Part shown: in pieces, positions 1-64,000 of the stretch | Numbering within the stretch: position 1 is the stretch's first letter | How the letters are laid out: every line of letters begins with the position of its first letter | NCBI GenBank assembly: GCA_037447605.1 | Contig: CM074809.1 | Location: forward strand, 1,416,689-1,480,688 | Source: Zygnema circumcarinatum SAG 698-1b | Taxonomy: Eukaryota; Plantae; Zygnematophyceae | Reading direction: 5' to 3' | DNA length: 64,000 nucleotides | The notes under the pieces: model-generated | The model's input: the letters and a program-made list of their open reading frames with translations, nothing else | Databases searched by the model: none | What the model was told of the DNA's origin: nothing | Program-made: the position numbers and the translations under genes

Positions 1-480
1 TACGAACCAACTTTTGAACCGGCTTTGGCGGGTCCTGTGGGCGCGTGCCATTCGCTGGGACCGAGCCCGGCCTGCAGATCCAACGGTGATCTGCTGTTTG
101 ACAATCTGTGAGGGAATCGAAGGCTGAGATTCACCGTACGTGTGAAGGACGCACATCCGCGACCGATCTCGTGGCGGACGGATCTTCCGCTCCGAGCGGA
201 TTCGGGCAGGCCGATATTTTTTTTTCTCAAAAAATTATTCGGCGGGAAATCCCAAAATGGGGAGGCGGGGTACCATTTGCCTTCCCGTTTTTAATACTTT
301 TTTGTCGATTCTAAAAATCTGCCCGGCGAAAAAAGAAGTGTATCGATCACTAAAAAGACGTGGATTTATCAGTTTTCCCAAAAAAAAAAAAACCCCGAAA
401 TCTGAAAGAACCCTAAAATAAAATCTGACCGGCGAAAAAATGTGCGAATCTAGCCCAAAAATGTGTGTAAATAGACCCCG
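1..480. mobile_element. Partial relative of the 40520-41115 MITE family (right half, cut by the window edge)
   Basis: 37-202 aligns at roughly 80% identity by eye with 40793-40957 (GTGGGCGCGTGCCATT...GATCTCGTGGC...GGATCTTCCGCTCCG). 313-379 and 419-480 resemble the MITE right TIR (AAATCTGCCCG..GAAAAAA...TTTTCC). Confidence 0.55.
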
Positions 481-720
481 AGTAAGAAAAAAAAAAGTTC
501 AATTGCTCAAGCAAGTTTGAATTTTACTGTTGCAGACACGCCGACCGCACGTGTGGCTGCCGCCCGGCCCATGGGACCAGCGGGGACCGGCCGGTCGGTC
601 AGCGGGGACATCCTCTTTCGCGCTCACCGGCGGCAGCACTCAAACGCAGGCTCCAAGACTCTCGCCGTCGCCCTCAGCTCTGCGGCCATGGCAGCTGCTG
701 CGGCCCTGAGACCGTCCGCC

Positions 721-3700
721 ATGAAGAAGTCCCTGCTCCTCCTGCTGGGTGCCACCATGGCGCTGCTGCACGCGCTCCCTGCAGAAGCTGTCCGCACGAG
801 CTTTGCGCTGCGGGAGAGGCGTCTCGCCGAAGTGGCCGCGACGTGCCCGCAGGCCGCGCTGGACCTGTGCAGCTTCTACTTCGAAGGCTACGAGGAGGCA
901 CCTCCTGTGATCGATCTGGATGGCGCGCCGGACCAAGCAGTGGGGCCCGCCTTGATGGCGAAGGACGCAAGCTTGGGGGAGGGCGTGCCGGCGGTGGTGG
1001 CCAGCACGGGCGAGGCGAAGTCTCTATGCGGCAGCGAGGCTAGCCTCGGCAATCAGTTCTACATCACGGGACAGCCCTCATACCTCCACATTCGTACCTT
1101 CAACCAGGTAATTCCTCTTCCTCCTCCTCCCTCCTCTTCCTCCTTCTCCATCCTCCTCCTCCTCCTCCTCCTCCTCCACTTCCTCCTGCCCTTCTTCCTC
1201 CTCCACCTCCTCCGCCTTCTCACTTCTTCCATTCTTCCCACCTCCTCGTTCCTGAGCCCCTCCTGCATATCACTGAATATTTTTTTTCCATGGCGGACGG
1301 CTTGCGAAAGTGCAGCCCCCGAAGTCTGCCTTCGAGAGCAAGTGCGTGCTCCTTCCCCTCAGAGGAGTGCGCGTAGGCTGGCTCAACCTGAACCCTGGCG
1401 ACGCCAACCAGGCGGCCTTCCCCGAGGCGCGCCGCTGCGTCGTCTTCTCCACCGGTCCCTCGCCCGCCTGCGGACAGCTCTCGCCCTCCGCACCTTCCCC
1501 TCTCCCTTCCCCTCCCGCTCCTCTCCCTCCTCTTCCGCAGCCTATCCTTGCCCCCTCTCCCACCTCTTTTCCAATTTCCACACCCCCCGCCCCTCCCACA
1601 AACCTTCCCACTCCCGCTCCTTCGCCCTCCGACACCCCCTCGTCGAGCCCGTTCTCCGCGATTTTTGCATTTGGGGACAGTACGCTTGACATAGGAAACA
1701 ACAACGATATAGTCGGCAGTCCGTATAAAGTGAACTTCCTGCCATACGACATTGACTACATTCCCGCCAGCGGCCGCTTCACCAACGGAAAGGGCTTCGT
1801 GGACCTGCTTGGTGCGCGCAACAAATGGCTTTTTGATGTTCTATTGGCTTTCGTGCTTGATTGCTTTATTTTGTCTTGTCCTTTTCCTTACTCTCTGTTG
1901 TGCGTGCCTGCCTTTGCGGCTGCCCCTGCTCCACTTTTGGAGTTGCTGAAAAATCGCCTCGTTTCCTTGCTCTGTGGCGACTTTATAACAGTGGAGCTCT
2001 TAGGACTCCCTCCCGTTCCCAAATACGAGGATGCGAATGCGAATTCTTCATCGGATTACTTTTCTGCCGGGATCAATTTTGCCTCAGGGGGGTCAGGGGT
2101 CCTCTCCACGACAGGCTGCAAGGGGGTAAGCTCCCATTCCCGCCACACCCCCCTTTTGTTCTGATTGGCTGTCGCACATGCAATAGTTAAGTATATTGTT
2201 TGGGTGGTTGATTCTATTTGGATATTCGTCTTTCCATGTGCAGGATACAATTTGCTTTTCACTCAGTTTCCAAGTTAGCCAGTTTCTGGCTGCGAGTTTG
2301 AGCTACACTGCAGAGGTGAGTATCTGTTGCAGTCCCATGTCAGAGCACAGGTCATTCATACTTCACTCTTACCACCTTTTAAACTGCATTGGCATTCTCT
2401 TCATGACTCGTTCCTGGCATGGATGCTTTGTTAATCGAGATGTATAGTGCCGCACGTCATAAGAAAGTCATTATCATCTGGAATTCGCTCTCATAAAATG
2501 CAACGCCTTTGCGTGCACGGGTTGGGAGAGTTCAGGAGAAGGCTACGAGTCTGTTCATCGTCTCAACGGGAGGAAACGACTATTTTGCCTATTTCGGAAA
2601 CTCGTCAGCATACAACATTACGGAATACGTTGGCAGTGTGATTAATGGATTGGCTGAGACATTCCAGGTGAGTGTAAGCATAGTGTGGCACATGAGACTC
2701 AGGAAATGAGATATGGCCGGCCAAGGGTATTCTGTGTCTGTCATCTGACTCAAGAATTCTTCGAATAGAGAGGAATGAATGTTACCGTTCGGCATGTAGA
2801 GCACGACCTTAGTGATGCTTCGATCATGCAAAGGGTTCTTTCACCATGAAATCTGCAATCTCAGCCCTTAATGAACCATCTCATGCAATCTTTGGAGCGA
2901 CCCTAGTCATCAGACCGTTTGATGAACTGCATAAGGCACATAACTCTCTCGTATTTAAGTCTCCACAGTTCTGTTGTATCAGCAGAGTGCTGGCAACTTA
3001 CTATCATTCGAAAAGAGCCTCCTCCGCATCCACATGACGCAGACAGTGTTCAACATTTGACATTTTCTACAACGAATCTTTTGCTTCTGCTTGCTTTCCT
3101 CTCCGTTTTTACAGACCCTGTATGCCGCGGGTGCCCGAAAGTTCATTGTCCTTGAGCTGCCCGACCTCGGATGCACGCCTTCTTTGCTCGCCACTGCCAA
3201 TGCGTCGGAGTCGACCCCTCAGTGCCTCACCTTCACCACTCCCCTCGTCACAGCACACAATGCAGCCCTGGAAAGCCTCCTCATCGGACTGCAACAACTG
3301 CTTCCCGGAGCATACTTCACACGATTCCACGCCCAAGAATACATCCACAACATTACCTCAAATCCAGGCAGCTTCGGTAAGTGCCACGAATCATGCATGT
3401 GGAATGTGAAATTTGAAATTATTCATTTTTTTTCTTAATTTGGCTTCTCGTCCCTCTGCAATTCAAGTTGCCGAGCCTTCCCCCCTTGCCATAAAAATGC
3501 CATAGAGATCCCTAATCTGCCCCAGTGAATCCGCCACGTACAGATAGATAGTGACGATGTGTTGCCTGCCTGGTGGTGCCCCCCATTGCATGCATGCATG
3601 CATGCATGCAGGTCTCTCCAATGGCTTTGATGCGTGCTGTGGAGGCGGCCTCTTTGGAGTTAAGATTCACTGCGGTCTCCCTTCAGCGACTGTGTGTGCG

Positions 3701-3835
3701 GACCGCGATGCGTACGTGTGGTGGGACCCACTGCACTTGACGCAAACCGTCATAGAGGACATCGTAAAGCGGGCGGTGGAGGGCGATGGCGAATACGTGC
3801 AGCCCTATGGGCTCACCACCTTGGCGCTTCTTTAG
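721..3835 (+). CDS. Secreted GDSL/SGNH esterase-lipase with an N-terminal Cys-containing domain and Pro/Ser-rich linker (about 7 exons)
   Basis: Signal peptide MKKSLLLLLGATMALLHALPAEA (alternative ATG at 688). SGNH blocks: FAFGDSTLDIGNN, GRFTNG, INFASGGSG, STGGNDY, LYAAGARKF..LGCTP, CCGGG...VWWDPLHLT. Intron 1 is 1108-1315 (GT-AG, phase 0). Stop ends at 3835. Confidence 0.92.
1113..1262. repeat. (CCT/TCT)n pyrimidine-rich low-complexity tract in GDSL intron 1
   Basis: Run of cctcctcct/tcttcc. It explains the spurious poly-Leu and poly-Arg ORFs in the track. Confidence 0.85.
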
Positions 3836-4325
3836 GGATTTCTTTCTAAGAATGCTCCTTTGGAGCTTCCTCAGTGGTCAGTGTGGCCATGGTTGCTTGT
3901 TGCGGCTGTGAAGGCTGAGAGAATGGCAGCCAGTAACCAGGCAGGAGCGCGTGAGGGTTAATTCTGACGGTTGTGAATGGGTGGCTTTGAAAGCCAGCTT
4001 TGGTTTGGTCTGGTGAAGTTTTGTGGGTTTAAGGAAGAGAGGTCGCAGGTTTGTTTCGTGTAGATCGCACGTAGATTGCGGCTGAAGTCCGTACATTTTT
4101 CCTGTGTTATTCAATTCTTTTTTAGAGGAATTGTATTTTTTTTTTTTTTTTTTTATCGCAGTTGTTTAGGGCCAGAAGTGGGAGAAAGAAGAAGTTTGCC
4201 TGCTTTGCTATCTCACTGCACTGCCCGCTCGACATCGGAACATCTCCCTGAAGGGAGTGGGAGGCCGCTGGGACGGTCCGCAACAAATGTGGCTCGCAAA
4301 AGTCCCAACATGTTTGCAAATAGTG

Positions 4326-4518
4326 CACAGGTCGAACCATTGGATGGCAATGGTTGGAGGTCTAATGGTTGCCAACCATTGGATCCAATGGTTCCAAACC
4401 ATTGGAATGTTTGGCAACCATTGGCATTCAATGGTTCGGAACCATTCGAATGGTTGTTTCGGTCCGGCGCCAATGGTTGGCAGCCATTCGAACGGTTGAT
4501 CTAATGGCTCGATCTGTG
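4326..4518. mobile_element. Short palindrome-rich dispersed element, copy A (AACCATT/AATGGTT units; possible MITE)
   Basis: Alternating AACCATT and AATGGTT. Ends CACAGGTCGAACCATT (4326-4341) and AATGGCTCGATCTGTG (4503-4518) are 14/16 inverted. Flanks AAATAGTG/AAATAATG. 32 bp (4447-4478) are identical to 30697-30728. Confidence 0.6.
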
Positions 4519-5296
4519 AAATAATGCACAGGTCTGACACAGGTAAATAGTGAACTGTATTCTGTAGTCGGGGAACCAGCACGGCAGGGCGCCCTACTGC
4601 AGTCCTTCCCTTTATATAATATGTCATTTGGCATGTTTAATTCTGCTGATAGAGATTGCTAGAAGCAGGCTGAAGAGTCTGACAACCTCTCAAGGCTCAC
4701 GCCGTTCCCGTCAATTTATGGACCTGACCATTTCAAGCACGTCCGTTACATGCCAAAGCCAACCACAAGCACATAAAACAAAGAAAATAAAAGATAAAAA
4801 AAAATAAAAGATAAAAGATAACTGCCCGAGCATAAAAACGCATGTCTAAGGTACACACTCGCTCCTACACAATAGGAGGGTCCAAACTTTGAGTAACAAG
4901 CCATCAAATGGTCTAATGGCATCCCGAGGACTGTGCGGTACATGCAACTTGCATGACAACTGCGAAAGTTGCATTTGAAGGGCAACAAGGGCAAATGGAA
5001 GATGGCACAAGAAAAGGAAAAAGAAGACAAGACAGACGATTCGATCGATTTTTTAGAAGGAGAAACCACCGGCATGGAATCCCTAAGCTTCTTCTTCAAG
5101 CCCAGTAACACTATCCCTATCAGGTTGGCATGCCCACTTGTAGCCTTTACTGTGGTCTAGCCCTAATCAACACACTAAAGTCTGGCAAGTGTTCAATCTC
5201 TACCGCTCGTCCGTATGTCTAGCGGGTACGGTGCCCTGCATCAGGTACAGTACCTGAATGGGCTGAGTCAGGAAATGAGCATCAGCAAGGGGCCAG

Positions 5297-8200
5297 TCAC
5301 TTGAGGGTTGACGAAAGCGGAACAAAAGGAGCTGCATCAGCCGACAATTTGAATTGGGAGACTGGTAGGGTGACACTTCTGGCAGCCTGCGGAGGAGACG
5401 CAGCCATTTGTCCTGAAACGGCCCCTCCTCCTCCTCCTCTCCCTCGCTGACTCCAGTAAGCTTCTGAGTCTCCGCTGCGATACCACTCAAATGCACCTGC
5501 CTGCACTGTGCCTGCCTGAGCTCCTTGCCTCACTTGACCTTCTAGTAACCAAGGGAGTCCCCCACCGGCTGACGATGTAACCGGCGCATGTCTGCCTTGG
5601 GAATGTCCTTGTCTCCAGACACCGCCATCATCGCCGCAATAGCCATTACGGTCTCCGAGATAGGTGCCTTCATCCCTATCGCAAACATAACTCCTCCAGG
5701 AAATTGATCCGTGCTCTCTTCTTCCCTCCTGTAGCATACTGCCTGCGTCGTAAAAAGGGGTGGACGGACATCCTATAAAGCTCTTCTGAATGGAGGGCAT
5801 ACCGTCTTGCATTTCTGGGTGCGATCGTTTTGAAGGCTGAACTAACTCTCCGGCATGTAGTTGTCTTGGTGAAGTTTGCTCTTCTGCTGCTTGCAGAATG
5901 GCAACAATCTCCGAGTGTCCTTCCTTCGCAGCAACATCAACTGCCTTATCTCCATAAGCATCTTGAATTCTCGGAGAAGCTCCCGCCTCAAGCAGACGTG
6001 CCACAAACCACACCGACGCCTGCCTTGCTGCAATGTGAAGTGCAGTTTGCCCGTAGCGATTTCTTGCATTAAGCAAAGAGACAAGCTCCGAATTTTGCAC
6101 GATGCTGGCAGCTGCCGAGCTGGAAGGTGTACCCAGATCCGTACGAGATAGCAATGGGTTTATACCAGAGGAAGCGACTGCAGATAGCAGAACCACTCCC
6201 ACATCTTGCCTGTCTGCAACTGCAGCCGCCATAAGTGGTGTCCAGCCATCTCCTGCAGCAACACGCGCTTCATAAGAGTATGAGACGGAACAGAGGTTGA
6301 CACATATCCATGACAGAAAACACAGCAAAAACCAAGATAAAACCTTGAAACCTGAGTAAGTCAGGCTATGAAGTGCAGCTCTCACCGTAGGAAGCAGGAT
6401 CTTGCCAGGGCAGGCCGGCGGCCATGCAGTGTGCTACCATGGCATCCGTAGCCGCAACATGTCCTTTTAGTGCTGCTATGTATAAAGAGTTTTCTCCCGC
6501 TCGATTTCTGGAAAGAGGTTCAGCGCCAGCCTTAAGGAGGACCTGCTTCAGTAAAGCACATTGAGATGAGAACCACTCCAAAACCCATAGATAACTCAAA
6601 TTGCATTACCAAAGTTCAATTTAATCTGTTGCTTTCCACAACTCAAAGGTGGACTGGAGGATACTTTAAGGTTAAGCAAACGAGAATAACGTAAAATGTC
6701 AATCCTAGTGAAAGGTTCAGCTCAAAAGCGGGATGAAAAAGAAAAGAGCCGGATGTCAATATGACCTGTCTTACATACAAGACAGCTGTTTTGATTTGCT
6801 TTATTAACCACTCATCCATTCCAACATAACTGGTTCCCAGGAAACAACCTCCATATGTCCCTTCCTGCATGGCTTTTGATCCACAACAAGCTGCCCGTTG
6901 TATCGCCAAGCGTGAGCTCAGCACAGTATCACGACCGAAAAAGTTTGGGGCCTTTGGACAAAACCATTATCTTGAATGGATTTCATATCTACGCAATTGT
7001 ACAGAAACTGTACAAGGTCATAAATTGCCCTTAGCTCTATCAGGAGAAAGAACAGGATCAGGGTTATCAGGGTCATCAGGATAGGGCTTAGTGCGTTCTT
7101 CTCAAATATTTAAACGACGTAACTTAGGCAACATTCTTGTGCTCTCACCTTAATCACTTCTGCATCTCCAACTTCTGCTACCCAAAACAGAGCCGATGAT
7201 CCTCGTCCATCTTTCACACCCACAGCTGAAGCCCCCAAAACCAGCAAGCCCGCAGCCATCTCCGCATCTCCCGTCTGTGCAGCAATGTGTAGTGGAGTTC
7301 GGCGGCGTGCATCAGAGCAATTGACAGCTGCTTTCAAAGCTATCAGGAGATCTCCTTCCTCCCGCGGGCCCCAACCTTTTCGCAGGAAGCTAACACTGTT
7401 CGCAAGACCACCTGTTATACTTAGCCTGCTTCTCCGTACCAAGTGATCGTCGTCCCGCTCTCCTTTTTCCTCTTCTTTTTCTTCTCCGTCTACTTCTCCT
7501 TGTTGTTCTACTTCTACCTCAAGTACTTCTTTACCTTCTTCATGTTCTTCAGGTTCCAAGACAGTACTTTTGCCCAGTGACAAGCAATGGGAAAAGCGCA
7601 CCTCCTGGATATCCAAAATACTCCTCTCAGGACCTAAGAAATGTGCTACAGACTGCTTTGACCTGCATTCCAATCCACTCACAACTTCTGTTGCATCCAG
7701 TACATCATCTGCAGAGCTGAAATCCCACACGAGGAGTCCTTCATTGACTTGCGACCTGCACCAGCAGCAAATGGAGGAAAATGGCAATGGCTGTCATACT
7801 TGCAAGTGACAACTGTGACTACGACGAGTTATTCTAGAGACAACCATGCCCAGTATTAGTTGGAAATAGGAGCTCACCAATCAACAGATAGTCAGATTGA
7901 ACAACTAACTTAGACAGGGTAAGGGTTTTTTTTTTTTTTTGCAAGTCACACTACCAGCTGAGAAGTGTAATGTACCGAGTCATGTAAAATGAAAGTGAGT
8001 CGAAAAAATGCCATGAATCTGCTCAAATACACAAGCAGAGACAGAAAGACACCGTAATAGTCTATAAAATCTGCTTCACGTACTAAAACCCCTTCATGCA
8101 CAAGCCAGTTATCAATATTGCTTTATGCAGAAGGGTCATTCATACCTTATAATGTCGCATACTTGCTTTCCAAAAAAGGTTATCTCCAAAATCCTAAGCA

Positions 8201-10391
8201 TTGCCAATTTCCGCACCAATTCCACCAGACTATCTGCAGCCTCTGCGATACTCAAGGAACTAGCTTCTTCTGGGCAAGCTAAGTCGAACCCAGCAGTCGA
8301 ACCTCCGAGCAGAAGTACCTCCAATTGCGGACATGCTAGTGCCTGGCAATCGAGAGCCCAACACCTCAATTAAAATACAAATCTGAGCAACCTTACGATC
8401 CCACAGGTTGAAGCAGCATACCTTCACATTGTACAAACAATAGGTGACCAGAAGGGCCAAACGAACTCAGTGCTGCCAGACAAAATCATGAATTCCTCTG
8501 ATGCTCGATCCGAAGGCTTTTTCACAAAGAATAAAGAAGCACATTCACTCGAAGTTCATGCATATAATTAAATAGGTTAAGTAGATATAAGGAATGCCCA
8601 ACCATAGCCCACTCAAGGTGAACAGGTAACATTGCACTAATCAAAACGTACCAAACCTTGAAGCTGAAAATTGCCCACTTTGTTGCAGCAGTGCAATGCC
8701 AGCAACCGCAGGCCTCCCAGTTTCTGCTGCGAGCCTTCAATATTCAGTATGGCGCTCTCACTTTTTAACATCATCCCAATTTCTGCCTTTGATGAATGCA
8801 TCTCTTGACCAATCTCCAACTGCTCCAGGTGGCTCAACAGGAGGCATTCCAAACGAGAGCCAAATTTGCCTGCTGTCTTCAAAAGATTGCTAGTGGCAGT
8901 CGAGCTGAGACGAAAGCAACGTTGAAGTGAGAGCACGCGAGGAGCAGGAATTGCACGACGAGCCATATCTTCCAAACAAGAGGATGTCCTGTCAAACAAT
9001 GTAAACCAACGGTGCACTATAAGCTTGCACGTCATGACAGGAGACAACTTGATAGGGCAACCGAGAAACGATTTGCAAGTAACTTATGATATAGGCCGCT
9101 GTAAACAGGGAGACTTGCAATAGGTGGCGCGAATGCGCAAAGTGAATTGGGTTAAAAACTGTACTTACAATTTTTGACAGTTGTCAAGTATAAGGCGATC
9201 CAAGTGGTGAAGGTCGCTCAACAAGGCAGACACTCCTGTATCAAGCACTGCACACCCGCTCATATCGAGCTCCTCTGTTCCCTGCATGTACTTCCTGATT
9301 GAGGAGAGCATGTTATTCACCCAGGTAACGTCCAGCTGTGAAGCACTGTGAGCAGCACCATGTGGCTTCACTCCAACCGCCAGATAGATGCGTTCACCCT
9401 TCTCTCGCTCAGAGGTATTAATATCCTGCAGTTCATCACCGAAAACTCCGCTCAGTCACGATGCTAGCTGCTTCGCCAAAATAGAATTAACAGGCAGCGT
9501 GGATTACCAGTCGCAATCACACAGGAGCCTTACATGCGCAGGACCAGCAGCTACCCGAAGCTGAAGAGGAGCTCCAACCATGGTGGCCTGCATCCACCGA
9601 GAGGTACATAGAGCGGCAGCAGCATCGCAAGGCCGAGGAAGGCGGGAAAAAATGTGCGCAAGAAGCGCAGACGGGAGTGCAGAGAAATAGCATGTGCTGG
9701 CGCCGGAATCTACAGCTAGAAGAGGAGAAGCTGAAGCTCCTTTGTTGAAGACTTCCATCATTTAAAAGTAAGCAAATATAAAAGGTCAACGTGACCGCAA
9801 TGAAACAAATAATTTCAACAAATATCAAAATTTATTGAAAGGGCAACGGGAACCTCTATCGCCGCAGGGTTTCGCCTGATCCGGCATAGACGACGTTCAA
9901 TATATATATGCACAAAAAACGTCCAAAACGTCCTTCGCCCTAAAAAAAATGTAGCCTGCTCTAATTCGATAGCCAAATAAAAAATGGCGATGAAAAAGTA
10001 CAGGCTGATAGTGCGCGGACCCAAAACTGGCCGGAAGCACAAGGTAATTTAATCGATCAGGCGAACAACAGAAAATGGAAAACCTTCCCCGACGTCCTCA
10101 TCCACCTCCTCCCTCTTTGACACACTCTCAATCCCCACAACAAGCCCTCTAGCCACTTCCGGGCTTCTCAAGAACTCGCAACCCAGCCAGTTCCAGCCCT
10201 CCCCCCTCCACACCCCCCCCGCCGCTCCTCCCCAACCCCACAACCTCCGCCCCGCCCCCTCTCCGCCCGCCGCCCGCCAAGCGGCGGGCCGCCGCCTGAT
10301 TCTCCACAGATAGCAGGAGAGAGCCGCTGGAGGAGAGAGGGATGGGGAAGGGGGAGGGGGGGGAAGGAGGCTCTGCTCTCCCCCCCGCCAT
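5297..10391 (-). CDS. F-box / LRR / ankyrin-repeat protein with C-terminal PAM2-like motif (multi-exon; start uncertain)
   Basis: F-box-like YFSALPSALLAHIFSRLPRP (about 9600-9690). LRR-like ELDMSGCAVLD..RLILDNCQKL, LSLQRCFRLS, LEVLLLGG. Ankyrins RRTPLHIAAQTG, GENSLYIAALKGH, GWTPLMAAA, GQTALHIAAR, GDKAVDVAAKEGH. C-terminus SQFKLSADAAPFVPLSSTLK*. Confidence 0.75.
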
Positions 10392-10601
10392 GGGGCGCCG
10401 CCTCTTGGACCGGGGGCCCCCTGCGCGACACATGTGCGAAAACAGACCTTTAGTTGACAGATCCGTGATAACTGTCACCGGTCAAACGCAACGGGACATG
10501 GAACGGCAGGATGTTGTTACGCCGTGCATGTGTCGCCGGGTACGAGAGTGGATGGAGGCGAAGCAGGGGGGGAGGGACAACGACTTCATTCGGAGGTCAA
10601 A

Positions 10602-10913
10602 TTGTGAGGTTCTTTCTGGGTGTTGTGCTTGCATGAGAAGATTTTGATGTACGAGCAGCATTGGACTGCGCACGTCTCACGGCCCGAAATAGACTGCACT
10701 GTGATAACAAGGCTCTGTCTGGATGTCGTACTTGACATGGGAAGTTTTCGTATTCGAAGAGCATTGCACTAAGCGCATCTCACGGCCCGAAATAAACTGC
10801 ACTGTGATTATAAGGTTCTTTCTGGGTGTCGTACTTGACATGGGAAGTTTTTCGTGATCGAGCAGCATTGGACTAAGCACATCTCACGGTCCGAAATAGA
10901 CTGCTCTGTGATT
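10602..10913. repeat. About 3 copies of a 103-104 bp tandem repeat
   Basis: CTCACGG(C/T)CCGAAATA recurs at 10676, 10779 and 10883. GTCGTACTTGACATGGGAAGTTTTCGT and GAGCAGCATTGGACT are also repeated. Confidence 0.85.
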
Positions 10914-11488
10914 ACACCACATGAACCAGTGCCCAACTATGTTGCGAATTATACAACACCGAAGCAACTCCAAAACCGACTGCACTACAGGAAGCTGCTG
11001 CCACCCCTCGGCAGACCAATCCCATTCCCAATCCCTGCCAAACGACTTGTCCAAAACCCTGCAACAGGGTGCAAGCGCGCACTTCAGCTGAACTGCAATG
11101 CAGCATCTGCTGAAGAGTAGCATGCAGCCCAGCGCAGCAGTGCGCCTGTTTCCAGGAACAATGGCACCTCCAGCTTCCGAGCCACAGCCCCAGAATGGAC
11201 TCGCTCCCTTGTTCCAGATTGAGCAAAGAGCGCCCCACACGAACTATCATGCACATAGATGAAAGTGACTTCTCTAGAGCCGGCAAATACCATACAAACA
11301 TCGGACTTCCGAGCAGGCGAATGTTCCCTTGCGAGCTGTGTACAGCTAGTTCACCCCATTCTTACTGGAAGCACAGAAGTCCCGGTGACGGACCGTTAAC
11401 GGCATCACTAACAAAGGTGGATTCACCTCAATCTTTAGCTATGCCACCTGTTATGGCATTCTCTTCTTCTCTTCCACGACACACTGAC

Positions 11489-11543
11489 CAGGATATGTCG
11501 AAGCAACAGGATAAGTCGAAGCAACAGGATAAGTCGAAGCAAC
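11489..11543. repeat. 18-bp tandem repeat x3 downstream of the ALY stop
   Basis: CAGGATA(T/A)GTCGAAGCAA three times. Confidence 0.9.
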
Positions 11544-11709
11544 GTGTCTCCATCCTGTTAATCCAATCCGTATGTGTAACAACCCCTGTATCCACTATGT
11601 CCTCCTTTCCTTACGACATATCTGTACAGTCTTGTACCCCACACAGGACTATGCAGATGTCTTCCTACCGTACCACCGCGTACAAACGTACCAACGCCAA
11701 CGCGTTCAT

Positions 11710-14090
11710 TCAAGTTTGCATAGCATCTGTGGTAGTGGTCTTCTCAGCGTGATAAGAATCCAGTTCAGCGTCCAGCTCTTCTTGCGTCTTCTGTGGTTGT
11801 TGGGTCTTGCGCGGTGCTCTGCCTCCTCGGCCCCGACCACGGCCTCTGAAACCACTACCACCGGCACCACCTCCTCGCGATCGATATCTGCAAACCAAAA
11901 GGAGCAGCACAAAACTTCAGATCCGACAACAACTGCAGAATGGTCGGGCCATCTTGCCAGATAAAGAAATATATCCGGAGAAGATTGCTAAACAGCAGTG
12001 CAGTGTTTTAGAGACCTGCTAACCTTCAGGACAAATGCAAGAAATACAGGATGCATAGCCAAGAACTCGGATGCAGACAAACTTACCCTTGTGCCTGAAT
12101 CTGATGCTGCTGTTCATATGATGCTGCCAAGGCCGCTCTGTTCGAAGCAGGTCTGTCCATTCAAGAAAGCAAAAAAATAAACTCTGTCAGGCTTTCAGAA
12201 CACAAAATACTGTAACCAAAGGATGACAGAACAATGGAAGAGCAGCACTATTACACAAATACACAACTATCATCCAACATGCTTTGAAAACAGCGCAAAT
12301 TCTCAAGAGACGTACGTGACAGGAATCGTCCTCTTCGTAGGTAGTGGTACGACAGGACCAGCTCCCAATCTTGAAAGAGGTGCTGCGGGGGACAAATTAG
12401 TCCCAATCAATTCAATCTTCATTGGCTTTCCATCAAGCTGCACGTTATTGTATCTCCCCATTGCGGCAACGGCATCTGCCTTTCGGGCAAACACCACCTC
12501 TGCTGTACCCTGGAATTCAATCGACACGAGCACAGAATGAAGTCAGCTCAAAAAAGGTTACACATGCGACATAATTCACTTGAAAGCAGTAGATGAGCAG
12601 ACAACACCAGTAAAGCTAAGACATCTCACCTTTGATCGTCCACTCCGGTCGTAATGTACAGAACATCGTTTCAAATCTCCGATCTCTGAGAAGAGCTCCT
12701 GCAAGACAAACAACAGCAAAGATGAGAATGCAAAACAGTGTCAAAACTTCGCACAGAAGGATGCGAGACAATCGTGAAAATTTTTTCCGGGTCTGACAGC
12801 AGACGAAACCTAGAAAACGGTCCCTTACGATACACAAACCTCCATTAACATAGTTTAGATACATCTCCTTGAATAGCAATGCTATCAACATCCACATCCA
12901 TGCCGAGTACAAAACACAAAGTAGCTAGCAACAGGATAAACTCCATACCTTTACATCCTCGTTAGAAACCCCGTAATCCAAGTTGGAAACATATAGCTTA
13001 GTCCCTGTCTCAATGGCACCGACTGCAAGGGGTGTAATTGAAGCAGCTGAGGCTCCAGTAGTGTACAAATCATGCTGCCAGGCTCCGTCGGTCACCATTG
13101 GCGTTGGCTGTTGAAGTCCAGAAGCGGGAAAGAAAAAGAATCAAGTACATGAGCACAACATCAGCAACAGAGAAAAAAGGCTACCTCGTGAGGCGTTCAC
13201 GGTAATTCTTCTGTCCACATGGAACACAACAGCCAAGGAGCTGTGTTTCCCGCTATAGAGAAACACCACCACTGCAAAGAAAACATAAATGGGCAATCTC
13301 CTGCCAAAGAGTCTAGTTGCGTGTTTCTAGACGACTTCTAGTTTGCCAAACAGTCGACTTATTGAAGGATCACCCCTGGAAACCTTCTCTTGACTCCCGG
13401 TCCAATAGCAGCCAGAGCTACCAGTTGGATATATAGCCAGGGAAGTCAGCCCCTGCCTTAAACTTCCAGGCGTGATGTACACTGATGGAGAGCCCGGAAT
13501 AGGGGAAAAGATAAAGGTGGAACAAGTTGGACAGTCATCTCGAAGAAAGGCATGCAGCTCCTATCGTTCCAATTCCAAAAGCGCCATCAGCCCCTCCCTC
13601 TCCTCCTCCCAACCAAATTCTCCAACTCAGCCATCACCATGGGCTCCACTTCCGGCGAGTATAAGCCCCATAACCCAACAAGTTGCGGCTCCAACGAATC
13701 AAGTAAGCATGCTTGCAGCGTCATATTGAATAGCAGAAATGGCCTATCCAGTAAGGGCGTCAAGGCGGGTAGGTAAGAAGTGCCAACTGGCAGTCAAATA
13801 ATCCAAGAGCAGTCCTTGCTCTTCTGCAGGGCAGCAGTCGAAAACCATGTTCTTGTCAGACTGACAAGGAAATCTTAGGCAGTTGAAAAGACGCCGCTTG
13901 CCTTAGCAACGCCATATGGCGATGCACGATATGCACCACGTCCGGAGGTTCTCCTCACAGGACCTGCGCTTCGCCCTCCATAAGACCCTCCCCGGGGAGC
14001 ACGGCCTCCCCTCGCACCACCCCTGCTGGATGCTTGCTTCTTCTGCTTGATGATCTCGTCCAGCGACATGTCCAACTCAGTTGACGCCAT
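11710..14090 (-). CDS. ALY: mRNA export adaptor ALY/REF (THO complex subunit 4), 6 exons
   Basis: N-terminal MASTELDMSLDEII, RGG region, WQHDLY motif, RRM ([64 protein letters not shown]), C-terminal ELDAELDSYH. Intron 1 has a GC donor (AAG|GCAAG at 13901). Confidence 0.95.
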
Positions 14091-16143
14091 GGCTACCTCC
14101 AAAAACCTCTCCTTCACAACAGAATCGCCCTTCGACAGCTTCTGGACTTCAGCAAAGCCTGATCCCCTCACTGCCTTCCAAACCAAACCAGATTTCAAAG
14201 CACAACTGCTGCTGTGATTCCTGCGCCAAGTCCTGCGGTGGTTGTTAGCTCCTGCCGCAGTCCTCCGCCTGCCTGCTCAGCCGCCCTCTTTTCTTGCAGA
14301 GCCTCCGTCTAGCTTCGTCCCCCTTCCGCCCTAAGAGGCGACCGCAAGCCCCCCCCCCCGGTTCCATGTACTCGGTCTGAGTCCAAGATTTCCTTTTCGC
14401 TGACGCCAAAATAACGTCATGTTGACGCTTAGCAACCGGCGCAGCCGCTCAGTTGCAAACTGACTTGCGAACGGAATAAAAAAAAATATCGTCATTTTTT
14501 TGGCCAATGGGAGGCTCCAGCGTCGTTTTTTGTAACACTTTTTCCTGCCCGTCGGCGCAGGACCGCCCATCGGGCAGCTCGCCTCGGCCTTGAAGTACTC
14601 ATTCCGGGCAGGTGCTAAATTTTCAGATGGGAAATATGTACGAGTTTCCCAGCGGCATATGAAAATAGAAACCCCTCAAATTGCCCTTGTCCGGCCTCAA
14701 ACCAGTTTCTGGATTTCAGGTTTTTCCCAAAAAACTCGCGCCGCGCCGGTTGGCAAACCCGCCCCACCAACCGCCGACCCCCCGAGGGGGGCGTGCTGAC
14801 GTGGCTCGCAAGGAAACGGACGGCTGCGATCACGCATCTTCGATCGGACGGCTGCTGATATTCGCGATTGAGCCCGGTCGCCCAGTATTGAACCCGTACA
14901 TCGCAAAGGACTTCCTTCATTTTTAAAGTTGGTGCGAAATATCGGGTTTAGATATCTGACGGGGAATCGGTGACCTGCCGACTCCCAAGCGCGCGACGTG
15001 CGGGTCACGGAAGAAACGCGCCGCGTTCTATGCTAGCCTGCGACCGTTGGACGGGACGCCGTTCCGTCCCCTTTTGTTCAGCAGGACAGTCACGTGCATG
15101 CCCTGCCTCGGAGACACGGGCCTGCGCACTCCCCCCCCTGCAGCAGCAGACGGGTGAGGGCGCCACAAAAAGGGGAGCAGCTAAAAGGGAGACCAGGACC
15201 AGGACCAGGCCACAAGTTCTGCTGCACGATTGAAGTTTTTTTTGTTTTTTTGAAGCTGCCGCAATCGGCTCCCATTCGGAGGAACGGTGCAGCCCATCCT
15301 GCTGCTGCTTCCGCAACAGCAAAACAAATAGGGAGGGAGAGACAGTACGCGTGACACGGAACATTCAGCATCAAGAAGCCCGAGCAAGACCAGGGAGCAT
15401 AGGACCTCGGCAGGGTCAGACTCCAGAAATACAGTGGCGAAAAAGTCAACCACGCGCCATTGAATTCAACAAAATCGGAACAAGAAATTGACCACCGAGT
15501 CTCTGTTTCAGTACACAATGGAGCATGCTCCCCTCCTCTCCCCCCCCCCCCCCCCCCGCCCGCCCCGGGCCATTCCACTGCCCCCGCGAGCCTCTTACCC
15601 GGCTGACGTCATTGAAACCTTCCCGCCTGCTACAAAGCATCTCAAGCAACAGCACGTACAGCAGCTCACAGGGCCACGTGGCACCCTTGCAATCAAGAAC
15701 AGACACAGGCAGACGGGCAGAGGCAGCGCGGTCTGCCAGAGTGGGCCTCTCACAAGCCTCCAGATAGGATCAGCCAGCTCTGCCAGCCTGTCTGCACAGC
15801 CTTCTCTCCGTGCTCCTCCTGCCTTCCACGTCGACTGCAAGTTTGCATCTGGCGGTCCTTCACAGAACATGCACAACAAACCTCCACAGCTGTAGCAATG
15901 CAATGGCCCACAGGACAAGAGTGAGTGGATCCATTGAGGCAAATGTGAGAGGGGCCAGGCAGAGGCTCGGCCCTCCCACTTCCCCCGAAAGGATTCTAAG
16001 CACAGCCAGAGTCACCAGATGCCATAAATTGCAACTTCTTGGCAGTAGAAAGCTGCGGTGAAGGGCAGGGCCTCTCCATGGAGGCTCCACAGGAACAGCA
16101 AGCAGGAGGGCGTGCGCGGGCTGAGGGAAGGAAGGCAGCTGGC

Positions 16144-18384
16144 CTAGCGAATCTCGCCATCTTCGCCATCGAGCTCCCCGTCCTCCAAGTCCTCCGCCTC
16201 CTCATTCCACCGCTCCTTCTTTACTTTCTTCAGCTTCACATCCGCTTCATCGTCCGATGGATACTGCACACAATGGCATCGCATCGAACCGCATCAGTTG
16301 CACCACACTTCACTGGTCGGATGTCATCACTTTCTGAAAAAAACAAACTCCAATTTCGCTTCTGCTGTTGCTTCTCGACCCTGGGTTGGGATCTTTCTGC
16401 AAGGCGACGCGCGCTCCATATCTGTTTTTCTCAAGGACCTATCCGCGAGAGGACAGTCTCTCCTTAAAGCGGATGTTTCAAACTTAGTCGGAAAAACAAA
16501 GGATAGTAAAGAAACTGCAAAAAAATGAACATTACCTATGGGACTCATTGACAATTCACAGATCAAACCCCACCTTACGAGAAGTTTTTTTGTGATCACT
16601 GCTTTTCCCATGCTTTCGTGGCTTTTTTTCGCCTTCACGGTCCTCATCTTCGTCATCCTGATGACTCTTGCGACTCTTCTTCCCGTCATCAATATCTTCA
16701 TCCTCCCCTTTGCGTGCTTTCTTTGCATCCTCCTCTTCTTCCTCCTCATTTCGATGGCGTTTCCGATGCTTCCTCTCTTTATCCCGATCTTTAGCTTTTT
16801 CCTTGTCTTTTTCAGACTCCCGATATTCGTCGCCATTCTCTTTTCTGTCTTCATCCTTGGCGTCCTTCTCATTACCCTTCTCTGAAGTGTCTCTCGCAGA
16901 TCGATCTCTATTCTTGTCTCTTTTCTTCCCTTCGTCCTTCGCTTCTTCCGCCCCAACCTCCTTGTCCTTCTTCTTTTCCTTATCCTTCTTCTCATCTCGC
17001 TCCTTTTCTTTCTTCTCGTCCCGCTCCTTGTCTTTCCTCTTTTCTCTGTCTTTATCTTTCTTTTCCTTCTCTTTCTCCTTTTCTTTGTCCTTCTCCTTGT
17101 CCTTTTCTCTCTCTTTGTCCTTCACTCGGCTACCATCTTTGTCTCTCTTCTTCTCCTTGTCCTTACTCCTCTCCTCATCTCGATCCTTCTTTTTATCTTC
17201 CTCCTTATCCTTATCCTTTTTCTTGTCCTTCTCCTCATCACGCTCCCGTTTGTCCTCCTTTTTAGCCTGCAACAACACAGAGCGACAGGATGTGAAAGTA
17301 TTTCAACGACTGCTGAGTAAAGGTAGTCGAACTCAGCTATACAGGTTCACATGACAATTCGTTGATTTCTATCATCATCACATCATCAGCACTGTATCAA
17401 AAGGAGTACAACATCGGCGAGTATACACCAATGAATCGTGCCTCAAGTGACCTTACTTTAGACGAGCGATCAGTGTGATCGTCCTTGTCACGTCGTCGCT
17501 TCTTGTTCTCCTTGTCGTCCTTCTCCTTCGCCCTCTCCAAAAGGTCCTCAAAGTAAAGCTGTCCCCAAATGGCCCATCCTCCCCGCATAACCACCCCGTG
17601 CATGTCCCCCCCACAGACCACGGCCACACATCCCTCTGTTAGTTCGCTAATGGTTGACAATTTGCTTTTGTGTCCAGGATTCTCTTATCCAACCACCCTG
17701 TAGTGTGAAACTACCTGACGACCCATGACACAGGCAATCAAATAAGTATTGCGGTCGAACCACAGCCCCCCTTCACATAACTTCCATCTGCAGGCTGGAG
17801 TTACAAAGGATCACGGCATCCCACAACATCAACTAAGACGACAAAGAGACCTGCAACGGATAGGTCCGCATGGGCTCTTCTCAGCTCAGTTAGAGGCCGT
17901 TCTAAGTCAGATAATCACTCAATTGTGCAAAGATAAAAAAGAGCAGCCAGATCAAGAAGGGAGAATGTTATCGCGGTCCGGAATCAGAACACTCCTCAAC
18001 AGCAAATCTTTCAGCCATGCAACCTTCTCCAGTTGTCAGAGCGTCTGACTACATTTCCGCAACCCGACAGCCAACAAACGGGGTGAACCGGACACACGTA
18101 TCCCGGGCCAGAGGGGCGTCCTCTGCCCCTGAGCCGAGAGTATCAGCCCCCCCTGCAGCCAAGAGCTGAGTAGCCCTCAAGCAGCACCACAGGGTTGTGC
18201 AAACCTTCCCCTTCCTGACACAAACCTCTGCCGGTGCGGGTAGTCGGTGGTGCAGCCCCCCCCCCCGAGCTCCTTGACAAGCAGCCCCTTACTTTGCCTG
18301 CCAGCAGCATCAGGCCCACAGCTGCTCCAGCTGGCAATTTCTGACAGGAGGGCCCGGCAACCCGGCCGCTAGAGAGCAGGAGAG

Positions 18385-18416
<32 letters not shown>

Positions 18417-21400
18417 CAGGGGGATGGATGACAGGGCAGAGAAGCCGTGGCACACCTTCACGCTCACGTTTGGCACGCCCGTCACGTCACCTGCTTCAGC
18501 CAAGGCCGCCTGGAATTTTTCCAAAGTTGAGCTGGCCGTTACCGAAATCTGCAGAACCAGGAGTTGAAGGGTCAGTTTGAGAACCGGCTCAGTTGAAGTC
18601 TGAAGTTCGAGAAAAAGAAGAATAAGCAAAGTAAACAAATGTGCCCCCTTCGGTCCTGCGTTGCAATCTCTCACACAATCTTCACAGTGCATAGGCAAAT
18701 GTTGATGTGAGCCTTTAAGGTGTAAACATCCAAGCCACAGACAAGGGAGAAATTACTACTGCGTGACAACATTTGCATACGAATATCTACATGAGTGGGA
18801 GATACTAATGTTACAGCAGAAAGTTTGAGCTTACCTTTCCAGATCTCATCAGCTCCTTCACCTTCGACTTGTCCTCATAGTACTGCATGCACGGTCAGAG
18901 AGTGCCAGTTAAAGATTTACGGCATCAAACAAGACAAACAAAGGTATGACATCTGAATGTTACGGCAGCATCAAATTTTTGACCGGGAAGTGAAATGCGA
19001 TCAAGCTCAGGCCTCGCCATTGGTGAATGAATTCATGGAACAGCAGCTAAAAAACATTGATCAAATAAGTCTGCCAACACTGGAGTATATCCACCATGCA
19101 GATACAGAATTTGCCCAACTCACTTGCTTTTCCAACTCTTCCATCGAATCTTCAAAGAGCTCTTTCGGTGTTGAGCCCGAAACATTGGATGCCACTGCCA
19201 TATAAGCAGGCTCATCCTTCACCTGCCAGGATGCCAGCTTCCCCACGTTTCAGCAATCTGCTTGCCTTGACGAGATTCGCTGATGAGAGCAAGGCACAAG
19301 AAGGCAGTTTGCTTGCAACCCTTAAAAACGAGATAACGTTCACAGATAAATTTTCAGAAATAATGACACCAATCGCAAGTGTGCAAGTTTTCTGCGCGAA
19401 AAGGAAAAAAATGAACCACCACACATTTGAGCAACGAAGCTTAGACCAACCCACCTTGGCATGAAACGTCCGCCAACGTGTCTTTGCATTCAGCTCACCG
19501 GAAGCGATCATATCGCCCAACAGTTTGCGAAAGGCGTCACGGTTTTTGCGCTCCTTCCGGCGGACTTGCTCCTGCAACATCCGCAGTGCAGCACACATCA
19601 TTATATTACCTTACCACACACCATGAAGTACATGGACCTTCTCTCCAAGATAAACCCTCAAAGCATGGACAGCATCAAGTCAGCAATTAGTAGGAAAAGC
19701 CTGAAAATTGGCCAAAAACATAGCTCAAACTGCACAAAGGAGAAAAACATTGCGACGGAACGACTTACAACCAAGGGTGATGAATAGATCCCTAAGTTCA
19801 ACGCCAGGACAAATGAAAGCACATATGAGCAAGAAGGCAAATTAAGAAGTAACTGAAGCAATTGTCTTATTTTCTAATTAAAAAAACGTTTCCGCACCCT
19901 TCCAAGCTGCCTTTCCTCGTCCTCCTTTTTCTCCAACTCGCGAATATATTCCTGCAGCAAGAAAGCACAATACAAGCAGCACTCTTAAAGGCGAGGACAC
20001 AACAGAGCTTCTAAGGAAGAAGTTTCGTTATCCCTTCTCTCTATCCCTGCAACCGGAGGTTGGTTTGTTGGTTCGTTAGTTCGGCTCACCTGGAAGACCT
20101 CCAGTCGGTCTATCTTGTCCAGGCGGGCGCAGCGTTCATCGTCCTCCAGCCGGTCCTGCACCTTTCGCCACTGCGTGTTCACCTGCAATTCACCTCCACG
20201 ATGCGAGAAAGGGTTTGTCATTCATGCTGAGTCCAGCGAGAGGTTCTCAAACCTGGTATTTATTTTGACTAAAAAATACAACCAGCAGATAACACACAAA
20301 AAGTCGTCTCTGCTCCTTAGTTTATCTCGACACTGGAAACATCCTGCGAGGCTGTTTTTCATACTGACCGCAATTTCAGTTTTAAGAAAAAAAGACATGT
20401 ATTCAGCAAAGCATCAATAAGTTCAGCTGTTGCACCAAAGGAACATACGCCTATCAGGCATCAATGAGACAATTATTCCCATATAATAAAACGTACGCAC
20501 GCAGTATTTTGAGCTTGGCACGTAGTCATGCATTTTCCAGTCCTGCTACATCATACATTCCTGCTACATCATACATTCCTGCTACGCAATACACGAGAGA
20601 CTATTTGCTAGACGTAGGCAAACCTCATACATGGTGCCCCTCACCTTAATAAAATCGCAAGACTCGAGAAAGAGCCTGAACTCTAATTGGCTTTTCTTGC
20701 GCTGCTCCTTTGCCTTCTCCTTCTCCTGCGTGATAAGCGTTCATATCGACAAATCAACACACGAGGAATAGGCAATGCATCGTGTCACACGATTTTTTTG
20801 CAACCTCTCACGTTGTATATGCACTAAGCAGAACCTTTCAATGTAGATACAAACAGGTGGTGGTGGTTCCTGGGAAATTCGGAAGACTATCTCTCAAGGA
20901 AAGCAATATACCAGCATTTGACTTAAGCGTTTCGAGTTTTGGGTTTCCTTATAAACGATGCGGATATGTGTTCAAGCACCCATTTTCATTCACAAAGCTA
21001 TGTGTGTACGAAAGTGAGCCAAGGCCCATGCCATCCGAAGCATACCTTTCGCTCAAGGTCCACCAGATAATCCTCAAACATCTCTTCTCGCTCTCTATCC
21101 CTTTCCAGCGCCTTGAATCGTGGGTCTGATTCAAAGATAGTGACGGCTTTCCTGAAACAGAAAAAAGGTATTATGAACTCTGTTAGCTTCTGCCAACTCC
21201 AAATGCATACATGTATTCAGTTCTAGAAAATAAATATGTCGCAAAAAACAAAAGATGCTTTGGAGGAAATCAGCATAAAGGAAGCCTTCAAGGAAAACAA
21301 AGCACAAAACTTAGAAATTCTGTGATCGAGAGGAGCAGAAAACTTACGGCCATCGCATCGAAGAGCTGAGTTCCTTAGATTCCTGCAAAGTAAACAGCTG

Positions 21401-24400
21401 CTTTTCAGTAACGGGCCACATGCTCCCTTAAGACCAACACACACGTGACTGAAACATAAATCAAGCACAAAACAAAAAACATTAAATGGAGGAAAAGAAA
21501 ACAACAAAAAAAAAAATCAACGCTTTTCTCTTCACAAACTTGTGAAGAGAAACTTGTGCACAGCACGCGGACAATGAAACTTTCTTGCTCCAGTCACAAC
21601 AGGATACGAGGCTGAATTATACAAGACTGACAAAGTGCTCCAAACTGGCCGAATACAGCCAGCAAGGCCTCATAAGAACAGAATTCCAACTTGAAAGAAC
21701 TGATTGTTTACAACAACAAAAAAAACAGCATACACGAAAATGGCATCCTTGAATAGCATTAGAAGGGCCACCACTTGCATGTGAGACCGCTCAGCAATAC
21801 GAGAAATGCCAAGCGCTAGCAATCTACTGGGACTTTTCCTGAACGCCGTCATCTGGCAATAACAGGAACGTTCCTCTTCTGGCCACTCTTCTTCTCTCAG
21901 TCTCTCAAATCTCCCCTCTTTCTTTCTCCCTCTCCTTCACTCTCGCACAAACTCACACGAAACGCATGGTTCCAACAAGGTGTACATCAACTGTACCTCT
22001 AACATTTTAAGGAAGTCCTCCCGGGCCTTCTTGTATTTAAGGCGCTTCTCCTCAGCTTCAGCCTTCTTCCGCTGGGCTAAGTACTGCAGCAGGAATACCA
22101 TGCCATGAACTACAAGTAAGAGCTTGGTCTTCCAATCAAACAAATTGAGCTCTCTTCCTAGACCCGCCTGTTGCAGGAGCACAGAGATTCCAGGCCCCAC
22201 ATCCGACCGTAATTGATAAAGGACAGAAATTCTAACTTCATTTACAGGACAGCTAATAGCCAAATCAAGCAGCTGACCTCATTAAAAGCCTGCCTGCGTT
22301 CCCCCAATGTCTTCAGGGCTCCATATCGCTTATCGTGGATGATGAGTTTCATTGCCTACAGAGCAGAGCAGCACAAACAGTAAGGCAGTGCTGACAGCAC
22401 AGAACACAACGAAAGCCACAAGTTCAAAATGGCCCACTTGACAAGGGCTGAGCAAATTGTTCACGTTGATGTTTCAAACAGGGATTCTCTAGAACAATGC
22501 ATTTTCACTGTGTATCATGACTGCACATTAGGCAAGCGGCAAACGACATTACGATAACGTAGCGGCTTGTCATCTTCATCAGCCTTTCAATCGTTAACGA
22601 GCTTCATTCTCAGAAGAGAAGCAGATGTGCCTACCTGGTCCCAGGTCCAGTCTGTTCCAACGTGGACTGATTCAAGCAGCTCCTTAAAGGCCAGTTTTGC
22701 TTCCTGCAAATTCAATACATGACTGTTTGGTCAATTCCGAAGGAATTGCTAAGTACCAACCGCTTTCTCCCAAGGAAATCACCATAACAAATGGAAATAG
22801 TACAGAGCACCTAGAAAGCAGACTCAACTGAAACTTCAGCCAACATCATATCCTTGTCCTAGAAAAAGTCCGTTATAGATGTTTGTGAAAAACATGCATG
22901 CGGGAAAGCCTCGAGGAGCCCCATTTCTCCAACAACCAGAAGGGTGGACCCGCAGGAAGGGCTCAATGCCTTACCACTTTGTTGGAAAAGTTCAGCGGCT
23001 CTTCTGCAGTCGGAGCAGGTTTTGTTTCCTCAACTGGAGTGATGTTGATTTTACCCACAGAGGGCATTGACATTTTCGCTTCCTGCAGAGAAATTCATGA
23101 AATTCAAGAAAGAATGCCCGAAACATCAGGGTCAACATACGCCAATTCTAAAGCAGAATAAGATAAGACAATCAACGTACATGACCAAAGACAAATGTCA
23201 AAACATCAACTAATGGTCTAACAAGTTTCTTTGCTTGCGTTTGGAGCCATACTGGTCTCTGAACGCCATATGGACTCAAGAATAATCAGCCAAGTGCATC
23301 ATAGACGTTTCAGCATTGTCATTCAATTATCTTTGGCATGGAAAAAAAATAAAAAACTGCCCCCCATGTGCTCAATACTTCTCAAATGGTTCATCGTACA
23401 GTGGGTCCGTCACAGCCTGACAAATAGTAAATCCTTACCATATGCAACGTTTCTGTAAGAATGCAAGACTTTGGAAGTCGACCAATTTTGCTCTGTATAA
23501 GGACAAAATTTATACCTCAATGTCCTCAGCGGTGGCTTCTCCAGGCCTCGTAGAATCTGCACCAGTAAAAGGCCTGTCCAGCAAGAAATACTTTGTCAGC
23601 TTTCACTCCACAACCCACTGCATAGAAACGAGCAGATCACCTTTCCTATAGTAAGAATCAAGGGACTGGAGCACCAGTACCGAGGCTCAAATGGCCACAA
23701 CCGCCCACCATAACTGTCGAATTCATAATGAACTTTCAAACATATCCTTCTTAAGTGGAAGCTCTTCCCATACGAGCTCTTGTACTTCCATATGCACAAT
23801 AAGTTCACCATGAGAAGAGCACACCCATATGAGTGACGCCCAAAATCCAAGAAGAAAGCCCCTACTTACTGTGCCAGGCCTTCAGCTGTAGCTCCCAAGG
23901 CAGGAGCAGCAGGGGCAGCAGCTCCAATGGCAGCAGCAGCAGCCACTGCCCCCCCAACTGCTGAAGCTGCAGCAGCTGCAACTACACCAGCAGGGCCAGT
24001 TGTGCTGACAGGAACAAGCAGACCAGATGGAGGTCCCACAGCCGGTGGACCTGCTAGAGGCACCTGCCGCCCTGCCGTTGAAGCGCCCGCAGCGGACGAC
24101 TCTCCGCCCTGCGATGCCGCCCCCGCGTCGCCTGACGGAGCTGCCGCAGATGCAGGAGGCGATGGCGCAGCAGAGCCCACGGCTACTTTTGAAGCCGACT
24201 CGCGAGCTTCCTGCAATACATTCAGAGATGGGGATCAACCACACAGATGTGGCGGTTAGGTGCCGAATGTTCAAAAGCGATCACAGAAGTCTGTCAAACC
24301 AAAATCCCCTCTTACGTTGTAATATGTAATCACGCACTAGAGGACAAGTCCATACTGGTTTCTTATGCTTCTTATGACTTCCTTCAAAAGGGACCACTGC

Positions 24401-27334
24401 AGCAATCAATCATCATGAAGAAGAAACTTCTGCTTTTAGAATATGGAGTACACATCAAACTCACATTTAAAGTAGTGGATCCGTACTTATACCTTTCCGC
24501 AAAGCAGGGATATAGAAGAGCATAAACCATGCAAAGTGGACATAGAAGGTATCGTACTGGTGCAAAACTTCAGCAGATAACAAAATCCAAAGCTGGAGCT
24601 TAAGTCAAAGTGGAATTTGGGGCGAAGACAATCAACAAAACTTCTAATGCAAATAATCTTCTCGTCAACTAGAAAAAAAACTAAAGATGGAGCCATTCGC
24701 AACATCACAGGGTCCTGAAGCCCACCTTCAGCTCGGTAGGCATCGTCCACTTCGATTCCTTTGTTAGCTTATTGTAATAGTACTTTCGGCCCTCTGGAGT
24801 TGTGAATTCTTTCCAGACAGTGGAAGCATCAGCTCGCTGCATACGCAAATGGCCAGAGCACTCTGTTACAATACATTTCGGAAAAGCACTCTTCCGTACA
24901 CTTAATACCGAACTAGGAAATAATGACGAGGACGGCATCTAGAAACGAATTCCAAAGACCTAGAAATCCTTGCATAGTGGGCAATAAACAAGATGCTGAA
25001 AAAATGTCAGCACACATGGCAACACTAGCGACCAGAAAACCTATTCCAATCGGCAAAACCACTTCTTATCATGAACGCTTCAACCACAAGATTTCAACCA
25101 CACCTCTGTAGGTGTCATGAGGTCCGCAGGCTTCTCCCAGCTGGATTGTCCTGTCCGCTTGTTATAGTAGTACCTAAAACAAACAAATAACTTGCAACCC
25201 ATAAGGCAGCTGCTCTGCATAAAGATCGACACTAGGTAAGCCCTGCACTTGGTCAAGCCAATGGTGCGCAATAACAACCTCAAAGGACCTTCGACGAACG
25301 TCTGAACAAATGCATCCGCTTGAGTGTGAACAACAGAATTTGCTGCAACCGTATTAATCGAGAATCAAACGATCCTGGTCCACCAAATATGAGCAAGATC
25401 GAACTCCTGCTTCATAATTGCTGATCAGCGAGACATAGAGGCTATAACGCAACTTACTTTCTACCATTTTGAGCCGTGTGCTCTTGCCAATCTGGTGTTG
25501 CTGTCGATGAAGTTGCAGGCACAGAAGCAGGTGTCGGCGCAGTAGAACCGGTTAACTGCCATCATCGCTCCAAACAAGGGCCACTTGTCAACTTTAATGC
25601 AACCTAAGAACGTAAGGCTCATAGCCTGTCCTAACTGAAAGCAAAGCAAAACGGCCCCCAGCTGCATTGGACTCACCAACGAATGAGCACCAACTGCTGA
25701 AGGCGCAGGGGGTGTGTTCAGTTGGCCAGACGTCTGTAGACCAGACGAAACTTGACCAGTAGGAGTCCCATACAGCCCAGTTGGAACGGGATAAAGACCA
25801 GGACGATATCCTCCATACTGTACGTCAACAACAAGTCAGGAAGGATCACAAATAAGAATTGTGAAGAACTTGTCATACGATATAATGACTGCTTAAAAGT
25901 TAAACGTAAGCTCGAGGATTGAGCTGAGCAGAAAAAATGCTCACAGGGTAACTTGAAGGCTGTGACGAGGGAGTGACTGGAACACGTAGAGGGATATGAA
26001 AGGATGAAGTTTGAGATTGTGTTGCAGATGAGTACTGTGTCCCTGGGGAAGGTGGAACCATTGAAGGGTTGGAAGGTGGTAGTGGTTGTGACGAGAAGGA
26101 TGTGGCACCGTATTGCTGACCAGCAGCTGGCGGTGCAACAGAATGGAACTGGAAAACAGACAGGTTTGAAGAAACTGTAAGAAGGGCAAGGGAAATAGGC
26201 GTTTTAGGAGGAACAAATCTCTGCAATAACATTTGGACCATCGCTACCTAGATTCATTGATAAGCTCGAAATTTTAGAACTAATATTCAGACTGTGAACT
26301 TGGAGCAACTCGAGATGGACAACTGGTTCCAAAAAACTTGCATATACTATTACATGCTTTGAAAATTGAGCCATAGAAATCAGAACTACGGTTGCAGTGA
26401 ATCAAAGCCACACAAAAGCGGGTTATGGCACGGAACTGACATTGAAGACTCAGTGTGACAGAACATAAGCGTCTTAGGTACGAATGTGCTTATCGTCAGT
26501 CTCAAGTGTCTAACCCTTGGTGCGAGTGGATTTCGATGAAAATATGCAAAAAATACAGCTCAATACTGGGAAAGACTACAACTCGGGAGGCACATAAAGG
26601 TGCTCCAGGGGTGATCAGGCGTAGAATAAAAAGGTGCTGCACCAACCTGTGCCTTTGCAAAGTGAGCGGTTGGTGATGCAGATGATGTTGTCGCCTAACA
26701 AAACACAATCCAAAGCATGCAATAATCAAACGTATGCTTTCCACTGTCGCTGATTTGAACCGAAGACTTAAGACTTGAGGTTCAGAGGAAACACTGCTAG
26801 GAAGAATCCACCAGTGTATCTTGATTAAACTAGTCTCCAGAAATGTCCTTGAAGCGACGCTTGGCAGGCCGAGAGTGCAGGAGGGGCTATATTACAGAAC
26901 CTAAAATCTACGAATGAAGCGTCTGGTTTGTGATCTCTCTCACCGGAGAAGAAGCTGGCACAGCCGATGCGGCAGTAGCACCAACAGCTGTTGAACCCGG
27001 GGGAGACGGGGCGGGCGGTGGATTGCCACCTGCTTTTCCACACAAAAGCATTCCCAAAACCCAGCGAAAGTCCAGTGGTTGCATAGTATTGCAGAGAAGC
27101 CAGGACGCAAATGGCCCTCGCAACTCAACATCCTGGCACTTTCGGCACTCCTTACCACCAAAAGCCTCACTCGCAGTATCTAGCTTTACCATGAAGACTA
27201 CAGAGCATCCTAGTGACGTGCCTCGCACATATGCCAAACAAAAAAACAAAAAACTCTGGCCTCTCACCCTTCATCCACGCAGGGAGAGTCATGCCCCGCC
27301 CCCTCCCCATGCCTGGTGGCGGAACTCCAGCCAT
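16144..27334 (-). CDS. PRP40: Pre-mRNA processing protein 40 (two WW domains, FF domains, charged tail), many exons
   Basis: Proposed start [23 protein letters not shown] (ATG 27334) splices in phase 1 to [12 protein letters not shown]1 [29 protein letters not shown]2 [29 protein letters not shown] motifs [39 protein letters not shown]-rich exon 16570-17270. End [15 protein letters not shown]. Confidence 0.93.
18385..18416. repeat. Compound (AC)n(AG)n microsatellite in a PRP40 intron
   Basis: acacacacacacagagagagagagagagagag. Confidence 0.9.
20541..20585. repeat. 18-bp tandem repeat x2.5 in a PRP40 intron
   Basis: TCCTGCTACATCATACAT twice, then TCCTGCTAC. Confidence 0.9.
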
Positions 27335-27508
27335 GGCCGCCGGATGGAAGACTCCACGCGGGGGCCAACTGGCCGGCCGACGGGCAGCGCGTGCGCGACG
27401 GGGAGCTGGCTCCCGCGGCTATGGCCGCCCGCCCTCCGCCCTCCCTTCGCAGACGCCGCGCAGGACATGGGCATGCGCCGTACTGCATGCATGGCCGCTT
27501 GAGACATT

Positions 27509-27595
<87 letters not shown>

Positions 27596-27625
27596 GGGAT
27601 GGGCATGGGCATGGGCATGGGCCAT
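27509..27625. repeat. (GGGCAT)n hexamer microsatellite about 175 bp upstream of the PRP40 ATG
   Basis: 17 perfect GGGCAT units plus one GGGGAT. Reads (ATGCCC)n on the PRP40 strand. Confidence 0.95.
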
Positions 27626-29884
27626 GCGCCGTGCAGTCCGGCCCTGGCTCTCATCTCTCCGGTTGTTGCGTGCTCATTCGCTTGTTGAACAGAGCCACTC
27701 TTGCGTCGTTCCATTCAGTTTGGGCACTCATCTATGTGCCACATCGGTAATGTACTGCCAACACGTCGGTTTCGTTGCACTTGTTTGTGTAGTTGTGCCA
27801 ATTATGCGTTGCTGGCTCCACCGTTGCGTGTCTTGACGAAGACATGTTCGTTCTCCGAAGCATTTGACAGCGTTGGCTGGGCGGACGACCAACCTCAGAT
27901 TTACCTTTGTTCCCGTGTTTCACCACGTTCCAAGCGATGAACTCTTCGCCTAGTTTCAGCAACCATGGACAATGAGTTGCCATAGTACCGCAGAGCACGC
28001 ATGCACGATGCTTCTAAGAGCAATACATCATCAGATCAATGATCAGGACAAGATGTCTAGGAAATCAGATCAATTTTAAATCAGCATGATTCTTCAAACA
28101 TGGCAAAAAAAATATCTCTCTCCACATTTTTGGAAAGATTCCCGTTCTAGTCCATTATCTAATTTAGCAATTGACGAGAGCTGAGTCAGCTGACTAACGA
28201 CTCAAGCCAACCGTTTCCTCCTGCATATGGCAATAGTTACTCAGCAAAGACTCCATGTAACTTATACAACCCTTCTCGACGGAAAACATCAAAGAAGAGG
28301 GAAATTCTGCATGCAGACGAACGATCGTCTCCCTCCAAACCCGCAGCCACGGAAGGCTTCCAAACTGATAGTAATCTGTAGTACTCGCGTGCTGTGTGAC
28401 TTCAATCTTCAAATTCGATGCAAACTTCCAGTTTCGATGCGGCTGGAGGGTAATCACCAGGCTGACTTGCGTAAGGAGTCGCAACGATAGTTGTTTACAG
28501 GGCCAACAGTATTAAGCTGGCTCTGCTCCATACAAGAAGAAAAGCCTGCAACAAGGTCCAGCGAAAAGGTTGACCAGATTCATGTCACCACTGACGATGA
28601 AAGGGCCATGTGGGCTGATCTCCCTGAAGGAACCTGGATGCGGATCAGAACACGGACATGAAGGGAAAAACAAGTGGAGCGGGAATAAGGAAGTGCAAGA
28701 TAGGAGAGGACGATAAATGGTGCGACACAAAAGAGAAACGAGAGATTGAAAGGAAAGGGAAAATTCATGGCACGAGCAAATAAAAACACAATCCCTATAA
28801 ATGAAGTAGGGGTTGTATAAAGGAAGGAAGGAAGGAAAAGCAAGGAAGGAAGGAAGTATAGGAAGGAAAAGCATAATAAAAGAGGGAGGTGACCTCGAGC
28901 ATTTGAGAGGGAAAAAGGGCAGGAGGGCAGAAATAAGAGGTAAGAATACCAGGACAATGCCGAGGAGCTGCGAGCACATTATCGTTTTTCATCCTTCATC
29001 ATTTGCTCCATGCTCTCCAATCGCCACACGTCACTAACGCATCCCATCGCTTTCTTTCCTCTCCTTGCGTTGCTAGGACACTCACCTTCAGACTTGAAAA
29101 GGCTCTCAACTCTATCTGCTAGTTCTCGGATGCGTTCCGCCTCTCTGTCGCACGAGACAAGACCACCGGGTAAATCCATGAACATGCTTCCGTTCAGGAT
29201 TCATAGCAAGTTCGTTACCAATCACATGTGAAGATATTTCTTCTCCAACGAAGGACACCATCCTATCCTGTGGAAAAGTTTTCGCTTGCGGCTGGAAAAG
29301 AGTTGCCTAGAACAGCTGCAATAGGGCCTTCCTGTCGGTTGATCACTTCTCTTGCATTTGTCAGCATGAGGGCACTAATTTAGCGATCTCAAATAGGAAG
29401 ACGTTATCTCTCCTTTCTTCATAAACATGGAATCAAAAGTTGATCACGTGATAGACGCTTGAAACTGACACCTAAAGTTTTCGACTGGTATGACTCAGCC
29501 TGTTCTGTTCTCAGACGGCTCATAAACACTGTGGCGTATGAATACTGACGTACAGAATAGGTGGAACAGCAACTTTTCTTATGGGGAGCTCCAGACAGCC
29601 TGCTTTCGGCGTAACATACCTGTAACTTTAACAAATTAAAGAAAATGTCACAAATTGATTCTAATTCTGTTGCTGTCCTATGATCTGTAGACGCAGTATC
29701 TCAGAATGCGATTCCTTACCCTACTTTCTCAATGAAAAAAGCCTCAACACTTCACCGACCAGAAAAAAATGTTGCTTTCACTAAACTCCAGCTATTTCTG
29801 TTCGATTATTTTTTTTATAAAATTAAAGAATTCACATGAAAGTTAATGAACTCACCTCCACGGCTAACAATTCGCCAGCTGTGT

Positions 29885-30331
29885 CTAAACCCTATGTGCT
29901 GCAACAGCAGCTCTCCTTCTTTCGTATTCCTCCATCCGCTCCTCATAAATATCCCACACGCACCGGACGCACCCAGTTTGGCAGCAATCCTCCGGCCCTG
30001 GCTCCAGTGGCGGTGTTGAATCTTCGCCCTCTTCAGAGGAGCCATGCCCAGCCCAGCTCTGCTGCTCTTCCCCGTTCAGACACTCACTGTCATAGGAAAA
30101 TCCTGCCTCTTGCGTCTGCCCGCGCGCGTCATGGACGTGCCACAATGGGGGAGAGTGCAATGAGAAGCGCAGCAAGTGATGCGCGCTATGCGAAGCAGCT
30201 CTGCACCGGCCATGGAAGACGACATGGCTCGGACATGGCTGGGACATGGTTACGACATGGGCGCCATTCAGAATGCGAGCGACGCGCCCGGCGGCGAGGC
30301 AGGCGCAGCGCAGAGATAGGGAGGCCGCCAT
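29885..30331 (-). CDS. Oxidoreductase-like domain protein (PF09791-type) with probable organellar transit peptide
   Basis: PPLEPGPEDCCQTGCVRCVWDIYEERMEEY matches the PxxxxCCxxGCxxCVWDxY family motif. N-terminus MAASLSLRCACLAAGRVAR is Ala/Arg/Ser-rich. The 3' end could be spliced further. Confidence 0.85.
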   Translation of the reverse strand: MAASLSLRCACLAAGRVARILNGAHVVTMSQPCPSHVVFHGRCRAASHSAHHLLRFSLHSPPLWHVHDARGQTQEAGFSYDSECLNGEEQQSWAGHGSSEEGEDSTPPLEPGPEDCCQTGCVRCVWDIYEERMEEYERRRAAVAAHRV

Positions 30332-30532
30332 GGCTGCGCGCCCCCGCCCGGCCCTGTTGACCACAACTCCTCTCCCTCTCCCTCTCTACGCGGGACAGCC
30401 CCGCTGCCACGCTACATGACCGCTACAGTTACCGTTATTGTTACAGTTAGCGGCGCCCTAAAACGTGAGCCTTGTTTTAGAAGTTCGTTTCATAGTTATC
30501 GTCGCAGTTCCAGTCACACGCCAGTCACAGTT

Positions 30533-30801
30533 CACGGTGGACCATTGCATCGGCAACCATTGGACAACCATTGGACAACCATTGCATGGCAATGGTCGGA
30601 CGATCCGATGGCTGGCAACCATTGCCATCCAATGGTTTAACCAACCAACCATTTGAGTGGTTGGCAAGCATTGGCATCCACTGGTTACGAACCAGTCGAA
30701 TGGTTGTTTCGGTCCGGCGCCAATGGTTCGCAACCAGTCAAATGGCCGGCAAGCATTGCATCACAACCGTTGCGATGGTTGATGCAATGGCCCGACCTGT
30801 G
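30533..30801. mobile_element. Short palindrome-rich dispersed element, copy B
   Basis: Same ACCATT/AATGGT units. Identical 32-bp core at 30697-30728. Right end AATGGCCCGACCTGTG (30786-30801) resembles the copy A right end. Confidence 0.55.
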
Positions 30802-31477
30802 CAGGGGTGCATGGCAGAGGATCTCAGGGAGAGAGCCAGCTGGTCGTAAAATCAGCTTGTTGCACAGCTTAAGTGAAAGATAATGTCGGCGGGTAATCCC
30901 CAAGGCAGGCATCAATGCGAGCACAGCCACACGGTCAAGCGTACAGATCACGTACGAAAGGCATCACCCCTTGATCTAAGAGGTGCCAAAACTGCGACCT
31001 TGACTAGCAAGATGGCGCAGGTGGCCAGGAGTAGTAATACCCGCATGACAGTGTCATGGGCTGCCATTAGCATTTCTCCAGCCACCAGTGACAATCTTGA
31101 CAGCCCCGTTAAGGCCACCGCTATTCCTATTCCTGCGTCTATAGTCCATGTCTACGCAGCAATCGGATTCATTGTAAATACATCGCGCCAATTCGATGGC
31201 GCCCTTATCCACATATTCCCACGCAAGAGCTTCCACCCGCATTGTTTAGTCGGTGGCCCTTGCAGAGGCATGCAGGGACCGCCGGCAAACAACAGGGAAG
31301 GAACATCAGCCGCATAAGCAACGACCAGAACAAACTAGACCAAAGAGACGAACTCAAAAAGTGTATCCCTATTCTACTTTAGGGTAGCCATAGCTGGCTC
31401 AACTGCACACTTGTCCACCGCCGCCATATGGATGAAGTGCACCCGTCCAACAAATACACTTGCACCGATCCGTCGAC

Positions 31478-34400
31478 TCACAGCAAATTGGGATTGCCGA
31501 AAGGATTACTGTTTTGGTAGCCTTGCTGCTGCATTGGCTGCATCTGCTGCTGGGGTGCCATGCCATAGGGATTTCCGAAGGGATTGGGCACCATCATCTG
31601 CTGCTGCGGCTGCATTCCATAGCCGGCGGGCGGCATCGATTGGGGAGGCATCGCGTACTGCGGCGTCTGCGCGTAGCGCGGCTGCTGCATCATGCCCGCA
31701 GACCCAAACAGAACCTGCTGCTGCTGCGCCATATGAGCCATCTGCACACTCGGAGGAGGGGCGACTCTGCCAGATGCGGCAAACGGGTCCTGGGGGCCTT
31801 GGAAGGACTGGAAAGCACCGGGAGGTGCGGGAAGGGCTAACATTGTTCCAGGCTGGGATGGCTGCCCATAGCTGCTTGGAGGAGTGGAACGCTTGATTGC
31901 ATCTTCGTACAAGCTATCCAAAGTCAGCTTGTCGAGACCTCCAGCCTGCAAGGAGAGCAGGAGTCAACAACGAATGAGACATCCTGATATTTCATCCGCC
32001 ACAAAAGATTCAAGGGCATCCCCTGTCCCTCAAATGCGTCTTGTCCATAGAGTAACTGCAATTTTTGTCATGCTCACTGGAGCATATGTTACTGTGAATC
32101 TAAGGAAAGCGCTACCTACAGAGGACGGTACAAACGACCAAAGCACTGCTATAGTTTATTCTGTCTGCTTCAATTCCGGGAACTCCACTGGCCGCAGATT
32201 GTAGAAGTCATATAAATGAGACCTCTAGAGACTCTGATAAACGATTGAAAAACTTACCAGCTTCTGTGTGCTAGTTGGGGCACCATTGGCTGAGGTCTGC
32301 GTAGCACTTGGGGCTTCAACAAGGGCTAGTTCCCATCCAGTTGTAGAGAAGGAGGGGCTAGCAGAGAAAGTAGGACCAGGATGTCCATTAGCACCTGCGG
32401 AAACACAAGATTGTTTACTATCAATATCTTCAAAGTTCCAATGGAAAACGAGACAATAGAACTGAAAATCTGACCAAAAACAGGGATAAACCTGATTAAA
32501 TGCCATCACGCTTCCTATACCACGCCAACAGCCCACCTGCGAAACGCATCATTCCCTCCTGCCTTACCTCCTTGCGGAACAATGGCTAGCGCCAAGGAGT
32601 TCTCATATTCCAGCTGCGATGCATTAGGCGCCATGTTGGGAGTGTCACCTAAGCCCTGTACCCATTATCCATGCTCTCGCATATGTTTAAGGTACACTCA
32701 AGATAAAAAACTGCTCAGACTTGATTGGCTGCAATTGAACTAGCAGCTAGGAGGTTCCGTCCATTCACAGAGGCAGACAAAATCAGCATTTCAAAGTCGC
32801 TGCTATATCAGAACATAGAAGGATGACCCTTTCATGCTGGCTTTCCCAACATCGTTATCAAATACGCCCGAGTATTCGTCTTCTGAACACGCACCCGTGC
32901 TAGTCCCTCTAAAATGCAGCTCCATATTCAAGGTAAAATCAACAAAACTAACAACGTTAGCAATGCGAAAACGCATGAAAGCAGGCGACCGAAAGGAAGA
33001 ACTCACCAACAAATCTGTGGGCTCATTAGTGGCGGGAGGAGGTGGCGGAGCGGGCTCTTCTTGGACGGGCTCAGGAGGTGGTGCTGCTCTAGGCTGCTCT
33101 TCAGCATACGACTCCTGCAGCCAAACGAGGAAATACCTTAGTTAGTTTCAGGCAAAAGCGGCCGCGAAGGAATCTGAAACGAGGCTTCTTCATGCCTTTG
33201 AAGGAAGCGGCAAGCAGCCTCACCGCAGTGGACTCGCGAGCAGGTGGAGGAGGCCTCGAGTCTCGTACATAATCCTCCATCGTTGCAAGGAAGGATTGGG
33301 GAGGCTGTAAAGAAACACATGAATGACGCACGGAGGGATGGCTTTGGGAAAGGAAGTACGAAGAATACACAGCTGATGATCATCGCAAACGATGCTCAAG
33401 CTATGTCAGTCATTGAAGCGGCCATGTTGAGTACACATTTCTGATTGTCAAGATAGCTGAAAGATTGGTACGTTCGAAATTTCTTGTTTGGTAGGACAGA
33501 CTTCACAGTTATGTTCACAAAAGCGAATTGAGCTCAAGCCCAAATATTTTAAGTTACCGAGGCAATGGTATTGCAGCGTGCAGTATTGATTGACAAGAGA
33601 ATTTTTTCATGAATTCATGATGTAGCTAGGCATGAAGTTGTTAGCCCGAGGAACTTTTAGACGAGCTAATCGAGATGACATTTAGTTCATCAAATATCAG
33701 GTTTTACATGAGCGACTGATAAACCTTCCATACCGGAGACTTGCATCGTTCAAACTCATAGACAAACCATTGAGCATTATACTCCAACGGTATAATAGGA
33801 ACAACACATGACATCAATATTCTTCTTCAGCTTTTGGCCAAAAATACCGAACAGCCAGCTTAGTGAGCCCCACCTGCTCCAATGTCGGAAACTGGAAGCT
33901 CCTTGCAAGGTCCAAGCTTTTGCACATATCATAAAACTCAGACAGCCTTTCCGCCTGCCCAACCAGCCAGGGAACAAACACAAAGCATCCCTCAATGAGT
34001 ACACAACACAACAGTCGCCGTTGCATTACCAGCTATGTTGACAATATACCTTTGAAAACTAACACCGCTCTTCCCAAAGCACGAAAGGAGCCTTCACACT
34101 GGGTGTTCAAGAGATCGTCCTCACCTGTTGACCAGCTCGCTTGTAAATGTCCAATGCCTTGGCAGCGTCATGCTTTTGCATTTCAAAGAACTGGTGCATG
34201 TAGGAGACCAAAGAGAACAAAATAAGAGCTTTCCTCTCTAAGCAAGGACAGCCAACTTCGAGGCTCGCTTTCCTTCTAGTCTTTTGATGTATAACCTTTA
34301 TCGACATGGAGGAAAAGATGGAACACAAACAGATTCTTTTGAACAAAAAAAAAACAATTTTTTGAATTACAAAAACGTTTCACTGAGGCATACTTTAAAC

Positions 34401-37400
34401 TAAGTCGCCATACACATTATCGTTTAGCAGACAATAAGTGCCCTCGGTGCATAGCACAATGACGGACAAGCGAGCAAGCAGGCAATCCCAAAACATGCTG
34501 GCAAATGAAAGGTTGCCCATCCAATCTTCCACCGTACCGTCAGCAGGGCTCTAGAGTATAAATCCAAAACTGTCGAATCCAATAACTAGCATTTTTGAAG
34601 TGAGTCATACCTTGTCTACTAAGTTAATGATCCCATCGTTGATTGCTCTGTACAGCTTAAAGCTCTCCTTGAGGACCTGTCAACCCCTTCCTGCCATTGT
34701 CAGATTCCTAATTCCATGAAAGGCTAAAAGCAGACCTATAAAGTGACTAAAACTACATTACCCATTAACCCAATTTGGGCATGCACAAAAACGTGAGCGG
34801 TAGGGACTCAAAGAACGTTAAATCTCCTAGCTTTTCCCTTGTGAATGTAATGCCTACCAGCCCAAGCGCTGCCTGGACCACGTGATTGCCAATCGCTGCT
34901 CCTTCGGGCTGCAGATAAAGGTAAAACCGTAGAACCATACAGATGATGAGAAAGTCAGAAGAGTGGAAGTTATTAAGGGCTTGCATAAGTCATTCTCTGC
35001 CTCCATGCTTAACCTTCAGTTGCGTGATCCTTCTTCTTGCGTGCCATCGCAAATCTCATACATGAAAACATCAAGGCATTTTGAACACTGCCGGCATAAC
35101 TCAATGGAGAATGCATTCCGAAAACACGAACTTCTACGAAAGGCCTTTCTGACCTGACAACCCATCAGTCGTTGAAGGAGGCTCTGCAGAGCTGGAAGGT
35201 GTTCAAGCAAATCAGGTGTATCCAGCTCTCTTGTTTTGCTGTGGCCCTGAACCCCTCCGCCCTAAGACACAGAAATTTAGCACCACCTATGCACATTACA
35301 CCTTCTACATTCCACCATTCCACATTCAATTATTCCCACATTCTACCTACTTCTTCACCTCCTGCCTTTACACACTGTGTTGACTAGGCTAAAAGAGGTA
35401 AACTATGACATCTTCAAGCTTGCCAAACAAGACATCTTTACGGTTTAAATATTTCAAAATCCAATACAGCAAAAATGCACAAACAGGTGCCACTAACTTT
35501 CAGATTTACCAAAAAGCTGACAGCGAGCCACAATCCAAAAGGATACCTACTGCTTTATAGCAGAGAAACGAAGTTTACTGATACAGTTAACAAACCAGTC
35601 TTAAAAGTGTTACAAAAACAACCTCAATAGTGAATGTAATTGGGTACACTTCGCAAGTACACTTCACAGCTGATCACGGACTAACGAGAAACCCGAGATG
35701 CCAAACAGATTCAGGCCTCTATAGCAGCCCAGAGGCTGATTGTGCTGATGTCAGCAAGGCATCACTTCAGATATTCCGGTTAAACCACTTTTGATAGCCA
35801 CTTTCCGTCCTCTAGCCGTTTTTCTTCCTTCTTAACTACGTTTTCTTACCCGAACATGAGACGAGTGAATGCCATCACAACAGATACCCGTCCTAGAGTG
35901 TCCACTTGTGTTCATTAGCATGAACGCAGGTTAAAGGCCTATTCAAGAAATCTAGTTTCTTTCCCTATGAAGCACTGCCTTAAGCCCGCCATACTCCAGA
36001 GTTCTCCAAGCACAGCAGACAGCTTGTGCATCCAAAACTGATACGTTAACATATCTCATGGGACTTTGAATTCAGGTCATATATCCCGTTTAAATTTGAC
36101 ATGGACATGTCCATTCTCAAGAGGACGAATAACCCTATATCAGAAGTGATTATTTTGTACTATTTATGCAGCTACTCCAGCTACATATAGCCAGGAAGAA
36201 ACTCATATCCAGACGAATGAAAAGCTTGCTGGAGTTGGGAGCCCAGAATCCTCTATCTGAAGGCAGGACATACTTACCGAAGATCTTTCAGATTCGACAT
36301 CGTACTTCAGCACCCGAAAAGATTCCAGCCTTTCCTCCAAAAACAATGCATATGTCCTCACCCAGGCAGAATAGTCCCACGCTGAACCAACAAAATCCCC
36401 CACTTTCAAATGAAGCGAGGCAGAAAAGGGGCTACGACCGATTCGTAACTGAGGACCGAGATATTCCGCGTGACGTTTACTGGACACAAAGTTGCTTAGT
36501 GAAATTATGAGCACATTAGAGAATACAGATGTTGGAAGTGTCCAAAGCAGTTCCAGGAGCTTTGTGCGACAAAGCCCCAAAACTCAGCGAAAAGTGAGCT
36601 CACCAGATGGACCAGACTCATCCTTGAAGTTCGCAAGATTCAACACATGACCGCGGTTCCGTGAATAATTGATCAACTCCTCCCGAAAAGTAGGGTCACC
36701 TTCGCGTAGTGTTCGATGGACGACCATAAGGCATTTCAAAGCTACCTGGACGGACGAAGTAGTTGAGGGTTCCCATAATTACATTAATTACAGATTCTCA
36801 AGCTACTTGAACATTTGCCAATGCCATGATTAAAAGCACTACTCAGGTTCACATTTAGCCATTGATAAAATTGAATTGCTTTGACTTATACTCAGGTTCA
36901 CATTTAGCCCTTGATAAATTGAATTGCTTTGACTTATATGTGGATAGTTCAAAGCCAAAAGCTGTACATAAACTTCCCAGCAAGTTTGAAACTTTTCATT
37001 TACTTCTGCCCACTAATCCAGGATAAGGAAAAACCCAAGGATCCCAAGTGCGGGTATGATTCACAGTCCCTATGTGACCAGATTCTCTCATCCCATCCTA
37101 AATTATCTCGAAGCAGATTCCATTTTCACACTAACATTAATCACTAGTAACAGTTTCTACGATTAAACTGGATTATGGAAGGAAACACATATGGTACTTC
37201 CAAACCTTACTATAACTTTCCTCTTAAAAAACTCAGCTGTATATGTTTTGATGAAGCCTGCTTTCCCTCTCAGTCGCTTGCTAAAAAAATATCGGGTATA
37301 GTCTATTTCACTTACCACCCAATCCGAAGTTTTTGTCAGTCTTTTGGCGAGGGCGTGAATGCAATAAGCAACATCTGCACGAGGTCGAGTTGCAGACGTG

Positions 37401-39802
37401 TATGCAAAAATTGCTGCATGCAGAACTCAAACCAAAGCATGTCAGAAATCGACTTCCAAAAGGCTAAGCATTGGAAACAAATCGCAAAAACTCGAAAAAA
37501 AAACTTTTTTGTCAAGTTATCTCTCTTCTCCCAGCAACCCCCCCAAAGGATAGACTTCGCAGTTTAAACGCAAACATTTGAAAGAACACTGACAAGGAGA
37601 ATGCTCTACCCCTCCCAACGTCAGAGTTTGAGATCTTTGCGAGTTCGGAATCTAGTGTACGTTTAAACAACTTGGGTCTCTGATTGTAAGAAAGCTTTAT
37701 TCTATCTGCTCACATGAGCCAGAGCTTTTGCAGTCAGACGCTCTTGCAATACCAGCAACTCAAACCAAGCATCCCCTTTAAAAATATCTTGTTTGTAAAA
37801 GCCAGCTTCAATGGAAAAAGCAAAATTGCTGCCAGGCTGACAAAAGGCTGGTGGCATAATGGTGGCGCAGCATTCAAGCACAATAATCCACCAACGACTT
37901 TAACATGGAATGGCATAGCAGCTAAAGAAAGTTTAATTCCAACCATTGCACCTGTTACAATGCAGCACATCAAGCAGAAAATAAGAGACAAAAACTCCTG
38001 AATAAGATGCTCAACAACAGTTGAGCTCAACAACAGTTGAGCTGGATCAGGATATAGATGAGACTCAAATACAGCTCATTTCATAGCCGAGTTATTGAAT
38101 TACCTCACACGTGTCACACATTCCAAAGTGAAATGCTGGATGGCAACATTTAGCACACACACTTAATAAAATGGGCTTGCGGGACTCTGCGACGGAAAAT
38201 GCTTGCAAGGGCCTATGATATGTCTCTTCCAGGAGACTCCAAAGATATGACCACCGCCTATAACTGGAATATCCCACTCGAACAAAGATCTCAAGCATTA
38301 AACAAAAGCACCTGTTTTAAGTATGTGCAACGTGCATGGTCTTTTGGGACCCACTACGTGAACATTTGGAACACTCTCTTTTGAAAACGGGATCAGCCCC
38401 GAGTACATGCAGTTTCATGTTTAAAAATGCCCACCCTGTATTTGGATAGCATTTAACATTGATCGACCGCCACAGACTCAATGGCCCACTCCCAATAGCA
38501 GAATCACATTGACGAAAAGCATTCACCTACCAGCAGGATGTGGTCAAGTTTCCAATAAATAATCTAGTAGAAAATGTTGCGGAGGTACCAGGTGAAGGAG
38601 ATGCTGTTATGAAATTCTTTCAGAAGAGCAGTATACTAATCAATGATCCAGTGGAGAGACTTAAAGCACTTCTACCAGCTCGATAGCGAAACTAAAGCGA
38701 GACAAAGACCCCACGTTCAGTCACACAGCCGAGTTATGCCAATAGAAGTTTAAAAAAATCGCAGATCAAAGAGATATTCATGTGGCTAAAGAATACGCGT
38801 AGATATTTCTTTACTCACGACGGCATCATCCCAATGAATTAAGTGGGGAAAGGCCAGTTAACAGTAGCCATTTCAAACGCCAAAAATAAGCATTGGATGG
38901 AAAGCCAGTGAGAAGATGAAGAAATTCTGTTGAAGGCAGCCAGAGGCAAATGTAGTTGGAAGGTAGAGAAGTCCGTCTTGAGTTTTAATTAATCCATACT
39001 AACCAATACGGACAAAATGCAATAGCTGACACAATATCAGTGCTAGCGTCCCTAACAGAAAACGTCGACACCAAAATGTCCCTTTTTCTGCATTCATGCA
39101 TGCGCATCTCAAGGTTTTTTCGTTGCACTTCTCCTTACTTCTGACATGTTTCTCTTTTGGTGGCGTCTCCACGTGGTTTGTAGATTTGATGATGGCGACA
39201 TCCAACTCCTAACAAAACATAAATAGAAATTGAATTTTCACAACAGCTTAGAAAGGGACCGCATCATCTTCGCTACTAGCATGAAGAGGGCGATAGCGCT
39301 GTAGACATAAGCTATGAATCAAAACTATGAGGAAGATCCATGGATATCCAACGGGTTTGCCTTCGCTGGTCTCTCTGGTTTCCATTCTAGAATGAAACTT
39401 CAAGCTGTAATACAATGAAATGCCACTTACATTACCTGCCAGCTCACCGTGAGTTACCTTCGTTGCACCAAATGTAACCAGCAAATACTGAGCAAGTAAA
39501 GCATATTCTTAAATTGTACTTTCGAAACAAAAAAAGCCATCCCGCAAAATGCACGCCTTACTGTCTCCCACACTCGCCTCCAACTGCCCTGAATCAACCA
39601 ATAAACGACGCCTACGAACATACGTCCGCCGCCATCCCCCGCGCGTGCCTACTCCCTATCTGATTCACTCTGCAGACAGAAACAGATTTCTACCGCCTGC
39701 ACGAATCCATGCCGCCAATACCTTGTACTCGCTGTTGATCTTGGCAAGTGACACATTGGTGGTGTCCTTGAAAGAGCCCCACGTCTTCCTGAGAGTACCC
39801 AT
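31478..39802 (-). CDS. PICALM: ANTH-domain clathrin assembly protein (AP180/PICALM-like), many exons
   Basis: [174 protein letters not shown]-terminal NPF motifs. Confidence 0.95.
36840..36938. repeat. About 49-bp tandem duplication in an ANTH-gene intron
   Basis: TACTCAGGTTCACATTTAGCC..TTGATAAA(A)TTGAATTGCTTTGACTTA twice. Confidence 0.9.
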
Positions 39803-40519
39803 GGCGGGCCAGACAGTGTTCCTCCCTCCCTCCCACCCTCTCTCCCTTCCCCTCTCTCTCTCTCTCTGCCTCTCGCCCTCCCTCCCTGCGGGAGAGGCCG
39901 CGGTGTGGCCCGCCCGCCCGCCCAATGCGGCCGCGCAGCAGAGCAGTTGCAGCGAGTCAGACCGACCGTACGCCAGACAGGCCGTACCAATGCAAATCCG
40001 TACATTCCAGCTCCGTACGTGATTGTACTTCTGAGTTGTACGGAAATGTACGGTCCTCGCGACGGCACGAACCAGCTGCAGCCGCCTCTGCACGGGCCTC
40101 CCCGCTGCGGTAGCGTGTCGGGATATACCGAGTATTCGGAATGCTGTAATGACGTCACCGACAAACGTATGCTCGCTCGTATTAGGAAATGGATGTGGCA
40201 TGGATCTCACGATGGCGATGATGCCATCAAATGGACATGGACAACATCATCATCATGGGGAACCACGAGGAATTAACTGGTCGCAAAGGAATCAAACCTA
40301 ACAAAAGTTGACGAACTGAGGGCATGGACCAATGAATGGTTTGGATCAATGCCCCTTCCTTTTCCTTGTTTACTGAGGGCGATCCGTAGTAGTCCCGTAG
40401 AGCCGAACTTTCCCCCTCCCGTGTTGTTGTTTGGCCCGAGGGTCCGGCCCTGCCCAAACCACGAGGGACCGTACCGGGCGACGTACGGAACGTCGCAGTC
40501 CGAGACCGCGATAAAGTAA

Positions 40520-41115
40520 GGAAAATTCTATTCTCACACCTTTTTTGTCTACACACAGACCTTTTTTCACCGGGCAGATTTCAAAATAGTAAAAAATGCA
40601 TTAAAGCAGAATCTAATCAGAATTTGCCATGTTATACAAAATAATACGTGGCAGGTGCTGATTAGTCGAGGCTCATAATGTACGGTATTTCGCCTTTCCT
40701 CGAAGCTGTTAAAGTAACATTTGTACAACATTTGTACAACAACAACAACAACAACATTTGTAAGGACCTTTGAGCTGGCTTGTGTGTGACACGTGGGCGC
40801 GTGCCATTTGCTGGGACCGAGACCAGCTGCAGATCGAACGGTGATCTGCCGTGGTGCGATCTGCGAGAGAATCGACGGCTGATGTTAAACGCACGTGTAA
40901 AGTACGCACACCCGCGATCGATCTCGTGGCGAACGGATCTTCCGCTCCGCGCGGATTGTAAAAAAACTCTGCCCGACGGAAAACGGGTGTGTGTCGATTC
41001 CCAAAAAGTGTTAAAAGAGCATTTCCTGCTTTAATCCTCCTTTTACTATTTTGAAATCTGCCCGATGAAAAAAGGTCTGTGTGTAGACAAAAAAGGTGTG
41101 AGAATAGAATTTTCC
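40520..41115. mobile_element. Non-autonomous DNA transposon (MITE, probably Mutator-like), 596 bp
   Basis: 75-bp TIRs at 40520-40594 and 41041-41115 with 74/75 identity, starting GGAAAATTC. Perfect 8-bp TSD TAAAGTAA at 40512-40519 and 41116-41123. No transposase inside. Confidence 0.92.
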
Positions 41116-41150
41116 TAAAGTAAACAGCGACCGTTTGCCGTCGACCGCGG

Positions 41151-42152
41151 TGTAGCACAAGATAAGTGGGGTTAAACAAAGACTGCTGAGCTAGCTGCAG
41201 GTGCTGTACGGCCACACGCGCGTCCGTGCTGAAACTAATGAAGGGTTGGGTTGGTTCTGTGGGTCTGCCTGCAGCATAGAGCCAGGATCCGGGGGATTCA
41301 GAGGTACGCGCAGCGGAAGACGTAGGGATCCTGAAGATGTTCCCACCGGCGGCTGGACTCGATGCGCGAAGAGCCCTTCCTTGGGGGCTCTCTTCCCCTA
41401 TCCTCTCCTTGGCCAGTCTCTTAGCTAGGCTTCTAGTTATCATCGGTCATTGGAATAAGCGTAGGGCAGATTAGGACAAGATGGCAGCTTTGCATAGTGA
41501 CAGCAAAGGGAAAGCAGTGCTCAACTTAGATAAAGGTTGCATTTTGGAAACTCACCCCAGCCAGCGGTTGGCTGAGGAATGTCATTACAATGAAATTGTC
41601 TTCTCACTGAAATCTTTGTCTAGCTGGGCTGAATGGGACGTCTAAATGCTATCAGCAAGAAGAGTCTTTCTCTCTCTCTCTCTATCTATGGCATGGAACT
41701 CTCTCTCTCTCTCTCTCTCTTACTTAGCATCTGTTGCTGTAACTGAAGAGGAAGGAAAAGAAGAAAGAAGAACAAGAAGACAAAGCACACAGCAAATACA
41801 AATACTAAGCCCAGCACTAAAAGACAAAATATATCATTGACATCCCACTCATTAACACGACAACACATCTTGAAGCTCAGGGACGACAGCCGACGGTGAA
41901 CCGCCCACTTGTAGGCCTGACTGACTACAACCCGAGCCTTCGGAGAGGTCAGAACTGACGATTATCGCGGCCTCATGCGGTGTTCCCGAGTGCGCCGCTT
42001 GCTGGATGGTGCTGCCGCTCGCGGCCGCGACGCAGGCGCGCCTCTTCGCACTCCGCTGCAGCTCAAATTCTCGCCGACCCTACACGAAGATGCATATGTC
42101 AAGTACAATTGAACGGACGCGGATCCGTCGAACGCAGCTCCGTTACGCTACA
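41151..42152 (-). repeat. LTR copy A (3' LTR, complete TG...CA, 1002 bp)
   Basis: 41160-42152 is homologous to 48112-49107. It ends (minus strand) CTTATCT-TGTGCTACA and contains (TC)n tracts. Confidence 0.9.
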
Positions 42153-42618
42153 TCTGTAGCACATGCCGGGGGGGGAAACAAGCGCACGCCCCTGCGGGCG
42201 CCAGGAAGAAGAGACAAAGGGGAGGGGAGGGGCCCATGATGACGTGGACAGGGGGACCGCGCGAGAGGAGTCGGCGGCCGTCTGGAGAAGCTTCCGCGTA
42301 CATTCGGAAATGGGGAGTATCGGCGGGATCGGAGGTGGAGGAGGGAGTAAGACAAATTCGAAATCGAAAGTTACGGCCGACAGGCGCAATGTGGGCGAAG
42401 CGGCAAAAAGTGGCGGGAATTAGAAATGGACCAATGAGGAGTCGTCATGGCAGAGGGGGTACGAGGAGACCGCGCTGTCGGTCGCAAACGCTCAGCCATC
42501 GCGGGGGGGAGGAACCGCTGACGTGGCGGCACGAATGTCGATCCAGTGTGAACGCCAGCGCCGGGCGTGCCCACTAGAGTCAGGAGCCTCCGAAATGATG
42601 GCCCAACCNNNNNNNNNN

Positions 42619-45600
42619 TCGAGGTGGTGGGAGGCCATGGAATCTAGGGTTTGGAAGCGGAGGGCCAGGAGCTGAAGCTGGGCGACCCGATCCGGGGGAG
42701 GCGCGTCATCGTAGAAGAGGGGCTCAGCAGAGAGGAGGTCAAGGGGAATGCGGGGCTTACGGCCATAGAGGAGCTCGTAGGGAGAGAAGCCCGTGGAGGA
42801 GTGGACGGAGGTGTTATACGTGAAGACCAGGGAGGGGATGACCTCGCGCCAGTCCGCCTCCAGCTCCGCGCAGCCGCGGACGCACGCATCCTTGACCGTC
42901 TGAATGGTACGTTCTGCAAGCCCATTCTGCCAGGGGGAGTAGGGGCTGGAGGTGTGGTGAATGATGCGGAAGTCCTGCATGAGCTTGGCAAATGCCCCCT
43001 TGTATTCGGTGCCGTTGTCAGAGTGGACAGAGTAGGGTAGAGAGTGGCGGTGAATGATGGCCGTCAGGAGGCGAGCAGAGTGGATGGAATGCTTAGATTC
43101 TGTCGTATGAACTTCTACCCACTTGGTGTATCTGTCCACGGCTAGGAAGACCCGAATGTAGCCAGAGGGGGTGCCGAGCTGGGGGATAGAAAAGGTGTCG
43201 ATGTTCCAGTCTTCGGCGACGCCGCGTATTGGGATCTCACCCATCTCCAGGGGTTGGCGGTCGGGGGGAGCAGAGCGCTTGCCGCGTTGGCAGCGGGTGC
43301 AGGTTTCGATGTAGCGGTTCACGGCGCCATGGAGGCCGGGCCAATAGTAGCGTTCCTGCAGCAGAGCCACCATCTTCTTCTGGCCGAGGTGGAAGCCTGC
43401 AGGTTGGGCATCGTGGGCGACGTCCAGGATTTCCAGACGCTCGTTAGGGAATGGGACGGGAAGGCCGGAAGGAATGTAGAGAATCTGTCCGTCATCATCG
43501 ACAGAGAAGTTCCGAGCGCGGCGGAGCAGCCGAGCCCTCTCGGTATCCGTGACAAAGGGGGGCAGCGTGCGGGTCATAACGTAGCGCAGAAGGGAGGAGT
43601 CTGAATGGACGTCATTGGCGCTGGGGAAATGGGGAGGAAGTAAGGGAGCGTCGCCATCGTCATCCATGAGGATTTCCCACGGATCCGCATGGGGGTGGCC
43701 GTGGGTGAAGTCAGGGTCCTCCCAGCGATGGAGGGTGGTGGCGGTGGCCGGAATATCGATCAGCCCATCTGCGAATAGGACATCATGCAGGGCTTGAGCG
43801 GCAATAAAAATCTCAATGGGAAGATGCTCAGGGTTCAAGAGGGTGGGTGGAGGGATGGGTTCAGGAACGGCCGGATCGTGACAGAGGAGGGGAGCCGAAG
43901 GATTGCGACTGAGGCCGTCAGCATTGCCGTGACTACGGCCGGGACGGTGGGTGACCTTAAGCACATTATACTCCTCCAACTTCATCACCCATCGTGCAAA
44001 CTTAGGTCGTAGGGTAGCCATGATGTGCAGCCAAGTGAGGGGCATGTGGTCAGTCCGGATGATAACGGGCTGGTAGGCCGTGAAGAGCTTGAACTTCTCG
44101 AGTGCCCAGAGGATAGCCGCGGCCTCTCCCTCAGTAGGGCTATACTTGGTCTCGGTTTCTGAACAGACCCTGCTTGCAAAACTGACCGGGTGTTCCCCAT
44201 CTGAGAATGCTTGGCTGGCCACTGCCCCAAAGCCTGTCTGACTCCAGTCGGCGTCAATAATGGTGGGAAGGGTGGGGTCAAATTGATGCAGGCAAGGAGC
44301 CTGAAGGAGGGCACTCTTGAGCGCGTGGAAGGCCAAATCCTGCGCGCGGCTCCATTCGTAGTGGACTCCGTGCTTCTCCAGGGCATGTAGGGGACGCGCA
44401 ATAAGGGCATAGCCCTTGATGAACTGGCGAGGAGAATGAGGTGAGCTTAACTGAGCTGAGTGAGGGTTTGTGGAATCGGCATGAGGGCAATCGCTTCAAT
44501 CTTATCGGGTGATGGTTTCAGGCCATTGATGCCGAGGCGGTGCCCGAGATGAGTGATCTCCTGGTGGCCCCATTTGCACTTCTTGGGTGCAATCTTCAGA
44601 CGCGCACTGATGAGCTGTTGCAGGACTTGGTCAATGTGTTGCAGGTGGGAGGACCAGTCCTTGCTGTGGATCGAAGCATCATCGACATAAGGCTCGCAGA
44701 AGGCACGACAGGGGCCGAACACCTGGTTGGCCAGGCGCTGGTGAGTTTGACTGGAATTCTTGAGCCCGAATGGAAGCACTGTCCACTGCACAAAGCGCGT
44801 GGCTGTGCGAAGCCCTGTCTTGCAACGATCGGCCTGCCGAAGGGGTATCTGCCAGAAGGATTTCTGCATGTCAAGGGCCGAGAACCACCGGTCATCAGGG
44901 GAGACGCCGTGGAGAATCAGGTCCACATCCGGTAATGTGTAGGGATCCCACTTCGTTATTGCATTCAGCTTTCGGTAGTCCCCACAGAAGCGGAGTGTGC
45001 CATCCGGCTTTGGGGGCAGAACGGCCGGGCTGGCCCACGGCCCTTCTCCAGGTTCCATCAATCCGGCAGCCACGTTCTCGTCGATCTGTCGTTCGACATC
45101 GGCCTGCTGTGCGGCGGAGAAGCGGTAGGGAGTCAGGGTCATCACGGGAGGCGCATCCCCCGTATCAATGTGGTGCTCAATCAGGTGAGTCTTGCCGATG
45201 TCGAGTGAATGTCTCGCGAAAACTAGGTGATTTCGGCGCAGCACTTGGCGTAGTTGGGAATGCTTGATCGGGTCTGAGAGGACCGCAGGTCCCAATCGCA
45301 TCTGCCCCTCTATTTCCAGCCACTCCTCATCACCGATGGTCTCATGAGGTGGAAAGCTGGGTGCAGGCAGCGCTGGCGTCAACAGTTCTTCCGTCGGCGT
45401 CTCGAGAGCTGGAATCGGAGGAGCAGGAGGGGGAGTCTCGTAATCGGTATCAGAATTGGCCGATCCATAAGAAGGATGGGGGCTGCCGACCGCCTGGTAC
45501 ATGGTGATCTCCGGGTAGGAGACCTGCGCAGTGGCGTGGCGCTTGGGGAAGGCGGAGGTGGTAAGGGACTCGAGGATGATGGGGAAGGAGCAGTCTGTCC

Positions 45601-45713
45601 CGCCAGCAGATAAGTGCAGTTGACATGTGGCAAAGTCGATTTGTGCTCCCATCGCGATGAGCCAATCTGAGCCCAGCAGGATAGAATAGTGTTCAGCGGC
45701 TGTGATGACTGCA
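42619..45713 (-). CDS. pol: Pol of unit 1: end of aspartic protease, RT, RNase H, integrase (bounded by N gaps; broken near 44425-44455)
   Basis: PR tail ILLGSDWL. RT LDMQKSFWQI, LPFGLKNS, YVDD. RH DADWSQTGFGAV, YSPTEGEA, RTDH, NADGLSR. IN HHCC (HDAQ..FHLG..CTRC), WNIDTF, HSDNG, NGLAER. Confidence 0.9.
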
Positions 45714-45723
45714 NNNNNNNNNN

Positions 45724-48029
45724 GGATTGACGTGCATCTCTTCGGTCGCCGGTGCCGTCGGCTCTGGCTGCGCCGCTGTCGGCTCCTCTTCATTGAGATC
45801 TTCAATTTCCTCCTCAGGCAGGGATCCCAAGGGATGACCCGTGGAGGGAGGGATGACTGAAGTTCTTCGGACAGGGGTGGCGACCGGTGGAGCCGTGCCC
45901 GAGGAACTGGCGCCGTTGACATTGGCAGGGAGGAATGGCAGGGGATGAGAATGAGGATCGCTTCGGTTGACAGGGAGCCTGCGAAGGGCAGTTGCAATCT
46001 CGGCGATCCGGGCTTGAGCATCCGCTTCAGAAGTGATGGGGGATTCGGACAAGGCCGGTTGAAATGCCGCGGCAACCTCGGCAGTGCGTGATCGGGCAGC
46101 AGGATCGGGCTCAGCACCCAATACGTTTGACAGGGAGGGGGAGTCCATGGGGTGCAGATGGATAGGTGGTCGTTGCAGGATGGTGTAAGCGGGTGAAGGA
46201 GGTGGAGGCGGGCGAAAGGGAGCCGGAGCTCTCGGTGGTGTGGGAGCAGCCGGGAGCATATCCATGAAGGTGATCTCTGCAGGTGAGCTCCCTTCAGCTG
46301 CCTCTTTCCCCTTTCGGGCCTTCTCACTTGAGAGTCTCCGCATGCACACACGGGCATCATGTCCCGTGATCTGACAGAAGGTGCAGGTCCATGGTCCGCA
46401 ACGCAGCCGCGGATTATGATTCAGGCCGCAGGCAAGACAGACGCCCTCCGGAACCCCTGCCTCTGTCATCCGACGGCGCAGATCGGCCCTGGCAGCTTCT
46501 CTCTCTTCGGGTGTGCGATCGGAATAAGGAGCCCGATATCCTGGACGAGAAACATCTGGTATGTGAGGATTCACCGCCGGCTCAATGGGATGCGCCGGAT
46601 CATGAGGGTATGGGGAAAGGGGAAGGGGCTTGGTTGTGCTGGCTATGGCCAGAGGCTGCACCACAGGGGCTGTCCGGACGTCCTGAGCAGTGACGCCGGA
46701 GAAGGAAGGCTTGTTCCGAGTAGATGTAGCGTAGGGATCGAACAACTGTTGATTCTGCGTCTTCAAGAACTGTAGAGGCTCTACGGGGCCGTGACCTGCA
46801 GCGTTCATGTATGTGGTCGCACATGCCGGCGCCCTCTCTCTATCCTTCCTAGCCTCGCCCTGTCTGCTCAACAATGCCTGGGCATCTGCTGGTGGGTTGT
46901 CTCGCAGCTCACGATCCAGGTGGAGATCCTTCTCGCTGATGGCCTTGCGGAACCACTGGAGCACTTCGGAAAAGTCAGGCAAGTTCTCGATCGTATTTGC
47001 CATGCGCACAAAGCGCTCAGTGAATTCAAACAGCCGCTCATCACTGTAGCATTCTATGTAGCGAAGTCGGTCCAGCACAGTGATCGGATCTGAAATCCAG
47101 CGTTGTCTGAAAGCTTGCTTGAATGTGTCCCTTGTCAGGGTGGCGACGACATCCGCCTTGTGCCAGTTTCGGGACAGCTTCCAGTTGACGGCCTCTCCTT
47201 CCAGCGCTCCAAGGGCCAGCTTGATCCATTGGTCCTCCTTCAGGTCTGCTTGCGCTGCCTTCTCCTCAAGGTGTCTCAGCCATGCTTCTGCATCTTCCTG
47301 CTTGCCGGTGAAGCCTCTTGTGATGATGCCCGTGGTATCCCTCGCCTCACTTTTTTCAGGAATCAAGGCTATCAATTTGGTCATCATCTCTTCCATCTTG
47401 CTGGGGAACTCAGATCTGACTCGTGTGCTTCTCTGCAGGTTGGTTCGAAAGCTGGAGGGTCCTTGCGATCGTCCTGCCCTTGCCCCTGAAGTCGCTCGCC
47501 TGGGGCTGCCGGATGGGTAAGTTGTGAATGCCGGAGGTGAGGGTGTCTTCTGATGATTCCCTTGCTCTGCTGTAGGACTGCGTGCAGCTGCAGTGCTTGA
47601 AGGGACTCCTGGTGCAGTAGTTATCCGACTGAGATCCCGTGGGTTCTGTTTCTGTGGGGCCGCGGGGGGGACCTCAGGTTCGAACGGTACTCCTCTCTTC
47701 ACGGCATCGGCGGCCGTGACAGCGACTGGGCAAGCTGCCAGCTTGATCATGCGGCGTGCATACTGCCAGCGGAGTTGGTGGCCATCGCTGCCTAGACGGA
47801 GTCGCTGCAGCTCTTCAATCGACTCGATCTGCTCAAGGTAAGCCAGACTGGGATAAGGGTTCTCTTCGGTGATGCCCATTTTCAGTCGCTCTCTGACTGC
47901 CTCTTCCTCTGAGTCTGAATCCGTCCTCGGATTTCCGATCGCCTGTTCTTCTTCTTCTTGAGGTGCCAAGTCTTCCTCTGAATACTGATGAAGATCTGCT
48001 TGTCCCTCTTGCTGCAGCTCTTCATCCAT
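45724..48029 (-). CDS. gag: Gag of unit 1 with capsid domain and two Zn-knuckle-like motifs
   Basis: ORF 45693..48395 reads through the PBS (YLGIRA); likely ATG at 48029. FTGKQEDAEAWLRHLE..LEGEAVNW..FKQAFRQRW. CLACGLNHNPRLRC and CTFCQITGHDARVC. Confidence 0.85.
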
Positions 48030-48098
48030 GGCGGCTGTGACACGGGTCACAGGATCGGCAGCCTCACGTATCAAGGTACGTGGATCTGCCAAACCTTC

Positions 48099-48111
48099 GG
48101 CTCTGATACCA
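48099..48111 (-). other. Primer-binding site complementary to the tRNA-iMet 3' end
   Basis: TGGTATCAGAGCC on the minus strand directly after LTR copy B. This is the canonical plant iMet PBS. Confidence 0.92.
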
Positions 48112-49107
48112 AGATAAGTGGGGTTAAACAAAGACTGCTGAGCTAGCTGCAGGTGCTGTTCGGCCACACGCGCGTCCGTGCTGAAACTAATGAAGGGTTG
48201 GGTTGGTTCTGTGGGTCTGCCTGCAGCATAGAGCCAGGATCCGGGGGATTCAGAGGTACGCGCAGCGGAAGACGTAGGGATCCTGAAGATGTTCCCACCG
48301 GCGGCTGGACTTGATGCGCGAAGAGCCCTTCCTTGGGGGCTTTCTTCCCCTATCCTCTCCTTGGCCAGTCTCTTAGCTAGGCTTCTAGTTATCATCGGTC
48401 ATTGGAATAAGCGTAGGGCAGATTAGGACAAGATGGCAGCTTTGCATAGTGACAGCAAAGGGAAAACAGTGCTCAACTTAGATAAAGGTTGCATTTTGGA
48501 AACTCACCCCAGCCAGCTGAGGAATGTCATTACAATGAAATTGTCTTCTCACTGAAATCTTTGTCTAGCTGGGCTGAATGGGACGTCTAAATGCTATCAG
48601 CAAGAAGAGTCTTTCTCTCTCTCTCTCTATCTATGGCATGGAACTCTCTCTCTCTCTCTCTCTCTTACTTAGCATCTGTTGCTGTAACTGAAGAGGAAGG
48701 AAAAGAAGAAAGAAGAACAAGACAACAAACCACACAGCAAATACAAATACTAAGCCCAGCACTAAAAGACAAAACAGCATCACTGACATCCCATCTACTT
48801 AACACTGACAATAGATCTTGAGTCTTAGTAGTGACAGCCTCTGATTGGCTAACTGCCCCATTAAAAAGCTCCTGATGACTGCGTCTGAGACCTTTGGATA
48901 GGTCAACGAATGATCTAGGGGGGCCTCACTGCGTGTTCCCGGTGCGTTTCCTGGATCTGCCTGTCGTGAGCGCCAACGCATGGCGCCGCCTTCTCTCAAT
49001 CTCCGTTGGCAGCTCCTGGATTCCGTTGATCCGTGACACGGAAGAGGCATACGTCAAGTACAATTGAACTGACGCAAATCCGTCGAACGCAGCTCCGTTA
49101 CGCTACA
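48112..49107 (-). repeat. LTR copy B (shared middle LTR; lacks terminal TGTGCTACA)
   Basis: Starts TGTAGCGTAACGG on the minus strand and ends CCCCACTTATCT, abutting the PBS. Confidence 0.9.
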
Positions 49108-49109
49108 TC

Positions 49110-52100
49110 TGTAGCACATGCCGGGGGGGGGAAACAAGCGCACGCCCCTGCGGGCGCAATGAAGAAGAGACAAAGGGCAGTGGAGGAGCCAATGATGACG
49201 TGGACGGGGAGCCGCGCGAGGCGAGTCGGCGGCCGTCTGGAGAAGCTTCCGCGTACATTCGGAAATGGGGAGTATCGGCGGGATCGGAGGTGGAGGAGGG
49301 AGTAAGACAAATTCGAAATCGAAAGTTACGGCCGACAGGCGCAATGTGGGCGAAGCGGCAAAAAGTGGCGGGAATTAGAAATGGACCAATGAGGAGTCGT
49401 CATGGCAGGGGGGGTACGGAGGAGGCCGCGCTGTCGGTCACGACGCTCAGCCATGGGGGGGGAGGGAGCTGCTGGCGTGGCAGGGCGGATGTCGTGGTGT
49501 GAGCGCCAGCGCCGAGCAGTTCCCCACTCAAGAGTGAGCCTTCCGGAATGATGGCCCCAGCAGCTCAGAATCTTGGCGGACCGGCACAAATGAAGGGGCC
49601 CAACACGGGAAAAGCCCGTTAGAGTCAGTTTCCGCAAGACTCCTGGGCCAAATGAGCTGATGTGGCGCTCCTGATTCCGCGGGAGGCGGCACGTCGCGCC
49701 TCAAAGTCAGTGAGTTGTCGTCTGTGCGCGCGTTTGAGGTGGTGAGAGGCCATGGAATCTAGGGTTTGGAAGCGTAGGGCCAGGAGCTGAAGCTGCGCTA
49801 CCCGATCCGGGGGAGGCGCATCATCGTAGAAGAGGGGTTCAGCAGAGAGGAGGTCAAGGGGAATGCGGGGCTTACGGCCATAGAGGAGCTCGTAGGGAGA
49901 GAAGCCCGTGGAGGAGTGGACGGAGGTGTTATACGTCGTGAAGACCAGGGAGGGGATGACCTCGCGCCAGTCCGCCTCCAGCTCCGCGCAGCCGCGGACG
50001 CACGCATCCTTGACCGTCTGAATGGTACGTTCTGCAAGCCCATTCTGCCAGGGGGAGTAGGGGCTAGAGGTGCGGTGGATGATGCGGAAGTCCTGCATTA
50101 GCTTGGCAAAGGCCCCCTTGTATTCGGTGCCATTGTCAGAGTGGACAGAGTAGGGGAGAGAGTGGCGGTGAATGATGGCCGTCAGGAGGCGGGCAGAGTG
50201 GACGGAATGCTTAGATTCTGTGGCGTGAACCTCTACCCACTTGGTGTATCTGTCCACGGCTAGGAAGACCCGAATGTCCACCGGGGGATACCGAGCTGGG
50301 GGTAGGAGGGTGTCGATGTTCCAAGTCTCAGCGACGGCCGCGTAGTGGGATCTCACAGTCTCCAGGGGTTGGCAACCTGGGAAGGAGGTTTGGTTGGCAG
50401 CGGGTAGGCTTGATGCACAACAGCGCCATGGAGGACCGGGCCCAGTAGTGGCGTATGCCAGCAGACCACCATCTGCTGGCCGAGGTGGAAGCCTGCAGGT
50501 TGGGCATCATGGGCGCGGTGGGCTCCAGGCAGGTAGAGATGGACGGGAAGGCCGGATGTGGAGTCTCTCGTCATCATGGACAGAGGCCCCGACACGGCGC
50601 ACCGAGCCCTCTCAGTCTGGGTGATAAGGGGGCGGCGTGCGGGTCGTCACGTGGCGCAGAAGGGAGTCTGAATGGACGTAGTTGGCTGGGGAAATGGGGA
50701 GGGGAGTCAAGGAAGGCGCACACGTCACGCATCAGTGGGGGTTTCACGGATCCACATCAGGGTGGCCGTGGGTGAAGGTCAGGGTCCTGCGCAGGCGATG
50801 GAGGCTGGTGCGGCGATAGCAGAATATCGATACAGCCCATATGCGATAGGACATGCATTCCAGGCTTACAGACAGCGATGAAATCTCAATGGGAAGATGC
50901 TCAGGGTTCAAGAGGGGGGGTGGGGGGATGGGCTCAGGAACGGCCGGATCGTGACAGAGGAGTGGAGCCGACGGATTTCGACTGAGGCCGTCTGCATTGC
51001 CGTGGCTCCGTCCGGGACGGTGACTGACCTTAAGCACATTATACTCCTCCAACTTCATCACCCATCGTGCAAACTTAGGTCGGAGGGTGGCCATGATGTG
51101 CAGCCAAGTGAGGGGCATGTGGTCAGTCCGGATGATAACAGGCTGGTAGGCCGTGAAGAGCTTGAACTTCTCGAGTGCCCAGAGGATAGCCGCGGCCTCT
51201 CCCTCAGTAGGGCTATACTTGGTCTCGGTTTCTGAACAGACCCTGCTTGCATAACTGACCGGGTGTTCCCCATCTGAGAATGCTTGGCTGGCCACCGCCC
51301 CAAAGCCTGTCTGACTCCAGTCGGCGTCAATAATGGTGGGAAGGGTGGGGTCAAATTGATGCAGGCAAGGAGCCTGAAGGAGGGCACTCTTGAGCGCGTG
51401 GAAGGCCAAATCCTGCGCTCGGCTCCATTCGTACTGGACTCCGTGCTTCTCCAAGGCATGGAGGGGACGCGCGATAAGGGCATATCCCTTGATGAACCGG
51501 CGATAAAATGAGGTGAGCCCCAAGAAGGACTTGAGCTGAGTGAGGGTTTGTGGAATCGGCATGAGGGCAATCGCTTCAATCTTATCGGGTGATGGTTTCA
51601 GGCCATTGATGCCGAGGCGGTGCCCGAGATGAGTGATCTCCTGGTGGCCCCATTTGCACTTCTTGGGTGCAATCTTCAGACGCGCACTGATGAGCTGTTG
51701 CAGGACTTGGTCAATGTGTTGTAGGTGGGAGGACCAGTCCTTGCTGTGGATCGAAGCATCATCGACATAAGGCTCGCAGAAGGCACGACAGGGGCCGAAC
51801 ACCTGGTTGGCCAGGCGCTGGTGAGTCTGACTGGAATTCTTGAGCCCGAATGGAAGCACTGTCCACTGCACAAAGCGCGTGGCTGTGCGAAGCCCTGTCT
51901 TGCAGCGATCGGCCTGCCGCAGGGGGATCTGCCAGAAGGATTTCTGCATGTCAAGTGCCGAGAACCATCGGTCCTCAAGGGAGACGCCGTGAAGAATCGG
52001 GTCACGTCCGGCAATGTGTCAGATCCCGCTTCGTCTGTGCATTCAGCTTTCGGTCATCCCCGCGAAGCGGAGTGTGCATCGTGAGCGCGCAGACGGCGCG

Positions 52101-54500
52101 GCTGGCCCACGGTTTTCCTCCAGGTTCCCATGATCCGGCAAGCCGCGGTTCTCGTCGATCTGTCGTTCGACATCGGCCTGCTGCGCGGCGGAAAAGCGGT
52201 AGGGAGTCAGGGTCATCACGGGAGGCGCATCCCCCGTATCGATGTGGTGCTCAATCAAGTGAGTCTTGCCGATGTCGAGTGAATGTCGTGCGAAAACTAG
52301 GTGATTTCGGCGCAGCACTTGGCGTAGTTGAGAATGCTTGATCGGTATGGAGGGACTCAGAGGCTGGTCGCATCTGCCCCTGTCTCCGGCCACTCTCATC
52401 ATGATGATCTCATGGGGTGGAAAGCTGGGTGCAGGCAGCGCTGGCGGCAACAGTTCTTCCGTCGGCGTCCCAAGAGCTGGAATCGGAGGAGCAGGAGGGG
52501 GAGTCTCGTAATCGGTATCAGAATTGGCCGATCCATAAGAAGGATGGGGGCTGCCGACCGCATGGTACATGGTGATCTCCGGGTAGGAGACCTGCGCAGT
52601 GGCGTGGCGCTTGGGGAAGGCGGAGGTGGTAAGGGACTCGAGGATGATGGGGAAGGAGCAGTCTGTCCCGCCAGCAGATAGGTGCAGTTGACATGTAGCA
52701 AAGTCGATTTGTGCTCCCATCGCGATGAGCCAATCTGAGCCCAGCAGGATAGAATAGTGTTCAGCGGCCGTGATGACTGCATTCACTGTGGCTCCCATCT
52801 CGCCAAGACTGATGACCACTTGGGCGCTGCCCAATCCTTCATGTAAGCTCCCTTCAACTCCCACATATCGGGGGATGGGCTCAAGTGTCTTGTCCAACTT
52901 AACCCCTGCCGCCTTCATCACAGGCTTGGACAGAACTGTGCGCATAGCCCCCGTGTCAATCATGGCTTTACTGGGATGACCGTTGAGCCATACATTGACA
53001 ATGATTCGCACGTTGGGTGTGGGGATCAGAGGGAGGATCTGAATCTGGCGAGGAGGATGGCGGGGAGAGCGAACTGGGTCCGGAGGAGGCGCCGTCGCCA
53101 TGTGGTGGATATCGGCTGGCGAGGGGACGTCCGGAGGAGATGCCATAGGAACCGTGGGAGGCCGCGGGGTGGCTGCTACAGTGTCCCGGCTAGCTTTCGA
53201 AGCTGCGCGGCAGCACCTGGGTCAGCTGCATGCGGCTGTGACAAGGTGATGCCGATCTAGGCCTTGTTCTCCCATGAGTGATACACCAGTGCGTCTCTGA
53301 GGGGATAGGCCATCTGCTGAGGGATGGTCGCGACCCGGCTGCTAAGTGGGAAACGGGCTGCTCGAGGACGATGTGGAGGGTTGACGTGCATCTCTTCGGT
53401 CGCCGGTGGCGTCGGCTCTGGCTGCGCCGCTGTCGGCTCCTCTTCATTGAGATCTTCAATTTCCTCCTCAGGCAGGGATCCCAAGGGGTGACCCGTGGAG
53501 GGAGGGATGACTGAAGTTCTTCGGACAGGGGTGGCGACCGGTGGAGCCGTGCCCGAGGAACTGGCGCCGTTGACATTGGCAGGGAGGAATGGCAGGGGAT
53601 GAGAATGAGGATCGCTTCAAACTGGCCGGGAGCCTGAGGGCAGTGCAATGTCGCGATCCGACTTGAGCATGGCCCTCAGAGATGGGGGATTGGACAAGGC
53701 CGGTTGAAATCCGCAGCGCCTCGGCAGTGCGTGATGGGCAGCGGAGAAGCGGGCTCAGCACCCAATACGTTTGACATGGAGGGGGAGTCCATGGGGTGCA
53801 GATGGATAGGTGGTCGTTGCAGGATGGTGTAAGCGGGTGAAGGAGGTGGAGACGGGCGAAAGAACCGGAGCTCCGGTGGTGTGGGAGGGAGCATGTCATG
53901 AAGGTGATCTATACAGGTGAGCTCCTGGCTGCCTCTCCCTTTTCGAGGCTTTCTCACTTGAGAGCTTCCGGATGCCTGGCAGTGGTGCTACGTGATCTGG
54001 CAGAGGGTGCAGGTCCATGGTCCGCAACGCAGCCGCGGATTATGATTCAGGCCGCAGGCAAGACAGACGCCCTCTGGAACCCCTGCCTCTGTCATCCGAC
54101 GGCGCAGATCGGCCCTGGCAGCTTCTCTCTCTTCGGGCGTGCGATCGGAATAAGGAGCCCGATATCCTGGACGAGAAACATCTGGTATGTGAGGATTCAC
54201 CGCCGGCTCAATGGGATGGGCCGGATCATGAGGGTATGGGGAAAGGGGAAGGGGCTTGGTTGTGCTGGCTATGGCCAGAGGCTGCACCACAGGGGCTGTC
54301 CGGACGTCCTGAGCAGTGACGCCGGAGAAGGAAGGCTTGTTCCGAGTAGATGTAGCGTAGGGATCGAACAACTGTTGATTCTGCGTCTTCAAGAACTGCT
54401 GGTAGAGTCGATCCTGTCGTGGATCTGTAGCGTTCATGTAATGTGGTCGTACATGTCGGTTGCCTCTCTCTTGATCCTTCTGAATTCGCTCTGCCCTGTC
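49110..54500 (-). pseudogene. pol: Internal gag-pol region of unit 2, heavily frameshifted (real decay or uncorrected sequence)
   Basis: Homologous to unit 1. Fragments: IN 49625..50356, RT/RH 50744..51949, protease MIDTGAMRTVLS in 52043..53146, Gag Zn knuckles 53988..54530. Confidence 0.8.
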
Positions 54501-54510
54501 NNNNNNNNNN

Positions 54511-55254
54511 GCTAGGCTTCTAGTTATCATCGGTCATTGGGATAAGCGTAGGGCAGATTAGGACAAGATGGCAGCTTTGCATAGTGACAGCAAAGGGAAA
54601 AACAGTGCTCAACTTAGATAAAGGTTGCATTTTGGAAACTCACCCCAGCCAGCGGTTGGCTGAGGAATGTCATTACAATGAAATTGTCTTCTCACTGAAA
54701 TCTTTGTCTAGCTGGGCTGAATGGGACGTCTAAATGCTATCAGCAAGAAGAGTCTTTCTCTCTCTCTCTCTATCTATGGCATGGAACTCTCTCTCTCTCT
54801 CTCTCTCTTACTTAGCATCTGTTGCTGTAACTGAAGAGGAAGGAAAAGAAGAAAGAAGAACAAGAAGACAAAGCACACAGCAAATACAAATACTAAGCCC
54901 AGCACTAAAAGACAAAACAGCATCACTGACATCCCATCTACTTAACACTGACAATAGATCTTGAGTCCTAGCAGTGACAGCCTCTGATTGGCTAACTGCC
55001 CACTGAGAGGCCTGACTGACTACGTGGAGCCTTCGGATAGGTCAACGAATGATTATCGGCGGCCTCATGCGGTGTTCCCGAGTGCGCCTTGCTGGATGGT
55101 GTGCTGTTCCGTGGGCCGCCAACGCATGGCGCCGCCTTCTCTCAATCTCCGTTGGCAGCTTCTGAAATTCCGTTGATCCGTGACACGGAAGATGCATATG
55201 TCAAGTACAATTGAACGGACGCGGATCCGTCGAACGCAGCCCCGTTACGCTACA
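54511..55254 (-). repeat. LTR copy C (5' LTR, truncated by the N gap at 54501-54510)
   Basis: Matches 48377-49107. Ends on the plus strand with CCGTTACGCTACA followed by TSD GCGG. Confidence 0.9.
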
Positions 55255-56644
55255 GCGGCCGTCGTCGCCCGACCTTACCATACCGTACGGCTGGGCTTGT
55301 CCGTCCGTCCGTACAACATCGTGGCCCTGCGTCACGGTCGCTGGCGTCATAACCCGAACAGCGAGTGCTTCTGTTGGAGTGCCAACGCGGAGGGAGGTCG
55401 AAGCCGTTGCTCGCTCGCGCGGTCGCTTGGGGAGGGAGGGAGGGAGGAAGCGAGGTCTTTCTTCCTTCGCCTGCCAAGGTGCAATGCGCTGAACCTCTCT
55501 ATGGCTCCTTTCCCTCTGCGGCTCTTCCCTTCTCTAGGCTTTGCCACCTCTTTGCTCCTTCTTAGCCCCTCTCTTCCAACTTATGAATCCCAAAAGTCTA
55601 GACCTTAATTCTGTGTCTTGCCTCGGATGGATGCGATTTTTTCCCTTCATTAGGGGACCATTGGTGTGTAGTTACGGTTGTTTGTGCACATGGTTGCATT
55701 TGCTTTTCGCAATCGATTTCTTCAAGCTGCTTTGAAAGGTTGGTTTCCCTGCTTTTGCGTCTTGCTCTGCTCAATGCAGCTGGCTCAACTGTGGCTCAGT
55801 GGACGACACATGAACCGCGTTAATTCAACACCTTCCGCTTGCACAGACTAGCATCACGAATGTAGCTCAGGCATCTTAACCAAGAATTATGGTGGGGCCG
55901 TTGTTTAAGCCTTAGATTGGAGGCAATGGCTCTCTTTCGTGAATTCTTCTTCGGGTGTTGCCGAAGGGTGATTAGAAAGACATACCGGATTTTATAAATT
56001 CAAGTTTGTCTTTCACTAATTCGTAGGCATGCCACTCTTGTGCTTATGTACACAAGCGAGTTTCTTGAGGCAGGCACATTGCTTGCGCTGAAATGTAGAA
56101 GGGGCTATACATGAAATTATTAATCACAATTCAAAGCGGAGGTCGTCGAAAACTGATTCGGAAACTATCAAGGGCATAGACCGTAACTTACGCAAGCTGT
56201 TGGCAAAATTAATTGATTTTCCAATCAATTGATTGAACGATTGATTAAATCAAGGGCTCGTATGTGATAGCACTTTTACATACTGTGAAAATGTTTCCCT
56301 TCTTTTTTAGCATATCAGATATGAGCTTAGTTGAGCCTGTTTACGGTCAATATGTTCCTCTCCTATGCAGAAGTAAGTTAACTTGTTTTCCTTGATTTGG
56401 AAGTACGTTCGTTTAGTATATAGTACAGCTTCCGGTATTGAATGTTCGTCAGCAACAGGGCAAAACTGGCGTCAATGCAGCCATGAATGACCAGGAGAGA
56501 ATCACGTGATGACGTACGGTTCCTCGCATGGAACGAACCCCCTTTCTATTTTCCACATGACAGGGGCCTTATGATGCAGGCGTGAAATGCAGAATTGATG
56601 CTAACTGCCAAGGGTCGTCTCGTCAACTGTATGAACCTTTCTAA

Positions 56645-57979
56645 ATGCATGCCTGCAAGAATGATGTCTTGCACTTTCTACCGACCACATCGGTTAGAAA
56701 CTTAAGATGTCTGTGTTGTCTGGCACTCAGGCTCACAACCCCTGCTCGGACAGCTGCATCACCACCAGCAATGCGGCAGCTGCACTTACATACAAGCTCA
56801 TTAGCTCCAACTTTTGGTCAAAGTAATGCGTCGAAACTTCAGCGGGCGCGTGACCTTCAACTAGTGAACCACCTGACCATGTCTTTCAGAAGCTTGTCAT
56901 CACCAAATCTCAAATGTTTCTGGCTGGGATCTACTGGACACGGCAAAACTGGCTCTGTTACAAGTCCTATTCACTATGTCGGGCGACAACCATTTGGATG
57001 CCAAGAGAAGGCTCACAAGTGGGTCGTTTCTGCATCTTCGGATGAACGATTGCACGATGGTGGAGCAGGAGGAAACAAACAGGTGCAAGAGATGCTTGCA
57101 AGTATGGTGCGTCTGCAGTCCGGCAAGGCTAGGGTTACAGAATTCGTGGATGAAAGGTCGCAACATCTGTCTAGCATAGTTGAGGACGCTAAGGAAGGCT
57201 TTTCTCTAATAACTGAAACTGCAATCAAGGGCATGGATGCCGCCGGTGAAAAGGTGTGTTTGTTATGGCCCAATCCTCAGGATGATCTCGGCCTGTCATA
57301 CATTGTGCCACAATTCAGTGGATGCATCGAATTGCTCTGACAGCTGTGTAGCTTCCTGAATGATCTGCAAGCCCTGCAGCCAGTCCTGTGAAATCTGTCA
57401 GTCCACATAGGAAATTTCGTTCGTTGCCCATCTGACAACAAACGTGAAACTGCTGTAGTATTCACTTTGCATTCGCAGAATCTCCTAAAGTTGGCTGTTC
57501 ATTTTTGTACTGTGCCGCTCTCCTACTGTGAGCACTGGCAGGTCCTCGAGAAGGTGGAGGCTGAGACGCGGGCCTTTGAAATGGAGCTTGCGTCAGCGAG
57601 AGAGCAGATTGAAAGAGAAGAGCAGGAACTCGATGAGTTTGAAAAGCGAGTCGAGACGGCTCGCAGTGAAGGGCTCTTCTTCAAGAGTCTGTATCGCTCT
57701 ATGAAATCAGGGCAGACGAAGAAGGAAGGCTCGCTGCAAGAGGCGAGTATGGCGGAAAGCCGCCATCTGCAGCAGGTGACACAGAAAGCAGCGGGGTCCA
57801 AGGGCCGGCAGATCCTCTACTCCTTTCTGGCGGTCTTCTCTTTCTTGAGCTTCGGGGAGGCCGCCATGGCGAGTGAAGTGAGCTGGCCCAAGCTCGCACT
57901 TTACGGCATCCTTACAATGGCTTTGGTAGCGCAGTTAATTTATGAAAAGTTTATAGTCGGTCAACAACTCGAGGATTGA
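56645..57979 (+). CDS. Conserved plant-type membrane protein of unknown function (putative plastid transit peptide, coiled coil, two C-terminal TM helices), 2 exons
   Basis: Exon 1 to 57253 (..NKQVQEMLASMVRLQ..KGMDAAGEK|gt). Exon 2 is 57542-57979 with RSEGLFFKSL, AAGSKGRQILYSFLAVFSFL and SWPKLALYGILTMALVAQLIYEK. Start could be ATG 56771. Confidence 0.75.
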
Positions 57980-58734
57980 CGAAGTTCTCTATGACGAACG
58001 AGCAACAGAATGATTGGAAATATGAAAAAATGGACCGAGGCTCTCAATATGCCCTTGTCTGGCTGACTGCCCTTCATGGCGGCCAATGGGATGGTAGGAA
58101 CAGTCGCGTTCCGTTAGACGTCAGCAGGCACGAATTAAATAAAACTGAGAGCTCTTCCATTGCTTGTTTCTGACTTCAGGATTGTAAGAAGCCTACAAAC
58201 CCTAAGTACCCTAAAAAACTTGAGGCTCGCGTAGGTTTGACACCAACCTAGTCCGTTCAGGCCGTCGACAAAAACGAGATGTACAAGTGGAGTAAGAGCT
58301 ACTTTCGCATAAAATATGAATTAGAATCCGAGATTTTTTTTTTTCCCAAGCGAAAAAAGGTGCACATTTCCTGTAATTATCTTGCTTTCCACGTGCCTTG
58401 TTTTTTCCTGGTAAACATCGACATTATTCGTGACGACAACACCACCAAGACCAGCCTACATTGAATTCTCCTGGAAATGAATGCGTGGAACATTCGCCAA
58501 GTCAACCGGCAATCTCCCCAAACCTAAGCCTTTAGTTGAAGCAAAGCCGACTAAAGCGGTCATCCTTTAACTTAACTAACCAGGTCGAATCTTAAAGAGG
58601 TTTACCCTAGTAAGGACCTTGAAAAAAAAAATGAATAACAGAAGTGCATGGAGACGGGGACCTCTCCATTCTGCCATCACTTGCAGCCTTTGTGCAGCTT
58701 TCCATCTGTTCCATGTCGAGCTTCTCCGCTCTGC

Positions 58735-61700
58735 TCATCGTGCCGGCTCCGTATACTTCACCACGCAGTCATAGAGCCGTCCACCCAAGAATTCCGCCAC
58801 CTCGGGATGCTTCACCTGACCAAGACCGCCGCCGTTCCATGACGTGAACAATGGCACTCTGGAAAAGTGCCCTTAACACTGGGGAGATATGCCGACCAAT
58901 GAGGAGGTGGCAGTGACGTTATCAAAAGACAAAGATGGGGCTTTCCCATTGTGCCTTCTGTAACGCCTTTGTGGCCATACAAAGGCCACAATATGTGGAA
59001 TTATCACAACAACACGAGGGACACTTAGACTACAGCTAAATACGAAGCAATAACGGTTCCCATTCACGGCTGCTGGTAGCATCATATTGCTGCATATATC
59101 CATCCCAATACTGCCGGTCATTCGCTCCATGGAGGGCTTACCATGCCTATATTGATGCGGTCGCATTTGAACCTCACAGAAAGATTTGTTTCGATGCCGC
59201 GACCCTGTCAATGAAGCACAGCTCAGCAAGGTTCAAGGAACAAAGAGGGGAAAACAGAGCGCAGGGAGCAAAACAGAATGAGGCTGCTTGAGGCGCTTGT
59301 GTTATCATGCATATGGCAATAGAATGATGCAACAATTAGTCGCTGATATGTGCAGAGTAATCAGCCAAATCAAAAGCTGCATGTACAACTAATGAAGCTA
59401 AACCCGATCCTGGGTGGGCAGTGCTGCTGCTAGCTTGCATCTTGCATCAAATGGAACCATCAAGTAAGCAGAGGGGGATTAGAACACCAACCATGCCTTC
59501 CATTATAACCAGATCGGCGTCATCCGCGACATATGCAAGCTCCTGTGAGACTTGAGACAAATCTGCTACCTGCACAGCCCATGCCCATGTTTTATGGAGT
59601 CAGAAGCTGTGATGCAGTAGGGAGTGCCATGTGAAGTTAGAGATTGACTTACATGAGAGCCGCTGCTTAAAACAAGGAACTTGAGCAAAGAGAGACGAAA
59701 GACAGGTCCTGAAATAAGCACTCTCTAAGTTCCCTGGACAGTAACTGTCGAATGGAGACTAACCGTGCTGACTGTTGGGACTACCTGTGACAATAAACTG
59801 ACATGCAGAAGCCTCTGCACCCTATATTCAACTCTTTGGGCCAGACCGCACCTTTCTGAAAGTTATCCTCAGATTTCCCACCATCCAATCTGCAGAGAAG
59901 GAAGAGACTAGCAGTCAGGGAGACCTAGGTTCACGATGCGCATAACGTTATGACCATAGTTTGCTATATGAAACCTCGTCAGTCCTGATCCAGTTCCCAT
60001 CTCAATAGTGTGAACAATAATCACAGTGGGGAACCATTGTTGGCTTACCGGCAAATCACTCCCCGAGTTGACGACCAGTAATTGGCCACCATCTACACTT
60101 TCTGCAACATCCTCAAACTCCGGCATTTCCTCTATCTGCGAGGCATAATGGAGGAGGATATCAGATGACGATGTTGTAATCCATAGTCTAGTAAAAAGCA
60201 GTCTGCTGTTGGGGATGTATCGTGGTACGTTATCAAAATTTGCTTAAATGCCTCCTTTCAAATCTCCTCTGAATTCCTCATAACTTTTGTACTCCTTTTG
60301 TAATAAAGGTGATCGTCCATAACATTTACAGAAAGGGTTGGGGTTCAAACATTTGATATTGTGAAGCAACAGCCACGAAGTAACAAAGAGCATACAGTGA
60401 CTTGCTCCATATAAGGCTCTATAAATTGTTCCAACCTAGATGACATCATGAGTTGGCAAAAAACTTCAACTCAAGTTCTTAGTGTATGGATTGTACACAT
60501 AATGCCAACGGTGAAATGCCACGAGAGATACCTTGGATATAATCTCCAGCATTTCTCCATATGTGATGTCGTTGATAGTCGGTAAATCATTCACTGCTAA
60601 AACCACCTGCACATGTACAAAGTAAACCAGCCATACAAGATCGTACGTGCCTTAAGACCCAAGTCTCCTTTGCATAGAAGAAGAGAATTCACTTTCGCAC
60701 CAATCTAAATAAGGAATACTTTGATGGGGTTGATAAAGATACAGCAGATAAAAACTCCGAAACCAACAAGCTGGCCTTTGTTCGATAAAATATCCTTCAT
60801 ACAACATATGTACAGACCTGGGTTGTCCAGAGTAAGTAGGAGGATGGAAATAGAAATGACTTGTTGTTGTTGTTGCTGACAACAGAGCCTAGAGCCTATC
60901 TACTTTCTCTTGAATACGATCTATAACAAACAAATATTATTCCGAAGAGGGACCCGCGGCGAATGTGCAGCTTACCTTGGTGCCTTTCCGAAGAAATTCT
61001 CTGGCAAGAGGCAGAATGCCAAGCACAACATCCGCTCCTGCATTGTCGCAGAAGATGATGACCTGCACAAGATCACAGCATTGGCTACTAAAAAAGTTAA
61101 TTGTAAAAAATCAAAATAGGAGTGACAAACTTGCTCTGAGCTGCAGGATGTTGTATAGGAGAGTCGAAGAAGCTTACATATACAAATATAAGAAAGACAC
61201 CTACATGCTAGCCACAGTATATGAGCAATTTCTTCGTACATTGTCAGTCTGACACGTCTGTCCTCTCCGTTGCAGCTACAGAGTGGAGACACCCTCTCTG
61301 TCATAGACTAAAAATTAAAATAATTTTTTTTTCTACATCAACGTCAAACAATTGAATTCCATTGGTAACGAGATTCTTTCAAGCAAAGTTTTTGAGACGT
61401 AGGCGAACAACATGCCTTCTTCCAGGGTTTGCTCAGAAAGGCAGCTTTTGCTTCGTCGAGGTCGTCGAGCACCCAGGGCCGACTTAGAAGACTGTCACAG
61501 GTCTTGGAAAACGACATTTCCCCATTCTCGAACATTTCCGCAGACTGCCCAAAAGCAAGGGGTCGGAGGGAGGGTCAGCTCCAATCACAAGCCTCCGTTC
61601 GCTCGGCATCTTCAACATGTTTGTAATATGTTTTGTAATATGTGAAGGACTTGTATTGCGCATGAAAGCATACCTCAGACCCGAAATTGAGAGAGTTTAG

Positions 61701-63725
61701 CGCAGTGCAGAGAACAATAGGGGCTGCTATCGAGGGCAAGAATATTAAGATGCAAGATGGACCTAAGTTGGAAGCACGACCGAGCTTGAATTCAAACCCG
61801 GGTTGGCCAAAATAAAACGAATTGGAGAAGGACGAAAAGAATGTACCGAGGAGGCCCCAAGGTCAAAAATATTTCCAGCCAGGACCTGCACAGACGATTC
61901 AAATTCAAGAGTGAGGATCTGAGTCTAAGGTTCTGAGTAAACTGTTAGCCGATGAAAAACACAGAAAAAGTGCATGATGTCATTTAGACTGTCAGCAGCA
62001 ATTATGCATAGAATACAGTAGACATCATACTCACGAAAGCACACTTTAGTTAACCGAATTAACAGATGGCGCACAATTCCAGATTGAATTACAGCTAGTC
62101 TCTCTCCAACATTCAACTTGCTCCAATCTTACCGAGCTTGGCTTGCCTAACAACATTTGTTGCTTGACGTGCATCAGTGTGCTGACTGCCGGAGATGGAC
62201 TATGTGCAGAGAAAGCAAAAAATACCTGATTTGAATGCATAGTGCGGACAAAGTTTGTAAAAGCATATGAAATGAAACAACCAAGCTAAAACAATACATT
62301 TTCTCAATTTTCAAACAATACATACCCCTCGAATGAGCTTCTCAAAGCGTTCGGCTTCATTGTCAATGCTATCGATGGTCTTTAGGACTCCAGGTAACAG
62401 AGCTAACGCCTTCTCGTTCTCTTCACTCTGAAATGATAGACAAGAGTACTACTGTACTTGTAAGTGCAAAAGTGATCAGGGCCATCATGGGCACAAGCGG
62501 AAACCGTAAGTAGTCAGACATGTTGAGGGCACAATACAACAGGAATGCTAGTTTTGGTACTAAGAGACAACTGCCGCGTACCAGATCAAATTGACATCTA
62601 CTCAAGACAAAAACTTCGCCTCTTCTTTCTAAAAATACTTTTCAATCTACTCCATCAGAGGAATCACCTTCACTTTCTTGAATATGTCCTCGTACCCAAG
62701 CTCCCTGAGTATTACATCCCTTAGTCTGCAGAGTGTCTTCAGTGCAATAAAAGCAAGGATGTCAACAGCATTGAGCAGCCACCGCCATTTTCATCTTTGT
62801 CTTATATTCGCATCATATTGTTGTTCGAAAATAAATAAATCCATCCGCAGAGGAAGTAGTGGAAAGCGAAACCAAGCCAGTCATTGCTTTAAGGGTGGGT
62901 GGCAACATACGATACAAGTAGGGGGACCGTCATGGCTTTCCGGATCTTTTTCGAAGTCATCTAACATTGAGAGATACCTGTGAGTACACCTTAGTGTGAG
63001 GGATCAACGTCTCTAATATGTCAAGATCATTGCTAACGGGTCCCAACTTACTGCATTTTAACAAGAAGCAACTTTTAATGACATACAATGCTTTGCCGTC
63101 GCTACATTTAGAAAGACTAACGCTAAAAAACAGCAGCTTCATCTGGGCCATCCACCGTCCGTCAACTCCTATTTGCAATTTTTGACAGCAATATTTTGCA
63201 TTAAGAGCTGCCCACCTATCTTCAAACTTCTGAGCCCTTTCCGCAGCATCTGGTACTGTCTCGTCGGCAGCTGCGCGTTTTCTGCCATTAGAGGGTGAAA
63301 AAGATTCATATAAGCTATCGAGGATTTAATGTTTCCATTAAGTCACAAGCTAAAAAATCAGCTGACAGCAGTAAAGAGCTTTGCGCCGATTGCCAGAAAT
63401 GAAGCGGGTGATTTCACATACTGCAACTGTGCACTGGACAATCTACAACTCCGCAAGATGCACTGTTTCTCTTTACGAAAAGCGTTTCGGATTACAAAAA
63501 CTCAATAAAATCCGGCAATGCTCCATCAGCATTCGTATGTTAAATGAAAAATGCCTCGTACTTGAACCCGGGCACGCTTTTCCGAAAAACGTTCAGCCAA
63601 ATCTTCTCTGTTGGTGTCGATTTTGACAAGCTGTCATGTTCCCTTCTGTAGGAAATAGTGCAGGGCTGATAGGAATCGGGTGCCTCCAGCAGAGGGAAGG
63701 GCACGAGGCGCGAAGTTGACTCCAT
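58735..63725 (-). CDS. DUF89 damage-control phosphatase, subfamily II (At2g17340 / PANK4 C-terminal domain-like), 12 exons
   Basis: MESTSRLVPFPLL..CTISYR, KRAAADETVPDAAERAQKFEDR, DPESHDGPP, LCRLRDVILRELGYEDIFKKVK, LAGNIFDLG, RPWVLDDLD, IFCDNAGADVVLGILPLAREFL, NDLPTINDIT, NSGSDLP, EGMGRGIETN, VKHPEVAEFLGGRLYDCV. One GC donor at 61415. Confidence 0.95.
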
Positions 63726-64000
63726 GGCTCTTCCCTTCGCTGCTTGCCTTAGTCCCTTCTCAGCTTCGCGCTCTCCACCGACGAGGCAGGAGCAGGGGCT
63801 CCGCGACTTCTGCAGTCACTGGTCCTTTGCGAGCAGCGACGACGGAAGTGATGATGCTCTTCGATGCCCAATTGCATCCGACTTCAGATTCCAATGTCTT
63901 AACTTTTTGGCCAACTTTCAAAACTTCAGGTTTTCAAGAAAAGTAAAGAGGCGTTTTCAACGTTTCAAAGTTTTCAAGTGTTTGAAAGCTAAGGATAAAA

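What the first reader, a model, noticed from the sequence alone, without database searches (positions are those of the whole stretch)
41151..49118. Gypsy element with a split terminal att sequence, no PPT, and a palindromic circle-junction-like site
Seen (element sense = minus strand): the LTR body A starts TGTAGCG and ends CTTATCT. At the insertion end it is followed by B = TGTGCTACA (41151-41159) and the TSD. Before the iMet PBS (48112/48111) B is absent. An exact copy of B instead lies 2 bp upstream of the next LTR in both units (42155-42163, 49110-49118), giving GCTACA-GA-TGTAGC, preceded by a C-run rather than a polypurine tract. Established: in canonical Ty3/Gypsy replication both LTRs are identical, the right end is copied from the sequence next to the PBS, and a PPT primes the plus strand. 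Split A-ORF-B-A-B repeats are typical of tyrosine-recombinase PAT/Ngaro elements, yet this element encodes a DDE integrase and has a TSD. Inference: a non-standard end-formation step may be at work, such as a template jump via the shared TG or integrase cutting at a pre-formed junction in a circle or concatemer.
Basis: partly seen in the sequence, partly recalled or inferred. Interest (0 to 1): 0.82.

Follow-up and report, generated by a model that had tools for sequence, protein, structure and literature searches.

The report
Gypsy retrotransposon with permuted ends
A gypsy-type jumping gene of a green alga keeps the last nine letters of its right end in front of its second long repeat instead of beside its primer site; textbook reverse transcription cannot copy that layout, which fits joining of the two DNA ends followed by an integrase cut, but this window adds only one more copy and no direct proof.

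Summary
On the minus strand lies a Ty3/gypsy array (PR-RT-RNaseH-DDE integrase) with three LTRs, bounded by a 4-bp duplication, CCGC.

- **Integrated ends:** TGTAGC...GCTACA.
- **Before the PBS:** the only readable LTR/PBS junction (48112/48111) lacks the terminal 9-mer TGTGCTACA (B).
- **Upstream copies of B:** an exact B followed by GA lies just upstream of both downstream LTRs, forming GCTACA-GA-TGTAGC.
- **No polypurine tract:** no purine run lies within 1.2 kb upstream.
- **Assembly gaps:** none is continuous. They hide about 0.17, 0.6 and 1.5 kb, but none touches a junction.

A script replaying reverse transcription on the real sequence reproduced the observed landmark order and both termini in only one case. 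That case is plus-strand DNA starting at B, the ends joined, and a cut at CA^GA^TG.

I favour a circularly permuted LTR integrated from a joined-end intermediate (confidence 0.55). The mechanism is inferred, not shown.

The scan already reported this family layout on other DNA of the same genome (s1-321681, s1-406430, s1-332347, s1-332345, s1-321701). I could not fetch any other copy: every external search was blank. The array is a mosaic and may be partly an assembly product.

The parts
55255..55258 (-). Target-site duplication CCGC on the 5' side of the array
   Evidence: Read. It is identical to 41147-41150.
54511..55254 (-). LTR-A, the outermost 5' LTR. It starts TGTAGCG directly after the TSD, with no B-GA upstream. 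Its last ~264 nt are lost in the assembly gap.
54501..54510 (.). Assembly gap standing for about 1.5 kb: the end of LTR-A, its PBS and the start of gag
   Evidence: unit 1 has 46849-48375 at this place.
49119..54500 (-). Internal region of unit 2: part of gag, then protease, RT, RNase H and integrase, broken into several ORFs
   Evidence: Pfam hits; ORFs.
49108..49118 (-). B-GA of unit 2: TGTGCTACA plus GA, directly upstream of LTR-B and preceded by a run of 9 C
48112..49107 (-). LTR-B, the middle LTR, consisting of the A part only. It ends CTTATCT and is followed directly by the PBS, without B.
48099..48111 (-). Primer binding site TGGTATCAGAGCC, the plant-type initiator tRNA-Met PBS
   Evidence: the only exact match in the window. 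The same 12-mer appears as a PBS in papers on plant retroelements and badnaviruses (e.g. PMC7215508, PMC3852365).
42164..48098 (-). Internal region of unit 1: gag-region ORF, RT, RNase H and integrase. Two assembly gaps lie inside it, and there is one frameshift near 44450-44495.
44534..45013 (-). Reverse transcriptase domain (RVT_1) of unit 1
   Evidence: E = 4e-26.
42933..43208 (-). Integrase catalytic core (rve) of unit 1. The D, D(35)E residues and the upstream HHCC zinc finger are all readable.
   Evidence: rve E = 4e-13; Integrase_H2C2 E = 1.5e-16; translation.
42153..42163 (-). B-GA of unit 1: TGTGCTACA plus GA, directly upstream of LTR-C. Together with the LTR start it forms GCTACA-GA-TGTAGC.
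41160..42152 (-). LTR-C, A part (993 nt)
41151..41159 (-). B2: the terminal 9-mer TGTGCTACA of the 3' LTR, which is the right integrase end (...CA)
41147..41150 (-). Target-site duplication CCGC on the 3' side

Best explanation
This is a Ty3/gypsy LTR retrotransposon whose repeat, as made by reverse transcription, is circularly permuted by 11 nt relative to the repeat as cut by the integrase.

**Shown**
- The integrated ends are TGTAGC...GCTACA with a 4-bp TSD.
- The tRNA-iMet PBS abuts ...CTTATCT with no B.
- B-GA sits directly upstream of the downstream LTRs.
- There is no polypurine tract.

**Inferred**
1. Minus-strand DNA is primed by initiator tRNA-Met, so the right end of the cDNA is ...CTTATCT.
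2. Plus-strand DNA starts at the first T of B. It may instead be primed by an 11-nt B-GA RNA that is copied back. Either way, the repeat made by reverse transcription is B-GA-A.
3. The two ends become joined, by ligation into a 2-LTR circle, head-to-tail joining, or an end-to-end jump of the RT. This creates ...CTTATCT|TGTGCTACA-GA-TGTAGC...
4. The DDE integrase nicks after each CA of the palindrome. The nicks are 2 nt apart, so this releases two 3'-processed ends at once.
5. The ends are inserted with a 4-bp stagger and GA is lost. The result is A-PBS-internal-B-GA-A-B, which is what is observed.

The next transcript again carries B-GA, so the cycle closes.
For: **Anatomy**
- The junctions, TSD and PBS are as read.
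- The domain order PR-RT-RNaseH-IN with a DDE core is shown. No other nuclease or recombinase is found in any ORF on either strand.
- No purine tract lies near either 3'-type LTR.

**Replay of reverse transcription**
- Plus-strand starts at A or at GA give a right end without CA. When the ends are joined, no usable junction forms.
- Only a start at B, followed by joining and a cut at CA^GA^TG, returns the observed order of landmarks and both observed termini.

**Conservation**
- B-GA and about 45 nt upstream of it, plus about 30 nt downstream, are identical in two units apart from one extra C in the C-run. Elsewhere those units differ by up to 35% per 100 nt.
- A chance deletion removing exactly B is unlikely, roughly 1e-4 by my estimate.

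**Precedent**
- PFV and HIV-1 integrases cleave the palindromic LTR-LTR junction of 2-LTR circles in vitro.
- The PFV junction also loses just two nucleotides between the conserved CA and TG (PMC1180852; PMC1905944).

**Leads, not support**
- Scan notes report the same layout in other copies of this genome.
Against: - Only one LTR/PBS junction is readable in this window. The other is inside a gap.
- No joined LTR-LTR junction (A-B-GA-A) is present in the window.
- No extrachromosomal data exist.
- Nothing in the sequence explains how a plus strand would be primed after ...CCCCCCCCGGCA.
- The 2-LTR circle would carry a second identical palindrome. Cutting there gives a dead-end product, so the integrase would have to read more than the 9 nt of B.
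- The assembly is a gap-ridden mosaic.
- In retroviruses, 2-LTR circles are generally regarded as dead ends. This is established knowledge; see the reviews listed.
Confidence: 0.55

Rival explanations
1. The family is canonical, with LTR = A+B at both ends. This one copy lost the 9 nt before its PBS, either by a TG...TG microhomology deletion or by an assembly error. The B-GA upstream of the 3' LTR would then be an 11-nt left-end extension that the integrase trims from linear cDNA.
For: Only one A/PBS junction can be read here. B is flanked by TG on both sides in the hypothetical ancestor. The assembly has gaps and noisy blocks.
Against: The deletion would have to remove exactly B and nothing else, in a part of the LTR that is 99-100% identical between copies. 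This reading still leaves the missing polypurine tract and the exact B copy upstream of the LTR unexplained. It would also need the integrase to remove 11 nt rather than 2. Scan notes, which are unchecked leads, report the same B-less junction in other copies.
Confidence: 0.12
2. The ends are completed without a ligated circle. The RT jumps from the right end (...CTTATCT, perhaps plus TG copied from the primer) onto B-GA-A, either of the same molecule or of a second one. This makes the A|B-GA junction as a concatemer-like extension, which the integrase then cuts.
For: This gives the same layout logic as the main explanation. TG is shared by the PBS start and by B. The array in this window shows that multi-unit forms of the element exist, if the assembly is right.
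Against: There is no homology between the end of A and the sequence upstream of B beyond 2 nt. The extension has no defined stop. The template is already double-stranded at that stage. Nothing in the window distinguishes this from ligation.
Confidence: 0.15
3. The odd junctions are secondary. They would be products of an old tandem array, ectopic conversion or a chimeric assembly of a high-copy family, as proposed for another array of this genome in note s1-346603. No special replication step would be involved.
For: The two units are a mosaic of 99-100% blocks and 65-85% blocks. The U3 part of LTR-C differs strongly from LTR-A and LTR-B. Three gaps lie in the array.
Against: Each junction spans less than 30 nt and lies in well-matching sequence. 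Rearrangement between canonical elements cannot place an exact copy of the right terminus 2 nt in front of an LTR in both units, nor remove it from the PBS side. The outer ends carry a matching TSD right at TG and CA.
Confidence: 0.08

Closest known systems
Canonical Ty3/gypsy (Metaviridae) LTR retrotransposons
   Same: Domain order PR-RT-RNaseH-IN. D,D35E integrase with an HHCC finger. TG...CA termini with a 6-bp inverted repeat. Short TSD. tRNA-iMet PBS directly after the 5' LTR.
   Different: No polypurine tract before the 3' LTR. The 5'-type LTR lacks the last 9 nt that the 3' LTR has. A copy of those 9 nt plus GA sits where the PPT should be.
PAT/Ngaro elements (the non-autonomous DIRS element TOC1 of Chlamydomonas is a related lead, recalled from memory)
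   Same: Split direct repeats in the layout A1-internal-B1-A2-B2. This is the pattern expected when a circle carrying a repeat [B A] is opened inside the repeat (scheme in PMC7192593). TOC1 is named a non-autonomous DIRS element in PMC9940879. That it has an unusual LTR arrangement (Day et al. 1988) is my recollection only and was not checked here.
   Different: Those elements use a tyrosine recombinase and, from my own knowledge, make no TSD. Here the only recombinase is a DDE integrase, B is only 9 nt, the opening site is a CA-NN-TG palindrome, and a 4-bp TSD is present.
Cleavage of the 2-LTR circle junction by retroviral integrases (PFV, HIV-1)
   Same: A palindromic U5-U3 junction is cut after both CA dinucleotides in one reaction, giving two 3'-processed ends. 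The PFV junction also has a 2-nt spacer (PMC1180852, PMC1905944).
   Different: In retroviruses the linear cDNA already carries both complete ends and the circle route is at most optional. Here the linear product of reverse transcription would lack a usable right end, so joining would be obligatory.
DIRS-1 internal complementary region
   Same: An internal copy of the two element termini lying side by side, shown to be essential for retrotransposition (PMC7192593).
   Different: The DIRS-1 region is complementary to inverted LTR ends and is thought to act as a splint on single-stranded cDNA. Here the internal copy is direct and only 9+2+6 nt long.
IS3/IS911-type copy-out-paste-in insertion sequences (from my own knowledge, not tested here)
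   Same: A DDE transposase of the integrase superfamily inserts from a circle whose abutted ends are separated by a few base pairs.
   Different: Those are bacterial DNA elements without reverse transcription. There is no homology beyond the fold of the catalytic core.

Membership tests
Ty3/gypsy LTR retrotransposon | pol domain order protease - RT - RNase H - integrase | tested here: met
   Pfam: RVT_1, RT_RNaseH, Integrase_H2C2 and rve in unit 1. Protease, RVT_1, RNase H and rve in unit 2.
Ty3/gypsy LTR retrotransposon | DDE (D,D35E) integrase | tested here: met
   rve core E = 4e-13. D...D-35-E readable in the translation.
Ty3/gypsy LTR retrotransposon | Long direct terminal repeats ending TG...CA, flanked by a short TSD | tested here: met
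   Three LTRs of about 1 kb. Ends TGTAGC...GCTACA. CCGC on both sides. This is a single pair of flanks, with a chance match of about 1/256.
Ty3/gypsy LTR retrotransposon | tRNA primer binding site directly after the 5' LTR | tested here: met
   TGGTATCAGAGCC at 48111..48099. The 12-mer is known as the plant tRNA-iMet PBS.
Ty3/gypsy LTR retrotransposon | Polypurine tract directly upstream of the 3' LTR | tested here: not met
   9/15 purines before A and 3/15 before B. The nearest 11/12 purine run is at least 1.2 kb away in both units.
Ty3/gypsy LTR retrotransposon | Both LTRs end alike, so the right terminus equals the sequence next to the PBS | tested here: not met
   LTR-B ends CTTATCT|PBS. 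LTR-C ends CTTATCT-TGTGCTACA|TSD. One junction of each kind is seen.
DIRS / Ngaro / PAT tyrosine-recombinase retrotransposons | Encodes a tyrosine recombinase | tested here: not met
   No such domain in any ORF of either strand of the array.
DIRS / Ngaro / PAT tyrosine-recombinase retrotransposons | Split direct repeats A1...B1-A2-B2 | tested here: met
   A-PBS-internal-B-GA-A-B. B is only 9 nt.
DIRS / Ngaro / PAT tyrosine-recombinase retrotransposons | Insertion without a target-site duplication (feature recalled from my own knowledge) | tested here: not met
   CCGC is duplicated at both ends.
Integration through a cut LTR-LTR junction (process, as described for PFV) | Palindromic CA-NN-TG junction of the two element ends | tested here: met
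   GCTACA-GA-TGTAGC at 42147-42160 and 49102-49115, unique in the window. It is seen as the internal copy, not as a real LTR-LTR junction.
Integration through a cut LTR-LTR junction (process, as described for PFV) | The integrase cleaves that junction, and joined forms exist in cells | not testable with these tools
   Needs extrachromosomal DNA sequencing and an in vitro assay.

The most novel reading that the evidence does not exclude
A DDE-integrase LTR retrotransposon lineage that cannot integrate its linear reverse transcript. It must first join the two cDNA ends, as a 2-LTR circle or concatemer, and the integrase then opens that junction at a built-in CA-GA-TG palindrome. It also primes its plus strand without a polypurine tract. 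This would be a natural case of the long-rejected 'circle as integration precursor' route.
Probability: 0.5. Interest if true: 0.9.

Novelty: new variant of a known kind. Interest (0 to 1): 0.77.

Why it matters
Whether LTR-LTR circle junctions can be real integration substrates has been argued since the 1980s, and for retroviruses the usual answer is no. An abundant element whose own layout makes the joined form obligatory would change that. The question could then be tested in a free-living alga by sequencing extrachromosomal DNA and by integrase assays on a 30-mer.

It would also show that the DDE-integrase and tyrosine-recombinase retroelements reached the same split-repeat solution independently. 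And it would reveal a way of priming plus-strand DNA without a polypurine tract.

There is a practical side too. LTR finders that require identical LTR ends and a PPT will set the boundaries of this high-copy family wrongly.

Tried and rejected
**Searches for other copies or relatives, all blank**
1. Two exact-pattern scans of metagenome contigs, one with the conserved LTR head and one with the conserved LTR tail.
2. A protein word search with RNaseH-IN. The best hit had 31% identity, so it is not the same family.
3. A protein word search with the ORF that runs from the LTR through the PBS into gag. This would have shown ...NPTYLGIRAEG (no B) against ...NPTYLVLHGIRAEG (with B) in other copies. 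It gave no hit.
4. A scan of viral contigs.
5. The contigs of two distant relatives, L001 and L002, which hold no LTR pair.

I did not use the large representative protein search.

**Ideas tested and dropped**
1. B2 belongs to the target rather than the element. Rejected because the TSD follows B, not A.
2. B is copied from the tRNA primer. Rejected because the plus strand would then read the PBS, TGGTATCAG..., not B.
3. The strong purine tracts inside the LTR act as the real PPT. These are two (GA)n runs and a 23-nt tract at 41388-41410. On paper this yields A-PBS-internal-B or Y-Y forms and never an A|B junction.
4. Hepadnavirus-like primer translocation. There is no homology between the 52 nt upstream of B and the LTR beyond a 12-mer with one mismatch about 40 nt upstream of B.
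5. A tRNA-like or structured RNA at the junction. ARAGORN and Rfam found nothing, and the fold is no better than shuffles, z = +1.1.
6. The array arose by simple unequal crossing-over followed by even decay. The mosaic identity profile does not fit this.
7. The array arose by RT read-around on two co-packaged RNAs. That predicts LTR-A = LTR-C, but LTR-C is the outlier.

The replay printed only landmarks and 7- to 32-nt end and junction strings.
Full report
**What is there.** Read on the minus strand, the finding lies in an array of one Ty3/gypsy family with three LTRs.
- LTR-A runs 55254..54511. Its end is lost in the N gap at 54501-54510.
- LTR-B runs 49107..48112.
- LTR-C runs 42152..41151.
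- Pfam finds RVT_1, RT_RNaseH, Integrase_H2C2 and rve in unit 1, and protease, RVT_1, RNase H and rve in unit 2. The domain order is therefore PR-RT-RH-IN.
- The D,D35E residues and the HHCC finger are readable in the translation.
- No ORF on either strand matches a tyrosine recombinase or any other nuclease.

**The assembly gaps, tested first.** I aligned each unit to its sister.
- 42609-42618 replaces about 170 bp (sister unit 49558-49735).
- 45714-45723 replaces about 600 bp, including most of the protease (sister unit 52782-53377).
- 54501-54510 replaces about 1.5 kb (sister unit 46849-48375). This covers the last ~264 nt of LTR-A, its PBS and the start of gag.
- None of the gaps is continuous. 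The ORFs that the ORF listing reads through the Ns are therefore artificial joins.
- None of the gaps lies within 440 bp of a junction at issue.

**The observation.**
- A starts TGTAGCG and ends CTTATCT.
- At the outer 3' end, A is followed by TGTGCTACA (B, 41159..41151) and then CCGC. The same CCGC directly precedes LTR-A (55258..55255). The integrated element therefore runs TGTAGC...GCTACA, with a 6-bp terminal inverted repeat and a 4-bp TSD. B belongs to the element, not to the target.
- After LTR-B, A is followed at once by TGGTATCAGAGCC. This is the only exact match to the plant-type tRNA-iMet PBS 12-mer in the window (the 12-mer is cited as such in the papers).
- Exact copies of B followed by GA lie directly before LTR-B and LTR-C.
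- The 9-mer has four exact occurrences in the window, three of them at these sites.
- The resulting 14-mer GCTACAGATGTAGC occurs only at these two sites. Shuffles give 0.47 expected matches even with two mismatches allowed.
- There is no polypurine tract. The 15 nt before A hold 9 purines and the 15 nt before B hold 3.
- The last 400 nt of the internal region are 67% pyrimidine.
- The nearest 11/12 purine run is 1.2 kb upstream in unit 1 and about 4 kb upstream in unit 2.

**Why canonical reverse transcription fails.** This follows from the established model. The right end of the cDNA is the base next to the tRNA primer. Both LTRs of a new copy take their U5 end from the RNA's 5' end. With A directly on the PBS, the right LTR must end ...CTTATCT, which has no CA end for the integrase.

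I replayed this on the real sequence.
- Plus-strand starts at A or at GA give linear DNA ending ...CTTATCT. Joining the ends of these molecules does not create a usable site.
- If plus-strand DNA starts at the first base of B, the RT-made repeat is B-GA-A.
- Joining the ends of that molecule then gives CTTATCT|TGTGCTACA-GA-TGTAGC.
- Cutting after each CA returns exactly the observed order of landmarks (A, A|PBS, B-GA-A, A|B) and both observed termini.
- Cutting the circle's second copy of the palindrome gives A-B-GA-A-PBS-internal-B. That is a predicted dead-end by-product that can be searched for.

**Most likely mechanism.** The LTR is circularly permuted by 11 nt between the RT-defined and the integrase-defined forms, and integration proceeds from a joined-end intermediate.
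- The 2-nt spacer means that two nicks after CA leave two recessed CA-3'OH ends with 2-nt 5' overhangs. That is the normal strand-transfer substrate.
- Precedent exists. PFV integrase cleaves the palindromic LTR-LTR junction, where also only two nucleotides are lost (PMC1180852). HIV-1 integrase tetramers cut their cognate junction in vitro (PMC1905944).
- The layout logic is that of the split direct repeats of PAT/Ngaro elements and of the DIRS-1 internal copy of the termini (PMC7192593). Here, however, it comes with a DDE integrase and a TSD.
- All steps after the anatomy are inferred. The nature of the plus-strand primer after ...CCCCCCCCGGCA is unknown. One possibility is that the 11-nt B-GA RNA is itself the primer and is copied back.

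**Weight of the evidence in this window.**
- For: the internal B-GA, with about 45 nt upstream and about 30 nt downstream, is identical in two units apart from one extra C in the C-run. Elsewhere those units drop to 65-85% identity per 100 nt. A chance deletion of exactly B in a 99-100% conserved part of the LTR is improbable.
- Against: only one A|PBS junction is readable, and no joined junction is seen.
- Also against: the array is suspect. The two units are a mosaic of near-identical and strongly diverged blocks, and the U3 part of LTR-C differs from LTR-A and LTR-B. This fits neither plain unequal crossing-over nor RT read-around on two RNAs. It may reflect ectopic conversion or a chimeric draft assembly.
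- The short junctions themselves lie in clean sequence. They would be real k-mer paths of the family even if the array were not real.

**Other copies.** I could not fetch any. Metagenome DNA scans, two protein word searches, a viral scan and two distant relatives gave nothing usable.

The scan's own notes say the same layout was seen before on other pieces of this genome: s1-321681, s1-406430, s1-332347, s1-332345 and s1-321701. A B-aa-A-B variant is reported in s1-387210. One note, s1-346603, explains a different array without a new mechanism. These are unchecked leads.

**Literature.** Full-text searches found no description of a gypsy element with split ends or without a PPT of this kind.

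**Verdict.** I class it as a new variant of a known kind, with interest 0.77.

Noticed in passing
window 41151-55258: The element is assembled as LTR-internal-LTR-internal-LTR with one TSD. The two units are a mosaic of 99-100% blocks and 65-85% blocks, and the U3 part of LTR-C (about 270 nt) differs strongly from LTR-A and LTR-B. It could be a real heterogeneous tandem, the result of ectopic conversion, or a chimeric assembly. This is undecided.
   Followed up: partly
window 41664-41725, 41388-41410 (and 48609-48670, 48340-48362): The only strong polypurine tracts in the 3' half of the element lie inside the LTR. There are two (GA)n runs preceded by a complementary CT-rich run, which gives weak miRNA-like Rfam noise. 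There is also a 23-nt PPT-like tract about 230 nt before the LTR end. They cannot explain the ends, but they might prime internal plus strands.
   Followed up: partly
window 42100-42152 (LTR head): The first ~50 nt of the LTR hold words resembling tRNA A and B boxes (TAGCGTAACGG, GTTCGA) and a short hairpin (GACGGA...TCCGTT). ARAGORN and Rfam find no tRNA. Scan notes describe a tRNA-like LTR head shared by gypsy elements and TRIMs of this genome.
   Followed up: partly
window 42164-42253: The untranslated region before B is C-rich. The minus-strand DNA therefore carries G8 and several G4-G5 runs (potential G-quadruplex) exactly where a PPT would normally be on the other strand.
   Followed up: no
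window 47796-48395 and 40709-41443: An ORF opens inside the LTR (ATG at 48395) and runs through the PBS into gag. The same frame in LTR-C runs on into the flank. The gag-region ORF (~890 aa) has no Pfam match at all.
   Followed up: partly
window 40519-41116: 91-nt inverted repeats, 95% complementary and 416 nt apart, form a MITE- or foldback-like unit. It ends 34 bp from the insertion site of the array.
   Followed up: no
window 10607-10916: Three tandem copies of a 103-nt unit, 71-74% alike.
   Followed up: no
window 4397-4495 / 30647-30745 and 72-202 / 40827-40957: Two dispersed short repeats, 86% and 84% identical. The first is rich in AACCATTGG-type words. They are probably small non-autonomous elements.
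   Followed up: no
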